A stretch of DNA of 62,509 nt, filler included, from Sandaracinaceae bacterium (lineage in GTDB: Bacteria; Myxococcota_A; Polyangia; Polyangiales; JADJQN01), in the NCBI GenBank assembly GCA_947483975.1. It is 9 parts of 9 records of this genome, joined end to end, with 100 filler letters (N's around TTAATTAATTAA, not from the genome) between each part and the next. Parts side by side here need not be neighbours in the genome. Positions count along the whole stretch, not along the records: positions 21,255 to 28,142 come from CANKOL010000287.1; 8 more parts are not named here. One strand, 5' to 3'. Each line of letters opens with the position of its first letter. Position 1 is the stretch's first letter. Shown piece by piece: positions 1-62,509 of the stretch. The position numbers and the translations under genes were made by a program. The notes beneath the pieces were generated by a model. It did no database searches. It was not told the DNA's origin and saw nothing but the letters and a program-made list of their open reading frames with translations.

Positions 1-186
1 CGCGGGGCTCGGGCGCCCGTCGGGCATCACCTTGCAGCCCGCGACGACGATCGCGTCCCAGGTCCCGCTCACGGGCGCTGCGCGCTGTCCGTAGACATCG
101 AGCGACAGCGCCGCGAGCGCCCAGCCGAGCAGCAACAGACCCACCGCGCCTGCGAGCATTCGTCTTCGCTTGCCGGCGCGGTTCAC
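1..186 (-). CDS. YdcF/DUF218 (ElyC/SanA-like) family protein, N-terminal part, truncated by window start
   Basis: Manual translation VNRAGKRRRMLAGAVGLLLLGWALAALSLDVYGQ...WDAIVVAGCKVMPDGRPSPA: N-terminal TM helix, then the DAIVVxG..DGxPS motif of DUF218. Confidence 0.7.
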   Translation of the reverse strand, partial: MNRAGKRRRMLAGAVGLLLLGWALAALSLDVYGQRAAPVSGTWDAIVVAGCKVMPDGRPSPA

Positions 187-198
187 TGCACGCGACGA

Positions 199-1560
199 CT
201 ACGGCTTGCGAGGCGCGGGCGCGCGGGGCGACGCGAAGCCACCCGGCGGCGTGTTCGTCGGGACGCCCTGCGGCGGGCGCTGCGACACCGGGCGCGGGAC
301 GCTCGGCGTCGGCGTCGGCGAGTCGAACTTCTCGCGCAGCAGCTTCGGCACATCGATGCCCGTCGCCGCGCGCAGCTGCTCGCTCGCGCCGAGGAGCTTC
401 GACGCGAGCGGCGCGCTGCCGTCCTGTCCGCTCGGGCTCGGCCCGATGATCGTGAGGCGGTCGACGCGCAGCGCGCTGAGCGGCACCGTCAGCCGCCCGA
501 GGAGCGGGATCAGCTTCTGCATCAGGAGCACATCGCGCCCCGCCGGACCGCTCAGCTGATACTGCTTCGCGAGGCTGGCGAGCACGCTCGCCGTCGCGCG
601 CCCTTGCTCGATGATCAGCGCCGCGGCGCCCTTCGCCGCCTCCTCCGCGAAGCGCCGCTGCGCCTCGGCGGGCTGCACGACCTCCGCGAGGAGCTGCAGC
701 TTCACCTGCTCGATGCGCGCGAGCTGAAGCTGCGCCTCCGCCTGCGCCTGCGCGATGTTGGCCTGCACCTCGGCGCGCTGCTCGGCGATCATCGCCTCTC
801 GGCGCGACTGCGCGTCGACGATGCGGCGGTTGTTCCGCTGGTTGGCGACCGCGATCTGCGCCTCGAGCTTGGAGATCTCGGCGTTCATCGTGTTCTGCCA
901 CTTCTGCTCGGCGGTCTGCGCCTGCGCGTCCGCCTCGGCGACGACCGCCGAGAGCCGCACCTTCGCGCTCCGCATACGCCCGATCGAGCTGAGGTAGCCG
1001 ACCTCGTCCGTCACCTGCTGGATCTTCAAGGTGTCGAGCACGAGCCCGAGCTTCGAGAGGTCCTGCTCCGCCTCATCCGTCAGCTTGCTGGCGAAGGCTT
1101 CCTTGTCGGTGTTGACCTGCTCGGGCGTCAGCGTCGCGAGCACGCCGCGGAGGTTGCCCTCGAGCGTCTGCTGCGCGACCTGCATGATCTGCGCGCGCGT
1201 GTAGCCGAGGAAGCGCTGCAGCGTGTTGTGGATCAGCGGCTCTTCGCCGGGGACCTTGATGTTCGCGACGCCCTGCACCGTCAGCGGGATGCCGCCCTTC
1301 GAGTACGCGCCGCGGATCGCGAGCTCGATCGTCATGTTGGTGAGGTCCATGCGATCGACGACCTCGAGCAGCGGCACGCGCAGCGTGCGACCGCCCTTGA
1401 CGATGCGATAGCCGACCTCGCCCTGCGCGCTCATGCGCGTGCGACCCGAGAAGATCAGCACCTCGTTGGGCTGACAGACGTAGAGCACGTTCTTCACGAC
1501 CAAGAGGATCGTGAGGAAGCAGACGGCCGCGATCGAGATCAGCGCGACGAGGGCTCCCAT
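199..1560 (-). CDS. Flotillin/SPFH domain protein (copy 2)
   Basis: N-terminal TM, PNEVLIFSG, TLEGNLRGVLATLTPEQVN..D, Ala/Glu-rich coiled coil; GGAGG 6 nt before the ATG at 1560, which overlaps the upstream stop. Confidence 0.9.
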   Translation of the reverse strand: MGALVALISIAAVCFLTILLVVKNVLYVCQPNEVLIFSGRTRMSAQGEVGYRIVKGGRTLRVPLLEVVDRMDLTNMTIELAIRGAYSKGGIPLTVQGVANIKVPGEEPLIHNTLQRFLGYTRAQIMQVAQQTLEGNLRGVLATLTPEQVNTDKEAFASKLTDEAEQDLSKLGLVLDTLKIQQVTDEVGYLSSIGRMRSAKVRLSAVVAEADAQAQTAEQKWQNTMNAEISKLEAQIAVANQRNNRRIVDAQSRREAMIAEQRAEVQANIAQAQAEAQLQLARIEQVKLQLLAEVVQPAEAQRRFAEEAAKGAAALIIEQGRATASVLASLAKQYQLSGPAGRDVLLMQKLIPLLGRLTVPLSALRVDRLTIIGPSPSGQDGSAPLASKLLGASEQLRAATGIDVPKLLREKFDSPTPTPSVPRPVSQRPPQGVPTNTPPGGFASPRAPAPRKP

Positions 1561-2927
1561 CACGCACCTCCCTTCGCCGCGAGGGCTCTGCTGCCGTCGG
1601 CGTCGAGGATCGCCGTGACGTCGACGCCCGTCGTGTCGCGGAGCGCGTGCAGCACCGCGGCGACCATCTGCGGGTAGCTCGCCGCGTAGCTCGCGAGCCC
1701 GCGTCCGTCGCCCTGGTCGATCACGTTGACCTCTCCGACGTTGAGGCCGCTCATCTGCGAGACGACCGTGCCGACGATCTCATCGAGGTGCTGGATCACG
1801 TACAGCTCCTTCGCCTTGTCGCCCATGGTGATCCAGGCGTCGCTCATCGCGCGGAGCACCTCGACCTGCGCGGCGCCGTTCTCGAGCGTCGGCGCGGCCT
1901 CGCCCTTCGCGAGGATCGTGCGCGCCTGCCGGTCGATCTCCGCGGGGATGATCACGTCGGCCATCAGGCGCCGCTGCTCGAGCTCGTTGCGGATCGCCTG
2001 CAGGTCCTTCTCGGCCTCGGCGCGCGCGGTCTTGGCGGCGGCCTCGGCCTCACGCTCGACGGCCGTCGCGTTGCCGTCGAGCTCCGCCATGATTCGCCGG
2101 ACCTCGTTGCGCTTCTGCGCGACGGCCGTCTCGCCGATCTCCTTCGCGACCTCGGCGCGGCGCTGTGACGTCGCCTGCGCCTGCGCCGTCTCTTGCATCG
2201 CTTGGTTCTCGGAGTTCTCCGCGTCGCGGAGCGCGCCGGCGATGCGCGGGCGGCCGAGCGAGTCGAGGTAGCCCGTCTCGTCGGCGACGTTCTGGATCTT
2301 CAGCGTGTCGAGCTGCAGCCCGAGCTTGTCGAAGTCCGCCTCCGCCGCGTGCGCGAGGTTCTCCGCGAACTTGAGGCGGTCCTCGTTGACCTCCTCCGGC
2401 GTCATGCGCGCGAGCACCTCACGGAGCGCGCCCTCGAGCGTCTGCTGCGCGACGACCTGAATCTCCCCCGTCGAGCGGCCGAGGAAGCGCTCGATCGCGT
2501 TCGGCAGCAGGCGCTCGTCGCCGTTGATCTTCACGTTCGCGATCGCGTGGATCTGCAGCGGGATATTCCCCATCGAGTACGCGTTCTGCACGACGACGTC
2601 GATCGGCACGAGGCGCATATCCATCGAGTCGACGCGCTCGAGCACCGGGATGCGGAACGCGCGGCGTCCCTGCGTCACGATGCGATAGCCGAGCTTGGTG
2701 CCGTCGGGCGCCTCGTAGCTCTTGCCGCTGAAGATCAGCGCCTCGTTCGGTCGCGCGATGTAGAGGAACTGCCGCACGACCCAGACGAGGAAGAGGATGC
2801 CGACGGCGACGCCGACGGCGACCGCGACGACGAGCCAGAGCGTCTGCTCGGCGCCGATGAACGAGGCGAGCCCGCCCGCGCTCTGCGGGACCTCGGGCGT
2901 TCCATACTGTGGAAACGGCTGTGACAT
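1560..2927 (-). CDS. Flotillin/SPFH domain protein (copy 1)
   Basis: PNEALIFSG, TLEGALREVLARMTPEEVNEDR, LGLQLDTLKIQNV, AEA-rich coiled coil; paralog of the adjacent gene. Confidence 0.9.
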   Translation of the reverse strand: MSQPFPQYGTPEVPQSAGGLASFIGAEQTLWLVVAVAVGVAVGILFLVWVVRQFLYIARPNEALIFSGKSYEAPDGTKLGYRIVTQGRRAFRIPVLERVDSMDMRLVPIDVVVQNAYSMGNIPLQIHAIANVKINGDERLLPNAIERFLGRSTGEIQVVAQQTLEGALREVLARMTPEEVNEDRLKFAENLAHAAEADFDKLGLQLDTLKIQNVADETGYLDSLGRPRIAGALRDAENSENQAMQETAQAQATSQRRAEVAKEIGETAVAQKRNEVRRIMAELDGNATAVEREAEAAAKTARAEAEKDLQAIRNELEQRRLMADVIIPAEIDRQARTILAKGEAAPTLENGAAQVEVLRAMSDAWITMGDKAKELYVIQHLDEIVGTVVSQMSGLNVGEVNVIDQGDGRGLASYAASYPQMVAAVLHALRDTTGVDVTAILDADGSRALAAKGGA

Positions 2928-2939
2928 GGGCTCCCCTTG

Positions 2940-3503
2940 CTATCTTTCGAGGCGCGCAACTCGCGCCGTCGTGCCATCCATCTCGACGATCAGCACTTCG
3001 TCTTTGATCGCGAACGGGACCTCGTCGTCGGACGTCGCGAGCACGTCGATCATCGAGCCCTTGAGCGTCAGCCGCACCTTGCCGAGCAGCCCCTTGCCGG
3101 CGGGCACGAGCACGACGGCGGTCTTGCCGATGTAGTCCGCAGACGAGGACGCGCTGTTCGTCTCCTTGCCCGAGAGCTGCTTGACGATCAGCGACGCGCC
3201 GAACCCCGCCCCGAAGCCCATCACGAGCGCGGCGAGCGCCGACACCGGCCAGGGCGCGAGCTCGAGCGTCGTGAAGACGATGCCCGTCAGCCCGAAGAAC
3301 GCGAGGAAGAACGTCCAGAAGCGCAGCGACACGAGCATCGCGAGCGCGCCGCCGAACGCGCCGGGCGCGTGGTCCTCAGCGCCGGCGTGCCCCGCGCCAT
3401 CGGCTTGCGCGTCGGCGTCGTGTCCCCCGCCGCCGAGCACGATCGAGGCGCCGAGCAAGATTCCGCCCGCGATCAGTGAGAACAGGTAGCCGTAGAACAG
3501 CAT
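2940..3503 (-). CDS. NfeD-like (YuaF/YqiJ-type) membrane protein with C-terminal OB fold
   Basis: Hydrophobic helices, His/Asp-rich loop, C-terminal IGKTAVV...GKVRL...EVLIVEMDGTTARV; directly upstream of flotillins. Confidence 0.8.
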   Translation of the reverse strand: MLFYGYLFSLIAGGILLGASIVLGGGGHDADAQADGAGHAGAEDHAPGAFGGALAMLVSLRFWTFFLAFFGLTGIVFTTLELAPWPVSALAALVMGFGAGFGASLIVKQLSGKETNSASSSADYIGKTAVVLVPAGKGLLGKVRLTLKGSMIDVLATSDDEVPFAIKDEVLIVEMDGTTARVARLER

Positions 3504-3628
3504 CAGCGAGACCCCCGTACGCCGCGAGGGAGCCGCGGCGCCGCGCAGTTTACTCCGCGGGTGCTCGCGTGCACGCGGGGCGGACGGGCGCCGTCCGGCG
3601 CGCCCGCGGCGAGCGCGCGGAGCGTCGC

Positions 3629-4375
3629 CTACAACCGAACGCGCAGCGCGAACGCGGGCGTCAGCGCGAGCCCGCGCGCGCCTGCGTGCGTGTCTCCGAG
3701 GCGCCCAGAGTAGCTCTCGTAGTCGGCCGCCAGCTCGACGAGGCCGCTGACGGTCTTGAGCCCGAGCGCGAGCCCGAAGACGCCGCCCGCCCGCAGCACG
3801 AGCGCCGACGCGTCGACCGGCCCGCTCGGTCGCTCGAGGCCCGCGCCCGAGACCGCGAGCAGCCCGAAGCGGACGCCCGCCCAGACCTCGTAGACGCCGC
3901 TGAAGCTGCGCGTCAGCAGCGCGAACACATCCGTCCCGAGCCCCGAGGCGCTGAAGCCCTGCGGCCCGGTCCAGCGCGCCTCGGGCGCGACGCCGAGCAG
4001 CAGCGAGGCTGCGCCCGCGTCATCGAGCGGCAGCGAGAGGCGCGCGGCGACGCTCGCCGCCGAGCCAGCCACCGTCAGCCCGAGGTCCATGCGTCGCGTC
4101 AGCCCGAGGCGCGCGGCGAGCACGGGCACCGCGCCCTCGCGCCCAGCGAGCGTCAGCAGATCCGCCTCGGCGCTCCCCGGCTGAGCCGCGCGACGCAGCG
4201 CCCCGACCGGCGTCCGCACGGCGGCGCCGAGTAACAGATCTCCGCGCCCGCGCAGCGTCGTGCTCGCTCCTGCGAGGAGCGGCGTCGCCGGGGCACAAGC
4301 CGCGCACAGGAGGCTGGCGAGCCCCGCGAGCATCGCCCCGCGCAAGGCGCGACGGCTCAGCAGGGCTGCCCTCAT
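3629..4375 (-). CDS. Hypothetical lipoprotein with predicted beta-barrel-like C-terminus
   Basis: Lipobox-like LCAAC, amphipathic beta-strand pattern, ends PAFALRVRL. Confidence 0.6.
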   Translation of the reverse strand: MRAALLSRRALRGAMLAGLASLLCAACAPATPLLAGASTTLRGRGDLLLGAAVRTPVGALRRAAQPGSAEADLLTLAGREGAVPVLAARLGLTRRMDLGLTVAGSAASVAARLSLPLDDAGAASLLLGVAPEARWTGPQGFSASGLGTDVFALLTRSFSGVYEVWAGVRFGLLAVSGAGLERPSGPVDASALVLRAGGVFGLALGLKTVSGLVELAADYESYSGRLGDTHAGARGLALTPAFALRVRL

Positions 4376-4385
4376 GTGCGGGTGC

Positions 4386-4691
4386 TTACTTGCGGAAGCG
4401 CGACGGGAACGTGCCCGACGCGATCTTGCCGGTCAGCGCAGCGTCGTCCGCGTGCAGCGTGACGGCGCGCGCGGCGAGCACGGCTTCGGTCTCGGTGTTG
4501 TTCGGATCGGGCAGGCAGCACTCGACCGGGCACACGGCTTGGCACGCCTCATGGGCGTTGAAGCCGACGCACTCCGTGCAGAGGCTGGCGTCGATCTGAT
4601 AGGTCTCGTCGCCCTCGCTGATGGCCTGGTTCGGACACTCAGGCTCGCAGGCGCCACAGTTGATGCAGTCGCTCGTGATGTAAGTCGCCAT
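4386..4691 (-). CDS. YfhL-family 2x[4Fe-4S] ferredoxin
   Basis: CINCGACEPECPN and CTECVG...CQAVCPVECC motifs. Confidence 0.92.
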   Translation of the reverse strand: MATYITSDCINCGACEPECPNQAISEGDETYQIDASLCTECVGFNAHEACQAVCPVECCLPDPNNTETEAVLAARAVTLHADDAALTGKIASGTFPSRFRK

Positions 4692-4774
4692 CGAAGATGC
4701 TCTCCGTCGTTGGGGTGACTGCTTCTATGCCCGCGGCTCGCGCGGGTCAACACCTTCGCGCAGGTCCGGGGCGG

Positions 4775-6226
4775 TCAGCCGATCGTACGCAACCGACGCC
4801 GGCGCGCGCCGGGCGGCGGCTCGGGGGCCACGCCGCTCTCGTCGTAGAGATCCGCGACGAGGTCGTAGTCCGCCGCGTGCGTCACGATGGCCTTCGTGAT
4901 CGTGCCGATGGCCGCGGTGCCGTTCGCGAGGAAGACCTTGCCGTCGATCTCCGGCGCCTGCCCGCGGTGCCGTCCCTCGAGCAGGAATTCGCTCTCGTCG
5001 CTGACGCCCTCGACGAGCACCTCGAGCTCTCGCCCGATCATCGCCTTGAGCTTGCGCTTGCTGATCGCGCGCTGGAGCGTCATCAGCTTGCGGTGCCGCG
5101 CCGCCGCGACCTTCGCCGGCACATCGTCGTCCATCGCGCCCGAGCGCGTCTCCTCCTCGTGGGAGTAGCGAAACGCGACGACGCGATCGAGCTCCGCCCA
5201 GCGCACGAAGTCGCAGAGCTCCTCGAAGTCCGCGTCCGTCTCGCCTGGGTGCCCGACGATGAACGCCGAGCGGAACGTCAGGTCCGGCACGCGCTTGCGC
5301 AGCGTCTCGACGACCTCACGCAGCCGCGGCGCGTAGTGCCCGCGGCGCATGCGGCGCAGCATCGACGTGCTCGCGTGCTGCAGCGGCATATCGACGTACG
5401 GCAGCACGACGGGGTGATGCGCGAGCAGCTCGAGGAGCGGGTCCGAGAGCTTCTCCGGATACAGGTAGAAGATGCGCAGCCAGCGCAGCCCGGGCACGTC
5501 GGCGACGCGCCGCACGAGCGTCGCGAGGTCGCTCTTCCCTTCGAGATCGCGCCCGAACGCGATCGTGTCCTGCGAGACGAGGTTGACCTCGACGGTGCCG
5601 AGCGCGACGAGCTGCTCCACCTCGCGCACGACGTCGTCGATCGAGCGCGAGCGCTGCTTGCCGCGGATGTCGGGGATCGCGCAGAAGCTGCAAGTGCGGT
5701 TGCAGCCCTCGGCGATCTTCACGTACGCGCTGTGTCGCGCCGCCGAGAGCGCGCGCGGATCGGTCGCGCGGTAGAGGTAGTCCGCCGGGTTGCCGACCAT
5801 CATGCGCGCGGCGGGGTGCTCGAGGGACGACGCGAGCACGTCCTTCAGCTTGAGCATGTCGCTCGAGCCGAGGAAGTGATCGACCTCGGGCATCTCGACG
5901 GCGAGCTGCTCCGGATAGCGCTGCGAGAGGCAGCCCGAGACGACGAGCCGCTCGCAGGAGCCGCTCTCCTTGAACGCGCCCATCGCGAGGATGGTGTCGA
6001 CGCTCTCTTCCTTCGCCTCGCCGATGAAGCCGCAGGTGTTGACGACGATGACGGTCGCGTCCTCCGGGCGCGCGACGAGGTCGTAGCCCGAGAGCCCCGA
6101 GACGCCGAGCATGACCTCGGTGTCCACGCGGTTCTTCGGGCAGCCGAGCGAGATGAAGTGGATGGTCTTGCGTTGCGCGGGCTTCTTCGGGGCGGTCTTC
6201 TTCGGCACGGCAGGTCTGCGGCTCAT
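4775..6226 (-). CDS. rimO: Ribosomal protein S12 methylthiotransferase RimO
   Basis: SLGCPKNRVD, VNTCGFI..AKEES, YVKIAEGCNRTCSFCAIP radical SAM motif, APEIDG TRAM end; ATG at 6226 overlaps the upstream TGA. Confidence 0.95.
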   Translation of the reverse strand: MSRRPAVPKKTAPKKPAQRKTIHFISLGCPKNRVDTEVMLGVSGLSGYDLVARPEDATVIVVNTCGFIGEAKEESVDTILAMGAFKESGSCERLVVSGCLSQRYPEQLAVEMPEVDHFLGSSDMLKLKDVLASSLEHPAARMMVGNPADYLYRATDPRALSAARHSAYVKIAEGCNRTCSFCAIPDIRGKQRSRSIDDVVREVEQLVALGTVEVNLVSQDTIAFGRDLEGKSDLATLVRRVADVPGLRWLRIFYLYPEKLSDPLLELLAHHPVVLPYVDMPLQHASTSMLRRMRRGHYAPRLREVVETLRKRVPDLTFRSAFIVGHPGETDADFEELCDFVRWAELDRVVAFRYSHEEETRSGAMDDDVPAKVAAARHRKLMTLQRAISKRKLKAMIGRELEVLVEGVSDESEFLLEGRHRGQAPEIDGKVFLANGTAAIGTITKAIVTHAADYDLVADLYDESGVAPEPPPGARRRRLRTIG

Positions 6227-7024
6227 AGCTCGTACGCGAGCCCGAGCCAAAGCCTGAAGAGCGCGCCCGTGCCGAAGCGGTCGGCGCGCGCGAGGCCGTA
6301 GCCGCCCTCGACCAAGGCGAAGACCATCGTGTCGCCCGAGACGAGCACCTCCGCTGCGGCCGTCGCGTACGCCTCGCCGAACGCCTCGACGCGCTCGCCC
6401 GCGACGTCGCTGAGGCCGCCTCCGACGAGCGCGCCGATGGTCAGCGTCGCCTCCTCAGAGGCCCGCCCCCCGAGGAGCACGCCCGCGTCGAGCCGCGCGC
6501 CCCAGCCGAACTCGTTGGCCCGCGGGCCCTCTTCGCCGACGAGCACGGCCTGCCCGAACGTGAACCCAGGGCGCAGCGCGAGGGCGAGCGCGAGCCCGCC
6601 GCGCTCGTGCACCCGGTAGCGCACCGGCAGCTGCACATCGCCGCCGATGCCGCCGCTGATCCCCATCAGGGGCGAGCCGTAGTTGACCGCGACGCGCGCC
6701 CCCACGTTGAGGCGGGCGCTCGGCGCGAGCGCGAGCTCCACGAAGAGCCCGGGCCAGCCGACCCCCGCCGCCATCGCCGAGTGCCCCGCCTCGAGCGTGC
6801 GTCCGCTCCAGAGCGAGGTCAGCCCCGAGGTCGGCCGCAGGGGCGGCTCCGCGTCCTCGTCGTCGGTCAGCGCCGCTGTGCTGTCATCGGTCGCGCCTTC
6901 GTCTGTCGCGCCGCCCTCTGTCGCGCGTTCGCCGGTCGCGCCCTCGCCCGCTGCGTCTTGGGCGAGCGCGCGCGGCGCCCCGAGCCCCGCGAACAGCGCG
7001 GCGGCGAACAGCGCGGCGGCGAAC
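6223..7024 (-). CDS. Hypothetical outer-membrane beta-barrel-like protein, 5' truncated by contig end
   Basis: Frame appears open toward the contig edge, with signal-peptide-like segment, Asp/Thr-rich linker and amphipathic strands ending LWLGLAYEL. Confidence 0.55.
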
Positions 7025-7124
7025 NNNNNNNNNNNNNNNNNNNNNNNNNNNNNNNNNNNNNNNNNNNNTTAATTAATTAANNNNNNNNNNNNNNNNNNNN
7101 NNNNNNNNNNNNNNNNNNNNNNNN
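7025..7124. other. Artificial contig linker N44-TTAATTAATTAA-N44 (also at 14107-14206, 21155-21254, 28143-28242, 35063-35162, 41952-42051, 48834-48933, 55678-55777)
   Basis: Identical 100-nt spacer with stops in all six frames; flanking contigs decrease monotonically in length (7024, 6982, 6948, 6888, 6820, 6789, 6782, 6744, 6732). Confidence 0.98.
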
Positions 7125-7418
7125 AAACGCTCTCGCCGGGAGAAGCGGCAGCAAACGGAGAAGACGGAACGCGAGCCCTCGCTGTCGCCGCGAGCCGTCC
7201 GCGCCACCGCCGAGACGCTGCGCGCTCCGCCGTCGACGCCGAGCGCGCAGGTTCCGATCGCCGAGGAGGTCGTACCGCGCGCGCCGTCCGACGAGGCGGC
7301 TGTGCACGTCCATGGCGCGAAGCCGCCGGGGCTCTCACAGAACGTGCGCACGCTCGCCCTGCTCCTCGTCGGTGCGCTCCTGGGCGCGGTCGCGACAGCG
7401 CTCGCGCTGAGGCACTGA
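7125..7418 (+). CDS. C-terminal fragment of membrane-anchored protein, 5' truncated
   Basis: Open frame from contig start: Pro-rich linker, then TM helix TLALLLVGALLGAVATALAL, RH, stop. Confidence 0.55.
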   Translation, partial: KRSRREKRQQTEKTEREPSLSPRAVRATAETLRAPPSTPSAQVPIAEEVVPRAPSDEAAVHVHGAKPPGLSQNVRTLALLLVGALLGAVATALALRH

Positions 7419-7483
7419 CCCGCTGACGCAATGACCCGCTGACGCACTGCCCCCCCGACGCACTGACCCGCCGCGTCGCTGAC
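7412..7483. repeat. Degenerate octamer tandem repeat (consensus nCrCTGAC, ~9 units, 16-bp higher-order period)
   Basis: gcactgac ccgctgac gcaatgac ccgctgac gcactgcc cccccgac gcactgac ccgccgcg tcgctgac. Confidence 0.8.
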
Positions 7484-7600
7484 GCGCGGCACGGCGTGGC
7501 ACAGCCGCGGCACGGCTGACCGACGGGCGACGACGCGGCGTGCGCAACGCGCGCGGGCAAATCAAGCGATGCGTCGCCTTTCGTGGAGCAAGGCGTGCGC

Positions 7601-7616
7601 TGGCACGCACCTCGCA
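7601..7616 (+). promoter_or_regulatory. Possible sigma54 (-24/-12) promoter
   Basis: TGGCACGCACCTCGCA = GG-N10-GC just upstream of ATG 7629; -12 element imperfect. Confidence 0.3.
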
Positions 7617-7628
7617 GACGCACCTCCC

Positions 7629-8477
7629 ATGACTTCATGGCGCTGGCTCGCACCGCTCGCGGTCGCTCTCGCGCTCGGGTCCGCTTGCTCTCCGACGCTC
7701 TCCTCCCTCGAGCCGGCGCGCACGATCCCCGCGGGCCATGTGCAGGTGACGAGCGGGCTCGACGTCTCCTTGCCGAGCGGCGACGTGCGCGACGCGCTCG
7801 AGGGCGCGCGCGGCATGGGGCACGGCGGCGGGGCGCTCTCTCCGCAGGACGCGACGACGCTGGTGCGCGCGGGCACGGCGGTGGTCGTGCAGCCCCCGTC
7901 GGTCGGCGGGAGCGTCTCTGCGGCGGTGGGCCTCTCGCAGCGGTTCGCGCTCAGCCTACGCGCGAGCGGAAACGCCGCGCGCGCCGCGGTGCGCTGGCAG
8001 TTTCTGCGCGTCGCGCCGGGCTTCTACGGCTCGCTCGGCGTCGGCGTGAGCACCTACTTTTACGGCTTCCCGGTGCAGCAGTTCGTCTCGGACCTCACGC
8101 TCGACGACTTCTCACGCGTCGAGCTCGATGTGCCGCTGAGCTTCGGCGTCAGCGGCAAGGTGGGGCACCTCTGGTTCGGGCCGAAGCTCGTCTTCTCGCG
8201 CTACGACGCGCACCTCACCGCGTGCCTCTCTCCAGGCGACAGCGGCTGCGCGCGCGAGGCGACGCTCGGCGTCGGCGGCACGGCGTTCTACGTCGCGGGA
8301 CAGCTCGGCGCGGCCATCGGCTGGAAGCGCGTGTGGTTCGCCGCGGAGCTGACGGTGGCTTACGTCAGCGCGGGCGCGGACGTCGAGCTCTCGATGGGCG
8401 GGCACTCGAGCTCGCACCACATCAGCTCGGACGGCGTCGTGCTGCAGCCCGCCGTCGGGCTGCTCGTCTGGCTCTGA
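7629..8477 (+). CDS. Hypothetical lipoprotein with predicted beta-barrel-like fold
   Basis: Lipobox LGSAC, SSLEPARTIPAG motif, amphipathic strands, ends PAVGLLVWL. Confidence 0.7.
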   Translation: MTSWRWLAPLAVALALGSACSPTLSSLEPARTIPAGHVQVTSGLDVSLPSGDVRDALEGARGMGHGGGALSPQDATTLVRAGTAVVVQPPSVGGSVSAAVGLSQRFALSLRASGNAARAAVRWQFLRVAPGFYGSLGVGVSTYFYGFPVQQFVSDLTLDDFSRVELDVPLSFGVSGKVGHLWFGPKLVFSRYDAHLTACLSPGDSGCAREATLGVGGTAFYVAGQLGAAIGWKRVWFAAELTVAYVSAGADVELSMGGHSSSHHISSDGVVLQPAVGLLVWL

Positions 8478-8623
8478 GCCGTGCGCGAGGGCGCAGCGCC
8501 GGAATGATGCGCCGCGGCGCGCTTTACGCTTTGCCTCAGCGTCGCGCGCGAGTTGCGCCCACCGCCCCAGAGCGTATCCCTGACGGCCCCCGCGGCCGGC
8601 CCGCCACGCCTGGAGTCCTCGCC

Positions 8624-9991
8624 ATGTTTCATCGGAAGAGCTCTCTTCGGAACGGCGCCGCGTGCGCCCTCCCCCTCGTCTTCATCGTCGCCTGCAGCGC
8701 GTCGCACCCGGTGTCGACGCCGACGACCGACGGCGGGACGCCGCCCGACGCGGTCATCAGCCCAGATTTCGGCCCGATCACGGTCGACGCGGGCCCCATC
8801 GGGGTCGACGCGGGCCCCATCGGGGTCGACGCGGGCCCGGCGCCGGACGCGGGTCCGATCACGTGCGGACCGGACGACCGCGTGACCCCCCTCGTCTACT
8901 ACGGGACGACGGCGCCGACGGTGCTGCCGCTGACCCCCGGTCAGGTGCTCGCGCTCGTCGACTTCGGGTTCTGCTCCGGCACGTTCATCTCCGACGAGTG
9001 GGTCTTGACCGCGACGCACTGCACGATCGCCGTCGGCGCGCGCCTCTGCGTGGGGCCGAATCCGCTCGCCGCCGACGTGTGCTTCACGGCCGATCGCGTC
9101 GTCGACAACCCGAGCGCCGACCAGACCCTCGTGCACGTCGACGCGCCCGCGTCTTCGCGCATCCCGGCGCTCGAGCCCATCCCGGTGATGACCGAGGTGA
9201 TCGACTCGACCTGGCTCGGCCGCATGGCGGAGGCGGGCGGCTACGGCACGCAGGAAGACGGCTCGAGCGGCCAGCGCGAGTTCACGGCCGAGCCGATCGT
9301 CGCCCTCGGCGGCAACTTCGTGACGGTCGACGGCCTGGGGACACACGGCCTCTGCTTCGGCGACTCGGGCGGCCCCGTGATGGTGCTCGCGAGCGACTCC
9401 ACGGTGCGCGTGCTCGGTGACCTCAGCAACGGCGACTCGAGCTGCCTCGGGCAGGACAACTTCACGCGGACGGACCTGCACATCGCCTGGATCGAGTCGA
9501 TCACGGGGCCGACGATCGTCCATGGGGCGCCCTGCGGCCACATCGGCGCCGGCGGCGTCTGCGTGGGCACCGGGAGCGCGGCGTGGTGCGACGCGACCAC
9601 GGGCCTCCTGACGAGCGAGGCGTGCGCGGCGGGCACCGCGTGCGGCTGGGACGCAGGCACGGGCGGCTATCGCTGCGTCGCCTCGGATCCTTGCGGTGGC
9701 GTGAGCGCGACCGGCGCGTGTCAGGGCACGACGGCCGTGTGGTGCGACTCCGGCGTCGTGCGGCACCGCGAGTGCGGCGCGTGCGGCGAGGTCTGCGGCT
9801 ACGTCACGGACGTCTCTGGCTTCTACTGCCACGGCGATCCGTGCGCGGCGATCGACCCGCTCGGCGAGTGCGTCGGCGATGTGCTGACGACCTGCTCCGC
9901 CGCGACCGGGGTCACCATGGAAGACTGCGCCGCGCGCGGTCGCCGCTGCGGACTGAGCATGCGGACCGGCACCAACCGCTGCATTCGCTGA
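8624..9991 (+). CDS. Secreted/lipoprotein trypsin-like (S1) serine protease with Cys-rich C-terminal repeats
   Basis: VACS lipobox-like, TATHC (His), ADQTLV (Asp), CFGDSGGP (Ser); repeated CGG...G.C.G...WC modules. Confidence 0.88.
   Translation: MFHRKSSLRNGAACALPLVFIVACSASHPVSTPTTDGGTPPDAVISPDFGPITVDAGPIGVDAGPIGVDAGPAPDAGPITCGPDDRVTPLVYYGTTAPTVLPLTPGQVLALVDFGFCSGTFISDEWVLTATHCTIAVGARLCVGPNPLAADVCFTADRVVDNPSADQTLVHVDAPASSRIPALEPIPVMTEVIDSTWLGRMAEAGGYGTQEDGSSGQREFTAEPIVALGGNFVTVDGLGTHGLCFGDSGGPVMVLASDSTVRVLGDLSNGDSSCLGQDNFTRTDLHIAWIESITGPTIVHGAPCGHIGAGGVCVGTGSAAWCDATTGLLTSEACAAGTACGWDAGTGGYRCVASDPCGGVSATGACQGTTAVWCDSGVVRHRECGACGEVCGYVTDVSGFYCHGDPCAAIDPLGECVGDVLTTCSAATGVTMEDCAARGRRCGLSMRTGTNRCIR
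8783..8839 (+). repeat. 21-bp coding tandem repeat (VDAGPIG, ~2.7 copies)
   Basis: gtcgacgcgggccccatcggg repeated. Confidence 0.85.
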
Positions 9992-10115
9992 CTCGCGCGC
10001 GGCCGAGGCCCACGTCTCGGTCGCGCACGCGCGCCTCGGAGAACGCCGCGTGACGGCCGGGCGCGCTGGCCGAGCGCCTTGACAGCGCCGCGAATTCCCC
10101 CAGAAAAGCGCGCTC

Positions 10116-13051
<2,936 letters not shown>

Positions 13052-13055
<4 letters not shown>

Positions 13056-13696
13056 GCGAGCGCGGCGACCGCCTGCGGAGCCTGCTGCGTGAGGCGGCGC
13101 AGACCGTGCGCGCGGGCGCCGAGCGGCTCGCCCCGCTGACGACCGCGCGGCAGCTGCTCGGCGAGCTACGACACGGACGCGTGCTGCTCCCCGCCAACGC
13201 GCTGCGCACGCAGCTGCTGCGGGTGCCGGACCTCGAGTCGCTTTGGCTCGAGGTGCGCGCGAGCGGCGTCTTGATCGACGCGAGCTTCTCGCGCGGCGAG
13301 CCGCTGCGCCTGACGCTCGTGCCCGTCGCGGCGCGCTTCGCCCCGCGCGGCGCCAAGGAGCTGATCTGGCGCGTCGAGCCGCCTGAGCGAGCGACCGGCC
13401 CGCGCGTCGCGGACCTGGCAGCCGCCGTCAGCGTCGCGGTCGCGCGCGCGCTCTGGGCGCCGGTGCTGCCGCCCGATGAGGGCGAGGTGCCCGACGCGAT
13501 CGTGGAGCGCGATCCCGGCGCCGAGCTGCGGGTCGACCTGCGCACCATCCCGATGGTGCGGAAGCTGCGCGGCCCGTCGCAGGCGCTGCTCGATGCGCTC
13601 GCGCTCGCGTCGCTCGGCTCCGAGGACGGCGCGCTGACGCTCGGGCTGCGGCTCCCCGGAATGCCGCCGGGCAGCGCGCCTCCGCCGAGCGGCTGA
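13052..13696 (+). CDS. Hypothetical protein
   Basis: TTG start overlapping the previous stop, host-like codon usage, no recognised motif. Confidence 0.6.
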
Positions 13697-13710
13697 GCGC
13701 GGGCGCACGC

Positions 13711-14046
13711 CTAGTTGACGAGGCGCTGCTCGATGCGGAACCACACGACCCGCGCGAAGCCGCACTGCTTGCAGCTGGTGCGCGCGGCGCGGAGCAGCTC
13801 GCCGTCGACCGAGTGCGCCGTGTGCTCGTCGACGCGCGGCTCGCCCGTGCAGCGCGGGCACGGCAGCGCGCTCGCGCGTAGCTCGACGAGCGAGGAGCTC
13901 TCGACGGTGATCGGGCGGTCGGGCGCCCCGCCGGGGGAGAGCTTGGCGAGGCGGACGCGGTCCTGCGCGAGCCGCGCGAGCGAGCGCTCGTCGACGCGGC
14001 GCTCGGTGCGCGCGGAGAGTGGCTTCGGCGGTCGGCGGGGCGTCAT
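13711..14046 (-). CDS. Small hypothetical protein with CxxC...CxxC zinc-ribbon-like motif
   Basis: PGGAPDRPITVESSSLVE, CPRC...CKQCG. Confidence 0.65.
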   Translation of the reverse strand: MTPRRPPKPLSARTERRVDERSLARLAQDRVRLAKLSPGGAPDRPITVESSSLVELRASALPCPRCTGEPRVDEHTAHSVDGELLRAARTSCKQCGFARVVWFRIEQRLVN

Positions 14047-14206
14047 GCGCCCAAGCTAAGCCTCGCGCGGCCTGCGTCCAGGGGGGGCGGCGCTGTGACG
14101 CACCGANNNNNNNNNNNNNNNNNNNNNNNNNNNNNNNNNNNNNNNNNNNNTTAATTAATTAANNNNNNNNNNNNNNNNNNNNNNNNNNNNNNNNNNNNNN
14201 NNNNNN

Positions 14207-16524
14207 GCGATGGAGTCCTGCGTGAGACCCGCCATGCTCGGGTCGAGGTTCTGCAGACCGATGCGCGCGTCGACGGCCTCGAGGCCGATGCCCGCCGAGA
14301 AGCGACGCTCGATGTCGGTCCCCTCGAGGTTGCGCATGCGATCCGAGTGGATGAGTGCGCGGCCCTCCATGCCGTGAAGCTGCTCGACGCGCGGGGTGAC
14401 CGCGGCGAGGCGGTCGAGCAGGGCGCCGTGCAGGTCGAGGGGCATCGACGGGCGCGACGGGTCGGGATTCGAGTAGCCGTCGCCGCCCGAGTTGGCGAGC
14501 GCCGCCGGCAGGACGTTGTCGCCGACACGGCTGTAGAAGCCGCGCAGGTACTCGCCCGAGAAGTACGCATCCTCGGGGGTCTCGCCGCGGAGCACCGGGA
14601 AGAAGTGCGCCGCCGTCGTCGCGATCGACTCGAGCGACTCGCCCGCCATGTTGGCGTTCGAGATGATCAGCTCGCCCGAGCGCGGGTCCATCATCGGCAG
14701 CGAGACGCCGCCGAACTGCAGCGCGCCGTGCTGGATGTAGTTGAAGAACTGGTAGCGAATGTCGCCGAGGTCCTCACAGGGCTTCGTCGGGTCGGCGTCG
14801 CACGAGTTTGCCTCGAGCAAGAACAGACACTCGGAGCCAGCGAAGTGGTAGTCGAACGAGTTCGCGCCGTAGTCCTCGTACGCCGTCGGAGCCGCGACAT
14901 CCGCCGGGCCGACGATGTGACAGTCGTACGGGTTGACGACGCCGGCGGCGGTGGCCGCGGCCGGATCCTGGAAGGCGTCGTACTTGTAGTCGCACTTGCC
15001 GTCAGCATCGACCTCGGGCGACTTCATCGCGCCATCGGGGCTCTGCCAGCAGTACTGGGTGGGGTCCACCACCTGCGTATCGACGCGGGCGGCCGAAGCC
15101 TCGATCGCCGGGGCGCCGACGGCGCCACGATGACCGCGCATGAACGCCTCGTTCCAGTCACCGATGATCTGGAACGCGGCGCGCGCCAGGTGCCGCGGGA
15201 AGCCGGGGCTGAGGTGATAGACGGCGGGGCGAATCCCGCGGGCCGCGACCGGCGTCGTGCAGCGGCGCATCGCGCGGTCGCACTGCGAGCCGACGCCCGG
15301 TGCACCCGCCGGCGCATCCCCGAAGCGGTTGTCGCACTGCCAGTCGGCCGTGCAGGTCGTATCCGAAAGCGAGTTCGAATAGAGGTTGTGGCGGGGGCGG
15401 TAGAAGGTGAGGAAGTCCGTCTCGCCGTAGTCGCGCGAGAGGCCGCCTTCACAGACGTGCGCTGCGCCGCAAGCGCCACCGGAGCCGCAGTCGGCGTCCG
15501 AGGTGCAGTGGTCGGCCACGACGCTGCGGTCCTGCCCGCCACGCACGTAGGTGCGCTGATAGGAGCGGAAGAGACCGAAGCGATCGAACTCCTGGTGCGT
15601 CTCGGAGTCCGAGGCGTACTCGTGCTGCGGCGGGATGCGGAGGAACGACGCGCGGACCGTGACGGCCGCCGACGAGCAGAGCCCGCCGTAGTAGAGGCAG
15701 TTCGCGCCAGGCGACCAGATCTCCTGGTTCACGAAGGACATGTAGTGAACGGTGTCGCCGAGGTCAGCGGGCCACTCGTCGCGGAGGCGGTAGGCAGCGT
15801 CGTCCTTCACGCGGACGAACTGCGGCTCGTAGCTCTTCGGGAAGCACGGAGCGCCATCGCACATCTCGCCGTGCGAGCCGGCCTCGAAGTGGAAGGGCAC
15901 AGGCTCGGGCTGGAGGATGGCGTAGAGCTGCGCGATGTCCGGGCCGTAGTTGGCGTAGAACGGGCTGATCAGGTTCTGCGACCAGTCGACGCGCACGAAC
16001 TGACGCTCGTACCACTGGCGATCAGAGGTGTTCTCCGAGATGACGTTGGTCGTCTCGCCCGTGACGGGGTTGTACTCGCGGCGGACATCGAGGTGGCTCT
16101 GCACCGAGAACGCTGCGAGCGGCTGCCCACGGAAGTCTGGCGCGCGACCGTTGTCGTTGCCGCCGTCGATCAGCTCGTACGCGCGATAGGCGTAGAGGAA
16201 GTTCTCGTCGAGCACCCAGCGGATGCGGGCGACGTTGAACGACTCGCCCTTGTCCATGCCGAAGTCGACCATCGACATATTGCCGCTGAACGGGGCGAGC
16301 CCGCCGGCGCCGAGGATGGTCGCCTCGTCCGCCTTCACGTCGATGATGGTCGTGGCGTACCACCACTCACCGTCGAAAATCGTCTTGTCGACGACGTTCG
16401 TCTGGACGCGGTTCACGTCGGGCTGCGCGACTGCACAGCCCGTGAGCGTGAGCGCGAGTGCTGCGAACAGGGCGAGTGCCCCCTGGGTTCCGAAGCGCAT
16501 GGTCTTGCTTTCCTTGCTCGTCAT
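14207..16524 (-). CDS. Large Cys-rich lipoprotein, paralog of the adjacent zinc metalloprotease, 3' truncated
   Basis: Lipobox LTGC; shares NRVQT.VVDK.IF, RIRWV.DENFLYAYR and WYERQ..RVDWS.N with 16536-20978; HExxH region lies beyond the contig end. Confidence 0.85.
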
Positions 16525-16535
16525 GTCCGTGCCCC

Positions 16536-19500
16536 TCAGAACGACAGGTAGGAGGAGATGCCGAGCTCGCGCTCGAGCTGGACCAGCTCACTCAAGAACG
16601 ACTCGAGATCACGAAGCCGGCCATCCAGGCGGTCGACCTCACGGTTGACATCCGCGACGCTCGTCGGGAGCGTGTAACCGAGCGACGTGAGCCGCGCAGT
16701 CTCGAGGGCGGTCAGGTTGAGCGGATCCAGCGGGATGCCGACGCCGCCACGACCATTGTACTTGTCGAGCATCCGGACGAGGAACTCGGTGTTACGCGCC
16801 TCTTCCACCATCTGGAAGCCGATCGAGCGCTGCTCGACCGCGCCGGTGCCCGGGCTGACCTGCCAGGCGAGGTAGCTGCGGCCGAAGCGCGAGCTCGTGA
16901 AGCGAACGTAGTCCGTACCCTCGACGTCGGTCGGGGTCGGGCGGTAACAGTCGCCCTGCCCTTCGACGCAGACGAAGACCTGGTTCTGGAAGGTCGTGTC
17001 GAAGAACACGGGGAACTCGGTGAGACCGTAGATCGCCGCGTACATCTGCAGGACGATGCTGCCACCGCCGTTGACGACGGGCTTGCCGGCGTAGGTGACG
17101 GCGACGGGGTCGGGGCGACAAGTCGCCGGGTCCGCCGAGGAGCAGTCGCCACGGTAGAAGTTGTTGTAGATGATGCGGGCATCGCCGCAGTTCGGGAAGG
17201 TGCTGCACTCGACGTGCGGCATGTACTCCGCCGGCGCGTCGCGGATCATGCCGTTCCAGATCTGCTGCATCTCGTTCGGGAAGAGATCGTAGAAGTTCGT
17301 GTAGAACGGCACATCACGCGTGTAGCGCGACTGCTGACCACGGGCGGTCATCAGCTGAAGCGTGAAGAGCTTGTCGTAGAAGGTGCCGATTCGCTCGACG
17401 CGCTGGATGCCCGAGAGCCCCGCCTGATAGACGGAGTCTGCGTAGCGACCCTTGCCGAGGCAGACCTGCAACTGCGTGCCCGTGCGGTTGCAGTTGACGG
17501 TGGCGCGCTCGAACCACTTCCAGCGGTCGTTGAACTGGTACCCGCCGAGGTTCGGCTGGCCGAGGACACGCCCGTAGAAGTTGAGGATGTCCGCGGTCGC
17601 CATGAACTCGTCGTAGAAGCCGAACTCGCCAGTGTTGGTGCGGAACGTCGGGTCCGACGTGTACTGGTAGATCAGGTTCTGGTAGATGTTCTGGAGGATC
17701 ACGAACCGACGACCGATGAGCTGGTCGAACAGGTAGCTACCGATGTTGAAGCTGCTGCGGTAGCGGCGGAAGTTCGTGAACAGATACATCCGCTCGTAGT
17801 TCTCGACGGTGTTCTGGACGATCTCGCGGTAGCTATCGCCTTCGTCGAAGCGGTTGCACCAGCCGATGCTGCCGGGCGTCGTGCCTCCGCCAGCGGCGCG
17901 CTCATCCGAGCAGTAGCGGTAGTTCGGCGGGACCCAGCGGGGCGAGGGACCCGTCGCGGCGGTCTGCGTGTCGAAGCTCGAGCACATCTGCGTGCCGCCG
18001 CGGGGCGAGGCGACGCAGTGCTGCGTGAAGCCGGCATCGCGGTTGGTCTGGAGGAGGTCCGCATCGCGCGAGCCGCCCACCGCGAACGGACAGTCGGTGT
18101 CCGTCGTGCAGGCGTTGCCGCCCTCGTACCAGCGGAAGAACACGCGCGGCGTGTTGACCGGGTTGATGTTCTGAGCGAGCTCGCCGTCCGCGTTGTCGCC
18201 TAGCTCGACGACGTCGCCGTAGCCCATGCGGATCGCGTGGTGGTCGTAGCGGCCCGAGGGCTGCAGGCGCTGATACCAGTTCGCCGTGTAGTCCATGATG
18301 GACGAGTTGGCCCAGCCATCGATGCCGGCGAGCTCGCGGCGCTGACGAGCGCGCTTGTAGGCGTCCTCGTAGGCAAGCTGCTCGGCTGCGTTGAAGCCCG
18401 GCACGCCGTCGTGCTCGAAGGCCGCGTCCTGCGGGTTCGGCAGCGGGTAGGCGTCGTTGACGACGTAGTAGTCGTCGGCGTAGTTCTTCGTGTCGGCCGA
18501 GCCGCCGAAGTCGTGACGAAGGCCCATGCAGTGGCCCATCTCGTGGACCTCCGTCTGCCTGAAGAGCAGACGGTTGATCTCGAACTCGAGGCGGGCGCGC
18601 GGCCAGGTCAGGTGCTTCTGCACGAAGTACGCGACGGAGTTGTCGACGTACTCGTTCGGCATATGCATGTTGTTGCGCGCGATCTTCGTCTCGAGCGCAT
18701 CGAAGCGGGAGAGGAGCTCCGGAGCGCCGACGCGGAAAGGCGAAGCGCGGTCGAGCACGCCTTCCGGCATGTTCGAGGGGCCGAAGCCGGGGGGCGCGTT
18801 CGCGAGGCCGGCCATCGCGATCGTGTCCCAGTTGGACGTCAGGCGACGCTCAGTCTCCGTGTTGCGGAGGTTGGCGATGCGATCGCTGTAGGTGTTCGCG
18901 CGACCGGCGGCGCCGGAGAGGCGCTCACCGCGGTTGGCGACCATGAAGTCCATGCGGTCACGGATGCCCTGAGCCGCGGCCGGGAGCGCGTCCGTCGGCG
19001 TGAGGTGCTGCATCGCCTGGCTGAAGTCGACGCGGGGAGGCGCGGGGAGCTGCACCTGGTTGAGCGAGTCGAAGTAGCCGCGGACGTCCTCACCCGTGAA
19101 GAACTCCTGGTCGGTGTAGCCACCGTTGAGGAGGTCGTAGGTCTGGAGGGCGTAGGTACGGAAGCCGTCGAGGGCGGGGCCGCCGATGTTCGCGTCGCCG
19201 AAGCGGGTCTCGCCGGTGACCGGGTCGCCGCGCAGCGTCGAGACGCCGAGGAATGGCGTGCCGGGCTGATCGACGTAGCTGAGGTACTTGAAGCGGGCGT
19301 CGCCGCGCTCCTGGCAGTCCATCCCGTCGACCGTGCCGCCGTTGTCCGCGACAGCGCCGCGGTTGCAGGTGTTCATGCGGAGGACGTTGACGCACTCGGC
19401 GCCGGCCATCGTCGCGCCGTACCAGCCGTAGAAGTTGCGGTCCGAGAGCGTGCGAGTGACCGCCGGATTGGTCATGTCGGGCTCGGCGCCGGCGGGGACG

Positions 19501-20978
19501 ACGATGTGACAGTCGTAGGGGTCACCCGAGACGAGGCGCGCGCGGTTCTCGTCCGGCGTCTGGAAGGGATCGTACTTGCCCTCGCAGGTCGGGTTGAGGA
19601 CCGTGACGCCGTCGACCGGATCGACCTGACAGAAGCAGTCGCCGTCGGGGTCGGTGGTCTGGCACGTCGCGCGTTGGTAGACGGGCAGCGCGACGCCGCG
19701 CATCGCGCGGACCGTCTCCATCAGGACCTCGTTCCACTGGCTGACCAGGTCCATCGAGGGCTTGACGAGGTGCGCGGGAAGCTCGGGCGTCGTGTACCAG
19801 ACGACCTGGCGGACCTGGCGGTTCGTGTACGGGACCGGCGTGCGGTGCCCGGACGCGTCCTCAGTCCACCAGTTCTTCCAGATGTTGTGGCGGTTGATCG
19901 AGTAGTTGAGGAAGTCCGTGCCGAACCACGCCGGGTCGTCAGGCGAGCCGGTGGAGCGGTCCCAGGTCGGCGTGTCGAGGCGGAAGTAGCCGGCGCGGTC
20001 CCAGCGAGTGTCGGTCCAGTTGGCCGCCTCGTACTGCCGAGTCTCCGACACCTTGAGGAACGAGGTGCGAACGAACGCCACCGTCGCCGTGCACTCAGGA
20101 GAGTCGTTGAACGGCGAGAGGCAGAAGTTGACCATGCCGCCCGAGTACGGGTCCTGCACGTTGCCAGGAGACAGCAACTCCTGGTTCACGAAGCTCATGT
20201 GGTAGAGGTCGCCCTGCTTGTAGTCACCCGCGAGGTCGCGCTCGTAGGGCTTGCAGTTCGGGTCCGTGTCGTTCGCGCAGGGCATCCGGTCGAAGCGGGG
20301 CTGCCACGAGTCGGGGAAGTCGCTCTGCTGCTGAACGGTGAGGGGCGCGGGCTCGCGCTTGTACATGCCGAGAACCTCGTAGAGGTTCGACGTCGTGCCG
20401 TAGTAGCCCGGCAGCATGTTCATCGACCAGTCGACGCGCATGTACTGGCGCTCGTACCAGCGGTGATCGCTCGAGTTCTCCTCGATGACGTTCTGCTCTT
20501 CGCCCGTGGTCGTGTTGTACGAGCGACGGATGTCGAAGTGGCTGGAGATCTTGTACGCGGCCACCGGCTGGCCGAGGAACGTGCCCGGCTCGCGCGGGGT
20601 TCCGTCGCCGCCGATGATCATCTCGTAGTCGCGATACGCGTAGAGGAAGTTCTCGTCGATGACCCAGCGGATGCGGGGCACGCCAGAGAAGGACCCGGCG
20701 AAGTCGGACGCGGAATCACCCGGGAACGTACCGGCGGCGGCCACCTCGTAGTCCACGTCGACGACCGTCTGGGTCATGTACCAAGAGCCTGTGAAGATGC
20801 TCTTGTCGACGACCAAGGTCTGCACCCGGTTGATCGGGGCTTGCTTGGTACAGCCGCTGGCGAGCGTCCCCGCGCCGAGCACGAGGCTGAGCGCGAGCAG
20901 ACCGGAGAGGACTCCGGCGACAGACGACCACCGATTGGATTCACACGTTGAGGTGCGGGTTTTCCAGAAGAGCGACAT
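16536..20978 (-). CDS. Giant zinc-dependent metalloprotease lipoprotein (metzincin, EcxA/DUF4953-like)
   Basis: 1480 aa, lipobox ASGC, HEMGHCMGLRH (HExxHxxGxxH) and Met-turn SSIMDY. Confidence 0.88.
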   Translation of the reverse strand: MSLFWKTRTSTCESNRWSSVAGVLSGLLALSLVLGAGTLASGCTKQAPINRVQTLVVDKSIFTGSWYMTQTVVDVDYEVAAAGTFPGDSASDFAGSFSGVPRIRWVIDENFLYAYRDYEMIIGGDGTPREPGTFLGQPVAAYKISSHFDIRRSYNTTTGEEQNVIEENSSDHRWYERQYMRVDWSMNMLPGYYGTTSNLYEVLGMYKREPAPLTVQQQSDFPDSWQPRFDRMPCANDTDPNCKPYERDLAGDYKQGDLYHMSFVNQELLSPGNVQDPYSGGMVNFCLSPFNDSPECTATVAFVRTSFLKVSETRQYEAANWTDTRWDRAGYFRLDTPTWDRSTGSPDDPAWFGTDFLNYSINRHNIWKNWWTEDASGHRTPVPYTNRQVRQVVWYTTPELPAHLVKPSMDLVSQWNEVLMETVRAMRGVALPVYQRATCQTTDPDGDCFCQVDPVDGVTVLNPTCEGKYDPFQTPDENRARLVSGDPYDCHIVVPAGAEPDMTNPAVTRTLSDRNFYGWYGATMAGAECVNVLRMNTCNRGAVADNGGTVDGMDCQERGDARFKYLSYVDQPGTPFLGVSTLRGDPVTGETRFGDANIGGPALDGFRTYALQTYDLLNGGYTDQEFFTGEDVRGYFDSLNQVQLPAPPRVDFSQAMQHLTPTDALPAAAQGIRDRMDFMVANRGERLSGAAGRANTYSDRIANLRNTETERRLTSNWDTIAMAGLANAPPGFGPSNMPEGVLDRASPFRVGAPELLSRFDALETKIARNNMHMPNEYVDNSVAYFVQKHLTWPRARLEFEINRLLFRQTEVHEMGHCMGLRHDFGGSADTKNYADDYYVVNDAYPLPNPQDAAFEHDGVPGFNAAEQLAYEDAYKRARQRRELAGIDGWANSSIMDYTANWYQRLQPSGRYDHHAIRMGYGDVVELGDNADGELAQNINPVNTPRVFFRWYEGGNACTTDTDCPFAVGGSRDADLLQTNRDAGFTQHCVASPRGGTQMCSSFDTQTAATGPSPRWVPPNYRYCSDERAAGGGTTPGSIGWCNRFDEGDSYREIVQNTVENYERMYLFTNFRRYRSSFNIGSYLFDQLIGRRFVILQNIYQNLIYQYTSDPTFRTNTGEFGFYDEFMATADILNFYGRVLGQPNLGGYQFNDRWKWFERATVNCNRTGTQLQVCLGKGRYADSVYQAGLSGIQRVERIGTFYDKLFTLQLMTARGQQSRYTRDVPFYTNFYDLFPNEMQQIWNGMIRDAPAEYMPHVECSTFPNCGDARIIYNNFYRGDCSSADPATCRPDPVAVTYAGKPVVNGGGSIVLQMYAAIYGLTEFPVFFDTTFQNQVFVCVEGQGDCYRPTPTDVEGTDYVRFTSSRFGRSYLAWQVSPGTGAVEQRSIGFQMVEEARNTEFLVRMLDKYNGRGGVGIPLDPLNLTALETARLTSLGYTLPTSVADVNREVDRLDGRLRDLESFLSELVQLERELGISSYLSF

Positions 20979-21073
20979 ACCGAGAGCCTCCGACGAGGCC
21001 AGGGGCGCGACCCCCTGGCGACCGTGTACGAAAAAGAGAACTGAGCGAGTGAGCGGGTGCGAAAGGCGGAAAA

Positions 21074-21154
21074 TCAGAAGGACGCGCCGCGGCGATCGGC
21101 CGAAGCCTCGCCCTGGCGAATGAGGCGCTGCTGCTCGGGCGTGAGGTCTTCGCC
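21074..21154 (-). CDS. C-terminal fragment of upstream gene (GEDLTPEQQRLIRQGEASADRRGASF*)
   Basis: Open frame from contig edge to TGA at 21074; same strand as the metalloproteases. Confidence 0.4.
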   Translation of the reverse strand, partial: GEDLTPEQQRLIRQGEASADRRGASF

Positions 21155-21254
21155 NNNNNNNNNNNNNNNNNNNNNNNNNNNNNNNNNNNNNNNNNNNNTT
21201 AATTAATTAANNNNNNNNNNNNNNNNNNNNNNNNNNNNNNNNNNNNNNNNNNNN

Positions 21255-21896
21255 CGCCGCGCGCGCACGGCCCTCTCCGACGCCGCGCGCGGCCGCCTCG
21301 CCGACATCGCCGCGCTCCTCGGCGACCCCGGCGTCGCCGTCGCCTTCGGTGGTCGGGACCGCGCCGCCGATCGCCCGCGCGCCTACGAAGACGCCGTCGT
21401 CGCGGCCGCCGCGCAGCAGGGCCTCGACCCCGCGCTCCTCTTCGCGGTGATGCGCGTCGAGAGCGTCTACAACCGCCGCATCGTCTCGTACGCGGGCGCG
21501 ATCGGCCTCTTGCAGATCATGCCGCGCACCGGGCAGCTGGTCGCCGAGAGCATGGGCCGCGACGACTTCACCGCCGCCGATCTGCTCGACCCCGAGAAGA
21601 ACCTCGAGATGGCCGCATGGTACCTCGCGTCGCTGCTGCGCCGCTTCGACGGCCGCCTAGCGCTCGCGGTCGCCGCCTATAACGGCGGCCCCCACAACGT
21701 GCGCAAGTGGATGGAGGGCTACGAGCCCACGATGCCGCTCGACGCCTTCCTCGAGCGCATCCCCTTCGACCAGACCTTCCGCTACGTCCGCCGAGTCCTC
21801 GGCCACTACGCCGCCTATCGCGCGCAAACGGGCGAGTCGATGGTCCCGCTCGACGTGACCCTGCCGGGCGCTGCGACGGACACGGTGGCGTTCTGA
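21255..21896 (+). CDS. Lytic transglycosylase (SLT domain), 5' truncated
   Basis: AVMRVES (catalytic Glu), GAIGLLQIMP, AAYNGGPHNV, ERIPFDQTFRYVRRV. Confidence 0.93.
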   Translation, partial: RRARTALSDAARGRLADIAALLGDPGVAVAFGGRDRAADRPRAYEDAVVAAAAQQGLDPALLFAVMRVESVYNRRIVSYAGAIGLLQIMPRTGQLVAESMGRDDFTAADLLDPEKNLEMAAWYLASLLRRFDGRLALAVAAYNGGPHNVRKWMEGYEPTMPLDAFLERIPFDQTFRYVRRVLGHYAAYRAQTGESMVPLDVTLPGAATDTVAF

Positions 21897-21899
21897 GTT
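21831..21899 (+). repeat. Direct repeat copy A: 3' end of SLT gene
   Basis: Aligns without gaps to 23112-23180; both end LDVTLPGAATDTVAF-TGA-GTT. Confidence 0.92.
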
Positions 21900-21943
21900 T
21901 CTGAGTGGATGGGCGATGGAGGACCCGATAGGGTCGCGGGGTC

Positions 21944-22477
21944 ATGCGCTCTCACATCTCTCGTGTTTTCCTGGTGGTAGTGCCGGCGTTGACCGTCATG
22001 GGATGCGGTGTCGCCGGCGCGGCGCATACCGTTCGGGTGCGCTACGCCGCCGAATACGGCTGTGCAGAGTCCTCCGTGACCATCGCGAGCCTCGCCGGAA
22101 ACGCGTATCGAGCGCGCGGCTGCGGTCCTGACGTCAGCTATGTCTGCGACGTGAAGGCCTTCGATAGCGATAGGACGTGCATCGCCGACAGCGTGCAGCG
22201 CCCCGCCGCCGCAGTCCCCAACGCCGCCATCGTCCCGCCCGCTGCCGACAACGCCCCCTTGCGCGCCTGGCTCGACACCCAGCGCGACGCGATCCTCACC
22301 TGCACCGCGCGCACCACCGTCGCCGTCACCGCCCGCTGGGACGCGACTGGCAACGTGACCCTCGCCCTCGGCGGCGACCTCGCTGGCACCCCGGCCGAAG
22401 GCTGCGTGCGCAGCGCCGTCGGCGCGCAGCACGTCCCCGCGGGCGCCGCGGGTGAAGTGCTGCATCTCGTGCGCTGA
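21944..22477 (+). CDS. Lipoprotein with Cys-containing N-domain and AgmX/PglI (TonB-C-like) C-domain
   Basis: Lipobox VMGC; last 74 aa are 61/74 identical to the C-terminus of 23216-24064. Confidence 0.75.
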   Translation: MRSHISRVFLVVVPALTVMGCGVAGAAHTVRVRYAAEYGCAESSVTIASLAGNAYRARGCGPDVSYVCDVKAFDSDRTCIADSVQRPAAAVPNAAIVPPAADNAPLRAWLDTQRDAILTCTARTTVAVTARWDATGNVTLALGGDLAGTPAEGCVRSAVGAQHVPAGAAGEVLHLVR

Positions 22478-22550
22478 CGCCGCCTCGAGCTCGCCGCGTG
22501 GCGGCGACATCTCCTGCGCTGACGAGCCGACAAGGGCGCGCGGAGGCGTG

Positions 22551-22817
22551 ATGACCGGTCGGCAACGCTACAGTGACTACATCGTCTACGTCGACGAGGC
22601 GGGAGACCACGGGCCGGCGACGCCGGAGTTTCCGGTCTTCGTGCTCGCGTTTTGTTTGTTCCAGAAGCTCGAGTACGCAGACGTCGTGGCCCGCCCCATC
22701 GGCTTGACGGTCGTGCGACCCGGCCAGCCCAACCGTGCGTTCGACCTCCTCTCGGCGAAGCTCCGCAGGTCGCCGGCCGGAGTCCTCACGGGGTGGGCTA
22801 TCCAGCGCCTCCCCTGA
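22551..22817 (+). pseudogene. DUF3800 family (RNase H-like) gene with large in-frame internal deletion
   Basis: GGAGG RBS; YIVYVDEAGDH...FPVFVLAFCLF N-terminal motif joined directly to the C-terminal ADVVARPIG...PNRAFD motif; only 88 aa. Confidence 0.75.
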
Positions 22818-22939
22818 AGAGCTGTCGAAAAATGCCCGATAGCGGCTTACGTCCTCACGCAGACCCTGCGAAATACGGGAGTATTCCTCGGGTCTGCGCT
22901 CCGGGCGCGCTCGCTCTCGGACTATTTTTCTACAGCTCT
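22818..22939. mobile_element. 122-bp MITE-like element flanked by TGA direct repeats
   Basis: Left end AGAGCTGTCGAAAAAT vs reverse complement of right end AGAGCTGTAGAAAAAT (15/16); TGA at 22815-17 and 22940-42; internal hairpin CGCAGACCC/GGGTCTGCG capped by AATAC-GGGA-GTATT. Confidence 0.8.
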
Positions 22940-22949
22940 TGAGCGCCGC

Positions 22950-23010
22950 AAAAAAACAAAACGCCCCGGTCTTCACCGAGGCGCGTTGCCGACCGAGCAT
23001 TCCCAGTCCG
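22950..23010 (-). ncRNA. Candidate DUF3800-associated small structured RNA, convergent with the DUF3800 gene
   Basis: Minus strand folds GACUGGG-AAUG-CUCGGUC and CGCCUCGGU-GAAG-ACCGGGGCG, followed by a U-rich tail; the G-U pairs work only on this strand; TTGACG at 23045-23040 upstream. Confidence 0.6.
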
Positions 23011-23111
23011 TGCTCAGAAGTGGCCCAGAAGACGCACCCCGTCAACCTGCTCGACCGCGCCCCTGCCCCACCGAGCCCGCCTCGCGCGACGCAGCCCACC
23101 GAGCCCACCTC

Positions 23112-23180
23112 GGAGAGCCGATGATGCGCCTCGACGTCACGCTCCCTGGCGCAGCGACGGACACGGTGGCCTTCTGAGTT
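23112..23180 (+). repeat. Direct repeat copy B: orphan 3' tip of an SLT allele
   Basis: GEPMMRLDVTLPGAATDTVAF*; the six differences from copy A in the last 15 codons are all synonymous third-position changes. Confidence 0.92.
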
Positions 23181-23215
23181 GAGGCCCAGCCCGCGCTCCT
23201 GTAGCGTCGCGCGCC

Positions 23216-24064
23216 ATGGAATACGCGACCTCGACGCGCCTTGCGGTTGTCTGTGGAGTAGCGTGCATCTGGTTGTCTGGCTGCGCGTCTCTCGCCAAGG
23301 CCAGCGCCGGGCAGGTGGGTTGCTCCCCGGACGACGTCACCATCGTCGACGACAGCGGCTACTTCAGCTTCGGCGGCCGCTCGTGGGTCGCCGTCTGCCA
23401 CGGTCGCCGCCACCAGTGCTCGGCGATCTCGACGGGTCGTGACAGCTCGCAGATCAACTGCACTGCGGAAGAGGGCGGCACGGCCGGTGGAGAGAGTCCC
23501 TCTGGAGACCGATCGGGAGCGCCACCCCAAGCGAGCGAACCCCGACGCGCAGAGGTCACTGCGACGTTCGCCCCGGCGACGAGCGCGGTCCTCGCGTGCT
23601 TCCCCGGCGCGTCGTCAGTCGAGTTCGACGTGAGCGTCGGGCCCGCGGGCGACATCTACGACTTCCGCACGGCTCGACCGCTCACGGCCGGCGAGCAGCA
23701 GTGCCTCCGGCAGGTGTTCGGGCAAGGCCACGCCCCGCCCGGGCCGTCCGCTGTCGGTCTGCGCCTGCGCTTCCCCGACGAGCAGCCGAGCGCTGCGCCC
23801 GTCGAGTCGAGCCCGCCCGTCGCCTCCCCCGACACGACCGCGCCCCTCCGCGCCTCGCTCGACGCCCAGCGCGACGCGATCCTCGCCTGCGCCGAGCGCC
23901 CGACGGTCGTCGTCACCGCCCGCTGGGACGCGACCGGCACCGTGACCATCGCGCTCGGCGGCGACCTCGCCAACACGCCAGCCGAAGGCTGCGTGCGCAG
24001 CGCCGTCGGCGCGCAACACGTCCCCGCAGGCGCCGCAGGCGAAGCGCGCCACTTCGTGCGCTGA
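23216..24064 (+). CDS. Lipoprotein with Cys-containing N-domain and two AgmX/PglI-like domains
   Basis: Lipobox LSGC; internal AVLAC...QCLRQV domain plus C-terminal domain shared with 21944-22477. Confidence 0.8.
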   Translation: MEYATSTRLAVVCGVACIWLSGCASLAKASAGQVGCSPDDVTIVDDSGYFSFGGRSWVAVCHGRRHQCSAISTGRDSSQINCTAEEGGTAGGESPSGDRSGAPPQASEPRRAEVTATFAPATSAVLACFPGASSVEFDVSVGPAGDIYDFRTARPLTAGEQQCLRQVFGQGHAPPGPSAVGLRLRFPDEQPSAAPVESSPPVASPDTTAPLRASLDAQRDAILACAERPTVVVTARWDATGTVTIALGGDLANTPAEGCVRSAVGAQHVPAGAAGEARHFVR

Positions 24065-24252
24065 CCCAGTTCTTCTCTCATCCCAAGCCGATCGAGCGCC
24101 ACGCGAGCCAAGGCACGCAAGCCCTCCGACGGGAGCGAAACCCCACCTCTTACGCGACCGCCCGAGCCCGCAGCCCTCCGCCCGCCGCCGCCGGCCATGT
24201 GCGGCGGCCGCGCCAGCGCTCAGCTCCACCCGACACGCCTCTGCGACGGTGG

Positions 24253-24300
24253 GCCCTTCCCCGAAACTCCCGCCCCCGAGGGGGCGGGCTGGGGTGGGGG
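24253..24300. repeat. REP-like GC-rich palindrome
   Basis: cccgcccc-cgag-ggggcggg hairpin inside cccttcccc...ctggggtggggg, between convergent genes. Confidence 0.4.
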
Positions 24301-24373
24301 CGCCCCGCCCGAGCAATCGGGCAAAAAAGGCGCAAACCGCCGCTAATTCCTCCCAAAGAAGCGAGCCTCGACC

Positions 24374-25705
24374 TCAAGAAGTCACAGTAGACGCAGGAAT
24401 CCCGCCCCCCCGCCGCAGCGCCCGACAAGGCACCAGCCGCAGCACGACGCCCCGCGCCTCATCCTGCGCCCGCCCCTCGATCGGCCCCGCGCGCAGCGTG
24501 ATCGTCCGCGTCACGTCAGGACACACCGCGCGCTTCAGCCGCACAGTCCACTGCGTCCCAGGCCCCCAGCCGAGCCCGTGCCCCTCGAAGCGGAACGCCC
24601 CGTTCGCGTCGGTGATGACCGTCTCACCGTCGTAGTTCGCCGTCGCCAGGCGCTCGACCAGCACGCCCGCGATCGGGTGATTGTCCGGGCCGACGACGCG
24701 CCCCTCGACCAGATAGCCAAACGCCGGATCAGCGATGGCGATGCGGTGCTGCGCGCTGCCCGACGTCGGCGCGAACGTCACCGCCAGCAGCAGCGCGCTC
24801 GCGAGGGCTGCGACGATGGGGCGGGACGGCGCCCGCGCGACGAGCACCCCGCCGCTCAGCACGAGCACACCACCGACGAGCGCGAGGGCATCCAGCTGCT
24901 CATGCCAGAACAGCCAGCCGATGGCCACCGCGACGAGCGGCTCGAGGTAGGCGAGCACGCTCGCGCGCGCGGCGCCGATCACGCGCAGCCCCGACACGAA
25001 CACGATGCCCGCGAGGGAGCCCGGCACGAGCGCGCCGAGCGCCAGCAGCCCGACGGCGAAGGGCGTGACGTGCACCTCCCCGCGCACCAGCAGCAGCAGC
25101 GGCGCGAGCAGCGCGGCGGCGAAGAGGCTGTGATAGGCCTGCGCGCGCGGGGCGCCGATGCGCTCGGCCAGGCGGCGAATCACGAACACATTGCCCGCGT
25201 AGGCGAACGCGCTGACCGTGCCGAGCCCCGCGCCGATCAGCAGGTCGGGGTCGAGCGTCGCGCTGCGCCACGGCGCGAGCACGAGCGTCAGCCCAGTGAC
25301 GGCGAGGAGCGCCGCGGGGAGCGCGACGGCGACGCGCTGCTTGTCGACGTAGGGGGCGAGCAGCGCGACGAGCACGGGCGCGAGGTAGTGCGTGAGCACG
25401 GCGACGGCGACGGTGGTGCGCGACATCGCGAGGAAGAAGCCCGCGAGGTTCACGGCGTCGAGCAGCGTGTTGGCCGCGAGCAGCTGATAGGTGCGCTTGT
25501 CCCAGCGCGCCTCCATCGGGAACACGCGAATGAGCGGCAGCGTGAAGACGCCGATCAGCAGCATCACGACGGGCGCCGTCACCTCGCCGGGCAGCCCGCC
25601 CGGGCGGAGGAAAAGGCTCCAGGTGCCCCAGCTACCCGCGGCGAGCGCGACCTTGAGCAGCCCAGCGACTGTGCCGGGCTGCGGGCGTGTCGCCTCGCGC
25701 GTCAC
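24374..25705 (-). CDS. EamA/DMT transporter fused to a carboxypeptidase-regulatory-like beta-sandwich domain
   Basis: About ten TM helices with AVLTHYLAPVLV and ASVLAYLEPLVA, then a signal-like helix and VEGRVVGPDNHPIAGVLV...TDANGAFRF. Confidence 0.8.
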   Translation of the reverse strand: MTREATRPQPGTVAGLLKVALAAGSWGTWSLFLRPGGLPGEVTAPVVMLLIGVFTLPLIRVFPMEARWDKRTYQLLAANTLLDAVNLAGFFLAMSRTTVAVAVLTHYLAPVLVALLAPYVDKQRVAVALPAALLAVTGLTLVLAPWRSATLDPDLLIGAGLGTVSAFAYAGNVFVIRRLAERIGAPRAQAYHSLFAAALLAPLLLLVRGEVHVTPFAVGLLALGALVPGSLAGIVFVSGLRVIGAARASVLAYLEPLVAVAIGWLFWHEQLDALALVGGVLVLSGGVLVARAPSRPIVAALASALLLAVTFAPTSGSAQHRIAIADPAFGYLVEGRVVGPDNHPIAGVLVERLATANYDGETVITDANGAFRFEGHGLGWGPGTQWTVRLKRAVCPDVTRTITLRAGPIEGRAQDEARGVVLRLVPCRALRRGGGIPASTVTS

Positions 25706-26892
25706 GGGGTCGGGCGCACCGCGGTCTCCCCGCGCTCGCGCGTCGGGTGCGCCTCGGGTTCGGCGTGCTCGCGACCGGCGCCGTGCTCCCCGGGGCGCGC
25801 CTCGGCGTGCTCCCCCGCGGGCTCTGCGGCGTGCTCGCGACCCGCGCGGCGCTCGCTGACCTCCGCGGCGGCGTGCTGCGGAGTCTGCGCCGTGATGTGC
25901 GAGAGGCCGCTGGCGCCCATCGTCGGCGGGCCCGCCGCGAGGATGTCGGCGACGAGCTGAAAGCTGTGGCGATAGAGGCCTGTGTGCAGGCGCGCGAGGA
26001 AGTCGGGCATATCCTCGACGACGTAGTGCCAGTCGCGGGGACCGGGCTTGACCAGGCGGCGATGATTCACCGTGCGCACGACGATCGAGCGGTCGTCGGT
26101 GGGCAGGTTGTCGACGTTGTGGATGAACGCGTCCGAGTACGGGAAGAACTGCTCGGCGTTCGAGAAATACAGGACGCGCACGGTCTCACCCGCGCGCTTC
26201 GCGACGTCGCCCACGGCGCGCAGCGTGCGCTCGGCGGTGACGTCGCCGTTGAACGTCTGAATGCGCCGCGCGCGATGGAGCGCGCGAATCCGCGCGTACA
26301 TCGCCGCGTCGCCGATCCACGCGACGGCGACGCCGTCGTGCCGCGCGCGCACCATGCGGCGCAGGTACCGCTCGAACCACGCGTGCTGACGGTGGTAGTA
26401 GGCGACGACCTCGTCCTTGCGCGGGTCGTCCGCGAGCTCCGTCGCGATGATGCGCTCGCTCTCGGCGGTGGCCTCCGGCGCGAAGTGCGCGATCAGCGCG
26501 TCGGGCGTCTCCGAGACGGAGATCAGCGCGCGATACATCCGGTGCACGAGCGGGATCTGCGGGTCGTAGTCGACGAGCAAGACGAGGTCGGAGCCCGCCG
26601 CCGCGGCCATCGTGTAGTTCTGATCGGAGCCGACGCCGACGTACGCGCCGCCGAGGCCGTGCAAGAACGGGAAGAGCAGATCGTGCCGCCACTCGTTGCT
26701 CACGGGGAAGTGCCGCGCGGGTCGCGGCGTGCCCTCGTCGGGGATCGTCGCGAGGTCGCGCTGGATGTCCGCGGGCAGCGCGACGGACGGATCCGCGGGG
26801 ACGCGCGACTGCGCGTGCAGGAGCGGCGCGGTGCAGAGGACCGCGAGCGCGGCGGTGAGCGAGAGCGTGAGTCGGACGTTCGTCGGGGTCAT
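25702..26892 (-). CDS. Secreted hypothetical protein (LIC_10091-like, SNE...YVGVGSDQNY motif) with C-terminal EH repeats
   Basis: Signal peptide, HFPVSNE, GGAYVGVGSDQNYT, LYFSNAEQF; tail GREHAAEPAGEHAEARPGEHGAGREHAEPE. Confidence 0.65.
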   Translation of the reverse strand: MTPTNVRLTLSLTAALAVLCTAPLLHAQSRVPADPSVALPADIQRDLATIPDEGTPRPARHFPVSNEWRHDLLFPFLHGLGGAYVGVGSDQNYTMAAAAGSDLVLLVDYDPQIPLVHRMYRALISVSETPDALIAHFAPEATAESERIIATELADDPRKDEVVAYYHRQHAWFERYLRRMVRARHDGVAVAWIGDAAMYARIRALHRARRIQTFNGDVTAERTLRAVGDVAKRAGETVRVLYFSNAEQFFPYSDAFIHNVDNLPTDDRSIVVRTVNHRRLVKPGPRDWHYVVEDMPDFLARLHTGLYRHSFQLVADILAAGPPTMGASGLSHITAQTPQHAAAEVSERRAGREHAAEPAGEHAEARPGEHGAGREHAEPEAHPTRERGETAVRPTP

Positions 26893-26960
26893 CGGGGGCG
26901 CGAGGATACAGGCGCGGTGCGCGGCACGCTATCCGGGGGGCGAGTCGCGCGTCGATGGAC

Positions 26961-28142
26961 TCAGGGAGGCGCGACAGGCTGCGCGGCGGACGGCGCGGCG
27001 GGCTGTGTGGCTGGCTGTGTGGCCGGGCCGGGGAACGGAGCCGAGGCCTGCCCCGACCCGCGCATCGAGCGCACGACCATGTCGAACTTCGAGGCGGGGT
27101 TCCAGAACAGGAAGCCATCGGCGCCCGCTCGCCGAGCGGCGCGGATCTGCCCGGCGATGAAGCGCTCGTCGAAGCGCTCCGCGCCCGTCGCGAACGCCTG
27201 CAAAAACGGGCGAATTACGGGCGCTGGGCCGACTCGCGCGCGCAGGCTCTGCGTCGCGGCGGAGACGAACGACGCGCCGCGGTCGACGTCCCCGCCGGCC
27301 TCCCAGGTGAGGAAGTTGTTGGCGTAGAGCATCGGCGTGTAGACCTCGACGTACGGGGCCCACTCCTCCGCCGACTGACCGAGCCCGGCGGTGTCCCCGA
27401 CGCGCAGCGCGCTGATGCCGAAGAGGTCGACACCGAGCGGCACCTGCACCGCCTCGTCGACCAGGCGCAGCATCGCCACGAGGTACTCCCAGTGCCGCGC
27501 GCCCGCGCGCTCGCGCGGAAAGACCGCGTAGTCAGTGCCGCGGTCGACCGGGAAGCGCACGTAGTCGAGCTGCACCTCGTCGAAGCCGAAGGCGGCGACC
27601 TCCACGGCGAGGTCGCGCACGAGCGCGTGATTGTCTGGGTTCGTCGGGTCGAGCCAGGTCGTGCCGGTGCCCCACGACACCCACGGTCGGCGCGCGCGGC
27701 CGGGCCTGCGGTCGAGGACGGCGCGGTCGAGGTGCGCGAGCGGCACGACGGAGTCGTTGAAGCAGACGAGGCGCGCGATGGTGTAGACGCCCTCGGACTT
27801 CAGGCGGGTGACGAGCGCGCGCACGTCCCCGAGCATCGGCACGCGCGACGCGGCGAGGACCGGCACCTGCGAGTCGAAGAGCACGCGCCCTTGGTCGTCC
27901 TTGAGGTCGATCACGGCGGCGTCGAGGTTCGCGCGGCGGAGCGCCCGCACCACGCCCTCGGCGCCGAAGCGCTTGACGTAGGGCCCCGAGAAGTAGAGCC
28001 CGCGCGCCGCCCGCCCCTGGGCCGAGACGGGGTCTTCGAGCGAAGGGGGCGGAGGCGCCGGCGCGGGCGCAGCGTCGAGCGGAGGCGAGACGGTCGGCGG
28101 CGCAGGCGCGTCGAGAGGCGCGCGAGGCGGGTGGGCTGGAGC
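26961..28142 (-). CDS. Putative glycoside hydrolase (DUF4015-like), 5' truncated
   Basis: ARGLYFS, AVIDLKDDQG, YTIARLVCFND, WLDP, GFDEVQLDYVRFP, PMLY, RPFLQAF, FLFWNP. Confidence 0.85.
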   Translation of the reverse strand, partial: APAHPPRAPLDAPAPPTVSPPLDAAPAPAPPPPSLEDPVSAQGRAARGLYFSGPYVKRFGAEGVVRALRRANLDAAVIDLKDDQGRVLFDSQVPVLAASRVPMLGDVRALVTRLKSEGVYTIARLVCFNDSVVPLAHLDRAVLDRRPGRARRPWVSWGTGTTWLDPTNPDNHALVRDLAVEVAAFGFDEVQLDYVRFPVDRGTDYAVFPRERAGARHWEYLVAMLRLVDEAVQVPLGVDLFGISALRVGDTAGLGQSAEEWAPYVEVYTPMLYANNFLTWEAGGDVDRGASFVSAATQSLRARVGPAPVIRPFLQAFATGAERFDERFIAGQIRAARRAGADGFLFWNPASKFDMVVRSMRGSGQASAPFPGPATQPATQPAAPSAAQPVAPP

Positions 28143-28242
28143 NNNNNNNNNNNNNNNNNNNNNNNNNNNNNNNNNNNNNNNNNNNNTTAATTAATTAANN
28201 NNNNNNNNNNNNNNNNNNNNNNNNNNNNNNNNNNNNNNNNNN

Positions 28243-30144
<1,902 letters not shown>

Positions 30145-30157
30145 GAGGGCGCGCCCC

Positions 30158-31495
30158 ATGACGATCATGAAGACCCGCAAAGATCCCCAGATCTTCATCG
30201 ACTGGTTTCGCCACTCGGCGCCGTACATTCACGCGCACCGCGGGCGCACCTTCGTCATCACCTTCGGCGGCGAGGCGGTCGCGGACGAGGCGGGCTTTCG
30301 CAGCGTGATCAGCGACGTCGCGCTGCTGCACAGCCTCGGCGTGCGGCTCGTGCTCGTGCACGGCGCGCGCCCGCAGATCGCCGAGCAGCTCGCGCAGCGC
30401 GGGGAAGAGCCGCGCGTCGAGAAGGGCATCCCGGTCACGAACAAGCTCGCGCTGCTCTCCGTGAAGGAAGCGGTCGGCATGGTGCGCGTCGAGATCGAGT
30501 CGCTGCTCTCGACGGGCGTCGCGAACTCGCCGATGGAGGGCGCGCGCCTGCACGTCGACAGCGGCAACTTCGTCACGGCGATGCCGCTCGGCGTGCGCGA
30601 CGGGGTCGACTACGAGTCGACGGGCGAGGTGCGGCGCATCGACGCCGACGCCATCCGCGCGCGCCTCGACGCAGGCGCGATCGTCCTGCTCTCGCCGCTC
30701 GGCTACTCGGTCACCGGCGAGACGTTCCGCATCCCGCCCGACGAGGTCGCGCGCGCCGCGGCCGTCGCGCTCAAGGCGGACAAGCTCGTCTGCCTCGTCG
30801 AGGGCAAGGGCGTCGTCGACGCGAGCCGCCGCCCGGTGCATCAGCTGACGCCGACGGACGCCGAGACGCTCGCCCGCAAGCGCAAGCGCTGGCTCTCCGA
30901 GGACGTGCGCTCGCACCTGCACGCCGCGGCGTCCTCGTGCGCGAACGGCGTGCGTCGCGCGCACCTCGTCAGCCGCACCACGCCGGGCGCGCTCCTGCTC
31001 GAGCTGTTCACACGGGACGGCATCGGCACGATGGTCACGAGCGAGACGTACGAGGGCACGCGCCCCGCGACGCTCGCGGACGTCGGCGGCATCGTCAGCC
31101 TGATCCGCCCGCTCGAGGACGCCGGCGTGCTCGTGCGCCGCCCGCGCAAGCAGCTCGAGATGGACATCGAGCGCTTCACCGTCGTCGAGCGCGACGGGAT
31201 GATCATCGCGTGCGCCGCGCTCTATCGCCCGTGGGAGGAGCGCGTCGCGGAGCTCGCGTGCGTCGCGGTGCACCCCGAGTACCGGCGCACGGGGCGCGGC
31301 GATGCGCTCCTCGACTACATGGAGCAGCGCGCGACGGCGCTCGGCATCACGCGCGTCTTCGTGCTGACGACGCACGCCTCGCACTGGTTCGTCGAGCGCG
31401 GCTTCGACAAGGCGACGGTCGATGATCTGCCCGTGCCGAAGCGGCAGCTCTACAACCAGAAGCGCAACAGCAAGGTGCTGATCAAGACGCTCTGA
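30158..31495 (+). CDS. argA: Amino-acid N-acetyltransferase (AAK + GNAT two-domain N-acetylglutamate synthase)
   Basis: WFRHSAPYIHAHRGRTFV, LELFTRDGIGT, LFVLTT-like VFVLTTHASHWFVERGF, YNQKRNSKV. Confidence 0.95.
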   Translation: MTIMKTRKDPQIFIDWFRHSAPYIHAHRGRTFVITFGGEAVADEAGFRSVISDVALLHSLGVRLVLVHGARPQIAEQLAQRGEEPRVEKGIPVTNKLALLSVKEAVGMVRVEIESLLSTGVANSPMEGARLHVDSGNFVTAMPLGVRDGVDYESTGEVRRIDADAIRARLDAGAIVLLSPLGYSVTGETFRIPPDEVARAAAVALKADKLVCLVEGKGVVDASRRPVHQLTPTDAETLARKRKRWLSEDVRSHLHAAASSCANGVRRAHLVSRTTPGALLLELFTRDGIGTMVTSETYEGTRPATLADVGGIVSLIRPLEDAGVLVRRPRKQLEMDIERFTVVERDGMIIACAALYRPWEERVAELACVAVHPEYRRTGRGDALLDYMEQRATALGITRVFVLTTHASHWFVERGFDKATVDDLPVPKRQLYNQKRNSKVLIKTL

Positions 31496-31504
31496 GCGCC
31501 GTTC

Positions 31505-31543
31505 TTGAACACAGGTCAGTAGCGTTGAACGGCGGTCAACGCT
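31505..31543. promoter_or_regulatory. Tandem palindromic operator candidate upstream of the TetR gene
   Basis: TTGAACACAGGTCAG (31505) and TTGAACGGCGGTCAA (31525), 20 bp apart; the second sits in AGCGTTGA-N7-TCAACGCT. Confidence 0.5.
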
Positions 31544-31562
31544 GGGCTACCTTCGCGCGCCC

Positions 31563-32240
31563 ATGACGCCATCGACCTCTCGGACGCGGCTCGGACTCGA
31601 CCAGCGTCGGGCCCAGCTGATCGAGCTCGGGCGAGCGCTCTTCAACGCGCGCGCCTACGACGAGATCTCGATCGACGACATCGCCGAAGCGGCCGGGATC
31701 AGCAAGGGGCTGCTCTATCACTACTTCCCGAGCAAGCGCAGCTTCTACGTCGCGACCGTGCGCGCGGGCGCCGCGCAGCTGACGGCGCTCACGGAGGAGG
31801 CGGAGGGCTTCCCCGTCGCCGAGCGGCTCGTCCGCGGGCTCGACGCGTACATCGCCTACGTCGACGCGAACGCGTCGAGCTACGCGACGCTCCTGCGCAG
31901 CGGCATCGGCTCGGACGCGGAGGTCACGGGCATCGTCGAGGAGACGCGGCGCGTGCTGATCGGGCAGATCGCGCGCGGCCTCGGGAGCACGCCCCCGACG
32001 CCCGCCGTGAGCCTCGCGCTGCGGGCCTGGATCGGCTTCGTCGAGGGCGCGAGCCTCGAGTGGATCGATCACCGCGGAGTGTCGCGCGACGACCTGCGCA
32101 CGCTGCTGATCACCGCGCTGCAGTCGGCCGTCGCGTCCGCCTCCGGGCTCGAGGCCCACGCGAGCAAGCAGCCCCGCGCGACGCGTCGAGCGCACGCCCC
32201 GACCGGCGCGCGGCGCACGACGGTCCACGGGCGCCGCTGA
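31563..32240 (+). CDS. TetR/AcrR family transcriptional regulator
   Basis: RRAQLIELG..LF...YDEISIDDIAEAAGISKGLLYHYFPSK. Confidence 0.93.
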   Translation: MTPSTSRTRLGLDQRRAQLIELGRALFNARAYDEISIDDIAEAAGISKGLLYHYFPSKRSFYVATVRAGAAQLTALTEEAEGFPVAERLVRGLDAYIAYVDANASSYATLLRSGIGSDAEVTGIVEETRRVLIGQIARGLGSTPPTPAVSLALRAWIGFVEGASLEWIDHRGVSRDDLRTLLITALQSAVASASGLEAHASKQPRATRRAHAPTGARRTTVHGRR

Positions 32241-32256
32241 GCGAGCCCTGGCGCGC

Positions 32257-33198
32257 CTACGGGTCTTCGTTCGCCAAGTACGTCACGGCGCAGGCGGCGT
32301 CGCTCATGAGCGCGCTCGCCGCGAGCACGGTGCCGTCGGGCGCGATCTGCGGCCAGGCGCCCGGCCCGAGCAGCTCCACCGTGCCGAGCGACACGTCGTA
32401 CTGCCAGACCTCGCTGCCCGCGGTGTTCACCTCGAAGGCGAGCGTGCGCGCGCCGGGGACCCACGCGACGTGGCTCCCGAAGGTCGGCAGCACGCCCTGA
32501 TCGCCCGCCTCGACGTCGAGGTTCGTCACCTGAAGCTCGTACTCGCCGTTGCCGCGCCAGATCGACGCGAGCCCGCTGCGCGCGGAGACGTACACGACGT
32601 CGTCCGAGTTCGGCACGGCGAGCGGCGAAGACGCGGCGGCGTCGTCTGCGATCAGCCGCACGCTCTCATCGCGCAGGTCCTGCAACACGACCTGCGTCGC
32701 CGTGCCCGGCGCCGCGACGAGCCCCATCGGCAGCGCCACTCCGTCGGCGACCGTGACGTACGCGACGCGCACGCCGTCGGCCGCGACGCTCGGGTCCGAG
32801 GCCCACGCGGCGAGCGTCGTCTCCGCACCGCTCGCCGCGCGCAGCACGAGCGCGCCGCTCGTCTTCAGCACGACCAGGCGCCCTCCGCTCGCTCGGAGCG
32901 CGAGGCGCGCGTCGGCGACCTCCACCGCGCGCGCCACGCCCCCGACGAGCTCGGAGATCGCGCAGCTCGCGCCGGAATCCGGGCAGATCGTGAGCACGTC
33001 GCGGTCCCAGCGCGAGAGCCCCTGCTGCGCGACGGTCTGACAGTAGACGGTCGCGTCGACGTGAAAGCCGTCGTACGCGGTCGGCGCGGGCGGGCCCTCG
33101 AAGCCCCCGTGCGCATCGACCACGGCAGAGTTCTTCGCGCAGGCGCTCGCGCCGCCGACCACACCGAGCATCGCCAGAACGCAGAGAGTGCGCATCAT
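32257..33198 (-). CDS. Lipoprotein with TolB-like beta-propeller repeats
   Basis: GAGGA RBS, ASAC lipobox, DPSVAADGVRVAYV, VVYVSARSG..SIW, WPQIAPDG. Confidence 0.7.
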   Translation of the reverse strand: MMRTLCVLAMLGVVGGASACAKNSAVVDAHGGFEGPPAPTAYDGFHVDATVYCQTVAQQGLSRWDRDVLTICPDSGASCAISELVGGVARAVEVADARLALRASGGRLVVLKTSGALVLRAASGAETTLAAWASDPSVAADGVRVAYVTVADGVALPMGLVAAPGTATQVVLQDLRDESVRLIADDAAASSPLAVPNSDDVVYVSARSGLASIWRGNGEYELQVTNLDVEAGDQGVLPTFGSHVAWVPGARTLAFEVNTAGSEVWQYDVSLGTVELLGPGAWPQIAPDGTVLAASALMSDAACAVTYLANEDP

Positions 33199-33242
33199 CG
33201 TCTCCTCGAGGGTCGAGCGTCGGCTGCGGTTTGCTACGGCGT

Positions 33243-34814
33243 TCATCGGCACACCCCACCCTCGCAGTACGAAGAGCCGCCGCAGTCTTGGGTCGCCGCG
33301 CAGCTCTGACCGCGCGTGCGCGCGGTGCAGCGGTTGGCGTCGCAGGTCATGTCGCCGCAGCAGTCGGCGCTCGTCGCGCAGCGGTCCCCGCCGCGCAGGC
33401 AGCACTGCGTCGCGCCCCCGGCAGACGCGGGCGAGCACGCGAGCCCTTGGCAGCAGTCCGTGCGCGAGCTGCAATCGCGCGCCGGCACGCCGCACATCGA
33501 GGTGTCGCTGCAGAAGCCCGCGAGGCACTGGATCGCGCTGTTGGTGTCGGCGCCGCAGCAGTCGCTCGTCTCGCGGCAGACGTGCCCGGTGTTCACGCAG
33601 GTGTTGCACGCGGCGTTCGCGAAGCTCGTGTCGTCGCCGCAGCCCGCGCGCGACGCGCAGGACCACGCGCCGTTCGTGCACTGATACCAGCCGCAGGTGT
33701 CCTGCCCGCAGCCCGCGTAGGCGACCTGCACGCAGCTGTTGGCGGGGACGTCGCGCCCGAGCGTCGCGCTGTGACAGCCGCGGTCCGCCGTCGGCCGCAC
33801 CTCGAGCTCGAGGTAGACGCGCGCGCCGAAGGCGTTGGTCGTCACGTCGCCGGCGGCCATGCGGAAGCGCGCCGTGTAGACGCCGGGCTCCATCGGCGCG
33901 GTCGCGTCGAAGGCGAACGAGGCGGTCCCGCCGGGCGCGATCGACGTCGACGGCGGCAGCCCGATCGAGTTCGGCCCCTCGAAGTCCGGCCCGCTCGTGC
34001 GCGCGAGGCCGTAGCGCGGGTCGGTCCAGGTCGTCGTTCCGGTGTTGCGCAGCCGCCACGTCTGCCGGACGTGCGCGCCGGGCGCGACGCGCTGCCGGGT
34101 CGGGATCGTCGCGCCGACGAAGGTCGAGCCGTCGCCGTCCATCGAGACGCGCGTCTCGGCGGCGGGGCGCTCGGGCGCCGTCGGCGCGCCGTACCAAGGG
34201 GTGCGCTGGCCAGCGCCGGCGAGGTTCAGCTCGACGTGCAGGTGATCGACGTGCGGGTTGGGGCCCGTGTACCCGCGGTACTTCGTGCCCGAGCGCGACG
34301 AGTTGTACGAGGTGCGGTCCCAGATGATGTACTGCACGCCGAGCTCGGTGGCGTGCTGGATCAGCCAGGTCCCGATCGGGTCACCCTTGTCGTTGTCGGC
34401 CTTGCCGCCGTCCGTGCGGATCATGATGTCGAGCGCGCGCCCGGTGCCGTGCACCGAGGTCTTCGACGCGTCCGCCGTGTTCTGCCGGCACGAGTAGCCG
34501 CCGATCGAGCTGATCTGCGGGTACGCCCCCTGCAGATACGTCTTCAGCTGCCGGGCGCCCGCGGTGAAGGTGCCGGTGCAGTTGCGACCGCCCTGCCAAG
34601 CCGGAGCGTCGTCGTAGCGGACGTTCCCGCCGACCGCGCCGGGGACCCAACTCCCCGGCTGCGAGAGCGCGGAGGACACGCCGTTGACGGCCTCGTACGT
34701 CGCCGGATCGTCCTCTGGCCAGCCATCCTCGGCATCGGGCGCGTCGGCGGACGGCGCGAACGCGCAGCCCGAGATGAGGACGATTGACACCAGCGCGGAG
34801 AGAGACGGGCGCAT
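33243..34814 (-). CDS. Lipoprotein: M15/DD-peptidase-fold (ARB_07466-like) domain + NBR1-Ig-like domain + Cys-rich repeats
   Basis: ISGC lipobox, SVHGTGRALD and HVDHLHVE zinc motifs, QTWRLRNTGTTTW, repeated C....DCC modules. Confidence 0.8.
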   Translation of the reverse strand: MRPSLSALVSIVLISGCAFAPSADAPDAEDGWPEDDPATYEAVNGVSSALSQPGSWVPGAVGGNVRYDDAPAWQGGRNCTGTFTAGARQLKTYLQGAYPQISSIGGYSCRQNTADASKTSVHGTGRALDIMIRTDGGKADNDKGDPIGTWLIQHATELGVQYIIWDRTSYNSSRSGTKYRGYTGPNPHVDHLHVELNLAGAGQRTPWYGAPTAPERPAAETRVSMDGDGSTFVGATIPTRQRVAPGAHVRQTWRLRNTGTTTWTDPRYGLARTSGPDFEGPNSIGLPPSTSIAPGGTASFAFDATAPMEPGVYTARFRMAAGDVTTNAFGARVYLELEVRPTADRGCHSATLGRDVPANSCVQVAYAGCGQDTCGWYQCTNGAWSCASRAGCGDDTSFANAACNTCVNTGHVCRETSDCCGADTNSAIQCLAGFCSDTSMCGVPARDCSSRTDCCQGLACSPASAGGATQCCLRGGDRCATSADCCGDMTCDANRCTARTRGQSCAATQDCGGSSYCEGGVCR

Positions 34815-34826
34815 GGACGTAGCCTA

Positions 34827-34843
34827 GAGCAACGACCGTGCCT
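34827..34843 (-). promoter_or_regulatory. Probable sigma54 promoter
   Basis: AGGCACG-GTCG-TTGCT matches TGGCACG-N4-TTGC with correct spacing, immediately upstream of ATG 34814. Confidence 0.55.
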
Positions 34844-35162
34844 GGCGGGGGAGTATCTGCGCGGCTCGGGCTCGCCTGCGCGCACCGGAGCGGAGCGCGA
34901 CGCCCCGCGAACCACGCGCTCCTTCCGCGCCTCGCCCGCAACGCGGCGCGGGGCACGCAGCGCGGCTTGCCACGCTCGACAGCCCGCAGCTCGACGTGGA
35001 GCGGCGCGGGCGTGTGCGCCTCCACGCCGGGCTCGTCGGCGCGGCCGCGGGGCTCGTCGGCANNNNNNNNNNNNNNNNNNNNNNNNNNNNNNNNNNNNNN
35101 NNNNNNTTAATTAATTAANNNNNNNNNNNNNNNNNNNNNNNNNNNNNNNNNNNNNNNNNNNN

Positions 35163-35344
35163 CCGAAGCTCCACCCGGTCTTCAGCGCGATGTAGAGGTT
35201 CGAGAGCGACATCACGCCGCCGAGGAGCATCCCCGCGACGACGGCGCGCACCGTCAGCTGCCGCGTGCTGTTGCCCTGATAGACCTCGCGCAGCCAGCGC
35301 GCCTCGGGGTCCGACGCGGCGAGAGTGGGAGTCTCCGCCTTCAT
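35163..35344 (-). CDS. OPT family oligopeptide transporter, N-terminal fragment
   Basis: QLTVRAVVAGMLLGGVMSLSNLYIALKTGWSF. Confidence 0.85.
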
Positions 35345-37353
35345 GGCTGCGCCCCGGCGCCCGGCACCGTCACGGCGTACACGAAGCTCCCCTGCGGGAA
35401 GCTCTTGTAGCGGTCCACGATGGCCGCCTGCGGCACGCGCGGCCCGTCGACGTAGAGCGCGGCGAGCGCCTCGGCTGCGGGGCGGTCACCCGTCGCCTTG
35501 AGGTGCATCACGCGCTCCATCAGCGCGCGGCACGCGGCGGGCACGCGCGCGAAGTCGATCGCGAACGCGCCGCGGTGCGTGCCGTCGGCGGCGAGCGCGT
35601 CGGCGTCCCAGCGGAGGGCGCCGTCGTCGAGCAGCGCGCCAATCTGAATGGCCGCGAGCTGGCTGTACGCCTTACGCTGCCCGCCCGGCTCGTACATCCC
35701 GCGCGAGATGTGCCCGAACGCCCAGACGATCGAGTCGACGTAGACGCTCCGCGCCTGCTCCTCCGTGAGCACCCCGCGCGTGCGCAGGAAGTCCACGAAG
35801 AAGAGCGCCGCCGACTGCGCCTTCAGCTCCTCGAGCATCGACGCCAGCTGCCCGCCGAACGACTCCGAGTCGGTGTGCCCGTTCGCGCGATAGTCGTGCG
35901 ACGGGCCGAGGTTGTGGCTCGCCTCGTGGAGGATCGTCGAGAGCAGCCCCGCCGTCGGCTCCTCCGTGTAGCCCTCCATCGACTGCAGCAGCGACGCCGC
36001 CTGCGCGCGCCCGCGCGCGTTGCTGTCGGCGTCGGTGTAGAGGTTGCTCATCGCGACGGTGCGCCCGCGCCCATCGTCCGACACGGGCCCCCAATTCGGC
36101 AGGCTCTGCCCGATGGTCGCGCCGAACGAGTCGCGGTCATCGCCCGCGTTGACCGTGATGTCGATGAAGTCGGGCAGCTGAAAGCGCACCTCGCGCGCCG
36201 TGTACGCGCCCGGCACGAGCGCCGCGAGCGCGCCCTCCATGTCCGCGCGCAGCGGGGAGAGGCGGTCCTGCCAGACGAGCGAGCCCTGGTTGATGCGCGC
36301 GAACGTCAGGTGAAAGCCCGCCTTTTGCGAGCAGGGCTCCCAGTACGTCTCGTCGGGACCGACGCGCACGTACCACGCCGAATTCCGGACGCTCATGCGC
36401 GACCAAGCCTCGTCGGCGGGGACCCAGTCGTTCGTCTCGAAGCTCGTCGCCGCCGCGCGCAGGTAGGTGACGAGCGCGGTCTCCGCGGGGTCGGTCATCG
36501 CGTCGGCGGCGGCGCGAAGCTCTGCCGCGATCGGCCGCATGAAGTCCGCATAGGCGAGCGTGTACGGGATGGCGACGAGCGCTCCCGGCGCGGCGCCGGC
36601 GATGGGCTCCGCCTCGCGCACCGCGGTGAACGGCGTGAGCAGCGCCGTCGCGTTCGGGCGCGCCTCGAGCGCGGCGCAGAACGAGTCGTCGCCCGTCTGC
36701 AGCGACGCCGGATAGACGTCCACCGGCTGATGCGGCGCGCCCGCGATCGCCGAGCAGAGCGGGTCGCGCTCGGTCGTCGAGCCGGCGCACGCGGGGCCCC
36801 AATTGCGGCGGAAGAGGCTCGCGCTCGCGGAGTCCGTGCGGTCGACGCGCCCCTCGAGCGCCGCCATCCCGATCTGCCGCGCGTAGAGCCGATCGATCAG
36901 CCGCGCGACCTCGAGCATATGTCGCGCGAACGCCTGATGCGGCGGCGTCAGCGCCGTCAGGTCCGTCTCGACGAGCGTCGGCGCCGCGTGATCGAGCTCG
37001 CTGACGACGAGCGCGCGCCGCGGATCCGTCGGCGCCGGGCGCGCGTCCTCGACCTCGATCGCGCGCCGCGCCGCCTCGAACGCGGGCGTGAACGCGCCGC
37101 CCTCGACCCACGCCGGGCTGGTCGGATAGAAGAGCAGCGAGCGCACCTCGGCCGGATCAGGCGCGCCGTTGCCGTTCGTGTCCGTGTCCCAGAACAGCGG
37201 CAGCTCGAGGCGGAGCGCGAGCTGATTGAAGCGCGCGCGCTCGAGGTGCCCCGCGCCGGTGACGGACGAGCCGTGCTGCGCGCCTCCGCAGCCCGCCGCG
37301 AAGGCGAGGGTGAGGGCGGCGACGCGAGCAGACGAGCGTGAGAGTGCGTGCAT
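35341..37353 (-). CDS. Lipoprotein peptidase M49 (DPP III)-like
   Basis: AAGC lipobox, GPDETYWEP, GQSLPNW, HEASHNLGP and EELKA zinc-ligand motifs. Confidence 0.8.
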   Translation of the reverse strand: MHALSRSSARVAALTLAFAAGCGGAQHGSSVTGAGHLERARFNQLALRLELPLFWDTDTNGNGAPDPAEVRSLLFYPTSPAWVEGGAFTPAFEAARRAIEVEDARPAPTDPRRALVVSELDHAAPTLVETDLTALTPPHQAFARHMLEVARLIDRLYARQIGMAALEGRVDRTDSASASLFRRNWGPACAGSTTERDPLCSAIAGAPHQPVDVYPASLQTGDDSFCAALEARPNATALLTPFTAVREAEPIAGAAPGALVAIPYTLAYADFMRPIAAELRAAADAMTDPAETALVTYLRAAATSFETNDWVPADEAWSRMSVRNSAWYVRVGPDETYWEPCSQKAGFHLTFARINQGSLVWQDRLSPLRADMEGALAALVPGAYTAREVRFQLPDFIDITVNAGDDRDSFGATIGQSLPNWGPVSDDGRGRTVAMSNLYTDADSNARGRAQAASLLQSMEGYTEEPTAGLLSTILHEASHNLGPSHDYRANGHTDSESFGGQLASMLEELKAQSAALFFVDFLRTRGVLTEEQARSVYVDSIVWAFGHISRGMYEPGGQRKAYSQLAAIQIGALLDDGALRWDADALAADGTHRGAFAIDFARVPAACRALMERVMHLKATGDRPAAEALAALYVDGPRVPQAAIVDRYKSFPQGSFVYAVTVPGAGAQP

Positions 37354-37518
37354 GAGAGTCCTTCGCAGGCGCGAGCGAGCGCGCGCCTCAGAGCAGCGAG
37401 TCGGCGGGCGAGCAAGGTATCTCAGACCGACGCCGGGCGTAGCAGTCGTGTGCGATTCGCCCACGAGCGCCCGCGCAGAAGCGCTTGCAGCGAGCGCGCG
37501 ATCCCGCACGCTCAGCCG

Positions 37519-37917
37519 GTGCCTGACGAGATCAAGCCCGCAAAACCGAGTTGGCTCCAGGGACGCATCTTCGGCGCGCCCGTCGTCACGAAGAAGCAGA
37601 AGACCATCGCGATGGCGATCGCCGTCGTCGCCGACCTCCTGCAGGTCGCCGTCTTCCCCGTCTTCGTCGAGGGCGCCGCGTCCCCCTTCGCCGACGCGCT
37701 CGACCTCGCCGTCGCCGTCGCCCTCGTCGCGACCCTCGGCGCGAGCGGCCGCCTCCTCGCCGCGCTCGCCCTCGAGCTGACGCCCTTCGCCGCGCTCTTC
37801 CCGACGTGGACCGCCGTCGTCGCGAGCATCAGCACCGAGCCTGACGTCATCCAGACGACCGGCGAGTCGGTCACGTCGACGCCGACGCCGGGCAAGCTGC
37901 CGAGCGATCAGGGGTAG
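37519..37917 (+). CDS. Small hypothetical membrane protein
   Basis: AIAVVADLLQ...ELTP...FPTWT hydrophobic protein, GTG start assumed. Confidence 0.65.
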   Translation: MPDEIKPAKPSWLQGRIFGAPVVTKKQKTIAMAIAVVADLLQVAVFPVFVEGAASPFADALDLAVAVALVATLGASGRLLAALALELTPFAALFPTWTAVVASISTEPDVIQTTGESVTSTPTPGKLPSDQG

Positions 37918-37973
37918 GAGCGGGGTTAGCCATGAGCCGGCGCGTCGCGCCCGGCCGCTCGTATCGAGCTTTC

Positions 37974-37994
37974 GCCTTATTTCCTAAGGCTTTT
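37974..37994 (+). terminator. Possible intrinsic terminator between the convergent CDS and tRNA
   Basis: GCCTTA-TTTCC-TAAGGC followed by TTTT. Confidence 0.4.
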
Positions 37995-37999
37995 CGTAG

Positions 38000-38071
38000 A
38001 GGCGCCGACCGGATTCGAACCGGTGTATGACGGTTTTGCAAACCGTTGCCTAACCACTTGGCTACGGCGCC
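38000..38071 (-). tRNA. tRNA-Cys(GCA)
   Basis: GGCGCCGTAGCCAAGTGGTTAGGCAACGGTTTGCAAAACCGTCATACACCGGTTCGAATCCGGTCGGCGCCT; anticodon GCA, U73; followed by CTA, so CCA is not encoded. Confidence 0.96.
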
Positions 38072-38310
38072 GTTGCCTGGCGACTGCGTCGCCAGAAGCT
38101 GCTCGAGCGCGCTCTCGGTACCGACGAGCGAGCCGACCGTTTAGCGCGACGCTGCGCCGTTGTCGAGTCCGTAGTCGGGGTTCCCGCGTGCGAGTCGACC
38201 GGCGGCCGACGTTGACTCGGCGGGCGCCGTCCTGCACGGTCTTGCGCGAACGCGGAGAGCGCGCGGCTGCGGCATGGCAGGTACGACGCGCAGGGGGCGA
38301 AGTGAACGGA

Positions 38311-40689
38311 ATGCCTGGAGACGCGATGCTCGTAGCTCCCTTCGGCGACCACACGTTTCGGCGGCTCGCGGAGCAGGCGCTCGATGGCGTCATCGCGCAC
38401 TCCGCTGGCCGGATCGTGTGGGCGAACGAGGCTGCCGCGAAGCTCGTCGGGGCCGCCTCGGCGAGCGACTTGCTCGGGCTCTCGACGATGGACTTCGTCG
38501 CCCCGGAGAGCCGACCCATGGCGCTCGATCGTGTGCGGCAGATGCTCGCGACGGGCGAGTCCGTGCCGTTCATCGAGGAGGAGTTCCTCACCCTCGACGG
38601 GCGACGCTTGCCCGTCGAGGTCTCGGCGTCGCCCCTCGGGGACGGGGTGATCGTGGTCGCGGTGCGGGACCTGCGACCGCGTCGGGACGCAGAGCGCGAG
38701 CGTCGCACGGCGGACGCCCGAGCGCGCGCCTTCTTCGACGCGACGACGGGCGCGATCGGCATCTCGCGGGTTGGCGTGCACGTCGAGGTCAACGCCGCGT
38801 ACGCGCGGCTCTTCGGCTACGAGGATCCTGCGGAGCTCGTCGGCGTGCCGATCTTCGACGTGCTCGACCCCGCCGAGCACGCGCGCGTCGCAGCGAACGT
38901 CCGGGGGCGCTCGACCGGGGAGCCGCGCCCGACCTCCTACTCCGTGCGCGGTCGGCGGCGGGACGGCACGGGGATGCTCCTCGACGTGCAGATCTCGACG
39001 TACCTCGACGATGACGCGCTGACGACGATCGTGGTGATGCGCGACATCACCGCGCAGCGCGCCTACGAGGCGAAGCTCGCCGCGAGCGAGCTGCGCTACC
39101 GCGAGCTCGTCGCCCAGGTGCCCGTCGGCGTCTGGGAGGAGGACGCGTCGGGGGCCAAGGTGATCCTCGACGAGCTGCGCGCGCGGGGCGTGGCCGACTT
39201 CAATGCGCACTTCGCGGCGCATCCGGAGGACATCGTGCGCTGCGCCCAGGCGCTCCGTGTGCGCTCGGTGAACCCGGCGGCTTGCGAGCTCGTCGGCGCG
39301 AAGGACGAGGCGGAGCTGCTCGCCAACCTGCACAGCGTCTTCTTGTCGGAGTCGATGCCCGACTTCGCGCTCGAGCTTGCGCAGCTGATGGAGGGGCAGC
39401 GCACCGCGACGACGGAGGGCTGGAACGGCACGCTCGCGGGGGAGCGGCGCTGGGTCGCGGTGCGGGCTGCGCTCGTCGATGGGCACGAGGACGACTGGGA
39501 GCGCCTCCTCGTCACGACCACCGACATGACCGACCGGTGGAAGGCGCGCGAGGAGAAGGCAGCGCTCGAGCATCAGCGCCGGCACGGCGAGAAGCTCGAG
39601 GCGATCGGGAGGCTCGCGGGCGGCGTCGCGCACGACTTCAACAACCTGCTCGCCGCGATCCTCGGGCACGCGGAGGTCTCGCTCGAGCAGGCGCCGGTGG
39701 GCTCCTCGCTGCACGAGAGCCTCGTCGGCGTCCGCGAGGCGTCGCTGCGCGCGCGGGACCTCGTGCGACAGATCCTCACCTTCGGGCGGAAAGATCAGCC
39801 GAATCGCAGGCCCTACGACCTGTCTTCCGTCGTCACCGACGCGCTCGGGCTCGCGCGCGCCGCGATCCCGACGACGGTCGCGTTCGACGTCTCGGTCGCG
39901 CCGGGCGTCGGGACGATCCTCGCGGACCGCACGCAGGTGCACCAGATCGTGCTCAACCTCTGCGCGAACGCGCACGACGCGATCGGCGCGACGGGGCGCG
40001 TCACGGTCACGCTCGAGCGGTTGTCACCCGGGGAGGGCTCGCCCCTCGTCGAGGGGGCGGCGCAGGCGCGCCTGCGCGTGCAGGACGACGGCGTCGGGAT
40101 GGACGAGGCGACGCGCGCCCGGATCTTCGAGCCGTACATGACGACGAAGGGGCATCTCGGCGGGCACGGGCTCGGGCTCGCCGTCGTGCACGGCATCGTC
40201 GCCGGGGTCGGGGGCGCCATCGTCGTCGAGAGCGAGCCCCGGCAGGGCGCGCGCTTCGACGTCTACTTCCCGCTCGTCGCGACCGAGCCGGTGCGCCCGA
40301 TGCGGCCCGTCGTCGTCACCGGGGGAACCGAGCGCGTGCTCTTGGTCGAGGACGACGCGCTCGTGCGCACGGCGCTGCGCCGCTTGCTGCAGTCGCTCGG
40401 CTATCGGGTGACGCTCGCGTGCGACGGGGTGGAGGCGCTCACGCTGCTGCGCGCGGAGCCAAGCGCGTTCGATCTCGTCCTCTCCGATCAGACGATGCCG
40501 AACCTGTCCGGGCTCGAGCTCGCGCGCGAGGTGCTCGCCGAGCAGCCGGCGGCGCGCATCCTGTTGTGCACCGGCTTCAGCGACTCGCTCGACGAGTCGA
40601 GCGTGCTCGCGGCTGGCGTCAAGGGGTTGATCGCCAAGCCCGTCGAGAAGGCCACGCTCGCGGCGGCGCTGCGGCAAGCGCTCGCCTGA
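38311..40689 (+). CDS. Hybrid sensor histidine kinase (3 PAS + HisKA + HATPase + receiver)
   Basis: LAGGVAHDFNNLL, NLCANAHDA, DDGVGMD, GLGLAVVHGIV, VLLVEDD...DQTMP. Confidence 0.93.
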   Translation: MPGDAMLVAPFGDHTFRRLAEQALDGVIAHSAGRIVWANEAAAKLVGAASASDLLGLSTMDFVAPESRPMALDRVRQMLATGESVPFIEEEFLTLDGRRLPVEVSASPLGDGVIVVAVRDLRPRRDAERERRTADARARAFFDATTGAIGISRVGVHVEVNAAYARLFGYEDPAELVGVPIFDVLDPAEHARVAANVRGRSTGEPRPTSYSVRGRRRDGTGMLLDVQISTYLDDDALTTIVVMRDITAQRAYEAKLAASELRYRELVAQVPVGVWEEDASGAKVILDELRARGVADFNAHFAAHPEDIVRCAQALRVRSVNPAACELVGAKDEAELLANLHSVFLSESMPDFALELAQLMEGQRTATTEGWNGTLAGERRWVAVRAALVDGHEDDWERLLVTTTDMTDRWKAREEKAALEHQRRHGEKLEAIGRLAGGVAHDFNNLLAAILGHAEVSLEQAPVGSSLHESLVGVREASLRARDLVRQILTFGRKDQPNRRPYDLSSVVTDALGLARAAIPTTVAFDVSVAPGVGTILADRTQVHQIVLNLCANAHDAIGATGRVTVTLERLSPGEGSPLVEGAAQARLRVQDDGVGMDEATRARIFEPYMTTKGHLGGHGLGLAVVHGIVAGVGGAIVVESEPRQGARFDVYFPLVATEPVRPMRPVVVTGGTERVLLVEDDALVRTALRRLLQSLGYRVTLACDGVEALTLLRAEPSAFDLVLSDQTMPNLSGLELAREVLAEQPAARILLCTGFSDSLDESSVLAAGVKGLIAKPVEKATLAAALRQALA

Positions 40690-40746
40690 GCGGCGCCTCG
40701 ACGAAGGGCTTTGACGTGGGTTGTTTTCGCGCAATCATGCGCCGCC

Positions 40747-41616
40747 ATGACGAGCACTCAGCAGCAAATCGAGGTGTCCTACGACGTCTCGAACGAGTTC
40801 TTCCGGCTCTGGCTGGACGAGGGAATGCACTACACGTCGGCGAGCTACCTGACGGGCGACGAGACGCTCGAGCAGGCGCAGCTACAGAAGTGCAAGATCC
40901 TCCACGACTACGCCGAGATGACGCCGGACAAGGCGGTGATGGACATCGGCTGCGGCTGGGGCTCGAACCTCGCGTACCTCGCGTCGCAGGGCGTGAAGAA
41001 CGCGCACGGCATCACGCTCTCGACCGAGCAGCACACCGAGATCATGCAGCGGAAGCTGCCCGGCGTGAACGCGATCGTCTGCGACTACAAGGACTTCACG
41101 CCGTCGATGCTCGGGATCGAGAAGTACGACGCGCTCATCTCCATCGAGATGATCGACCATCTCTGTTCGCCCGAGCAGGCGAACAAGGGCATGGCCATCG
41201 ACATCTACCGCGAGTACTTCCGTAAGGTCGCTGGCTGGGTGAAGCCGGGCAGTCACTTCGGCTTTCAGGCGATCCTGCGAGACCGCGTGCCGCGCAACCG
41301 CGCCGACATCCTCGACCTCAAGTTCACCGCCGACGTCATCTTCCCCGGCGGGCTCAACCCGCGGCTGGAAGAGCTGATCGTCGCCGTGCGCCCGTACTGG
41401 GAGGTCGTCGAGATGCGCACGCAGCGCACCTGCTACGGCAAGACGACGGGCGAGTGGCTGCGCCGCCTGCGCGCGAACGAGGCGGAGATCCGCAAGACGT
41501 ACGGCGACGCCGTCTTCGACGACTACGACCGCTACCTGCGTACCTGCGTGAAGGCGTTCGACTCGGAGTGGTCGAGCGACGTGCAGATGAAGCTGCGCTG
41601 GTGCCGCGCGGCGTAG
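40747..41616 (+). CDS. Cyclopropane-fatty-acid synthase-like SAM methyltransferase
   Basis: YDVSNEFFRLWLD..MHYTSA, LEQAQ..K, MDIGCGWGS, ITLSTEQ, IFPGG. Confidence 0.88.
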   Translation: MTSTQQQIEVSYDVSNEFFRLWLDEGMHYTSASYLTGDETLEQAQLQKCKILHDYAEMTPDKAVMDIGCGWGSNLAYLASQGVKNAHGITLSTEQHTEIMQRKLPGVNAIVCDYKDFTPSMLGIEKYDALISIEMIDHLCSPEQANKGMAIDIYREYFRKVAGWVKPGSHFGFQAILRDRVPRNRADILDLKFTADVIFPGGLNPRLEELIVAVRPYWEVVEMRTQRTCYGKTTGEWLRRLRANEAEIRKTYGDAVFDDYDRYLRTCVKAFDSEWSSDVQMKLRWCRAA

Positions 41617-41738
41617 TCCCGCCGGGCAAGCGCGCGCCTCTGTGAAGAATCGTTAGCCGCCGAGCGCGCGAGCCGCGTGCGCCTTGTGCTCGGCGGTCGC
41701 GCGCGTACTTTCTCCGGCAGGCGGAGTGAGACGAACGA

Positions 41739-41951
41739 ATGGCCTCGCGTAGCAAATCCTTCAAGAAACGCCTGGTTTTTGCCGTCTTGGGCGTGGTCGT
41801 GCTGGTCGGGCTCGCGTACGCGGGCGTCAGCCGCGCGCTCGGGCCGCGCGTCGAGACGGTGCGCGCTCGGGAGCGCGAGGTCGTGCAGACGGTCGTCGCG
41901 AGCGGGCGGGTCGCGCCGCCGGCGCGCATCGCGCTCGGCGTGTTGGTCGCG
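41739..41951 (+). CDS. Efflux RND/ABC periplasmic adaptor subunit, N-terminal fragment
   Basis: TM anchor followed by VVQTVVASGRV. Confidence 0.65.
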
Positions 41952-42051
41952 NNNNNNNNNNNNNNNNNNNNNNNNNNNNNNNNNNNNNNNNNNNNTTAAT
42001 TAATTAANNNNNNNNNNNNNNNNNNNNNNNNNNNNNNNNNNNNNNNNNNNN

Positions 42052-43275
42052 ATAGGCGAGCGCCGCGGCCTCGTCGAGCGTCGCGCCCGCCGCGCAGACC
42101 GTCAGCACGCGCCCGCCGCTCGTGCGCACGACGTCGCCGTCACGCTTGGTCCCCGCGTGAAAGACCCGCGCGCCAGGCGCGGCTTGCGCGACCGCGTCGA
42201 GCCCGTCGATGGCGTCGCCCGTCCGCACGCGCACCGGGTAGCCCGCCGCCGCGAGCACCACGCAGAGCGCGGCGCCGGCGCCGAAGGTCGGCGTGATGTC
42301 GGAGAGATCCCCGCGCGCGGAGCCGAGCAGCAGCGGCACGAGGTCGCCGTCGAAGCGCGCCATCAGCGCCTCACACTCCGGGTCGCCGAAGCGCACGTTG
42401 TACTCGAGCGTCCACGGCTCGCCGTCGACCACCATGACGCCCGCGAAGAGCGCGCCTCGAAACGTGCGCCCCTCCTGCCGCAGCCCGTCGAGCATCGGCT
42501 CGATCACGCGCGCGAGGATCTTGCGCTCGACCTCCGGCGTGACGACGGGCGGAGGCGAGTACGCGCCCATGCCGCCGGTGTTGGGGCCGAGGTCGCCGTC
42601 GCCGAGGCGCTTGTGATCTTGAGCCGCCGCGAGCGCGACGTAGCGCGTGCCGTCCGAGACGACGTGGTAGCTGACCTCTTCGCCGCGCAGCACCTCTTCG
42701 ATGACGACGCGCCGCCCGGCGTCCCCGTAGACGCGCTCCCGCATCATCGCGTCGATCGCCTCGACCGCCTCGGCGGCGTCCGCCGCGACGACGACGCCCT
42801 TGCCCGCCGCGAGCCCATCGGCCTTCACGACGAGCGGGCGCGCGCACTTCTGCACATAGGCGGTCGCGGCGTCGGGGTCGTCGAACACGCGGAAGCCCGC
42901 GGTCGGCACGCCGTACTTCGCCATCAATTCCTTCGCGAGCACCTTCGAGCCCTCGAGCTCTGCGGCGCCGCGCGACGGGCCGAACGCCAAGATACCCACC
43001 GCGTCGAGCGCGTCGACGAGCCCCGCGACGAGCGGCGCCTCCGGCCCGACGACGACGAGCCCGACGCCGCGCTCCTTGGCGAGCGCGACCAGCCCGCGCA
43101 CGTCACCGATCTCGACCGCGACGTTCGTCGCGACGGCGCCCGTGCCGGCGTTGCCCGGCGCGCAGAGGACCTCCTCGACGAGCGGCGACTCCGAGATGCG
43201 CCACGCGAGCGCGTGCTCGCGCGCGCCGCTGCCGACGACGAGGACCTTGATGCGGGGGGAAGCTGCGTGGGGCAT
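42052..43275 (-). CDS. purD: Phosphoribosylamine-glycine ligase, 3' truncated
   Basis: [29 protein letters not shown]...[22 protein letters not shown]. Confidence 0.96.
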
Positions 43276-43289
43276 CGGCAACGTGTCTC

Positions 43290-44870
43290 TTAGTGGCGGA
43301 AGTGACGGAACCCGGTGAACACCATCGCGACGCCCGCGGCGTCGGCCGCGGCGATCACGTCGACGTCCTTGACCGAGCCGCCCGGCTGCGCGACCGCGGT
43401 GACGCCCGCCCTCGCCGCCGCCTCGAGCCCATCGGCGAACGGGAAGAACGCGTCGCTCGCGAGCACGGCGCCCTTCGTCAGCGCGCCCGCCTTCTCGCAG
43501 GCGATCTGCACGCTGATGACGCGCGACATCTGCCCGGCGCCGACCCCGACGGTGCGCGCTCCGCCGTCCGTGCCGTGCGCGAGCACGATGGCGTTCGACT
43601 TCACGTGCTTCGAGACGCGCCAGGCGAAGTCGAGCGCGCGCAGCTCCTCAGACGTCGGCGCGCGCTTGGTGACGACCCTCGCCGCGAGCACCTCCGCGCC
43701 GCAGGTCGCGTCGCGCTCTTGCACGACGAGCCCACCGTTGACGCGCTTCCAGGTGCGCTCGGCGAACGTCGCCGGCAGCCAAGCACCCGTCGCGAGGAGG
43801 CGCAGGTTCTTCTTGGCGTGCAAGAGCGCGAGCGCGTCGTCGTCGAAGCCGGGCGCGACGACGCACTCGAGGAACGTCTCGACGAGCAGCGCGGCGGTCG
43901 CGCGATCGACGCGCTGATTGAGCGCCACGATGCCGCCAAACGCGCTGAGCGGGTCCGCCTCGCGCGCGGTGCGATACGCCTCGGCGAGCGAGCGCCCCGT
44001 CGAGACGCCGCAGGGGTTCGTGTGCTTGACGACGACCGCCGCCGGCCCGTCGAGCTCGCGCGCGCACTCGAGCGCAGCGTCGCAGTCGACGAGGTTGTTG
44101 AAGCTGAGCTCCTTGCCGCCCGCGCCGAGCGACTGCGCCCGCGCGAGCGAGCCCTCGACCGCGCCGCGCTCGACGTAGAACGCGCCGCGCTGATGCGGGT
44201 TCTCGCCGTAGCGCACGTCGTAGGCCTTCTCGAACTGCAGCGAGAGCGTGCCGGGGAACTGCGCGCGCGGCGCCTCGACCGAGTCGGGCACCGAGGTCAG
44301 GTAGCCGGCGATCGCGCCGTCGTACGCCGCCGTGTGCGTGAAGACCTTCGCCGCGAGCGTGCGGCGCGCGAGCGCGTCGGGGCGGCCCTCTGCGGTGTCG
44401 AGCGCGCCGAGCACGAGCGCGTAGTCGCGCGGGTCGACGACCACCGTGACGCGCGCGTGGTTCTTCGCGGCGCTGCGGAGCATCGACGGCCCGCCGATGT
44501 CGATGTTCTCGATGACCTCGTCGAACGCCGCGCCGCGCTCGACCGTCTGCTCGAACGGGTAGAGGTTGACGACGACGAGGTCGATCGTCTTGCCGCCGAT
44601 GCTCGCGAGCTGCGCGCGGTCGTCGTCGCGGTCGCGCATCAGGAGCCCGCCGTGCACGCGCGGGTGCAGCGTCTTGACGCGCCCGTCCATGATCTCCGGG
44701 CTCTGCGTGTACTCGGACACGTCGATGACGGCGAGGCCCGCGGCGCGCAGCGCCTTCGCGGTGCCGCCCGTCGAGAGCAGCTCGACGCCGGCCTTGGCGA
44801 GCGCCTCTGCGAAGGGGACGAGCCCCTGCTTGTCCGAGACCGATACGAGCGCGCGTTCGATGCGGGGCAT
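43290..44870 (-). CDS. purH: Bifunctional AICAR transformylase/IMP cyclohydrolase
   Basis: RALVSVSDK, GRVKTLHP, IDIGGPSMLRSAAKN, YGENPHQ, SDAFFPF, RHFRH. Confidence 0.97.
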   Translation of the reverse strand: MPRIERALVSVSDKQGLVPFAEALAKAGVELLSTGGTAKALRAAGLAVIDVSEYTQSPEIMDGRVKTLHPRVHGGLLMRDRDDDRAQLASIGGKTIDLVVVNLYPFEQTVERGAAFDEVIENIDIGGPSMLRSAAKNHARVTVVVDPRDYALVLGALDTAEGRPDALARRTLAAKVFTHTAAYDGAIAGYLTSVPDSVEAPRAQFPGTLSLQFEKAYDVRYGENPHQRGAFYVERGAVEGSLARAQSLGAGGKELSFNNLVDCDAALECARELDGPAAVVVKHTNPCGVSTGRSLAEAYRTAREADPLSAFGGIVALNQRVDRATAALLVETFLECVVAPGFDDDALALLHAKKNLRLLATGAWLPATFAERTWKRVNGGLVVQERDATCGAEVLAARVVTKRAPTSEELRALDFAWRVSKHVKSNAIVLAHGTDGGARTVGVGAGQMSRVISVQIACEKAGALTKGAVLASDAFFPFADGLEAAARAGVTAVAQPGGSVKDVDVIAAADAAGVAMVFTGFRHFRH

Positions 44871-45039
44871 GAGGGACTCCTTCGGGCCGCCCGCGTACCG
44901 CGCAGCGCGGGTCACGTCAACCGCCTGCCGTCGGCGAACGTCGCCCTCGTGCACCCACGGCGGACGGCGCACACCGCTGGACAGGGTCGCGGGCAGATCG
45001 CGCGCCCGAAGCGCGCCGCGCACGCGCTACGCTGCCGCG

Positions 45040-45342
45040 ATGTCCGACCCACACGCCGAGGCCCCCGCGCTCGAGGAGCTGCGCGCGAAGGTCGACGCGA
45101 TCGACCATGAGCTCCTGCGGCTGCTCGCCCGGCGCCGGGCGGTCGTCGAGGAGATCTCCGCGTGGAAGCTCCCGCGCGCAGAGCCGATCCAGGACGTCCT
45201 GCGGGAGCGCGAGCTGCTCGACGACCGGCTCGCGCACGCAGAGCGACTCGGGCTCGAGCCCAGCCTGGTGACCGCGCTCTTCGAGCTCGTGCTGCGGGCC
45301 AGCCGCGAGCAACAGGCGGCGCTCCGTGGGGAGCGCGCGTGA
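45040..45342 (+). CDS. Chorismate mutase (AroQ type), standalone
   Basis: LEELRAKVDAIDHELLRLLARR...K...D..RE...S...Q. Confidence 0.8.
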   Translation: MSDPHAEAPALEELRAKVDAIDHELLRLLARRRAVVEEISAWKLPRAEPIQDVLRERELLDDRLAHAERLGLEPSLVTALFELVLRASREQQAALRGERA

Positions 45343-45366
45343 CGCCAGACGCGCCCGCGCCTCCCG

Positions 45367-46509
45367 TCAGGTCGCCGCGCCGATCTCGTCCCCGCCGCGC
45401 ATCCGCGCGACCGTCTCCGCGGCCCACTGCGTGTAGCGCTGCTCGCGGATCGCGGCGCGCGCCGCGCGCGTGAGCGCCCCGTAGAAGTGCAGGTTGTGCT
45501 CGGTGCAGAGGCGCGCCGCGAGCATCTCCTTGGCGACGACCAAGTGCCGCAGATAGCCGCGCGAGTAGGTCGTGCACACGGGGCACTCGCAGAGCGCGTC
45601 GACCGGCGACTCGTCGTCACGGTGCCGCGCCTGCTTGAGGTTGACGCGCCCGCCCCAGGTGAGCGCCTGCCCGTTGCGCGCGTTGCGGGTCGGCAGCACG
45701 CAGTCGAAGAGATCGACGCCCGCGCCCATGCCGTGGATCAGGTCGTACGGAGTGCCGACGCCCATCACGTAGCGCGGCTTCTCGCTCGGCAATTTGGGCA
45801 CGATCTCCGTGAGCGCCTGGTACATCTCCGGGATCGGCTCGCCGACGGAGAAGCCTCCGAGCGCGATGCCGTCGAAGGGCAGCGCGGCGATGTCCGCGAG
45901 GTGCGCGAGGCGCAGGTCGACGTGCGCGCCGCCCTGCACGATGCCGAAGCGCGCCTGCCCGTCGGCGGCGGGCGAGGCGAGGCAGCGCGCCGCCCAGAGC
46001 GTCGTGCGGCGCATCGCGTCCTCGATGACCTTGCGCTCGGCGCCGCCAGGCGGACAGACGTCGAGCACCATCGCGACGTCCGAGCCGAGCAGCGCCTGCA
46101 CGCGCATCGACTCCTCGGGCGTCAGGCGCAGCTTGGCGCCGTCGAGGTGCGACTTGAACGTCACGCCGTCGTCGTCGATCGTGCGCAGGTCCGCGAGGGA
46201 GAAGACCTGATAGCCGCCGGAGTCCGTCAGCATCGCGTGAGGCCAGCGCATGAAGCGCTGCACGCCGCCGAAGTGCCGCACTCGCTCAGCCGTGGGCCGC
46301 AGCCAGAGGTGATAGGTGTTCGCGAGGATGATGCGCGCGCCCGTCGCGGCGACCTCCGCGGGCGTCTGCGACTTGACCGTCGCCTGCGTGCCGACGGGCA
46401 TGAACGCGGGCGTCTCGATCGCCGCGCGCGTCGTCGTGAACGTGCCCGTGCGCGCGTCGCCATCTTGGGCGTGGACCTCGAACGAGAAGCCGGGCGTCGG
46501 GAGCGTCAT
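45367..46509 (-). CDS. tgt: tRNA-guanine transglycosylase
   Basis: TPAFMPVGT, NTYHL, TDSGGYQVFSL, FGIVQGG, DCVLPTRNARNG, CECPVC, HN. Confidence 0.97.
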   Translation of the reverse strand: MTLPTPGFSFEVHAQDGDARTGTFTTTRAAIETPAFMPVGTQATVKSQTPAEVAATGARIILANTYHLWLRPTAERVRHFGGVQRFMRWPHAMLTDSGGYQVFSLADLRTIDDDGVTFKSHLDGAKLRLTPEESMRVQALLGSDVAMVLDVCPPGGAERKVIEDAMRRTTLWAARCLASPAADGQARFGIVQGGAHVDLRLAHLADIAALPFDGIALGGFSVGEPIPEMYQALTEIVPKLPSEKPRYVMGVGTPYDLIHGMGAGVDLFDCVLPTRNARNGQALTWGGRVNLKQARHRDDESPVDALCECPVCTTYSRGYLRHLVVAKEMLAARLCTEHNLHFYGALTRAARAAIREQRYTQWAAETVARMRGGDEIGAAT

Positions 46510-46585
46510 GGAGGGCGCGGTGTAGCAGGCCGGTCGGCAGGTACTCAATGCGGGGCAGGTCAGCGCGTCGTGCGGGCTCAGGAGT

Positions 46586-47638
46586 TCAGCGCACGAGCAT
46601 CGCGTCGCCATAGCTGAAGAAGCGATAGCGCGCGGCGATCGCGTGCGCGTAGGCGCGGCGCACCGGGTCGATGCCGGCGAAGGCCATCACGAGCGCGAGG
46701 AGCGTGCTCTTCGGCAGATGGAAGTTCGTCAGGAGCGCGTCGACGACGTGCAAGTCCGCGGGCGGATAGAGGAACAGGCGCGTCTCGCCGGTGCCCGCGA
46801 GGACCTGCCAAGCGCCGTCTCCATCGCGCTGCGCCGCGGACTCGAGGGTGCGCACGACGGTGGTGCCGACCGCGACGATGGGGCGCCCCGCCGCGCGCGC
46901 CTCGCGGACCGCGCGCGCGGTGTCTTCGGAGACCTCGTAGTGCTCCGCGTGCATCACGTGCTCCGCGAGCTCGTCGCTGCGCAGCGGCAAGAACGTGCCC
47001 GGGCCGACGTGCAGCGTGACGCGCGCGAGCGTGTGCCCCGCGGCGGCGAGCTCCTCGAGCAGGCGCGCAGAGAGATGCAGCCCGGCCGTCGGCGCGGCGA
47101 CGGCGCCCGCGTTCGTGGCGAAGACCGTCTGATAGCGCTCGTCGTCGGCGGGGCGCGCCTCGCGGCGCAGATAGGGCGGCAGCGGCAGCTCGCCGACGCG
47201 CGCGAGCGCCGCCTCGACGCTCACGTCGTGCACGGCGCGCAGCACGAGCTCGACGGTGTCCTCCGCGCGGCGCCCCACGACCGTCGCCGTCAGCGCGTCG
47301 CCGATGCGCAGCACCGCGCCCTCGCGCAGCGACTTCAGCCCGCGCGCCATCGCCTCCCAGCGCTCGCTCGCGCCGGGCTCCGACAAGCGCCGGACGAGCA
47401 GCAGCTCGAGCTTGCCGCCGCTCGACTTCTCCGCGCGCAGGCGCGCCGGGATGACGCGCGTGTCGTTGACGACGAAGAGCGACGGCGGCAGCAGCGTCGG
47501 CAGCTCGCGCACGAGCCGGTCGGCGGTCGGGCCGACGCCGCGCTCGACGAGCAAGAGGCGCGCGGCGTCGCGCTCGGCGAGCGGCTCGCTCGCGATGAGG
47601 TCTTCGGGAAGCGCGTAGTCGAGCTCGGAGGCGTGCAT
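46586..47638 (-). CDS. queA: S-adenosylmethionine:tRNA ribosyltransferase-isomerase
   Basis: DYALPEDLIA, NDTRVIPAR, PLPPY, AAPTAGLH, TNFHLPKSTL, RFFSYGDAM. Confidence 0.97.
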   Translation of the reverse strand: MHASELDYALPEDLIASEPLAERDAARLLLVERGVGPTADRLVRELPTLLPPSLFVVNDTRVIPARLRAEKSSGGKLELLLVRRLSEPGASERWEAMARGLKSLREGAVLRIGDALTATVVGRRAEDTVELVLRAVHDVSVEAALARVGELPLPPYLRREARPADDERYQTVFATNAGAVAAPTAGLHLSARLLEELAAAGHTLARVTLHVGPGTFLPLRSDELAEHVMHAEHYEVSEDTARAVREARAAGRPIVAVGTTVVRTLESAAQRDGDGAWQVLAGTGETRLFLYPPADLHVVDALLTNFHLPKSTLLALVMAFAGIDPVRRAYAHAIAARYRFFSYGDAMLVR

Positions 47639-47643
47639 CGCGC

Positions 47644-48831
47644 CTAGTGATAGCTCTCGAGGAACGTGCGGCCCTGCCCGACGAGCAAATAGAGCGCGCC
47701 CTCGTCGCCGCGCACGGGCGCGCCGAGCGGCACTCCCTCGGTCGGCAAGCGCCAACGCACCTCGCCAGCGGCGTCGATCGCGATCAGCTCTCCGACGGGC
47801 GCCGCGTTGGTGGTGCCGGGGCCCGTCGGGAGCGGCGACTGCAGCGCGACGAGCGTCGTGCCGGCCTCGTCGATCGAGAGGCCCTTCGCGACCCCGGCGA
47901 GCTCGCGCTCCCAGAGCGTGCGGCCGGTCGCGCCGATCGCGGCGAGCGCGGTGTGACCGCTGTGCGTGCGCGAGAAGACGCGCGCGCTGCCGTCGGGCGC
48001 GAGGATCGGCGCGCCGTCGAAGGCGAGGCTGTTGGCGCCGCGCGCGCGCACTCGACCGGACGGATCGACGGCGACGACCTCGCCCGGCGCGACGAAGGTC
48101 CAGAGCGTACCGTCCGGGGCGATGGCGGCGTTCTCGACGGCGCGTCCGCCGAGCTCGACCCGCGAGGCGCCGCGCCCTTCGGCGTCGACGATCACGAGGT
48201 CCGTGCCGGAGCCCACGGCCAAGCGCCCGTCGCGGAGCAGCGTCGGCGCGCCCGCGGCGCCCACCTCGAGCGGCACGTAAAACAGCGGCGAGAGGGTCGC
48301 GTCGAGGCCGCGCAGCCCGTCACCCGTCGCGACGACGATGGTGCCGTCGGCCAGCACGAGCGGCGCGCCGCGCGCGCCCGAAGGGAGGCGCGTCCTCGCG
48401 CGGAGCGTGCCGTCTCGGAGCACGAGCAGCACGTCGCCGCGCCCCGTGACCGCGACGAGCTCGTCCGCCGGCGTGATCGCGGGCGTGAGCACGTTCGAGG
48501 CGACGCCTAGCTCCACGCGAAACGCGCGCGTCCCGCCGCGGGTGACGCCCTCGAGGCAGCCGATCTCCGCGAGCACCACGAGGTCGTCGGCGAGCACGAG
48601 CGGCTGCGCGACGCCGTCGTCGAGGACGGGCTGCGCGGTCTGCTGACGCCAGACGCGCGCCGGCGCCGCGTCGGGGAAGCGCCCCTGCGCGCGGCCGCTT
48701 CGCCCCGAGTCGCACGCGAGCGTCGGGCACGGATGCGCGGCGCGAAAACCGTACGGCAGCTCGACGTAGTGGCCAATGCGAACGGGCCGCGCGCCCGCCT
48801 TGCGCGCAGGCGCAAGCGCGAGGAACGCGCC
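47644..48831 (-). CDS. PQQ/BamB-like beta-propeller protein, 5' truncated
   Basis: Frame open to the contig edge; repeated P.....DG.L.V and G...W blade motifs. Confidence 0.7.
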   Translation of the reverse strand, partial: GAFLALAPARKAGARPVRIGHYVELPYGFRAAHPCPTLACDSGRSGRAQGRFPDAAPARVWRQQTAQPVLDDGVAQPLVLADDLVVLAEIGCLEGVTRGGTRAFRVELGVASNVLTPAITPADELVAVTGRGDVLLVLRDGTLRARTRLPSGARGAPLVLADGTIVVATGDGLRGLDATLSPLFYVPLEVGAAGAPTLLRDGRLAVGSGTDLVIVDAEGRGASRVELGGRAVENAAIAPDGTLWTFVAPGEVVAVDPSGRVRARGANSLAFDGAPILAPDGSARVFSRTHSGHTALAAIGATGRTLWERELAGVAKGLSIDEAGTTLVALQSPLPTGPGTTNAAPVGELIAIDAAGEVRWRLPTEGVPLGAPVRGDEGALYLLVGQGRTFLESYH

Positions 48832-48933
48832 CGNNNNNNNNNNNNNNNNNNNNNNNNNNNNNNNNNNNNNNNNNNNNTTAATTAATTAANNNNNNNNNNN
48901 NNNNNNNNNNNNNNNNNNNNNNNNNNNNNNNNN

Positions 48934-49280
48934 CGCTCTCGTCGATCGCCGCACGCGTCAGCGGCACGCTCGCCGGGGTCGATGACGGCGCGACGCTCGC
49001 TGCCTCGCCCGACGCCGCGCGCGCCCTCGCCGCGCTCCCGCACGGCGCTCAGTTCGCGCTCGCGCTCGTGCCGGAGCAGCTGCTCGCTGCGGCGTCCTTC
49101 TTCCCCGTCGACGCGCTCGTGCGCGCCGGCAACGAGGCGGCCGAACCCCCGCCGGGCGCGCCGCTGCTCCTCGCCCTCGCCCGCGAAGGAGCCACGCTGC
49201 ACCTCACCCTCGTGCTGCCGACCTCAGCGCTCGTCCACGCCGCCGAGACCTACGCGACGGCCTCGTCCCTCGCACCCTGA
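48934..49280 (+). CDS. Hypothetical protein C-terminal fragment
   Basis: Frame ends ETYATASSLAP* just before the rhomboid start. Confidence 0.45.
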
Positions 49281-49289
49281 CCGCCGCGC

Positions 49290-50000
49290 GTGCTCTTCCC
49301 CCTCCGCGACTTGCGACCAACGACCGCGCGCCCCGTCCTCACGTGGTCGCTGATCGCGCTCAACGTGCTCGTCTACGCCTACCAAGCGCACCTCGGCATC
49401 TCCGACGGCGACGCGCTGGTCGAGCGCTTCGGCGTCATCCCAGAGGTGCTGGTCCACGGCGGGCACGCGGGCAGCCTGATCACCCCGCTGACCTCGATGT
49501 TCCTCCACGGTGGACTCGGGCACGTGCTCGGGAACCTCTGGTTCCTGTTCGTCTTCGGGAACCACCTCGAGGAGGCGCTCGGGCGGGCGCGCTTCGTCGG
49601 CTTCTACCTCGTATGCGGGCTCGCGGCGGCGGCGACTCAGGTGGGCATCGACCCGACGAGCACGGTGCCGGTGATCGGCGCGTCGGGGGCGATCGCTGGC
49701 GTCCTCGGCGCGTACATCGTGTTCTTCCCGCGAGCGCGGATCCTGACGTTCGTGCCGATCTTCTTCCTCCTGGAGGTCCCGGCGTTCGTCTACATCATCC
49801 TGTGGTTCGCGCTCGAGGTCGTCCGCGCGACGTTCTCGCTCGGCGCCTCAGGCGCGGAGGGCGGGATCGCCTTCTTCGCGCACGTGGGCGGCTTTCTCGC
49901 GGGGCTCGCGCTCGCGCTGCTGCTGCGCCCCCGCGCCGAGCGCCCGCGCACGGGGCCGCGCAACGTGCGGGTCGTGAACGCGCGCGCCGACGAGCCTTAA
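49290..50000 (+). CDS. Rhomboid intramembrane serine protease
   Basis: TSMFLHGG..H..GN, GASGAIAG, AFFAHVGGF. Confidence 0.93.
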   Translation: MLFPLRDLRPTTARPVLTWSLIALNVLVYAYQAHLGISDGDALVERFGVIPEVLVHGGHAGSLITPLTSMFLHGGLGHVLGNLWFLFVFGNHLEEALGRARFVGFYLVCGLAAAATQVGIDPTSTVPVIGASGAIAGVLGAYIVFFPRARILTFVPIFFLLEVPAFVYIILWFALEVVRATFSLGASGAEGGIAFFAHVGGFLAGLALALLLRPRAERPRTGPRNVRVVNARADEP

Positions 50001-50073
50001 ACGACCGCGGCGCGCTCCTCTCGGAACGCGCCGCGTCGTGGGTCCGGATGCTGAGGCGCTCAGGCGCCTGGGC

Positions 50074-52182
<2,109 letters not shown>

Positions 52183-52340
52183 CCGGGAGCTCCTGTGCGG
52201 CAAACGCGCAGAACGCGCGCGTTGCCGTCGAAGCGTACAGAGCGGAGACGGAAAGAACAAACATTGGCGCACTCGCTTGCCTACCGCGAGACCGCGCACC
52301 GACGCGGGAGGCGCCGCGCGTAGCGAGGACGGCGCGCGCG

Positions 52341-52829
52341 CTACGGCCCGCCGAGCGTCCCGACGCGCGGGGGCTCGGAGAGCTCGGCTGCGCGGGCGCG
52401 CAGCTCGGCGGCGCCGGGGTCCTCGGGGTCGAGCACCTCGAGGAGCGGATGGAGCGCGAAGGCTCGGACGAGGAGCCCGGGGTGCGGGACCTCGAGGCGC
52501 GGCGTCTGCACCGTCTCGCCGCGGATCCACAGCACGTCGAGGTCGATGGTGCGCGCGCCCCAGCGCTCGCGGCGCTCCCGCCCGAGCGCGTGCTCGATGC
52601 CGAGCAGCACCTCGAGCAGCGCCTCGGGCTCGAGCGTCGTCTGCAGGCGCACGGCGGCGTTGAGGAAGTCCGGCTGAGGCTGCGTCAGCGCGGGGGTCGC
52701 GACGACGCTCGAGCGCGCCTCGACGACGACCTCGGGGTGCGCCTCGAGCCGCGCGACCGCCGCCGCGAGGTACGCAGCGCGCTCGCCGAGGTTGCTGCCG
52801 AGGCCGACGACGACCTGGCGGTTGCTCAT
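52341..52829 (-). CDS. folK: 2-amino-4-hydroxy-6-hydroxymethyldihydropteridine diphosphokinase
   Basis: GLGSNLG, QPDFLNAAV, RWGARTIDLD, VPHP..RAF.L.PL. Confidence 0.95.
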   Translation of the reverse strand: MSNRQVVVGLGSNLGERAAYLAAAVARLEAHPEVVVEARSSVVATPALTQPQPDFLNAAVRLQTTLEPEALLEVLLGIEHALGRERRERWGARTIDLDVLWIRGETVQTPRLEVPHPGLLVRAFALHPLLEVLDPEDPGAAELRARAAELSEPPRVGTLGGP

Positions 52830-53239
52830 GTCCAGGTGCGCGTGCGCGCGATCGGGCGCTCCTCGGCGTTCCAGCGGATCATGCCGCCGCTCACCGAGTA
52901 GACCTCGCGGAACCCGCGCGCGACGAGCGAGGTCGCCGCCTTGGCGCTGCGGCCGCCCGCCTTGCAGATGCAGACGACCTGCGCGCCCGGGTCGACGTCC
53001 GGGAGCCCCTGCGCGAGGACCTGCGCGAGCGGCACATGGCGCACCCCATGGATGTGCCCGAGCTCCTCGAGCAGCTCCGCCTCCTCGCGCACGTCGATGA
53101 GGACGAGGTGCGAGCGGCCGGCGATGTCCCCTGGACGCGCCTCGAGATAACCTTGCGCGGTGGGCGGGGCGTCGGTGAGCTTGGGGGCGGTCACGGGGCG
53201 CGATCGTAGCAGGCGGCGCGACGCAGAGAAGTCCGTCAT
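52826..53239 (-). CDS. Rhodanese-like domain protein (start uncertain)
   Basis: IDVRE, GHIHG, CKAGGRS, GGMIRW. Confidence 0.85.
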   Translation of the reverse strand: MTDFSASRRLLRSRPVTAPKLTDAPPTAQGYLEARPGDIAGRSHLVLIDVREEAELLEELGHIHGVRHVPLAQVLAQGLPDVDPGAQVVCICKAGGRSAKAATSLVARGFREVYSVSGGMIRWNAEERPIARTRTWT

Positions 53240-53307
53240 CGGGACACGCGCTTCGGCGCAGACCCCGGTCGACACTCCGCGTCCGCGTCCGTCATACTCG
53301 CGCACCC

Positions 53308-54699
53308 ATGCGCCGCACCCGCACGTCCGCTCTCACGCCTGCTTCCGCGGTCTTTTGCTCCTGCGCGGCGCTCCTCGCCGGGCTCGCCGGCTGCGGCGAC
53401 GACGGCCCCGGGGGCCCGGCGCCGCTCGCACCGACCTCGATCCCCGACGACACGCACGGCCCCTCGACGCTCGCGGACATCGACGGCGATGGCGTGCCGA
53501 ACGCGAGCGACAACTGCCCGACGATCGCGAACGCCGATCAGCGCAACGCCTGCCATCAGGTCGCGCCGCCCGCGCTGACGGGCGACGTCGTCAGCGACGG
53601 CGTCGCGCACATGAACTGGGTGCGCGCGAGCGTCGGCCTCGGCCCCGTGACCGAGGACGCGACGCTCTCGCACGGCTGCGCGGTGCACCTCGACTACCTG
53701 ACGGCGCTCTCGGCGGAGGTCGGCAGCCCGCAGCTCGCGCACGAAGAGGACCGGACGAAGGCGTACTCGAGCGCCGAGGGCAACGAGGCGGGCATCAACT
53801 CGGTGCTCTCGATCGGTGAGGGCGAGATCGCGTCGGCGATCGACGGCTGGATGGAGACGCTCTATCACCGCTTGCCGCTGATTCACCCGGGGATGACGCG
53901 CATCGGCGTCGCGGTGACGGGGCGCTACGCGTGCCTGCAATATCGGCCGGGCACCGACGGGCGCGTGCAGGCGCCGCACGAGATCTTCTGGCCGCCCGCG
54001 GACATCGAGGAGACGAGCCGGACCTTCGGCGGCTTCGAGTCGCCGTGCCCGACGATCGACGATCCGCTGAGCGGCGGCAGCTGCCCGGGGAGCGCGGCGA
54101 TCGCGTCCATCGGACTCAACGGCTGGGGCGCGCTGAGCGCCGCGACGGCGACGCTGCGCAACGTGGACACCGGCGCGGACGTGCCGCTCTATCGCGTCTA
54201 CTACGACGGCGGGCCGAGCGTGCACGAGCAGCAGGGCTACCTCGACGGCACCATCGCGCTCGTGCCGCCGGCGGGCTCCGCGCTCGACCTCGCGCTCTAC
54301 GAGGCGACGGCGGACGTGACGATCAGCGGCGCTGCGCAGACGTTCCGCTGGCGCTTCCGCACGGGTCGCCCGCTGCCGACGGATGTCGCCTGCGACGCGG
54401 ACGGACCGCACCACGACCTCGCCAACGCGCTCCCCGTCGGCGTCGGCCAGCAGTACGCGAAGGTCTGCGATCGCCCGGATTTCTATCGGATCACGGGCGC
54501 AGGCGCGCACACGGTCGAGATCCACTTCGTGCACGCGGACGGCGATCTCGACCTGCACGCCTACGACGCGGCGGGCGCTGCGGCGGGGGAGAGCGCGGGC
54601 CAGAGCGACACCGAGGTCGTGACCGTACCGGCGGGCGGCGCGGTCGAGGTCTTCGGCTTCAACAGCGCGATGGGCACGTACCTGCTCCGCGTGCGCTGA
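53308..54699 (+). CDS. Lipoprotein with TSP3 repeat, CAP (SCP) domain and C-terminal PPC-like domain
   Basis: LAGC lipobox, DIDGDGVPNASDNCPTIANADQ, NWVRASVGL...H, WMETLYHR, DGDLDLHAYD. Confidence 0.82.
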   Translation: MRRTRTSALTPASAVFCSCAALLAGLAGCGDDGPGGPAPLAPTSIPDDTHGPSTLADIDGDGVPNASDNCPTIANADQRNACHQVAPPALTGDVVSDGVAHMNWVRASVGLGPVTEDATLSHGCAVHLDYLTALSAEVGSPQLAHEEDRTKAYSSAEGNEAGINSVLSIGEGEIASAIDGWMETLYHRLPLIHPGMTRIGVAVTGRYACLQYRPGTDGRVQAPHEIFWPPADIEETSRTFGGFESPCPTIDDPLSGGSCPGSAAIASIGLNGWGALSAATATLRNVDTGADVPLYRVYYDGGPSVHEQQGYLDGTIALVPPAGSALDLALYEATADVTISGAAQTFRWRFRTGRPLPTDVACDADGPHHDLANALPVGVGQQYAKVCDRPDFYRITGAGAHTVEIHFVHADGDLDLHAYDAAGAAAGESAGQSDTEVVTVPAGGAVEVFGFNSAMGTYLLRVR

Positions 54700-54708
54700 G
54701 CCGCCGCG

Positions 54709-55677
54709 ATGTCGAGCATCGAGCGCGAGGCCCCGCGCGGGCGCGATGAGCCAGACGAGCGCGTGCTGCGCGTCGTCGAGCTGAACCGCGTCGCGCGCGC
54801 CGCGCTCGAGAGCGGCTTCCCCGATGTGTGGGTCGAGGGCGAGCTGAGCGACGTGGTGCGCGCGGCTTCGGGGCATCTCTACTTCACGCTCAACGACGGG
54901 CAGGAGCCGGCGCAGGTGCGCGGCGTGATGTTCCGCAACGACGCGAGGCGCGCGAAGGCGCGCTTCGTCAACGGCGAGAAGGTGCGGCTGCGCGGCGGGC
55001 TCACGCTCTACGAGGCGCGCGGCAGCTATCAGCTCGTCGCGCGCGTCGCGCTGCCGGCGGGCGAGGGCGATCAGCACGCCGAGCTCGCAAAGTTGCGGGA
55101 GAAGCTCGCGAAAGAGGGGCTCTTCGACCCGAAGCGCAAGCGCCCGCTGCCGCGTGTGCCGCGCGTCGTCGGCGTCGTGACGAGCACGGCGGGCGCGGCG
55201 GTGCACGACATCATCGAGGTCGCGCGCGCGCGCTGCCCGGTGCGCATCGTCGTCGCGAATTGCCTGGTGCAGGGCGCAGAAGCGCCGGGCTCGATCGTGC
55301 GCGCGCTGATCGCCATCCAAAAATTGCCGGAGCTCGAGGTCGTGATCGTCGGGCGCGGCGGCGGCGGCGCAGAGGACCTCGTCGCCTTCCAAGACGAGCG
55401 CGTCGCGCGCGCCATCGCGGCGTGTCGGGTGCCGGTCGTCAGCGCCGTCGGGCACGAGGTGGATGTGACCATCGCGGACCTCGTCGCGGATGTGCGCGCG
55501 GCGACTCCGTCGAACGCCGCGGAGCTCGTCGTGCCAGATCGGCGGGCGCTCCTCGGGGAGCTCGAGGGCAAGGTGCGCGGCCTCGAGCGCGCGCTCGACG
55601 CGCAGCTCGATCGGGCGCGGCTGCGGCTCGACAAGCTCTCGCGGCGCGTCGCCGATCCGCGGCGCGCGCTCGGGCGC
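54709..55677 (+). CDS. xseA: Exodeoxyribonuclease VII large subunit, 3' truncated
   Basis: VWVEGELS, SGHLYFTL, GRGGGGAEDL, SAVGHEVD, RAATPSNAAE. Confidence 0.96.
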
Positions 55678-55777
55678 NNNNNNNNNNNNNNNNNNNNNNN
55701 NNNNNNNNNNNNNNNNNNNNNTTAATTAATTAANNNNNNNNNNNNNNNNNNNNNNNNNNNNNNNNNNNNNNNNNNNN

Positions 55778-56002
55778 CGCGCGTACCTCTCGGAGCTCGA
55801 GCGGGCGCGCGGCAGCGACCCCTCGGTGCTCTGGACGCTCGTGCTGCTCGCGGGCTTCGTCGCCTGGGTCGGCGGCGCGCTCGGTCTCGCCCTCCGCGGC
55901 ATGGACCTCGAGGGCCGCCTCGTGCCGGCCGTCGCGCGACACTTCGCCACGATCATGTTCGTCGGCCTCGTCGCCTTCGTCGCGGGCCTCGCGCTCGCCT
56001 GA
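55778..56002 (+). CDS. Membrane protein C-terminal fragment
   Basis: Two hydrophobic helices in an open frame from the contig start. Confidence 0.55.
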
Positions 56003-56094
56003 CGCCGCCGCGATGCGCCACCCGGCGGCGCGCTCCCCGCGGACGAGCCGCCGCACTCCTTGATGCGCCCGCTCGACTGCGGTACGCACGCCGC

Positions 56095-57352
<1,258 letters not shown>

Positions 57353-57360
<8 letters not shown>

Positions 57361-58021
57361 GCGCGCCGCGAGCAAGAGCGCGCCGGTCGTCGTCGCGGTC
57401 CCGAAGGGGCGCGTGCTCAAGCAGCTCGCGCCGCGCCTCGCGACGATGGGCGTCGACCCGCAGACGCTCCTCGCCGATGATCGCCGCCTCGTGCGCGACG
57501 ACGAGCGCACCGGGCTGCGCTTTCTGCTGCTGAAGCCCGACGATGTGCCGACGTACGTCGAGTACGGCGTCGCGGACCTCGGCGTCGTCGGGCGAGATGT
57601 GCTCCTCGAGCGCGAGTACGACCTCTACGCGCCGGTCGATCTCGGCATCGGCGTATGCCGGATGGTCGTCGCGGGCATCGCCGGTCAGACGCCGACGCGC
57701 GAGCCGCTGCGCGTCGCGACGAAGTTCGCCAACATCGCCGCGCGGCACTTCCTCGCGAGCGGGCGCAACGTCGAGATCATCTACGTGCAGGGCTCGGTCG
57801 AGCTTGCGCCGCTGACCGGGCTCGCGGACGTGATCGTCGACCTCGTCGAGAGCGGCGAGACGCTCAAGCAAAACGGCCTCACCGTGCTCGAGCACATCTG
57901 CGACGTCTCGAGCGTCGTCGTCGCCAACCGCGCCGCCTTCAAGCTCAAGCGCGCGCTGCTCGCGCCGGTGCTCGAGGCGCTCGCCGGGGCGAGGCTCCAC
58001 GCCGCCGCCCCGTCACGCTGA
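57353..58021 (+). CDS. hisG: ATP phosphoribosyltransferase, short form
   Basis: [45 protein letters not shown]; 222 aa, no C-terminal regulatory domain. Confidence 0.95.
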
Positions 58022-58050
58022 GCGTCGTTCCTCGCTCACCCGGAGCGCCC

Positions 58051-58539
58051 CTACAGGCGCTTCCGATACTTGACCTCGACCTCGTGAAAGCCGAGCGCCT
58101 CGTGCGCGCGGCGCGCTCCGGCGTTGAACGGCCAGGTCGTCGACTCGAGCACCTGACAGCCCTCGTCGCGGAACACCGCGGCGAGCGCCTCGAGCAGCTT
58201 GGCGCCGATGCCATCGCTGCGCGCCCCCTCGTCGACGTACCAGTCCTCGACGACGCCCTTGCGCTGCAGCACGCGCCGGTCGTCGTCCTCCTCGGTGTGC
58301 CCCGTCGCGTAGCCCACGGGCTCGCCCGCGCGCTCGGCGATCAGCACGACGGCGCGCGGCGAGCGCAGCAGCGCGTCGACGTCGTCTTGGAGCGCGCTCT
58401 CGAGGTCGCGGTACGCGTAAAACGGCGCGAGCGCCTGCGGGAGGATCGAGTCGCGGTGCGCGACGTAGAGCGCGCGGTGAAAGTGCAGGACGAGCGCCCG
58501 GTCGGTGCGGTGGGCGCGGCGGATTAGGACGACCGTCAT
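58051..58539 (-). CDS. GNAT family N-acetyltransferase
   Basis: WYVDEGARSDGIGAKLL, NAGARRAHEALGF. Confidence 0.85.
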   Translation of the reverse strand: MTVVLIRRAHRTDRALVLHFHRALYVAHRDSILPQALAPFYAYRDLESALQDDVDALLRSPRAVVLIAERAGEPVGYATGHTEEDDDRRVLQRKGVVEDWYVDEGARSDGIGAKLLEALAAVFRDEGCQVLESTTWPFNAGARRAHEALGFHEVEVKYRKRL

Positions 58540-58639
58540 CGCGCCGGACGGTAGCACGCGCGCGGCGGCCGCCCCTCGTCGAGGGCAGCCGCCGCGCAGC
58601 GCAGTCACTCGGGCGTCGCGGGTCAGTCCGCGTCGCCGC

Positions 58640-59107
58640 TCACTCGGTCGCTTCGTCGCCCGTCTCTTGCGGACTGTCGGCGCCGTCCTCGGCGCGCGAG
58701 GTCGAGTGCCGCGACGTGTGCGTGCGCTCGACGAGCGTCGTCGAGCCGCTCAGCGCGACGAGCGGGCGGAGCTTGCGCAGCGTCGCGCGACCGATGCCGC
58801 GCACGCGCAGCAGGTCCTCGACGCGCCCGAAGCGCTGCCCGCTCAAGCGCCCGCGGGTCGCAAGAATCGCCGCCGCCTTGGATGGCCCGATGCCGGGGAG
58901 CCGCATCAGCTCGTCGGCGCTCGCGGTGTTGACGTTGACGACGCCGTCCTCCGTCGCCGCCGTCGTCGCCTCGGTCTGCGCCTGTGCCTGCACCGGGCGC
59001 GCGCTCCGTTGCTGCGCCGAGGCGTTGGCCGTGAGGCCGAGCCCGAGCATGGCCGCGAGGGCCGCCGCGATCACCGTCACCGTCTGCTTCTTGTCGTGGT
59101 TCTTCAT
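58640..59107 (-). CDS. comEA: ComEA family helix-hairpin-helix DNA-binding protein
   Basis: Signal peptide, VNVNTASADELMRLPGIGPSKAAAI, DLLRVRGIG. Confidence 0.9.
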   Translation of the reverse strand: MKNHDKKQTVTVIAAALAAMLGLGLTANASAQQRSARPVQAQAQTEATTAATEDGVVNVNTASADELMRLPGIGPSKAAAILATRGRLSGQRFGRVEDLLRVRGIGRATLRKLRPLVALSGSTTLVERTHTSRHSTSRAEDGADSPQETGDEATE

Positions 59108-59232
59108 GAAAATACCCTGCTTTCTTTGCGTTCTTCTCGAACTACTTGCTGTACCGACTACTCGGTGCCCGCGACCATCGCGCGCACCTCTGCTCTCACG
59201 CGGGCTGCCCACGCGGGCGCGCCCTCGGTCGC

Positions 59233-59514
59233 TCAGCCGACGAAGAGATCGCCCGGGGTGGCGTCGTCGGGCGCACCGTTGCCGCTCACGCGGCGCGGGC
59301 GAGCGTCGTCCTCCGCGGTCCACGTACGCAGCTGCACCTGCCCGTTCACCGGCAGCGCATCGAGGCGCACGTTGAGCGAGCCGTCGCGGTTCTGAAACGC
59401 CGCGCCGCAGCGCACCCAGTACTTCTTCTCGCCGCGCTCGACGATCGTGTACGCGATCATCATCCCCGAGCGCCCGCCGCCTGCGCCCGCCGACCAACCA
59501 TTCTTCTGATCCAT
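59233..59514 (-). CDS. Small hypothetical protein (W.R.G.AF.N.DGS..V.LDALP motif), possible ssDNA-binding protein
   Basis: Strong GAGGAGG RBS; beta-rich core with aromatic/basic residues and acidic tail ...DDATPGDLFVG. Confidence 0.7.
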   Translation of the reverse strand: MDQKNGWSAGAGGGRSGMMIAYTIVERGEKKYWVRCGAAFQNRDGSLNVRLDALPVNGQVQLRTWTAEDDARPRRVSGNGAPDDATPGDLFVG

Positions 59515-59569
59515 CGCAACCTCCTCCTCGCGCTGCGCCCATCGCAGCGTCGTGATGGAGGGGACCTTG

Positions 59570-59585
59570 AGCACGCGATGTGCCG
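59570..59585 (-). promoter_or_regulatory. Possible sigma54 promoter
   Basis: CGGCACATCGCGTGCT = GG-N10-GC, ~55 bp upstream of ATG 59514. Confidence 0.35.
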
Positions 59586-59802
59586 GACTTCGGCCACGTG
59601 ATTTCAGGTACTTACGAGCGCGTTTTGGCGGAATCGCTGGCGGCCGCCGTCGGCCCGCCGGCGGATGGCGCCGCGCGCGCGTCTCACCACGGTGCTTGTC
59701 CCGCGCGCTCGGGCCATGGCACCATGCGCCCGTCCTGTGGCCCGCCGAGGAGGCCGCATCGCGCCAGCGCGCGAGGCGGGGCGAGCGCTCGACTGGAGGA
59801 CC

Positions 59803-61278
59803 ATGAAGATCGCCCTTTCCACCCATGCACCGCTCGGAACTGAAGCAGACCTCCTCGCCCTCGGCGTCAAGTCAGACCGCCTCCAGAAGGACCCGACACT
59901 CAAGGCGATCGACGACGCGCTCGGAGGCGCGCTCCAGCGCCTGATCGCGGACGACAGCTTCAAGGGCACGCTCGGCGAGACCCTGACCATCGCCGCGCCG
60001 CACGGCCTCAAGGCCGCGCGCTTCGTGCTGATCGGGCTCGGCTCCGGCACCTTCACCAGCCGCGACGCCCGCGCGTTCGGCGCCAAGGCGGCGCAGGTCG
60101 CGAGCCGCCTCGGGACGCTCGCCGTCGTCTCCCCCGCCACCACCGACGCTCAACTCCGCGCGCTCGCGGAGGGGCTCGCGACGGGCAGCTATCGCTACAC
60201 GCAGTACCTGACCGGCGACCGCAAGCCGAAGCGTCAGCTCAGCGAGATCACCGTGCTCGTCTCGGCGAAGGCGTCGAAGGACGCGCGCGCCGCGCTCGAT
60301 GACGGGCTCGCCGTCGCGGAGTCCATGAACCTCGCGCGCGACCTCGTGAACGCGCCGCCGAACGACCTGCACCCGGTCGCGTTCGCGCAGATCGCCAAGA
60401 CCGAGGCGCACAAGCTCGGGCTCGAGTGCACCGTGCTCGACGAGAAGGCGATGGAGAAGCGCGGGATGCACCTGCTGCTCGCCGTCGCGCGCGGCAGCTC
60501 CGCGAAGCCCCGCTTCGTGCACATCAAGTACGTGCCGAAGAAGCCGAAGAAGGGCGCGAAGAAGGTCGTCTTCGTCGGCAAGGGGCTGACGTTCGACTCG
60601 GGCGGGCTCTGCATCAAGCCGGGCAAGTCGATGATCGAGATGAAGTGCGACATGGGCGGCGCGGCGGTCACGCTCGCGACGGTGCTCGCGGCGGCGCGCC
60701 TGCAGCTCCCGGTCGAGGTGCACGGCATCCTGGCGTGCGTCGAGAACATGCCCGACGGCGACGCCTATCGCCCCGGCGACGTCTTCCCGTCGCTCGACGG
60801 AAAGACCGTCGAGATCATCAACACGGACGCCGAAGGGCGCCTCGTGCTCGCGGACGCGCTCGCCTATGCGCGCGAGCTCGAGCCGGACTTCCTCATCGAT
60901 CACGCGACGCTCACCGGCGCCTGCATGGTCGCGCTCGGCGCCTTCACCGCGGGGCTCTTCGCCAACGACGAAGACCTCGCGAAGAAGTACGCCGCCGCCG
61001 CCGCAGAGTCGGGCGAGAGCTACTGGCGCCTGCCGCTCACCGACGAGCTGCGCGAGACGCTCAAGAGCGACATCGCGGACCTCAAGCACATGGGCGACGC
61101 GCACGGCGGCGCGATCACGGCGGCGCTGTTCCTCCGGGAGTTCGTCGGCAAGACGAAGTGGGCGCACCTCGACATCGCGGGCCCGACGTTCGCGGACCGC
61201 GCGCGCAGCATCTATCCGAAGGGCGGCACGGGCTTCGGCGTGCTGACCGCGCTGAACTTCCTCGAGCAGCTCGCGTGA
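59803..61278 (+). CDS. pepA: Leucyl aminopeptidase (M17)
   Basis: GGAGGA RBS; VGKGLTFDSGG..K, MKCDMGG, NTDAEGRL, HLDIAG. Confidence 0.95.
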   Translation: MKIALSTHAPLGTEADLLALGVKSDRLQKDPTLKAIDDALGGALQRLIADDSFKGTLGETLTIAAPHGLKAARFVLIGLGSGTFTSRDARAFGAKAAQVASRLGTLAVVSPATTDAQLRALAEGLATGSYRYTQYLTGDRKPKRQLSEITVLVSAKASKDARAALDDGLAVAESMNLARDLVNAPPNDLHPVAFAQIAKTEAHKLGLECTVLDEKAMEKRGMHLLLAVARGSSAKPRFVHIKYVPKKPKKGAKKVVFVGKGLTFDSGGLCIKPGKSMIEMKCDMGGAAVTLATVLAAARLQLPVEVHGILACVENMPDGDAYRPGDVFPSLDGKTVEIINTDAEGRLVLADALAYARELEPDFLIDHATLTGACMVALGAFTAGLFANDEDLAKKYAAAAAESGESYWRLPLTDELRETLKSDIADLKHMGDAHGGAITAALFLREFVGKTKWAHLDIAGPTFADRARSIYPKGGTGFGVLTALNFLEQLA

Positions 61279-62027
61279 TTCGAGCAGAGCGGCGAGTGCG
61301 CGTCCCTCTCCGACGAGCGGGCGGCGCGCTCGCGGCTCTCGGGTTCGCGCTCACGCTGTCTCTGGCAATGCAGGCGCACGCGCACCTCGGGCATCTCGTG
61401 ATGCGCGCCGAGCGCTACCTGAAGCTCGACGCGGCGCCGGGGGAGGTGCGCGTCGTCGTGTCGCTGATGCTCGGTCCGTCCGAGACGCGGCGCGCGCTCG
61501 AGCCCGCGGACACCAACGCGGACGGCAGCATCACGCAGGCCGAGGCGGACGCCTATCTCGTCGGTTGGGGCGCGGAGCTGCAGCGCGAGCTCACGGTGAC
61601 GATCGACGGGGCGCCGGCGGAGGGCGTCGTCTGGCGCGACGGCGTGCTCGATCCGATCGGGCCCATCGCGATGCAGCCGCTGACGGTCGAGATGATCGCG
61701 CACGTCCCGCTGCGCGGCGGCGAACACACGCTCCGGGTGCGCGACGCGATGGACCTCGCGCGTCTCGAGCGGACGGACGTCGCCTTTCGCACGCACGACG
61801 AGGCGACGCTGCTGCGCGCGGGCGCCGGAGAAGCGCCCGCTGAGCTCGAGCGCGAGCTCAGCTTCGGCCTCGACTACGCGCCGCCGGGCGGCCGCGTCTT
61901 CACCGCCGTCGTGCGCACGCCCGAAGAGCCGATGAGCCGCGCCGTGATCGCTGCGCTGTTGCTCGGCGTCTTCACGCTCGTCGGCGCCGTCGTCGCGCTC
62001 GCCGCGCGTCGCAAGCGCCGCCAGTAG
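61275..62027 (+). CDS. Exported protein with N-terminal His motif, EF-hand-like loop and C-terminal TM anchor
   Basis: GTG overlaps the pepA stop; AHA-HLGH, DTNADGSITQAE, C-terminal hydrophobic helix + RRKRRQ. Confidence 0.7.
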   Translation: MIRAERRVRVPLRRAGGALAALGFALTLSLAMQAHAHLGHLVMRAERYLKLDAAPGEVRVVVSLMLGPSETRRALEPADTNADGSITQAEADAYLVGWGAELQRELTVTIDGAPAEGVVWRDGVLDPIGPIAMQPLTVEMIAHVPLRGGEHTLRVRDAMDLARLERTDVAFRTHDEATLLRAGAGEAPAELERELSFGLDYAPPGGRVFTAVVRTPEEPMSRAVIAALLLGVFTLVGAVVALAARRKRRQ

Positions 62028-62049
62028 CCGCGGTGCGTCGGAGCCCGCG

Positions 62050-62509
62050 TCAGGGCACGCAGCGCTGGGTGCCGAGCACCTGCACGGTGCCCTCGAGCGC
62101 GTCCACGGCTGCGCACCGCGCCTCGGAGTCCGGCGAGGCGAGGGTGGACTCCCACTGCACGAGCCAGAGCAGGCCGCGCTGCGTGACGGTGCGCGCCGTG
62201 GCGCTGTGCTCGGTGACCCACCGAGCGAGGTCCGCGTGTCCCGCCGAGGTCGCGCGGGCCGAGTCGGCCGACGGGACGCGCAGCGCCGTCGGGCGCACCA
62301 GCCAGTAGGTCACGCGCTGGCCGTTGGCCGGCGCAGCGAGCGGCTCCCACGCCTCGAGGCGCGCCTGCCGAGCGACCGGCTGCCCTTCGTCGAGCGGATA
62401 GCGGCCGACGTAACCCGGTGCCCGAAACGTCGTGACGGCATAGGGAAGCCCGGCCGGCTCGGTGGTCGCGGAGGTGCGCGGCGGCGGCAGCGTGAAGCGC
62501 GCGACGCCC
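62050..62509 (-). CDS. Hypothetical protein, 5' truncated
   Basis: Frame ends GTVQVLGTQRCVP* and appears open toward the window end. Confidence 0.45.
   Translation of the reverse strand, partial: GVARFTLPPPRTSATTEPAGLPYAVTTFRAPGYVGRYPLDEGQPVARQARLEAWEPLAAPANGQRVTYWLVRPTALRVPSADSARATSAGHADLARWVTEHSATARTVTQRGLLWLVQWESTLASPDSEARCAAVDALEGTVQVLGTQRCVP

Follow-up and report, generated by a model that had tools for sequence, protein, structure and literature searches.

The interval between a lytic transglycosylase (SLT) gene and an EamA transporter gene in a Sandaracinaceae bacterium holds a repeated unit. The 3′ tip of the SLT gene forms its left edge and is followed by a short spacer and then by the gene of a Cys-rich lipoprotein; the tip repeat and the lipoprotein C-domain repeat constitute two repeat families in register. 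Lake strains of the species carry one or two such units. It is moderately probable that homology-anchored recombination added a divergent unit at the SLT 3′ end and that further recombination, between units, leads to their gain or loss.

Layout of the locus

The window, that is, the whole stretch of 62,509 nt that was analyzed, consists of nine MAG contigs (Sandaracinaceae bacterium, GCA_947483975.1) with N linkers between them. The source MAG (G000) comprises 524 contigs and is 81% complete. The tip and lipoprotein locus lies on a single 6888-bp contig (window positions 21255–28142, CANKOL010000287.1), over the whole length of which open reading frames and Pfam matches gave SLT, two lipoproteins, a DUF3800 remnant, EamA, DUF7790 and DUF4015 (Table 1). 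The SLT gene matched Pfam SLT with an E value of 1.3e-29, and matches to NCBIfam PRK11619 and the BB0259-type family were below cut-off. Full-length SLT orthologs are 786–985 aa long and adjoin proS in loci L030, L031 and L057. Alignment of the two spacers gave weak homology immediately 5′ of the start codon.

Table 1. Features of the SLT–EamA interval, in window coordinates
Feature	Position	Strand	Description
SLT gene, 3′ part	21255..21896	+	Slt70-like lytic transglycosylase; 212 codons + stop; 5′ end lost at contig end
Tip 1	21831..21899	+	Final 22 SLT codons, stop, GTT
Spacer 1	21900..21943	+	Starts with 8-nt slip duplication of stop region
lipoA	21944..22477	+	Predicted 177-aa lipoprotein; Cys-rich N-domain, conserved C-domain
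C-domain coding repeat, copy 1	22231..22478	+	Partner 23818–24065; 84% over 248 nt
Slippage-prone repeat	22459..22525	+	Final 17 nt of lipoA, including stop, recur 46 nt downstream, 16/17 identical
DUF3800 gene remnant	22551..22817	+	Covers only the N-terminal ~24 profile positions; below cut-off in Pfam (E 0.0025)
MITE-like element	22813..22944	.	125–131 nt; ~20-nt terminal inverted repeats; strand unassigned
Terminator-like hairpin + T run	22961..22984	-	Within filler; 1 found versus 1.0 expected in shuffles (weak)
Tip 2	23112..23180	+	Orphan SLT tip copy, no gene body upstream
Spacer 2	23181..23215	+	
lipoB	23216..24064	+	282-aa three-domain lipoprotein
EamA transporter gene	24374..25705	-	Convergent; Pfam EamA E 1.2e-18; conserved, at right flank of variable interval

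The repeated SLT tip

A repeat search paired positions 21808–21899 with 23089–23180 as an ungapped repeat of 92 nt, with 77% identity and a spacing of 1281 nt. The tips are 82–87% identical without indels, and their longest identical block is 17 nt. The sequence-only reading had described a repeat of 21831–21899 at 23112–23180 with only silent differences in its core and with both copies ending TGA-GTT, and this was confirmed by a codon table. Across the final 15 SLT sense codons (LDVTLPGAATDTVAF), the tips differ at six sites, all of which (6/6) are third positions and all of which (6/6) are silent, and both copies have TGA and then GTT at their end. Over 22 and 29 codons, the differences at first, second and third positions number 2/1/9 and 5/2/15, respectively. 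The same reading had noted the absence of a gene body at the second tip, which was borne out by tblastn: when the 212-aa SLT fragment was compared with the contig, the second copy matched residues 185–212 only. One non-silent change in tip 2, T>S at 23163, was observed in other strains.

Under a null in which one-third of changes fall at third positions, the chance of six of six third-position differences is 0.0014, and that of at least nine of 12 is 0.0039. A fairer null, in which one copy is selected, the orphan is neutral and the third-position share is estimated at ~0.49, gives values of about 0.014 and 0.06. When polarized with outgroups, only ~3 changes fall on the tip 2 lineage (p about 0.04). 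The pattern behind the earlier contention that neutral decay is unlikely to leave only silent changes is real, but its statistics are weaker than stated, with p about 0.01–0.06 on the proper null. With six sites as its basis, the silent-only pattern is suggestive without being decisive. Synonymous divergence in the tips (pS 0.46, 6 of 13.2 synonymous sites) is not clearly different from that in the lipoprotein C-domain (15 of 62).

The lipoprotein genes

The lipoprotein gene is also duplicated, at a spacing of 1587 nt. LipoA is without the middle domain of lipoB, and the N-domains of the two cannot be aligned at the DNA level; the C-domain copies gave a dS of 0.29 and a dN of 0.10. No Pfam or NCBIfam match was obtained for lipoA, and the lipoprotein genes belong to no known family. 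A 97% variant of lipoA (P0010) is present in five contigs, and an 80% relative of lipoB (P0002) was found on a 157-kb contig. Given that the C-domain of lipoA is nearer to that of P0002 (89% identity) than to that of lipoB (82%), the units do not appear to be recent in situ copies; the corresponding tree of the 72-aa C-domain, in which the P0009 row was disregarded as the wrong segment, leaves 8 of its 11 inner branches open.

A structural model of lipoB (mean pLDDT 75.7) contains two alpha-beta-beta-alpha-beta domains. A fold search with this model gave no match at E ≤ 0.001 and returned only weak rows for TolA/TonB C-terminal domains (E 0.03–0.3), so that the likeness of the model to TolA/TonB C-terminal domains may serve as a weak lead only.

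Strain variation in lake metagenomes

Strains were compared using contigs of independent lake-metagenome assemblies (X5, X6, X10 and X13). Joints were called at a likeness of 88, with values below 95 carrying caution. X13 is without contig cover at 21915–22178, and such stretches were left out of the evidence. Strain divergence amounts to 1–3% of letters.

A co-occurring one-unit haplotype of the species was observed in X13 contig 8 (depth 61.5, 97.5% identical over 645 nt). This contig follows the window to 21899, continues with eight other letters, which are an exact match to neither window spacer, and resumes at 23189, with 53 nt past the joint. The SLT tip is here joined directly to the region 5′ of lipoB; the net shortening is 1281 nt when the eight replaced letters are counted, equal to one period. 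The units of the array are head to tail, and strains differ by whole units. Two units, with differing filler, are present in X13 contig 9 and X10 contig 1, each of which returns to the window sequence at 23125. In X10, the unit junction joins a point 7 nt past the lipoA stop to a point 52 nt before the SLT stop. Positions 23125–23180 are kept 5′ of lipoB in every strain variant compared, homology resuming at 23125. What was found is thus the opposite of a two-gene arrangement fixed in all relatives: unit number varies, with both one- and two-unit forms.

The sequence between the tips contains a multi-copy MITE and the DUF3800 remnant. Eight full-length MITE copies, including the one listed in Table 1, and additional partial ones are present in the MAG; its insertion here is polymorphic, as an X6 contig skips 22813–22937. 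The DUF3800-bearing filler is strain-specific, the X10 contig passing from 22484 to 23125 without it. The 3′ end of lipoA is a slippage spot, where X10 steps back 45 nt (22498>22454) and X13 has a 26-nt insertion after 22480.

The SLT–EamA interval in relatives

The SLT tail was surveyed at 25 other loci, comprising 20 of the 21 loci L032–L052 (L045 is cut) plus L030, L031, L053, L056 and L057. The tail motif is conserved in all 25 orthologs with a readable tail, and a tip + cargo + tip arrangement was found at none of these loci (0/25). A second tip copy was observed at only one, L033, where it is decaying, with a 27-nt deletion and a frameshift, and has a different boundary, starting ~100 nt before the stop compared with ~52–69 nt here.

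Examination of the SLT-to-EamA interval in relatives, as the sequence-only reading had proposed, revealed one tip and one lipoprotein in the closer relatives L053, L056 and L057. Here, SLT (83–86% identical) is followed by one lipoB-type gene and EamA, the gene order being ProS-SLT-one lipoprotein-EamA. EamA synteny is kept in G002, G003, L053, L054, L056 and L057. In G002, SLT and EamA overlap by 16 nt and the slot is empty; in G003, it is occupied by an unrelated 351-aa lipoprotein on the opposite strand. SLT was not found between proS and EamA in G001, and lipoA/lipoB queries found nothing in G001–G003 (94, 94 and 90% complete, respectively). A metagenome scan with lipoB alone gave no matches, and one with alignment A3 gave 10 loci. 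A donor lineage, with a lipoA-type gene behind SLT, did not come to light among the loci compared; the lipoA-like genes of L059–L061 sit at a different locus.

Orphan tips elsewhere in the MAG

At three other loci of the MAG, on contigs C451, C102 and C175, orphan gene tips were observed around inserts of 1.7–2.1 kb. The genes of the four tip-flanked loci are SLT, radical SAM/SPASM, RluA-type and Lcl_C. The orphan tip of C175 has all three of its differences at second positions, and that of C102 has two non-silent differences and one silent. The kinase and the next gene of the C102 insert are absent behind RluA orthologs within the 1.5 kb examined. A further candidate for a tip and gene duplication, C431, was rejected, being a repeat internal to a large gene on the minus strand that had been read on the wrong strand.

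Origin of the array

Under homology-anchored stacking, the SLT–EamA interval would be a strain-variable slot for units that each consist of the last ~56–69 nt of SLT including the stop, a spacer and the gene of a Cys-rich, periplasmic lipoprotein, the ancestral state being one unit of the lipoB type. In the window strain, a second, already divergent unit (tip plus lipoA) would have been stacked at the SLT 3′ end, either by one-sided homologous plus illegitimate joining or by a single crossover with a small circle bearing a copy of the tip. By both routes, SLT would stay intact and one tip would be left as a junction orphan. Recombination from one repeated tip or spacer to another would later remove or add units, and the inter-unit space would gather junk such as the DUF3800 remnant, the MITE and slipped repeats. 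Given the tip pS of 0.46, the C-domain dS of 0.29 and N-domains that cannot be aligned, against a strain divergence of 1–3%, the tips most likely come from separate functional SLT alleles; the earlier proposal on this point is upheld by a unit divergence that far exceeds that between strains. The anatomy of the locus, the relatives with one unit, the one- and two-unit haplotypes and the variable filler and MITE were observed directly; from the sequences compared, we infer the direction of change (gain versus loss), the recombination route and the derivation of both tips from working SLT alleles. Deletion could instead have produced the one-unit haplotype, and two units could be the state of a balanced polymorphism of long standing.

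Plain in situ tandem duplication of the SLT tip and lipoprotein gene, with the orphan drifting neutrally and silent-only by luck, is rather unlikely. Local duplications are common in the MAG (578 direct-repeat HSPs within 5 kb), the X10 unit junction matches what such an event leaves, the silent-only pattern has an estimated p of only about 0.014–0.06 on the proper null, and tip and C-domain do not clearly differ in synonymous divergence. However, a non-coding tip would have to remain indel-free and 82–87% identical beside N-domains that no longer align, and control orphan tips elsewhere show non-silent changes or indels. Moreover, relatives with SLT 83–86% identical have one unit, and the lipoA and lipoB C-domains do not appear to be mutual closest relatives, in a tree that is mostly open. 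That the arrangement is an assembly chimera joining alleles of two strains, a concern raised by the sequence-only reading and prompted by a fragmented MAG and multi-strain samples, is scarcely credible: the longest stretch common to the tips, 17 bases, is too short to make k-mers collapse; a 4808-nt X10 contig from another study spans SLT, tip 1 and tip 2 into lipoB; and X6 contigs from a third study tile the two-tip arrangement at 97–99% identity, as X5 contigs tile the same junctions. There is little chance that tip 2 is instead retained for use, whether as a micro-ORF, in read-through from lipoA or as a promoter or leader of lipoB. Its changes are silent only and indel-free, it precedes lipoB (23125–23180) in every strain variant, and the window has a GGAGAG 6 nt 5′ of an ATG from which a 17-codon frame runs through tip 2; yet this ATG and the sequence upstream are replaced in X10 and X13, the joints being at 23125, and a DNA-level signal would not yield three-base periodicity. 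A promoter in the tip was rejected, with 0 promoter-like sites found at 21700–24200, as was an RNA element, with no Rfam match at the locus at E ≤ 1.

A site-specific integrative cassette that targets and restores the SLT 3′ end in the manner of attL/attR, or an integron-like cassette, is very improbable. Direct repeats that both end at TGA-GTT surround a 1.2-kb insert right behind a stop codon, an empty-site-like haplotype exists in X13 together with single-tip loci in L053, L056 and L057, and three other MAG loci share the topology. The analogy fails, however, on several counts. As the sequence-only reading had itself observed, and as open reading frames and Pfam bear out, no integrase or recombinase gene is present on the 6.9-kb contig, a short one beyond which such a gene could lie; the identical core is just 17 nt in tips that are 82% alike; the L033 copy has another boundary (~100 nt before the stop versus ~52–69 nt); and the four MAG inserts are without common ends, inverted repeats or sequence. 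An integron cassette array was rejected separately: the integron integrase profile TIGR02249 gave no match over cut-off in the MAG, control genomes giving an equal signal, and DNA folds of both tips on both strands were no better than shuffles (z from −0.16 to +1.3), with no attC-like structure among them. The proposed import by recombination at the SLT 3′ end is supported in part: it is favored in the form of homology-anchored stacking and loses its attL/attR and polymorphic-toxin parallels.

A broader scheme, in which the lineage would add cassettes behind stop codons without a recombinase, through 56–95-nt tip copies and perhaps circles, is speculative and distinctly unlikely. If it were true, either flanking tip would be usable as the gene end after unit loss, and both would therefore stay coding-competent in the population. 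If the same topology at the three other loci reflects one process, it would be a useful signature of recent MAG insertions.

Homology-anchored stacking at SLT would mean that, in uncultured lake Sandaracinaceae, a conserved cell-wall gene can anchor a slot whose envelope lipoproteins vary among strains and that the junctions of such recombination events can be recognized by an orphan gene tip. The locus would then be a small natural example, traceable in public metagenomes, of how genes come and go where mobility genes are absent.

Comparison with known systems

In homology-facilitated illegitimate recombination, one homologous anchor brings in foreign DNA, and after a Campbell-type single crossover on a short homology, the insert is bordered by direct repeats of that very homology. 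The array would resemble both in having the 3′ end of a gene as the anchor, the donor, the circle and any junction microhomology being hypothetical here. As in 3′-end integrative islands (attL/attR), a direct repeat of the gene 3′ end flanks an insert and the gene is intact. Unlike such islands, the locus has no integrase on its contig and no conserved core, its repeats reach 82% identity, compared with about 100% in islands, and its “cargo” is paralogous to the gene that already lies downstream.

Orphan rhs-CT/rhsI and cdiA-CT/cdiI modules are described as a displaced 3′ fragment and a small downstream gene behind the full gene, with a common stretch, in Salmonella 522 bp at 95%, that permits recombination to swap or delete units (PMC3967940). 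The likeness is that a displaced SLT 3′ fragment and a small gene sit behind the full SLT. The polymorphic-toxin analogy drawn by the sequence-only reading nevertheless fails, since SLT is a conserved, housekeeping-type Slt70-like gene adjoining proS, with a tail that is conserved, not variable. The modules differ further from the array, in which the two tips encode an identical 15 residues, the orphan is 17–22 codons compared with hundreds of bases, and behind each tip is a paralogous lipoprotein whose immunity role would be hypothetical.

The minimal mobile elements of Neisseria were reportedly treated by Saunders and Snyder in 2002. They are described as occupying a slot between conserved genes, with alternative contents of one to three genes and no mobility genes of their own, and homologous recombination in the flanking genes is the presumed means of their exchange (PMC1797815). 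The SLT–EamA slot is alike in having alternative contents (none in G002, another lipoprotein in G003, one unit in L057, two units in G000) and no mobility genes. It is unlike them in that an arriving unit would overlap the gene on the left flank, a 56–69-nt tip duplicate being left behind, and in that stacking of units is possible. The lineage is not known to undergo transformation. Overall, the SLT/lipoprotein array looks like ordinary recombination, not a new kind of mobile element.

The repeated SLT tip and the unit it bounds

The 3′ end of the SLT (Slt70-like lytic transglycosylase) gene was recovered a second time downstream by a repeat search, as an ungapped match in which both copies close with TGA and then GTT. 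Read in the SLT frame, tip 1 (the end of the gene) and tip 2 (the orphan copy) show six differences over their last 15 sense codons, each of them silent and at a third position, giving a pS of 0.46 (6 of 13.2 sites) and a dN of 0 by the Nei-Gojobori method. Over the 22 codons of the interval described in the sequence-only reading, differences by codon position are 2/1/9. The repeat reported there, with exclusively silent changes in its last 15 codons, was confirmed by the repeat search and the codon comparison, and is a real and well made observation. No SLT homology was found 5′ of tip 2. A slip duplication has placed a tandem copy of the eight bases around the SLT stop codon directly behind it.

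A larger repeated unit, missed in the sequence-only reading, has the tip as its left edge. Behind each tip come a short spacer (47 and 38 nt), with a motif common to both spacers just 5′ of the start codon, and a Cys-rich lipoprotein gene, lipoA or lipoB. At the N-terminus, the two proteins carry different variants of a single Cys-rich domain, the C-terminal domains are 84% identical over 248 nt (dS 0.29, dN 0.10), and the middle domain of lipoB is missing from lipoA. Neither protein matched a Pfam or NCBIfam family. The lipoB model (mean pLDDT 75.7) predicts a small β domain and two α-β-β-α-β domains, and its structural neighbors were weak TolA/TonB C-terminal rows only (E 0.03-0.3), a likeness that may serve as a lead rather than a result. 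The lipoA C-domain is 89% identical to that of the homologue P0002, versus 82% to that of lipoB, and the tree leaves these relationships open. Genes resembling lipoA (43% identity) also occur in L059-L061, at a different locus, where they follow an MFS-porin gene. A 6347-nt contig of another organism carries both P0003 (lipoB-type, 305 aa) and P0013 (a 116-aa ORF with the conserved C-domain only), hinting at another lineage in which two members of the family are neighbors.

The filler separating lipoA from tip 2 contains a 17-nt copy of the lipoA end, 46 nt downstream of it, a minus-strand terminator-like hairpin, a DUF3800 remnant and a MITE-like element. The MITE-like element is present in the genome as eight full-length copies at 95-100% identity, the locus copy included, and several partial ones; in lake metagenomes, the contig depth summed over this element reaches 30-100 times the value for its flanks.

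The source is a 5.29-Mb MAG (G000) of 524 contigs and 81% completeness. The nine contigs of the window are ordered by falling length and joined by linkers, and neighbors across linkers are not neighbors in the genome: the large Met-zincin gene left of SLT is on an unrelated contig, and SLT itself is truncated at its 5′ side by the end of contig C287. The statement that the contig carries no integrase holds for the genes of C287, a span of only 6.9 kb.

Features of the locus and of compared loci (window coordinates unless a contig or locus is named)
Feature	Position	Description
Linkers	7025-7124, 14107-14206, 21155-21254 and five more	N runs around six-frame stop linker
C287	21255-28142	6888 bp
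SLT, 3′ part	C287	Pfam SLT, E 1.3e-29
Tip repeat	21808-21899, 23089-23180	92 nt, 77%, spacing 1281
8-base tandem repeat	21894-21907	at SLT stop
lipoA	21944-22477	lipoprotein ORF, 177 aa
DUF3800 remnant	C287, between lipoA and tip 2	first ~24 profile positions, E 0.0025, below cut-off
MITE-like element	22813-22944	125-131 nt, ~20-nt terminal inverted repeats
Other MITE-like copies	C410, C374, C83, C10, C159, C145, C66 and others	contigs of G000
lipoB	23216-24064	lipoprotein ORF, 282 aa
EamA gene	C287	convergent to SLT
EamA C-terminal extension	24374-24776, minus strand	~130 aa, CarboxypepD_reg-like match, E 1.9e-6, below cut-off
DUF7790/LIC_10091-like lipoprotein gene	C287	
DUF4015 gene	C287	
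proS-EamA, G001	L029 = C16, 5522-8805	~320 nt apart
SLT tip copy, L033	6538-6744	35 nt at 97%, 22 nt at 91%; 27-nt deletion and frameshift
Radical SAM/SPASM gene tip, C451	L063, 92-298, 2241-2629	95 nt, 100%, then 112 nt at 96% after 182-nt gap; 2054-nt insert with HTH_3 gene and small ORFs without known family
RluA-type pseudouridine synthase gene tip, C102 (L064)	contig 6997-7084, 9109-9196	last 88 nt, 96.6%; 2024-nt insert, 639-aa Ser/Thr protein kinase
Lcl_C-domain gene tip, C175	L065, 2213-2268, 3974-4029	last 56 nt, 94.6%; 1705-nt insert; BrnT/BrnA toxin-antitoxin pair just downstream

Strain variation in lake metagenomes

Ten studies contributed a total of twenty metagenome runs, from lakes or fresh water, that contain the locus or part of it. 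Four of these runs (X10, X13, X6 and X5), all in the form of contigs, were aligned at a likeness of 88; joints called below 95 carry caution, and rare forms and circles are not visible in such contig data. A single 4808-nt contig of X10, from another study, covers SLT, tip 1 and the lipoA start, then has ∼1.3 kb of unaligned sequence, after which 22484 is joined to 23125, and continues through tip 2 and lipoB; it represents a two-unit form that lacks the DUF3800/MITE filler. In X13, contig 9 (depth 128) carries the lipoA end, 497 other letters and then 23125 onward, and contig 8 (depth 61.5; 16 other letters in 645) carries SLT to 21899, 8 other letters and then 53 nt from 23189. Given that they differ at 23224, the two contigs represent two haplotypes, of which contig 8 is a one-unit form, net 1281 nt shorter, exactly one period. 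The aligner kept contig 8 on tip 1, so that its tip is no closer to tip 2 than to tip 1; by our comparison, 7 of the 8 letters at its joint match spacer 1, closer than spacer 2. This haplotype is seemingly without the 8-base tandem repeat at the SLT stop.

Contigs of X6 (a third study) tile the window arrangement at 97-99%, and one skips 22813-22937, an allele without the MITE. Identical pieces in X5 cover the lipoA-filler and filler-tip 2-lipoB junctions. These data show within-species variation in unit number, in filler and in the MITE, which speaks against a fixed two-gene arrangement.

The SLT-EamA interval in relatives

The comparison set comprised 25 other SLT-ortholog loci with a readable tail: 20 of the 21 genome-contig loci L032-L052 (L045 was cut), L030 and L031 from same-family genomes, and metagenome loci L053, L056 and L057. 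All 25 SLT genes share the conserved ending LP-x4-D-x2-[AG]F-stop, and none of these loci has the tip-cargo-tip arrangement. The closest relatives (SLT 83-86%) have ProS, SLT, one lipoB-type lipoprotein, EamA (minus strand) and DUF7790 (minus strand); the full order was seen in L057, and L053 and L056, on shorter contigs, agree with it as far as they extend. Judged from these sequences, one lipoB-type unit is the usual content in the nearest relatives. In the same-family genome G002, SLT and EamA converge with a 16-nt overlap and nothing between them, and in G003 the position is taken by an unrelated 351-aa lipoprotein on the opposite strand. In G001 (same genus, 94% complete), EamA directly follows proS; no SLT ortholog was found between them, and the best SLT matches elsewhere, at 45-48% identity, are probably paralogues. 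Given these alternative contents, the SLT-EamA interval is a variable slot; the expectation that its contents vary among relatives was borne out, the tip-cargo-tip arrangement itself being absent from all 25 loci. The EamA C-terminal extension is present in L053 and missing from the G002 and L057 orthologs, the latter with a 25-aa trace.

A second tip copy was seen at one other locus, L033, from another Polyangiales-type MAG: there, ∼100 nt from the end of the SLT ortholog recur in tandem, in decayed form and with no cargo, 22 nt past the stop codon; the lipoprotein and EamA genes are missing and the DUF7790 homolog is directly next. The left boundary of this copy differs from that in the window, which implies that the SLT end is a recurrent breakpoint and that the site is not fixed.

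Strength of the silent-only pattern

Under a flat null, the probability of the pattern is 0.0014 (6 of 6) or 0.0039 (at least 9 of 12). A fair null for duplication in situ lets one copy drift while purifying selection acts on the other, with about half of differences at third positions by our estimate, and gives about 0.014 and 0.06, respectively. Polarization of the six sites with L053, L056 and L057 places, in our reading, about three changes on each lineage, and the tip-2 lineage alone gives about (1/3)^3 = 0.04. Third-position divergence between the tips (6/15) is equal to that between either tip and the orthologs of other species (6-7/15), which additionally differ from the tips at three first positions. 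In other strains, tip 2 shows two changes, one silent and the other T>S, and working orthologs can have Ser at that place.

As a control, 3998 long, high-GC3 ORFs of the genome were screened for repetition of their last 63 nt within 5 kb downstream. Of the 11 found, 7 were read as internal or tandem paralogue repeats (C431, the one inspected closely, included) and 4 are orphan tips beyond an insert, at the SLT locus, C451, C102 and C175. In our reading, all three differences between the C175 tips are at second codon positions and two of three in C102 are non-silent; silent-only divergence is thus unusual for orphan tips of this genome. For most of the time over which it diverged, tip 2 was probably part of a working SLT allele, as judged from few sites. 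The proposal that both tips evolved in functional alleles is favored by the control tips to that extent, and is tempered by the small number of sites and the fair-null values.

Origin of the second unit

It is somewhat probable that recombination, with homology to SLT as its anchor, stacked a divergent unit onto the end of that gene. This account is the simplest because unit divergence far exceeds strain divergence, the two C-domains, by percent identity, are apparently not each other's nearest relatives (in an unresolved tree) and the nearest relatives have one unit. Recombination on SLT homology would bring the divergent unit to the SLT end; the other end could be closed by illegitimate joining inside the resident tip, or else the unit could have entered from a circular intermediate, by a single crossover on the short tip copy that this carried. 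By either route SLT would stay intact and an orphan tip would remain, sharply bounded on the left (23112-23125) and ending on the right just past the stop codon. The one-period difference in X13 would fit gain or loss of a unit by recombination between units.

Plain duplication in situ would leave the silent pattern to luck, at the fair-null probabilities, and is considered unlikely. That tip 2 is still in use is improbable. A site-specific or integron-like system is rated very improbable: C287 carries no recombinase, no IntI exceeded the cut-off, no hairpin exceeded shuffles, the L033 copy has another boundary and the tip-flanked inserts share no common ends. A chimeric assembly of two strains' alleles is scarcely credible, ruled out by the X10, X13, X6 and X5 contigs taken together, in which the junctions recur across independent studies. 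With stacking by recombination on SLT homology as the preferred account, the original interpretation is upheld as to a recombination-built, strain-variable stack anchored on a gene tip, and not as to a dedicated cassette or att-like system.

Comparison with known systems

On the features tested, the SLT locus belongs to none of polymorphic-toxin modules, integrons and att-type islands. The suggested likeness to attL/attR fails on the lack of a recombinase on C287 and the unfixed boundary in L033, and that to polymorphic toxins on the short, conserved SLT tail without a toxin domain. Orphan rhs-CT and cdiA-CT modules (PMC3967940) resemble the locus in topology only, and an immunity role for the lipoproteins here would be conjectural. 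The finding would be of greater interest if the four tip-flanked inserts of this genome share one process. Closest in working is the minimal mobile element of Neisseria (PMC1797815), a slot for alternative small gene sets between conserved genes without mobility genes; the SLT locus departs from it in the overlap of the incoming unit with the flank gene, and is an instance of an already known kind of event.
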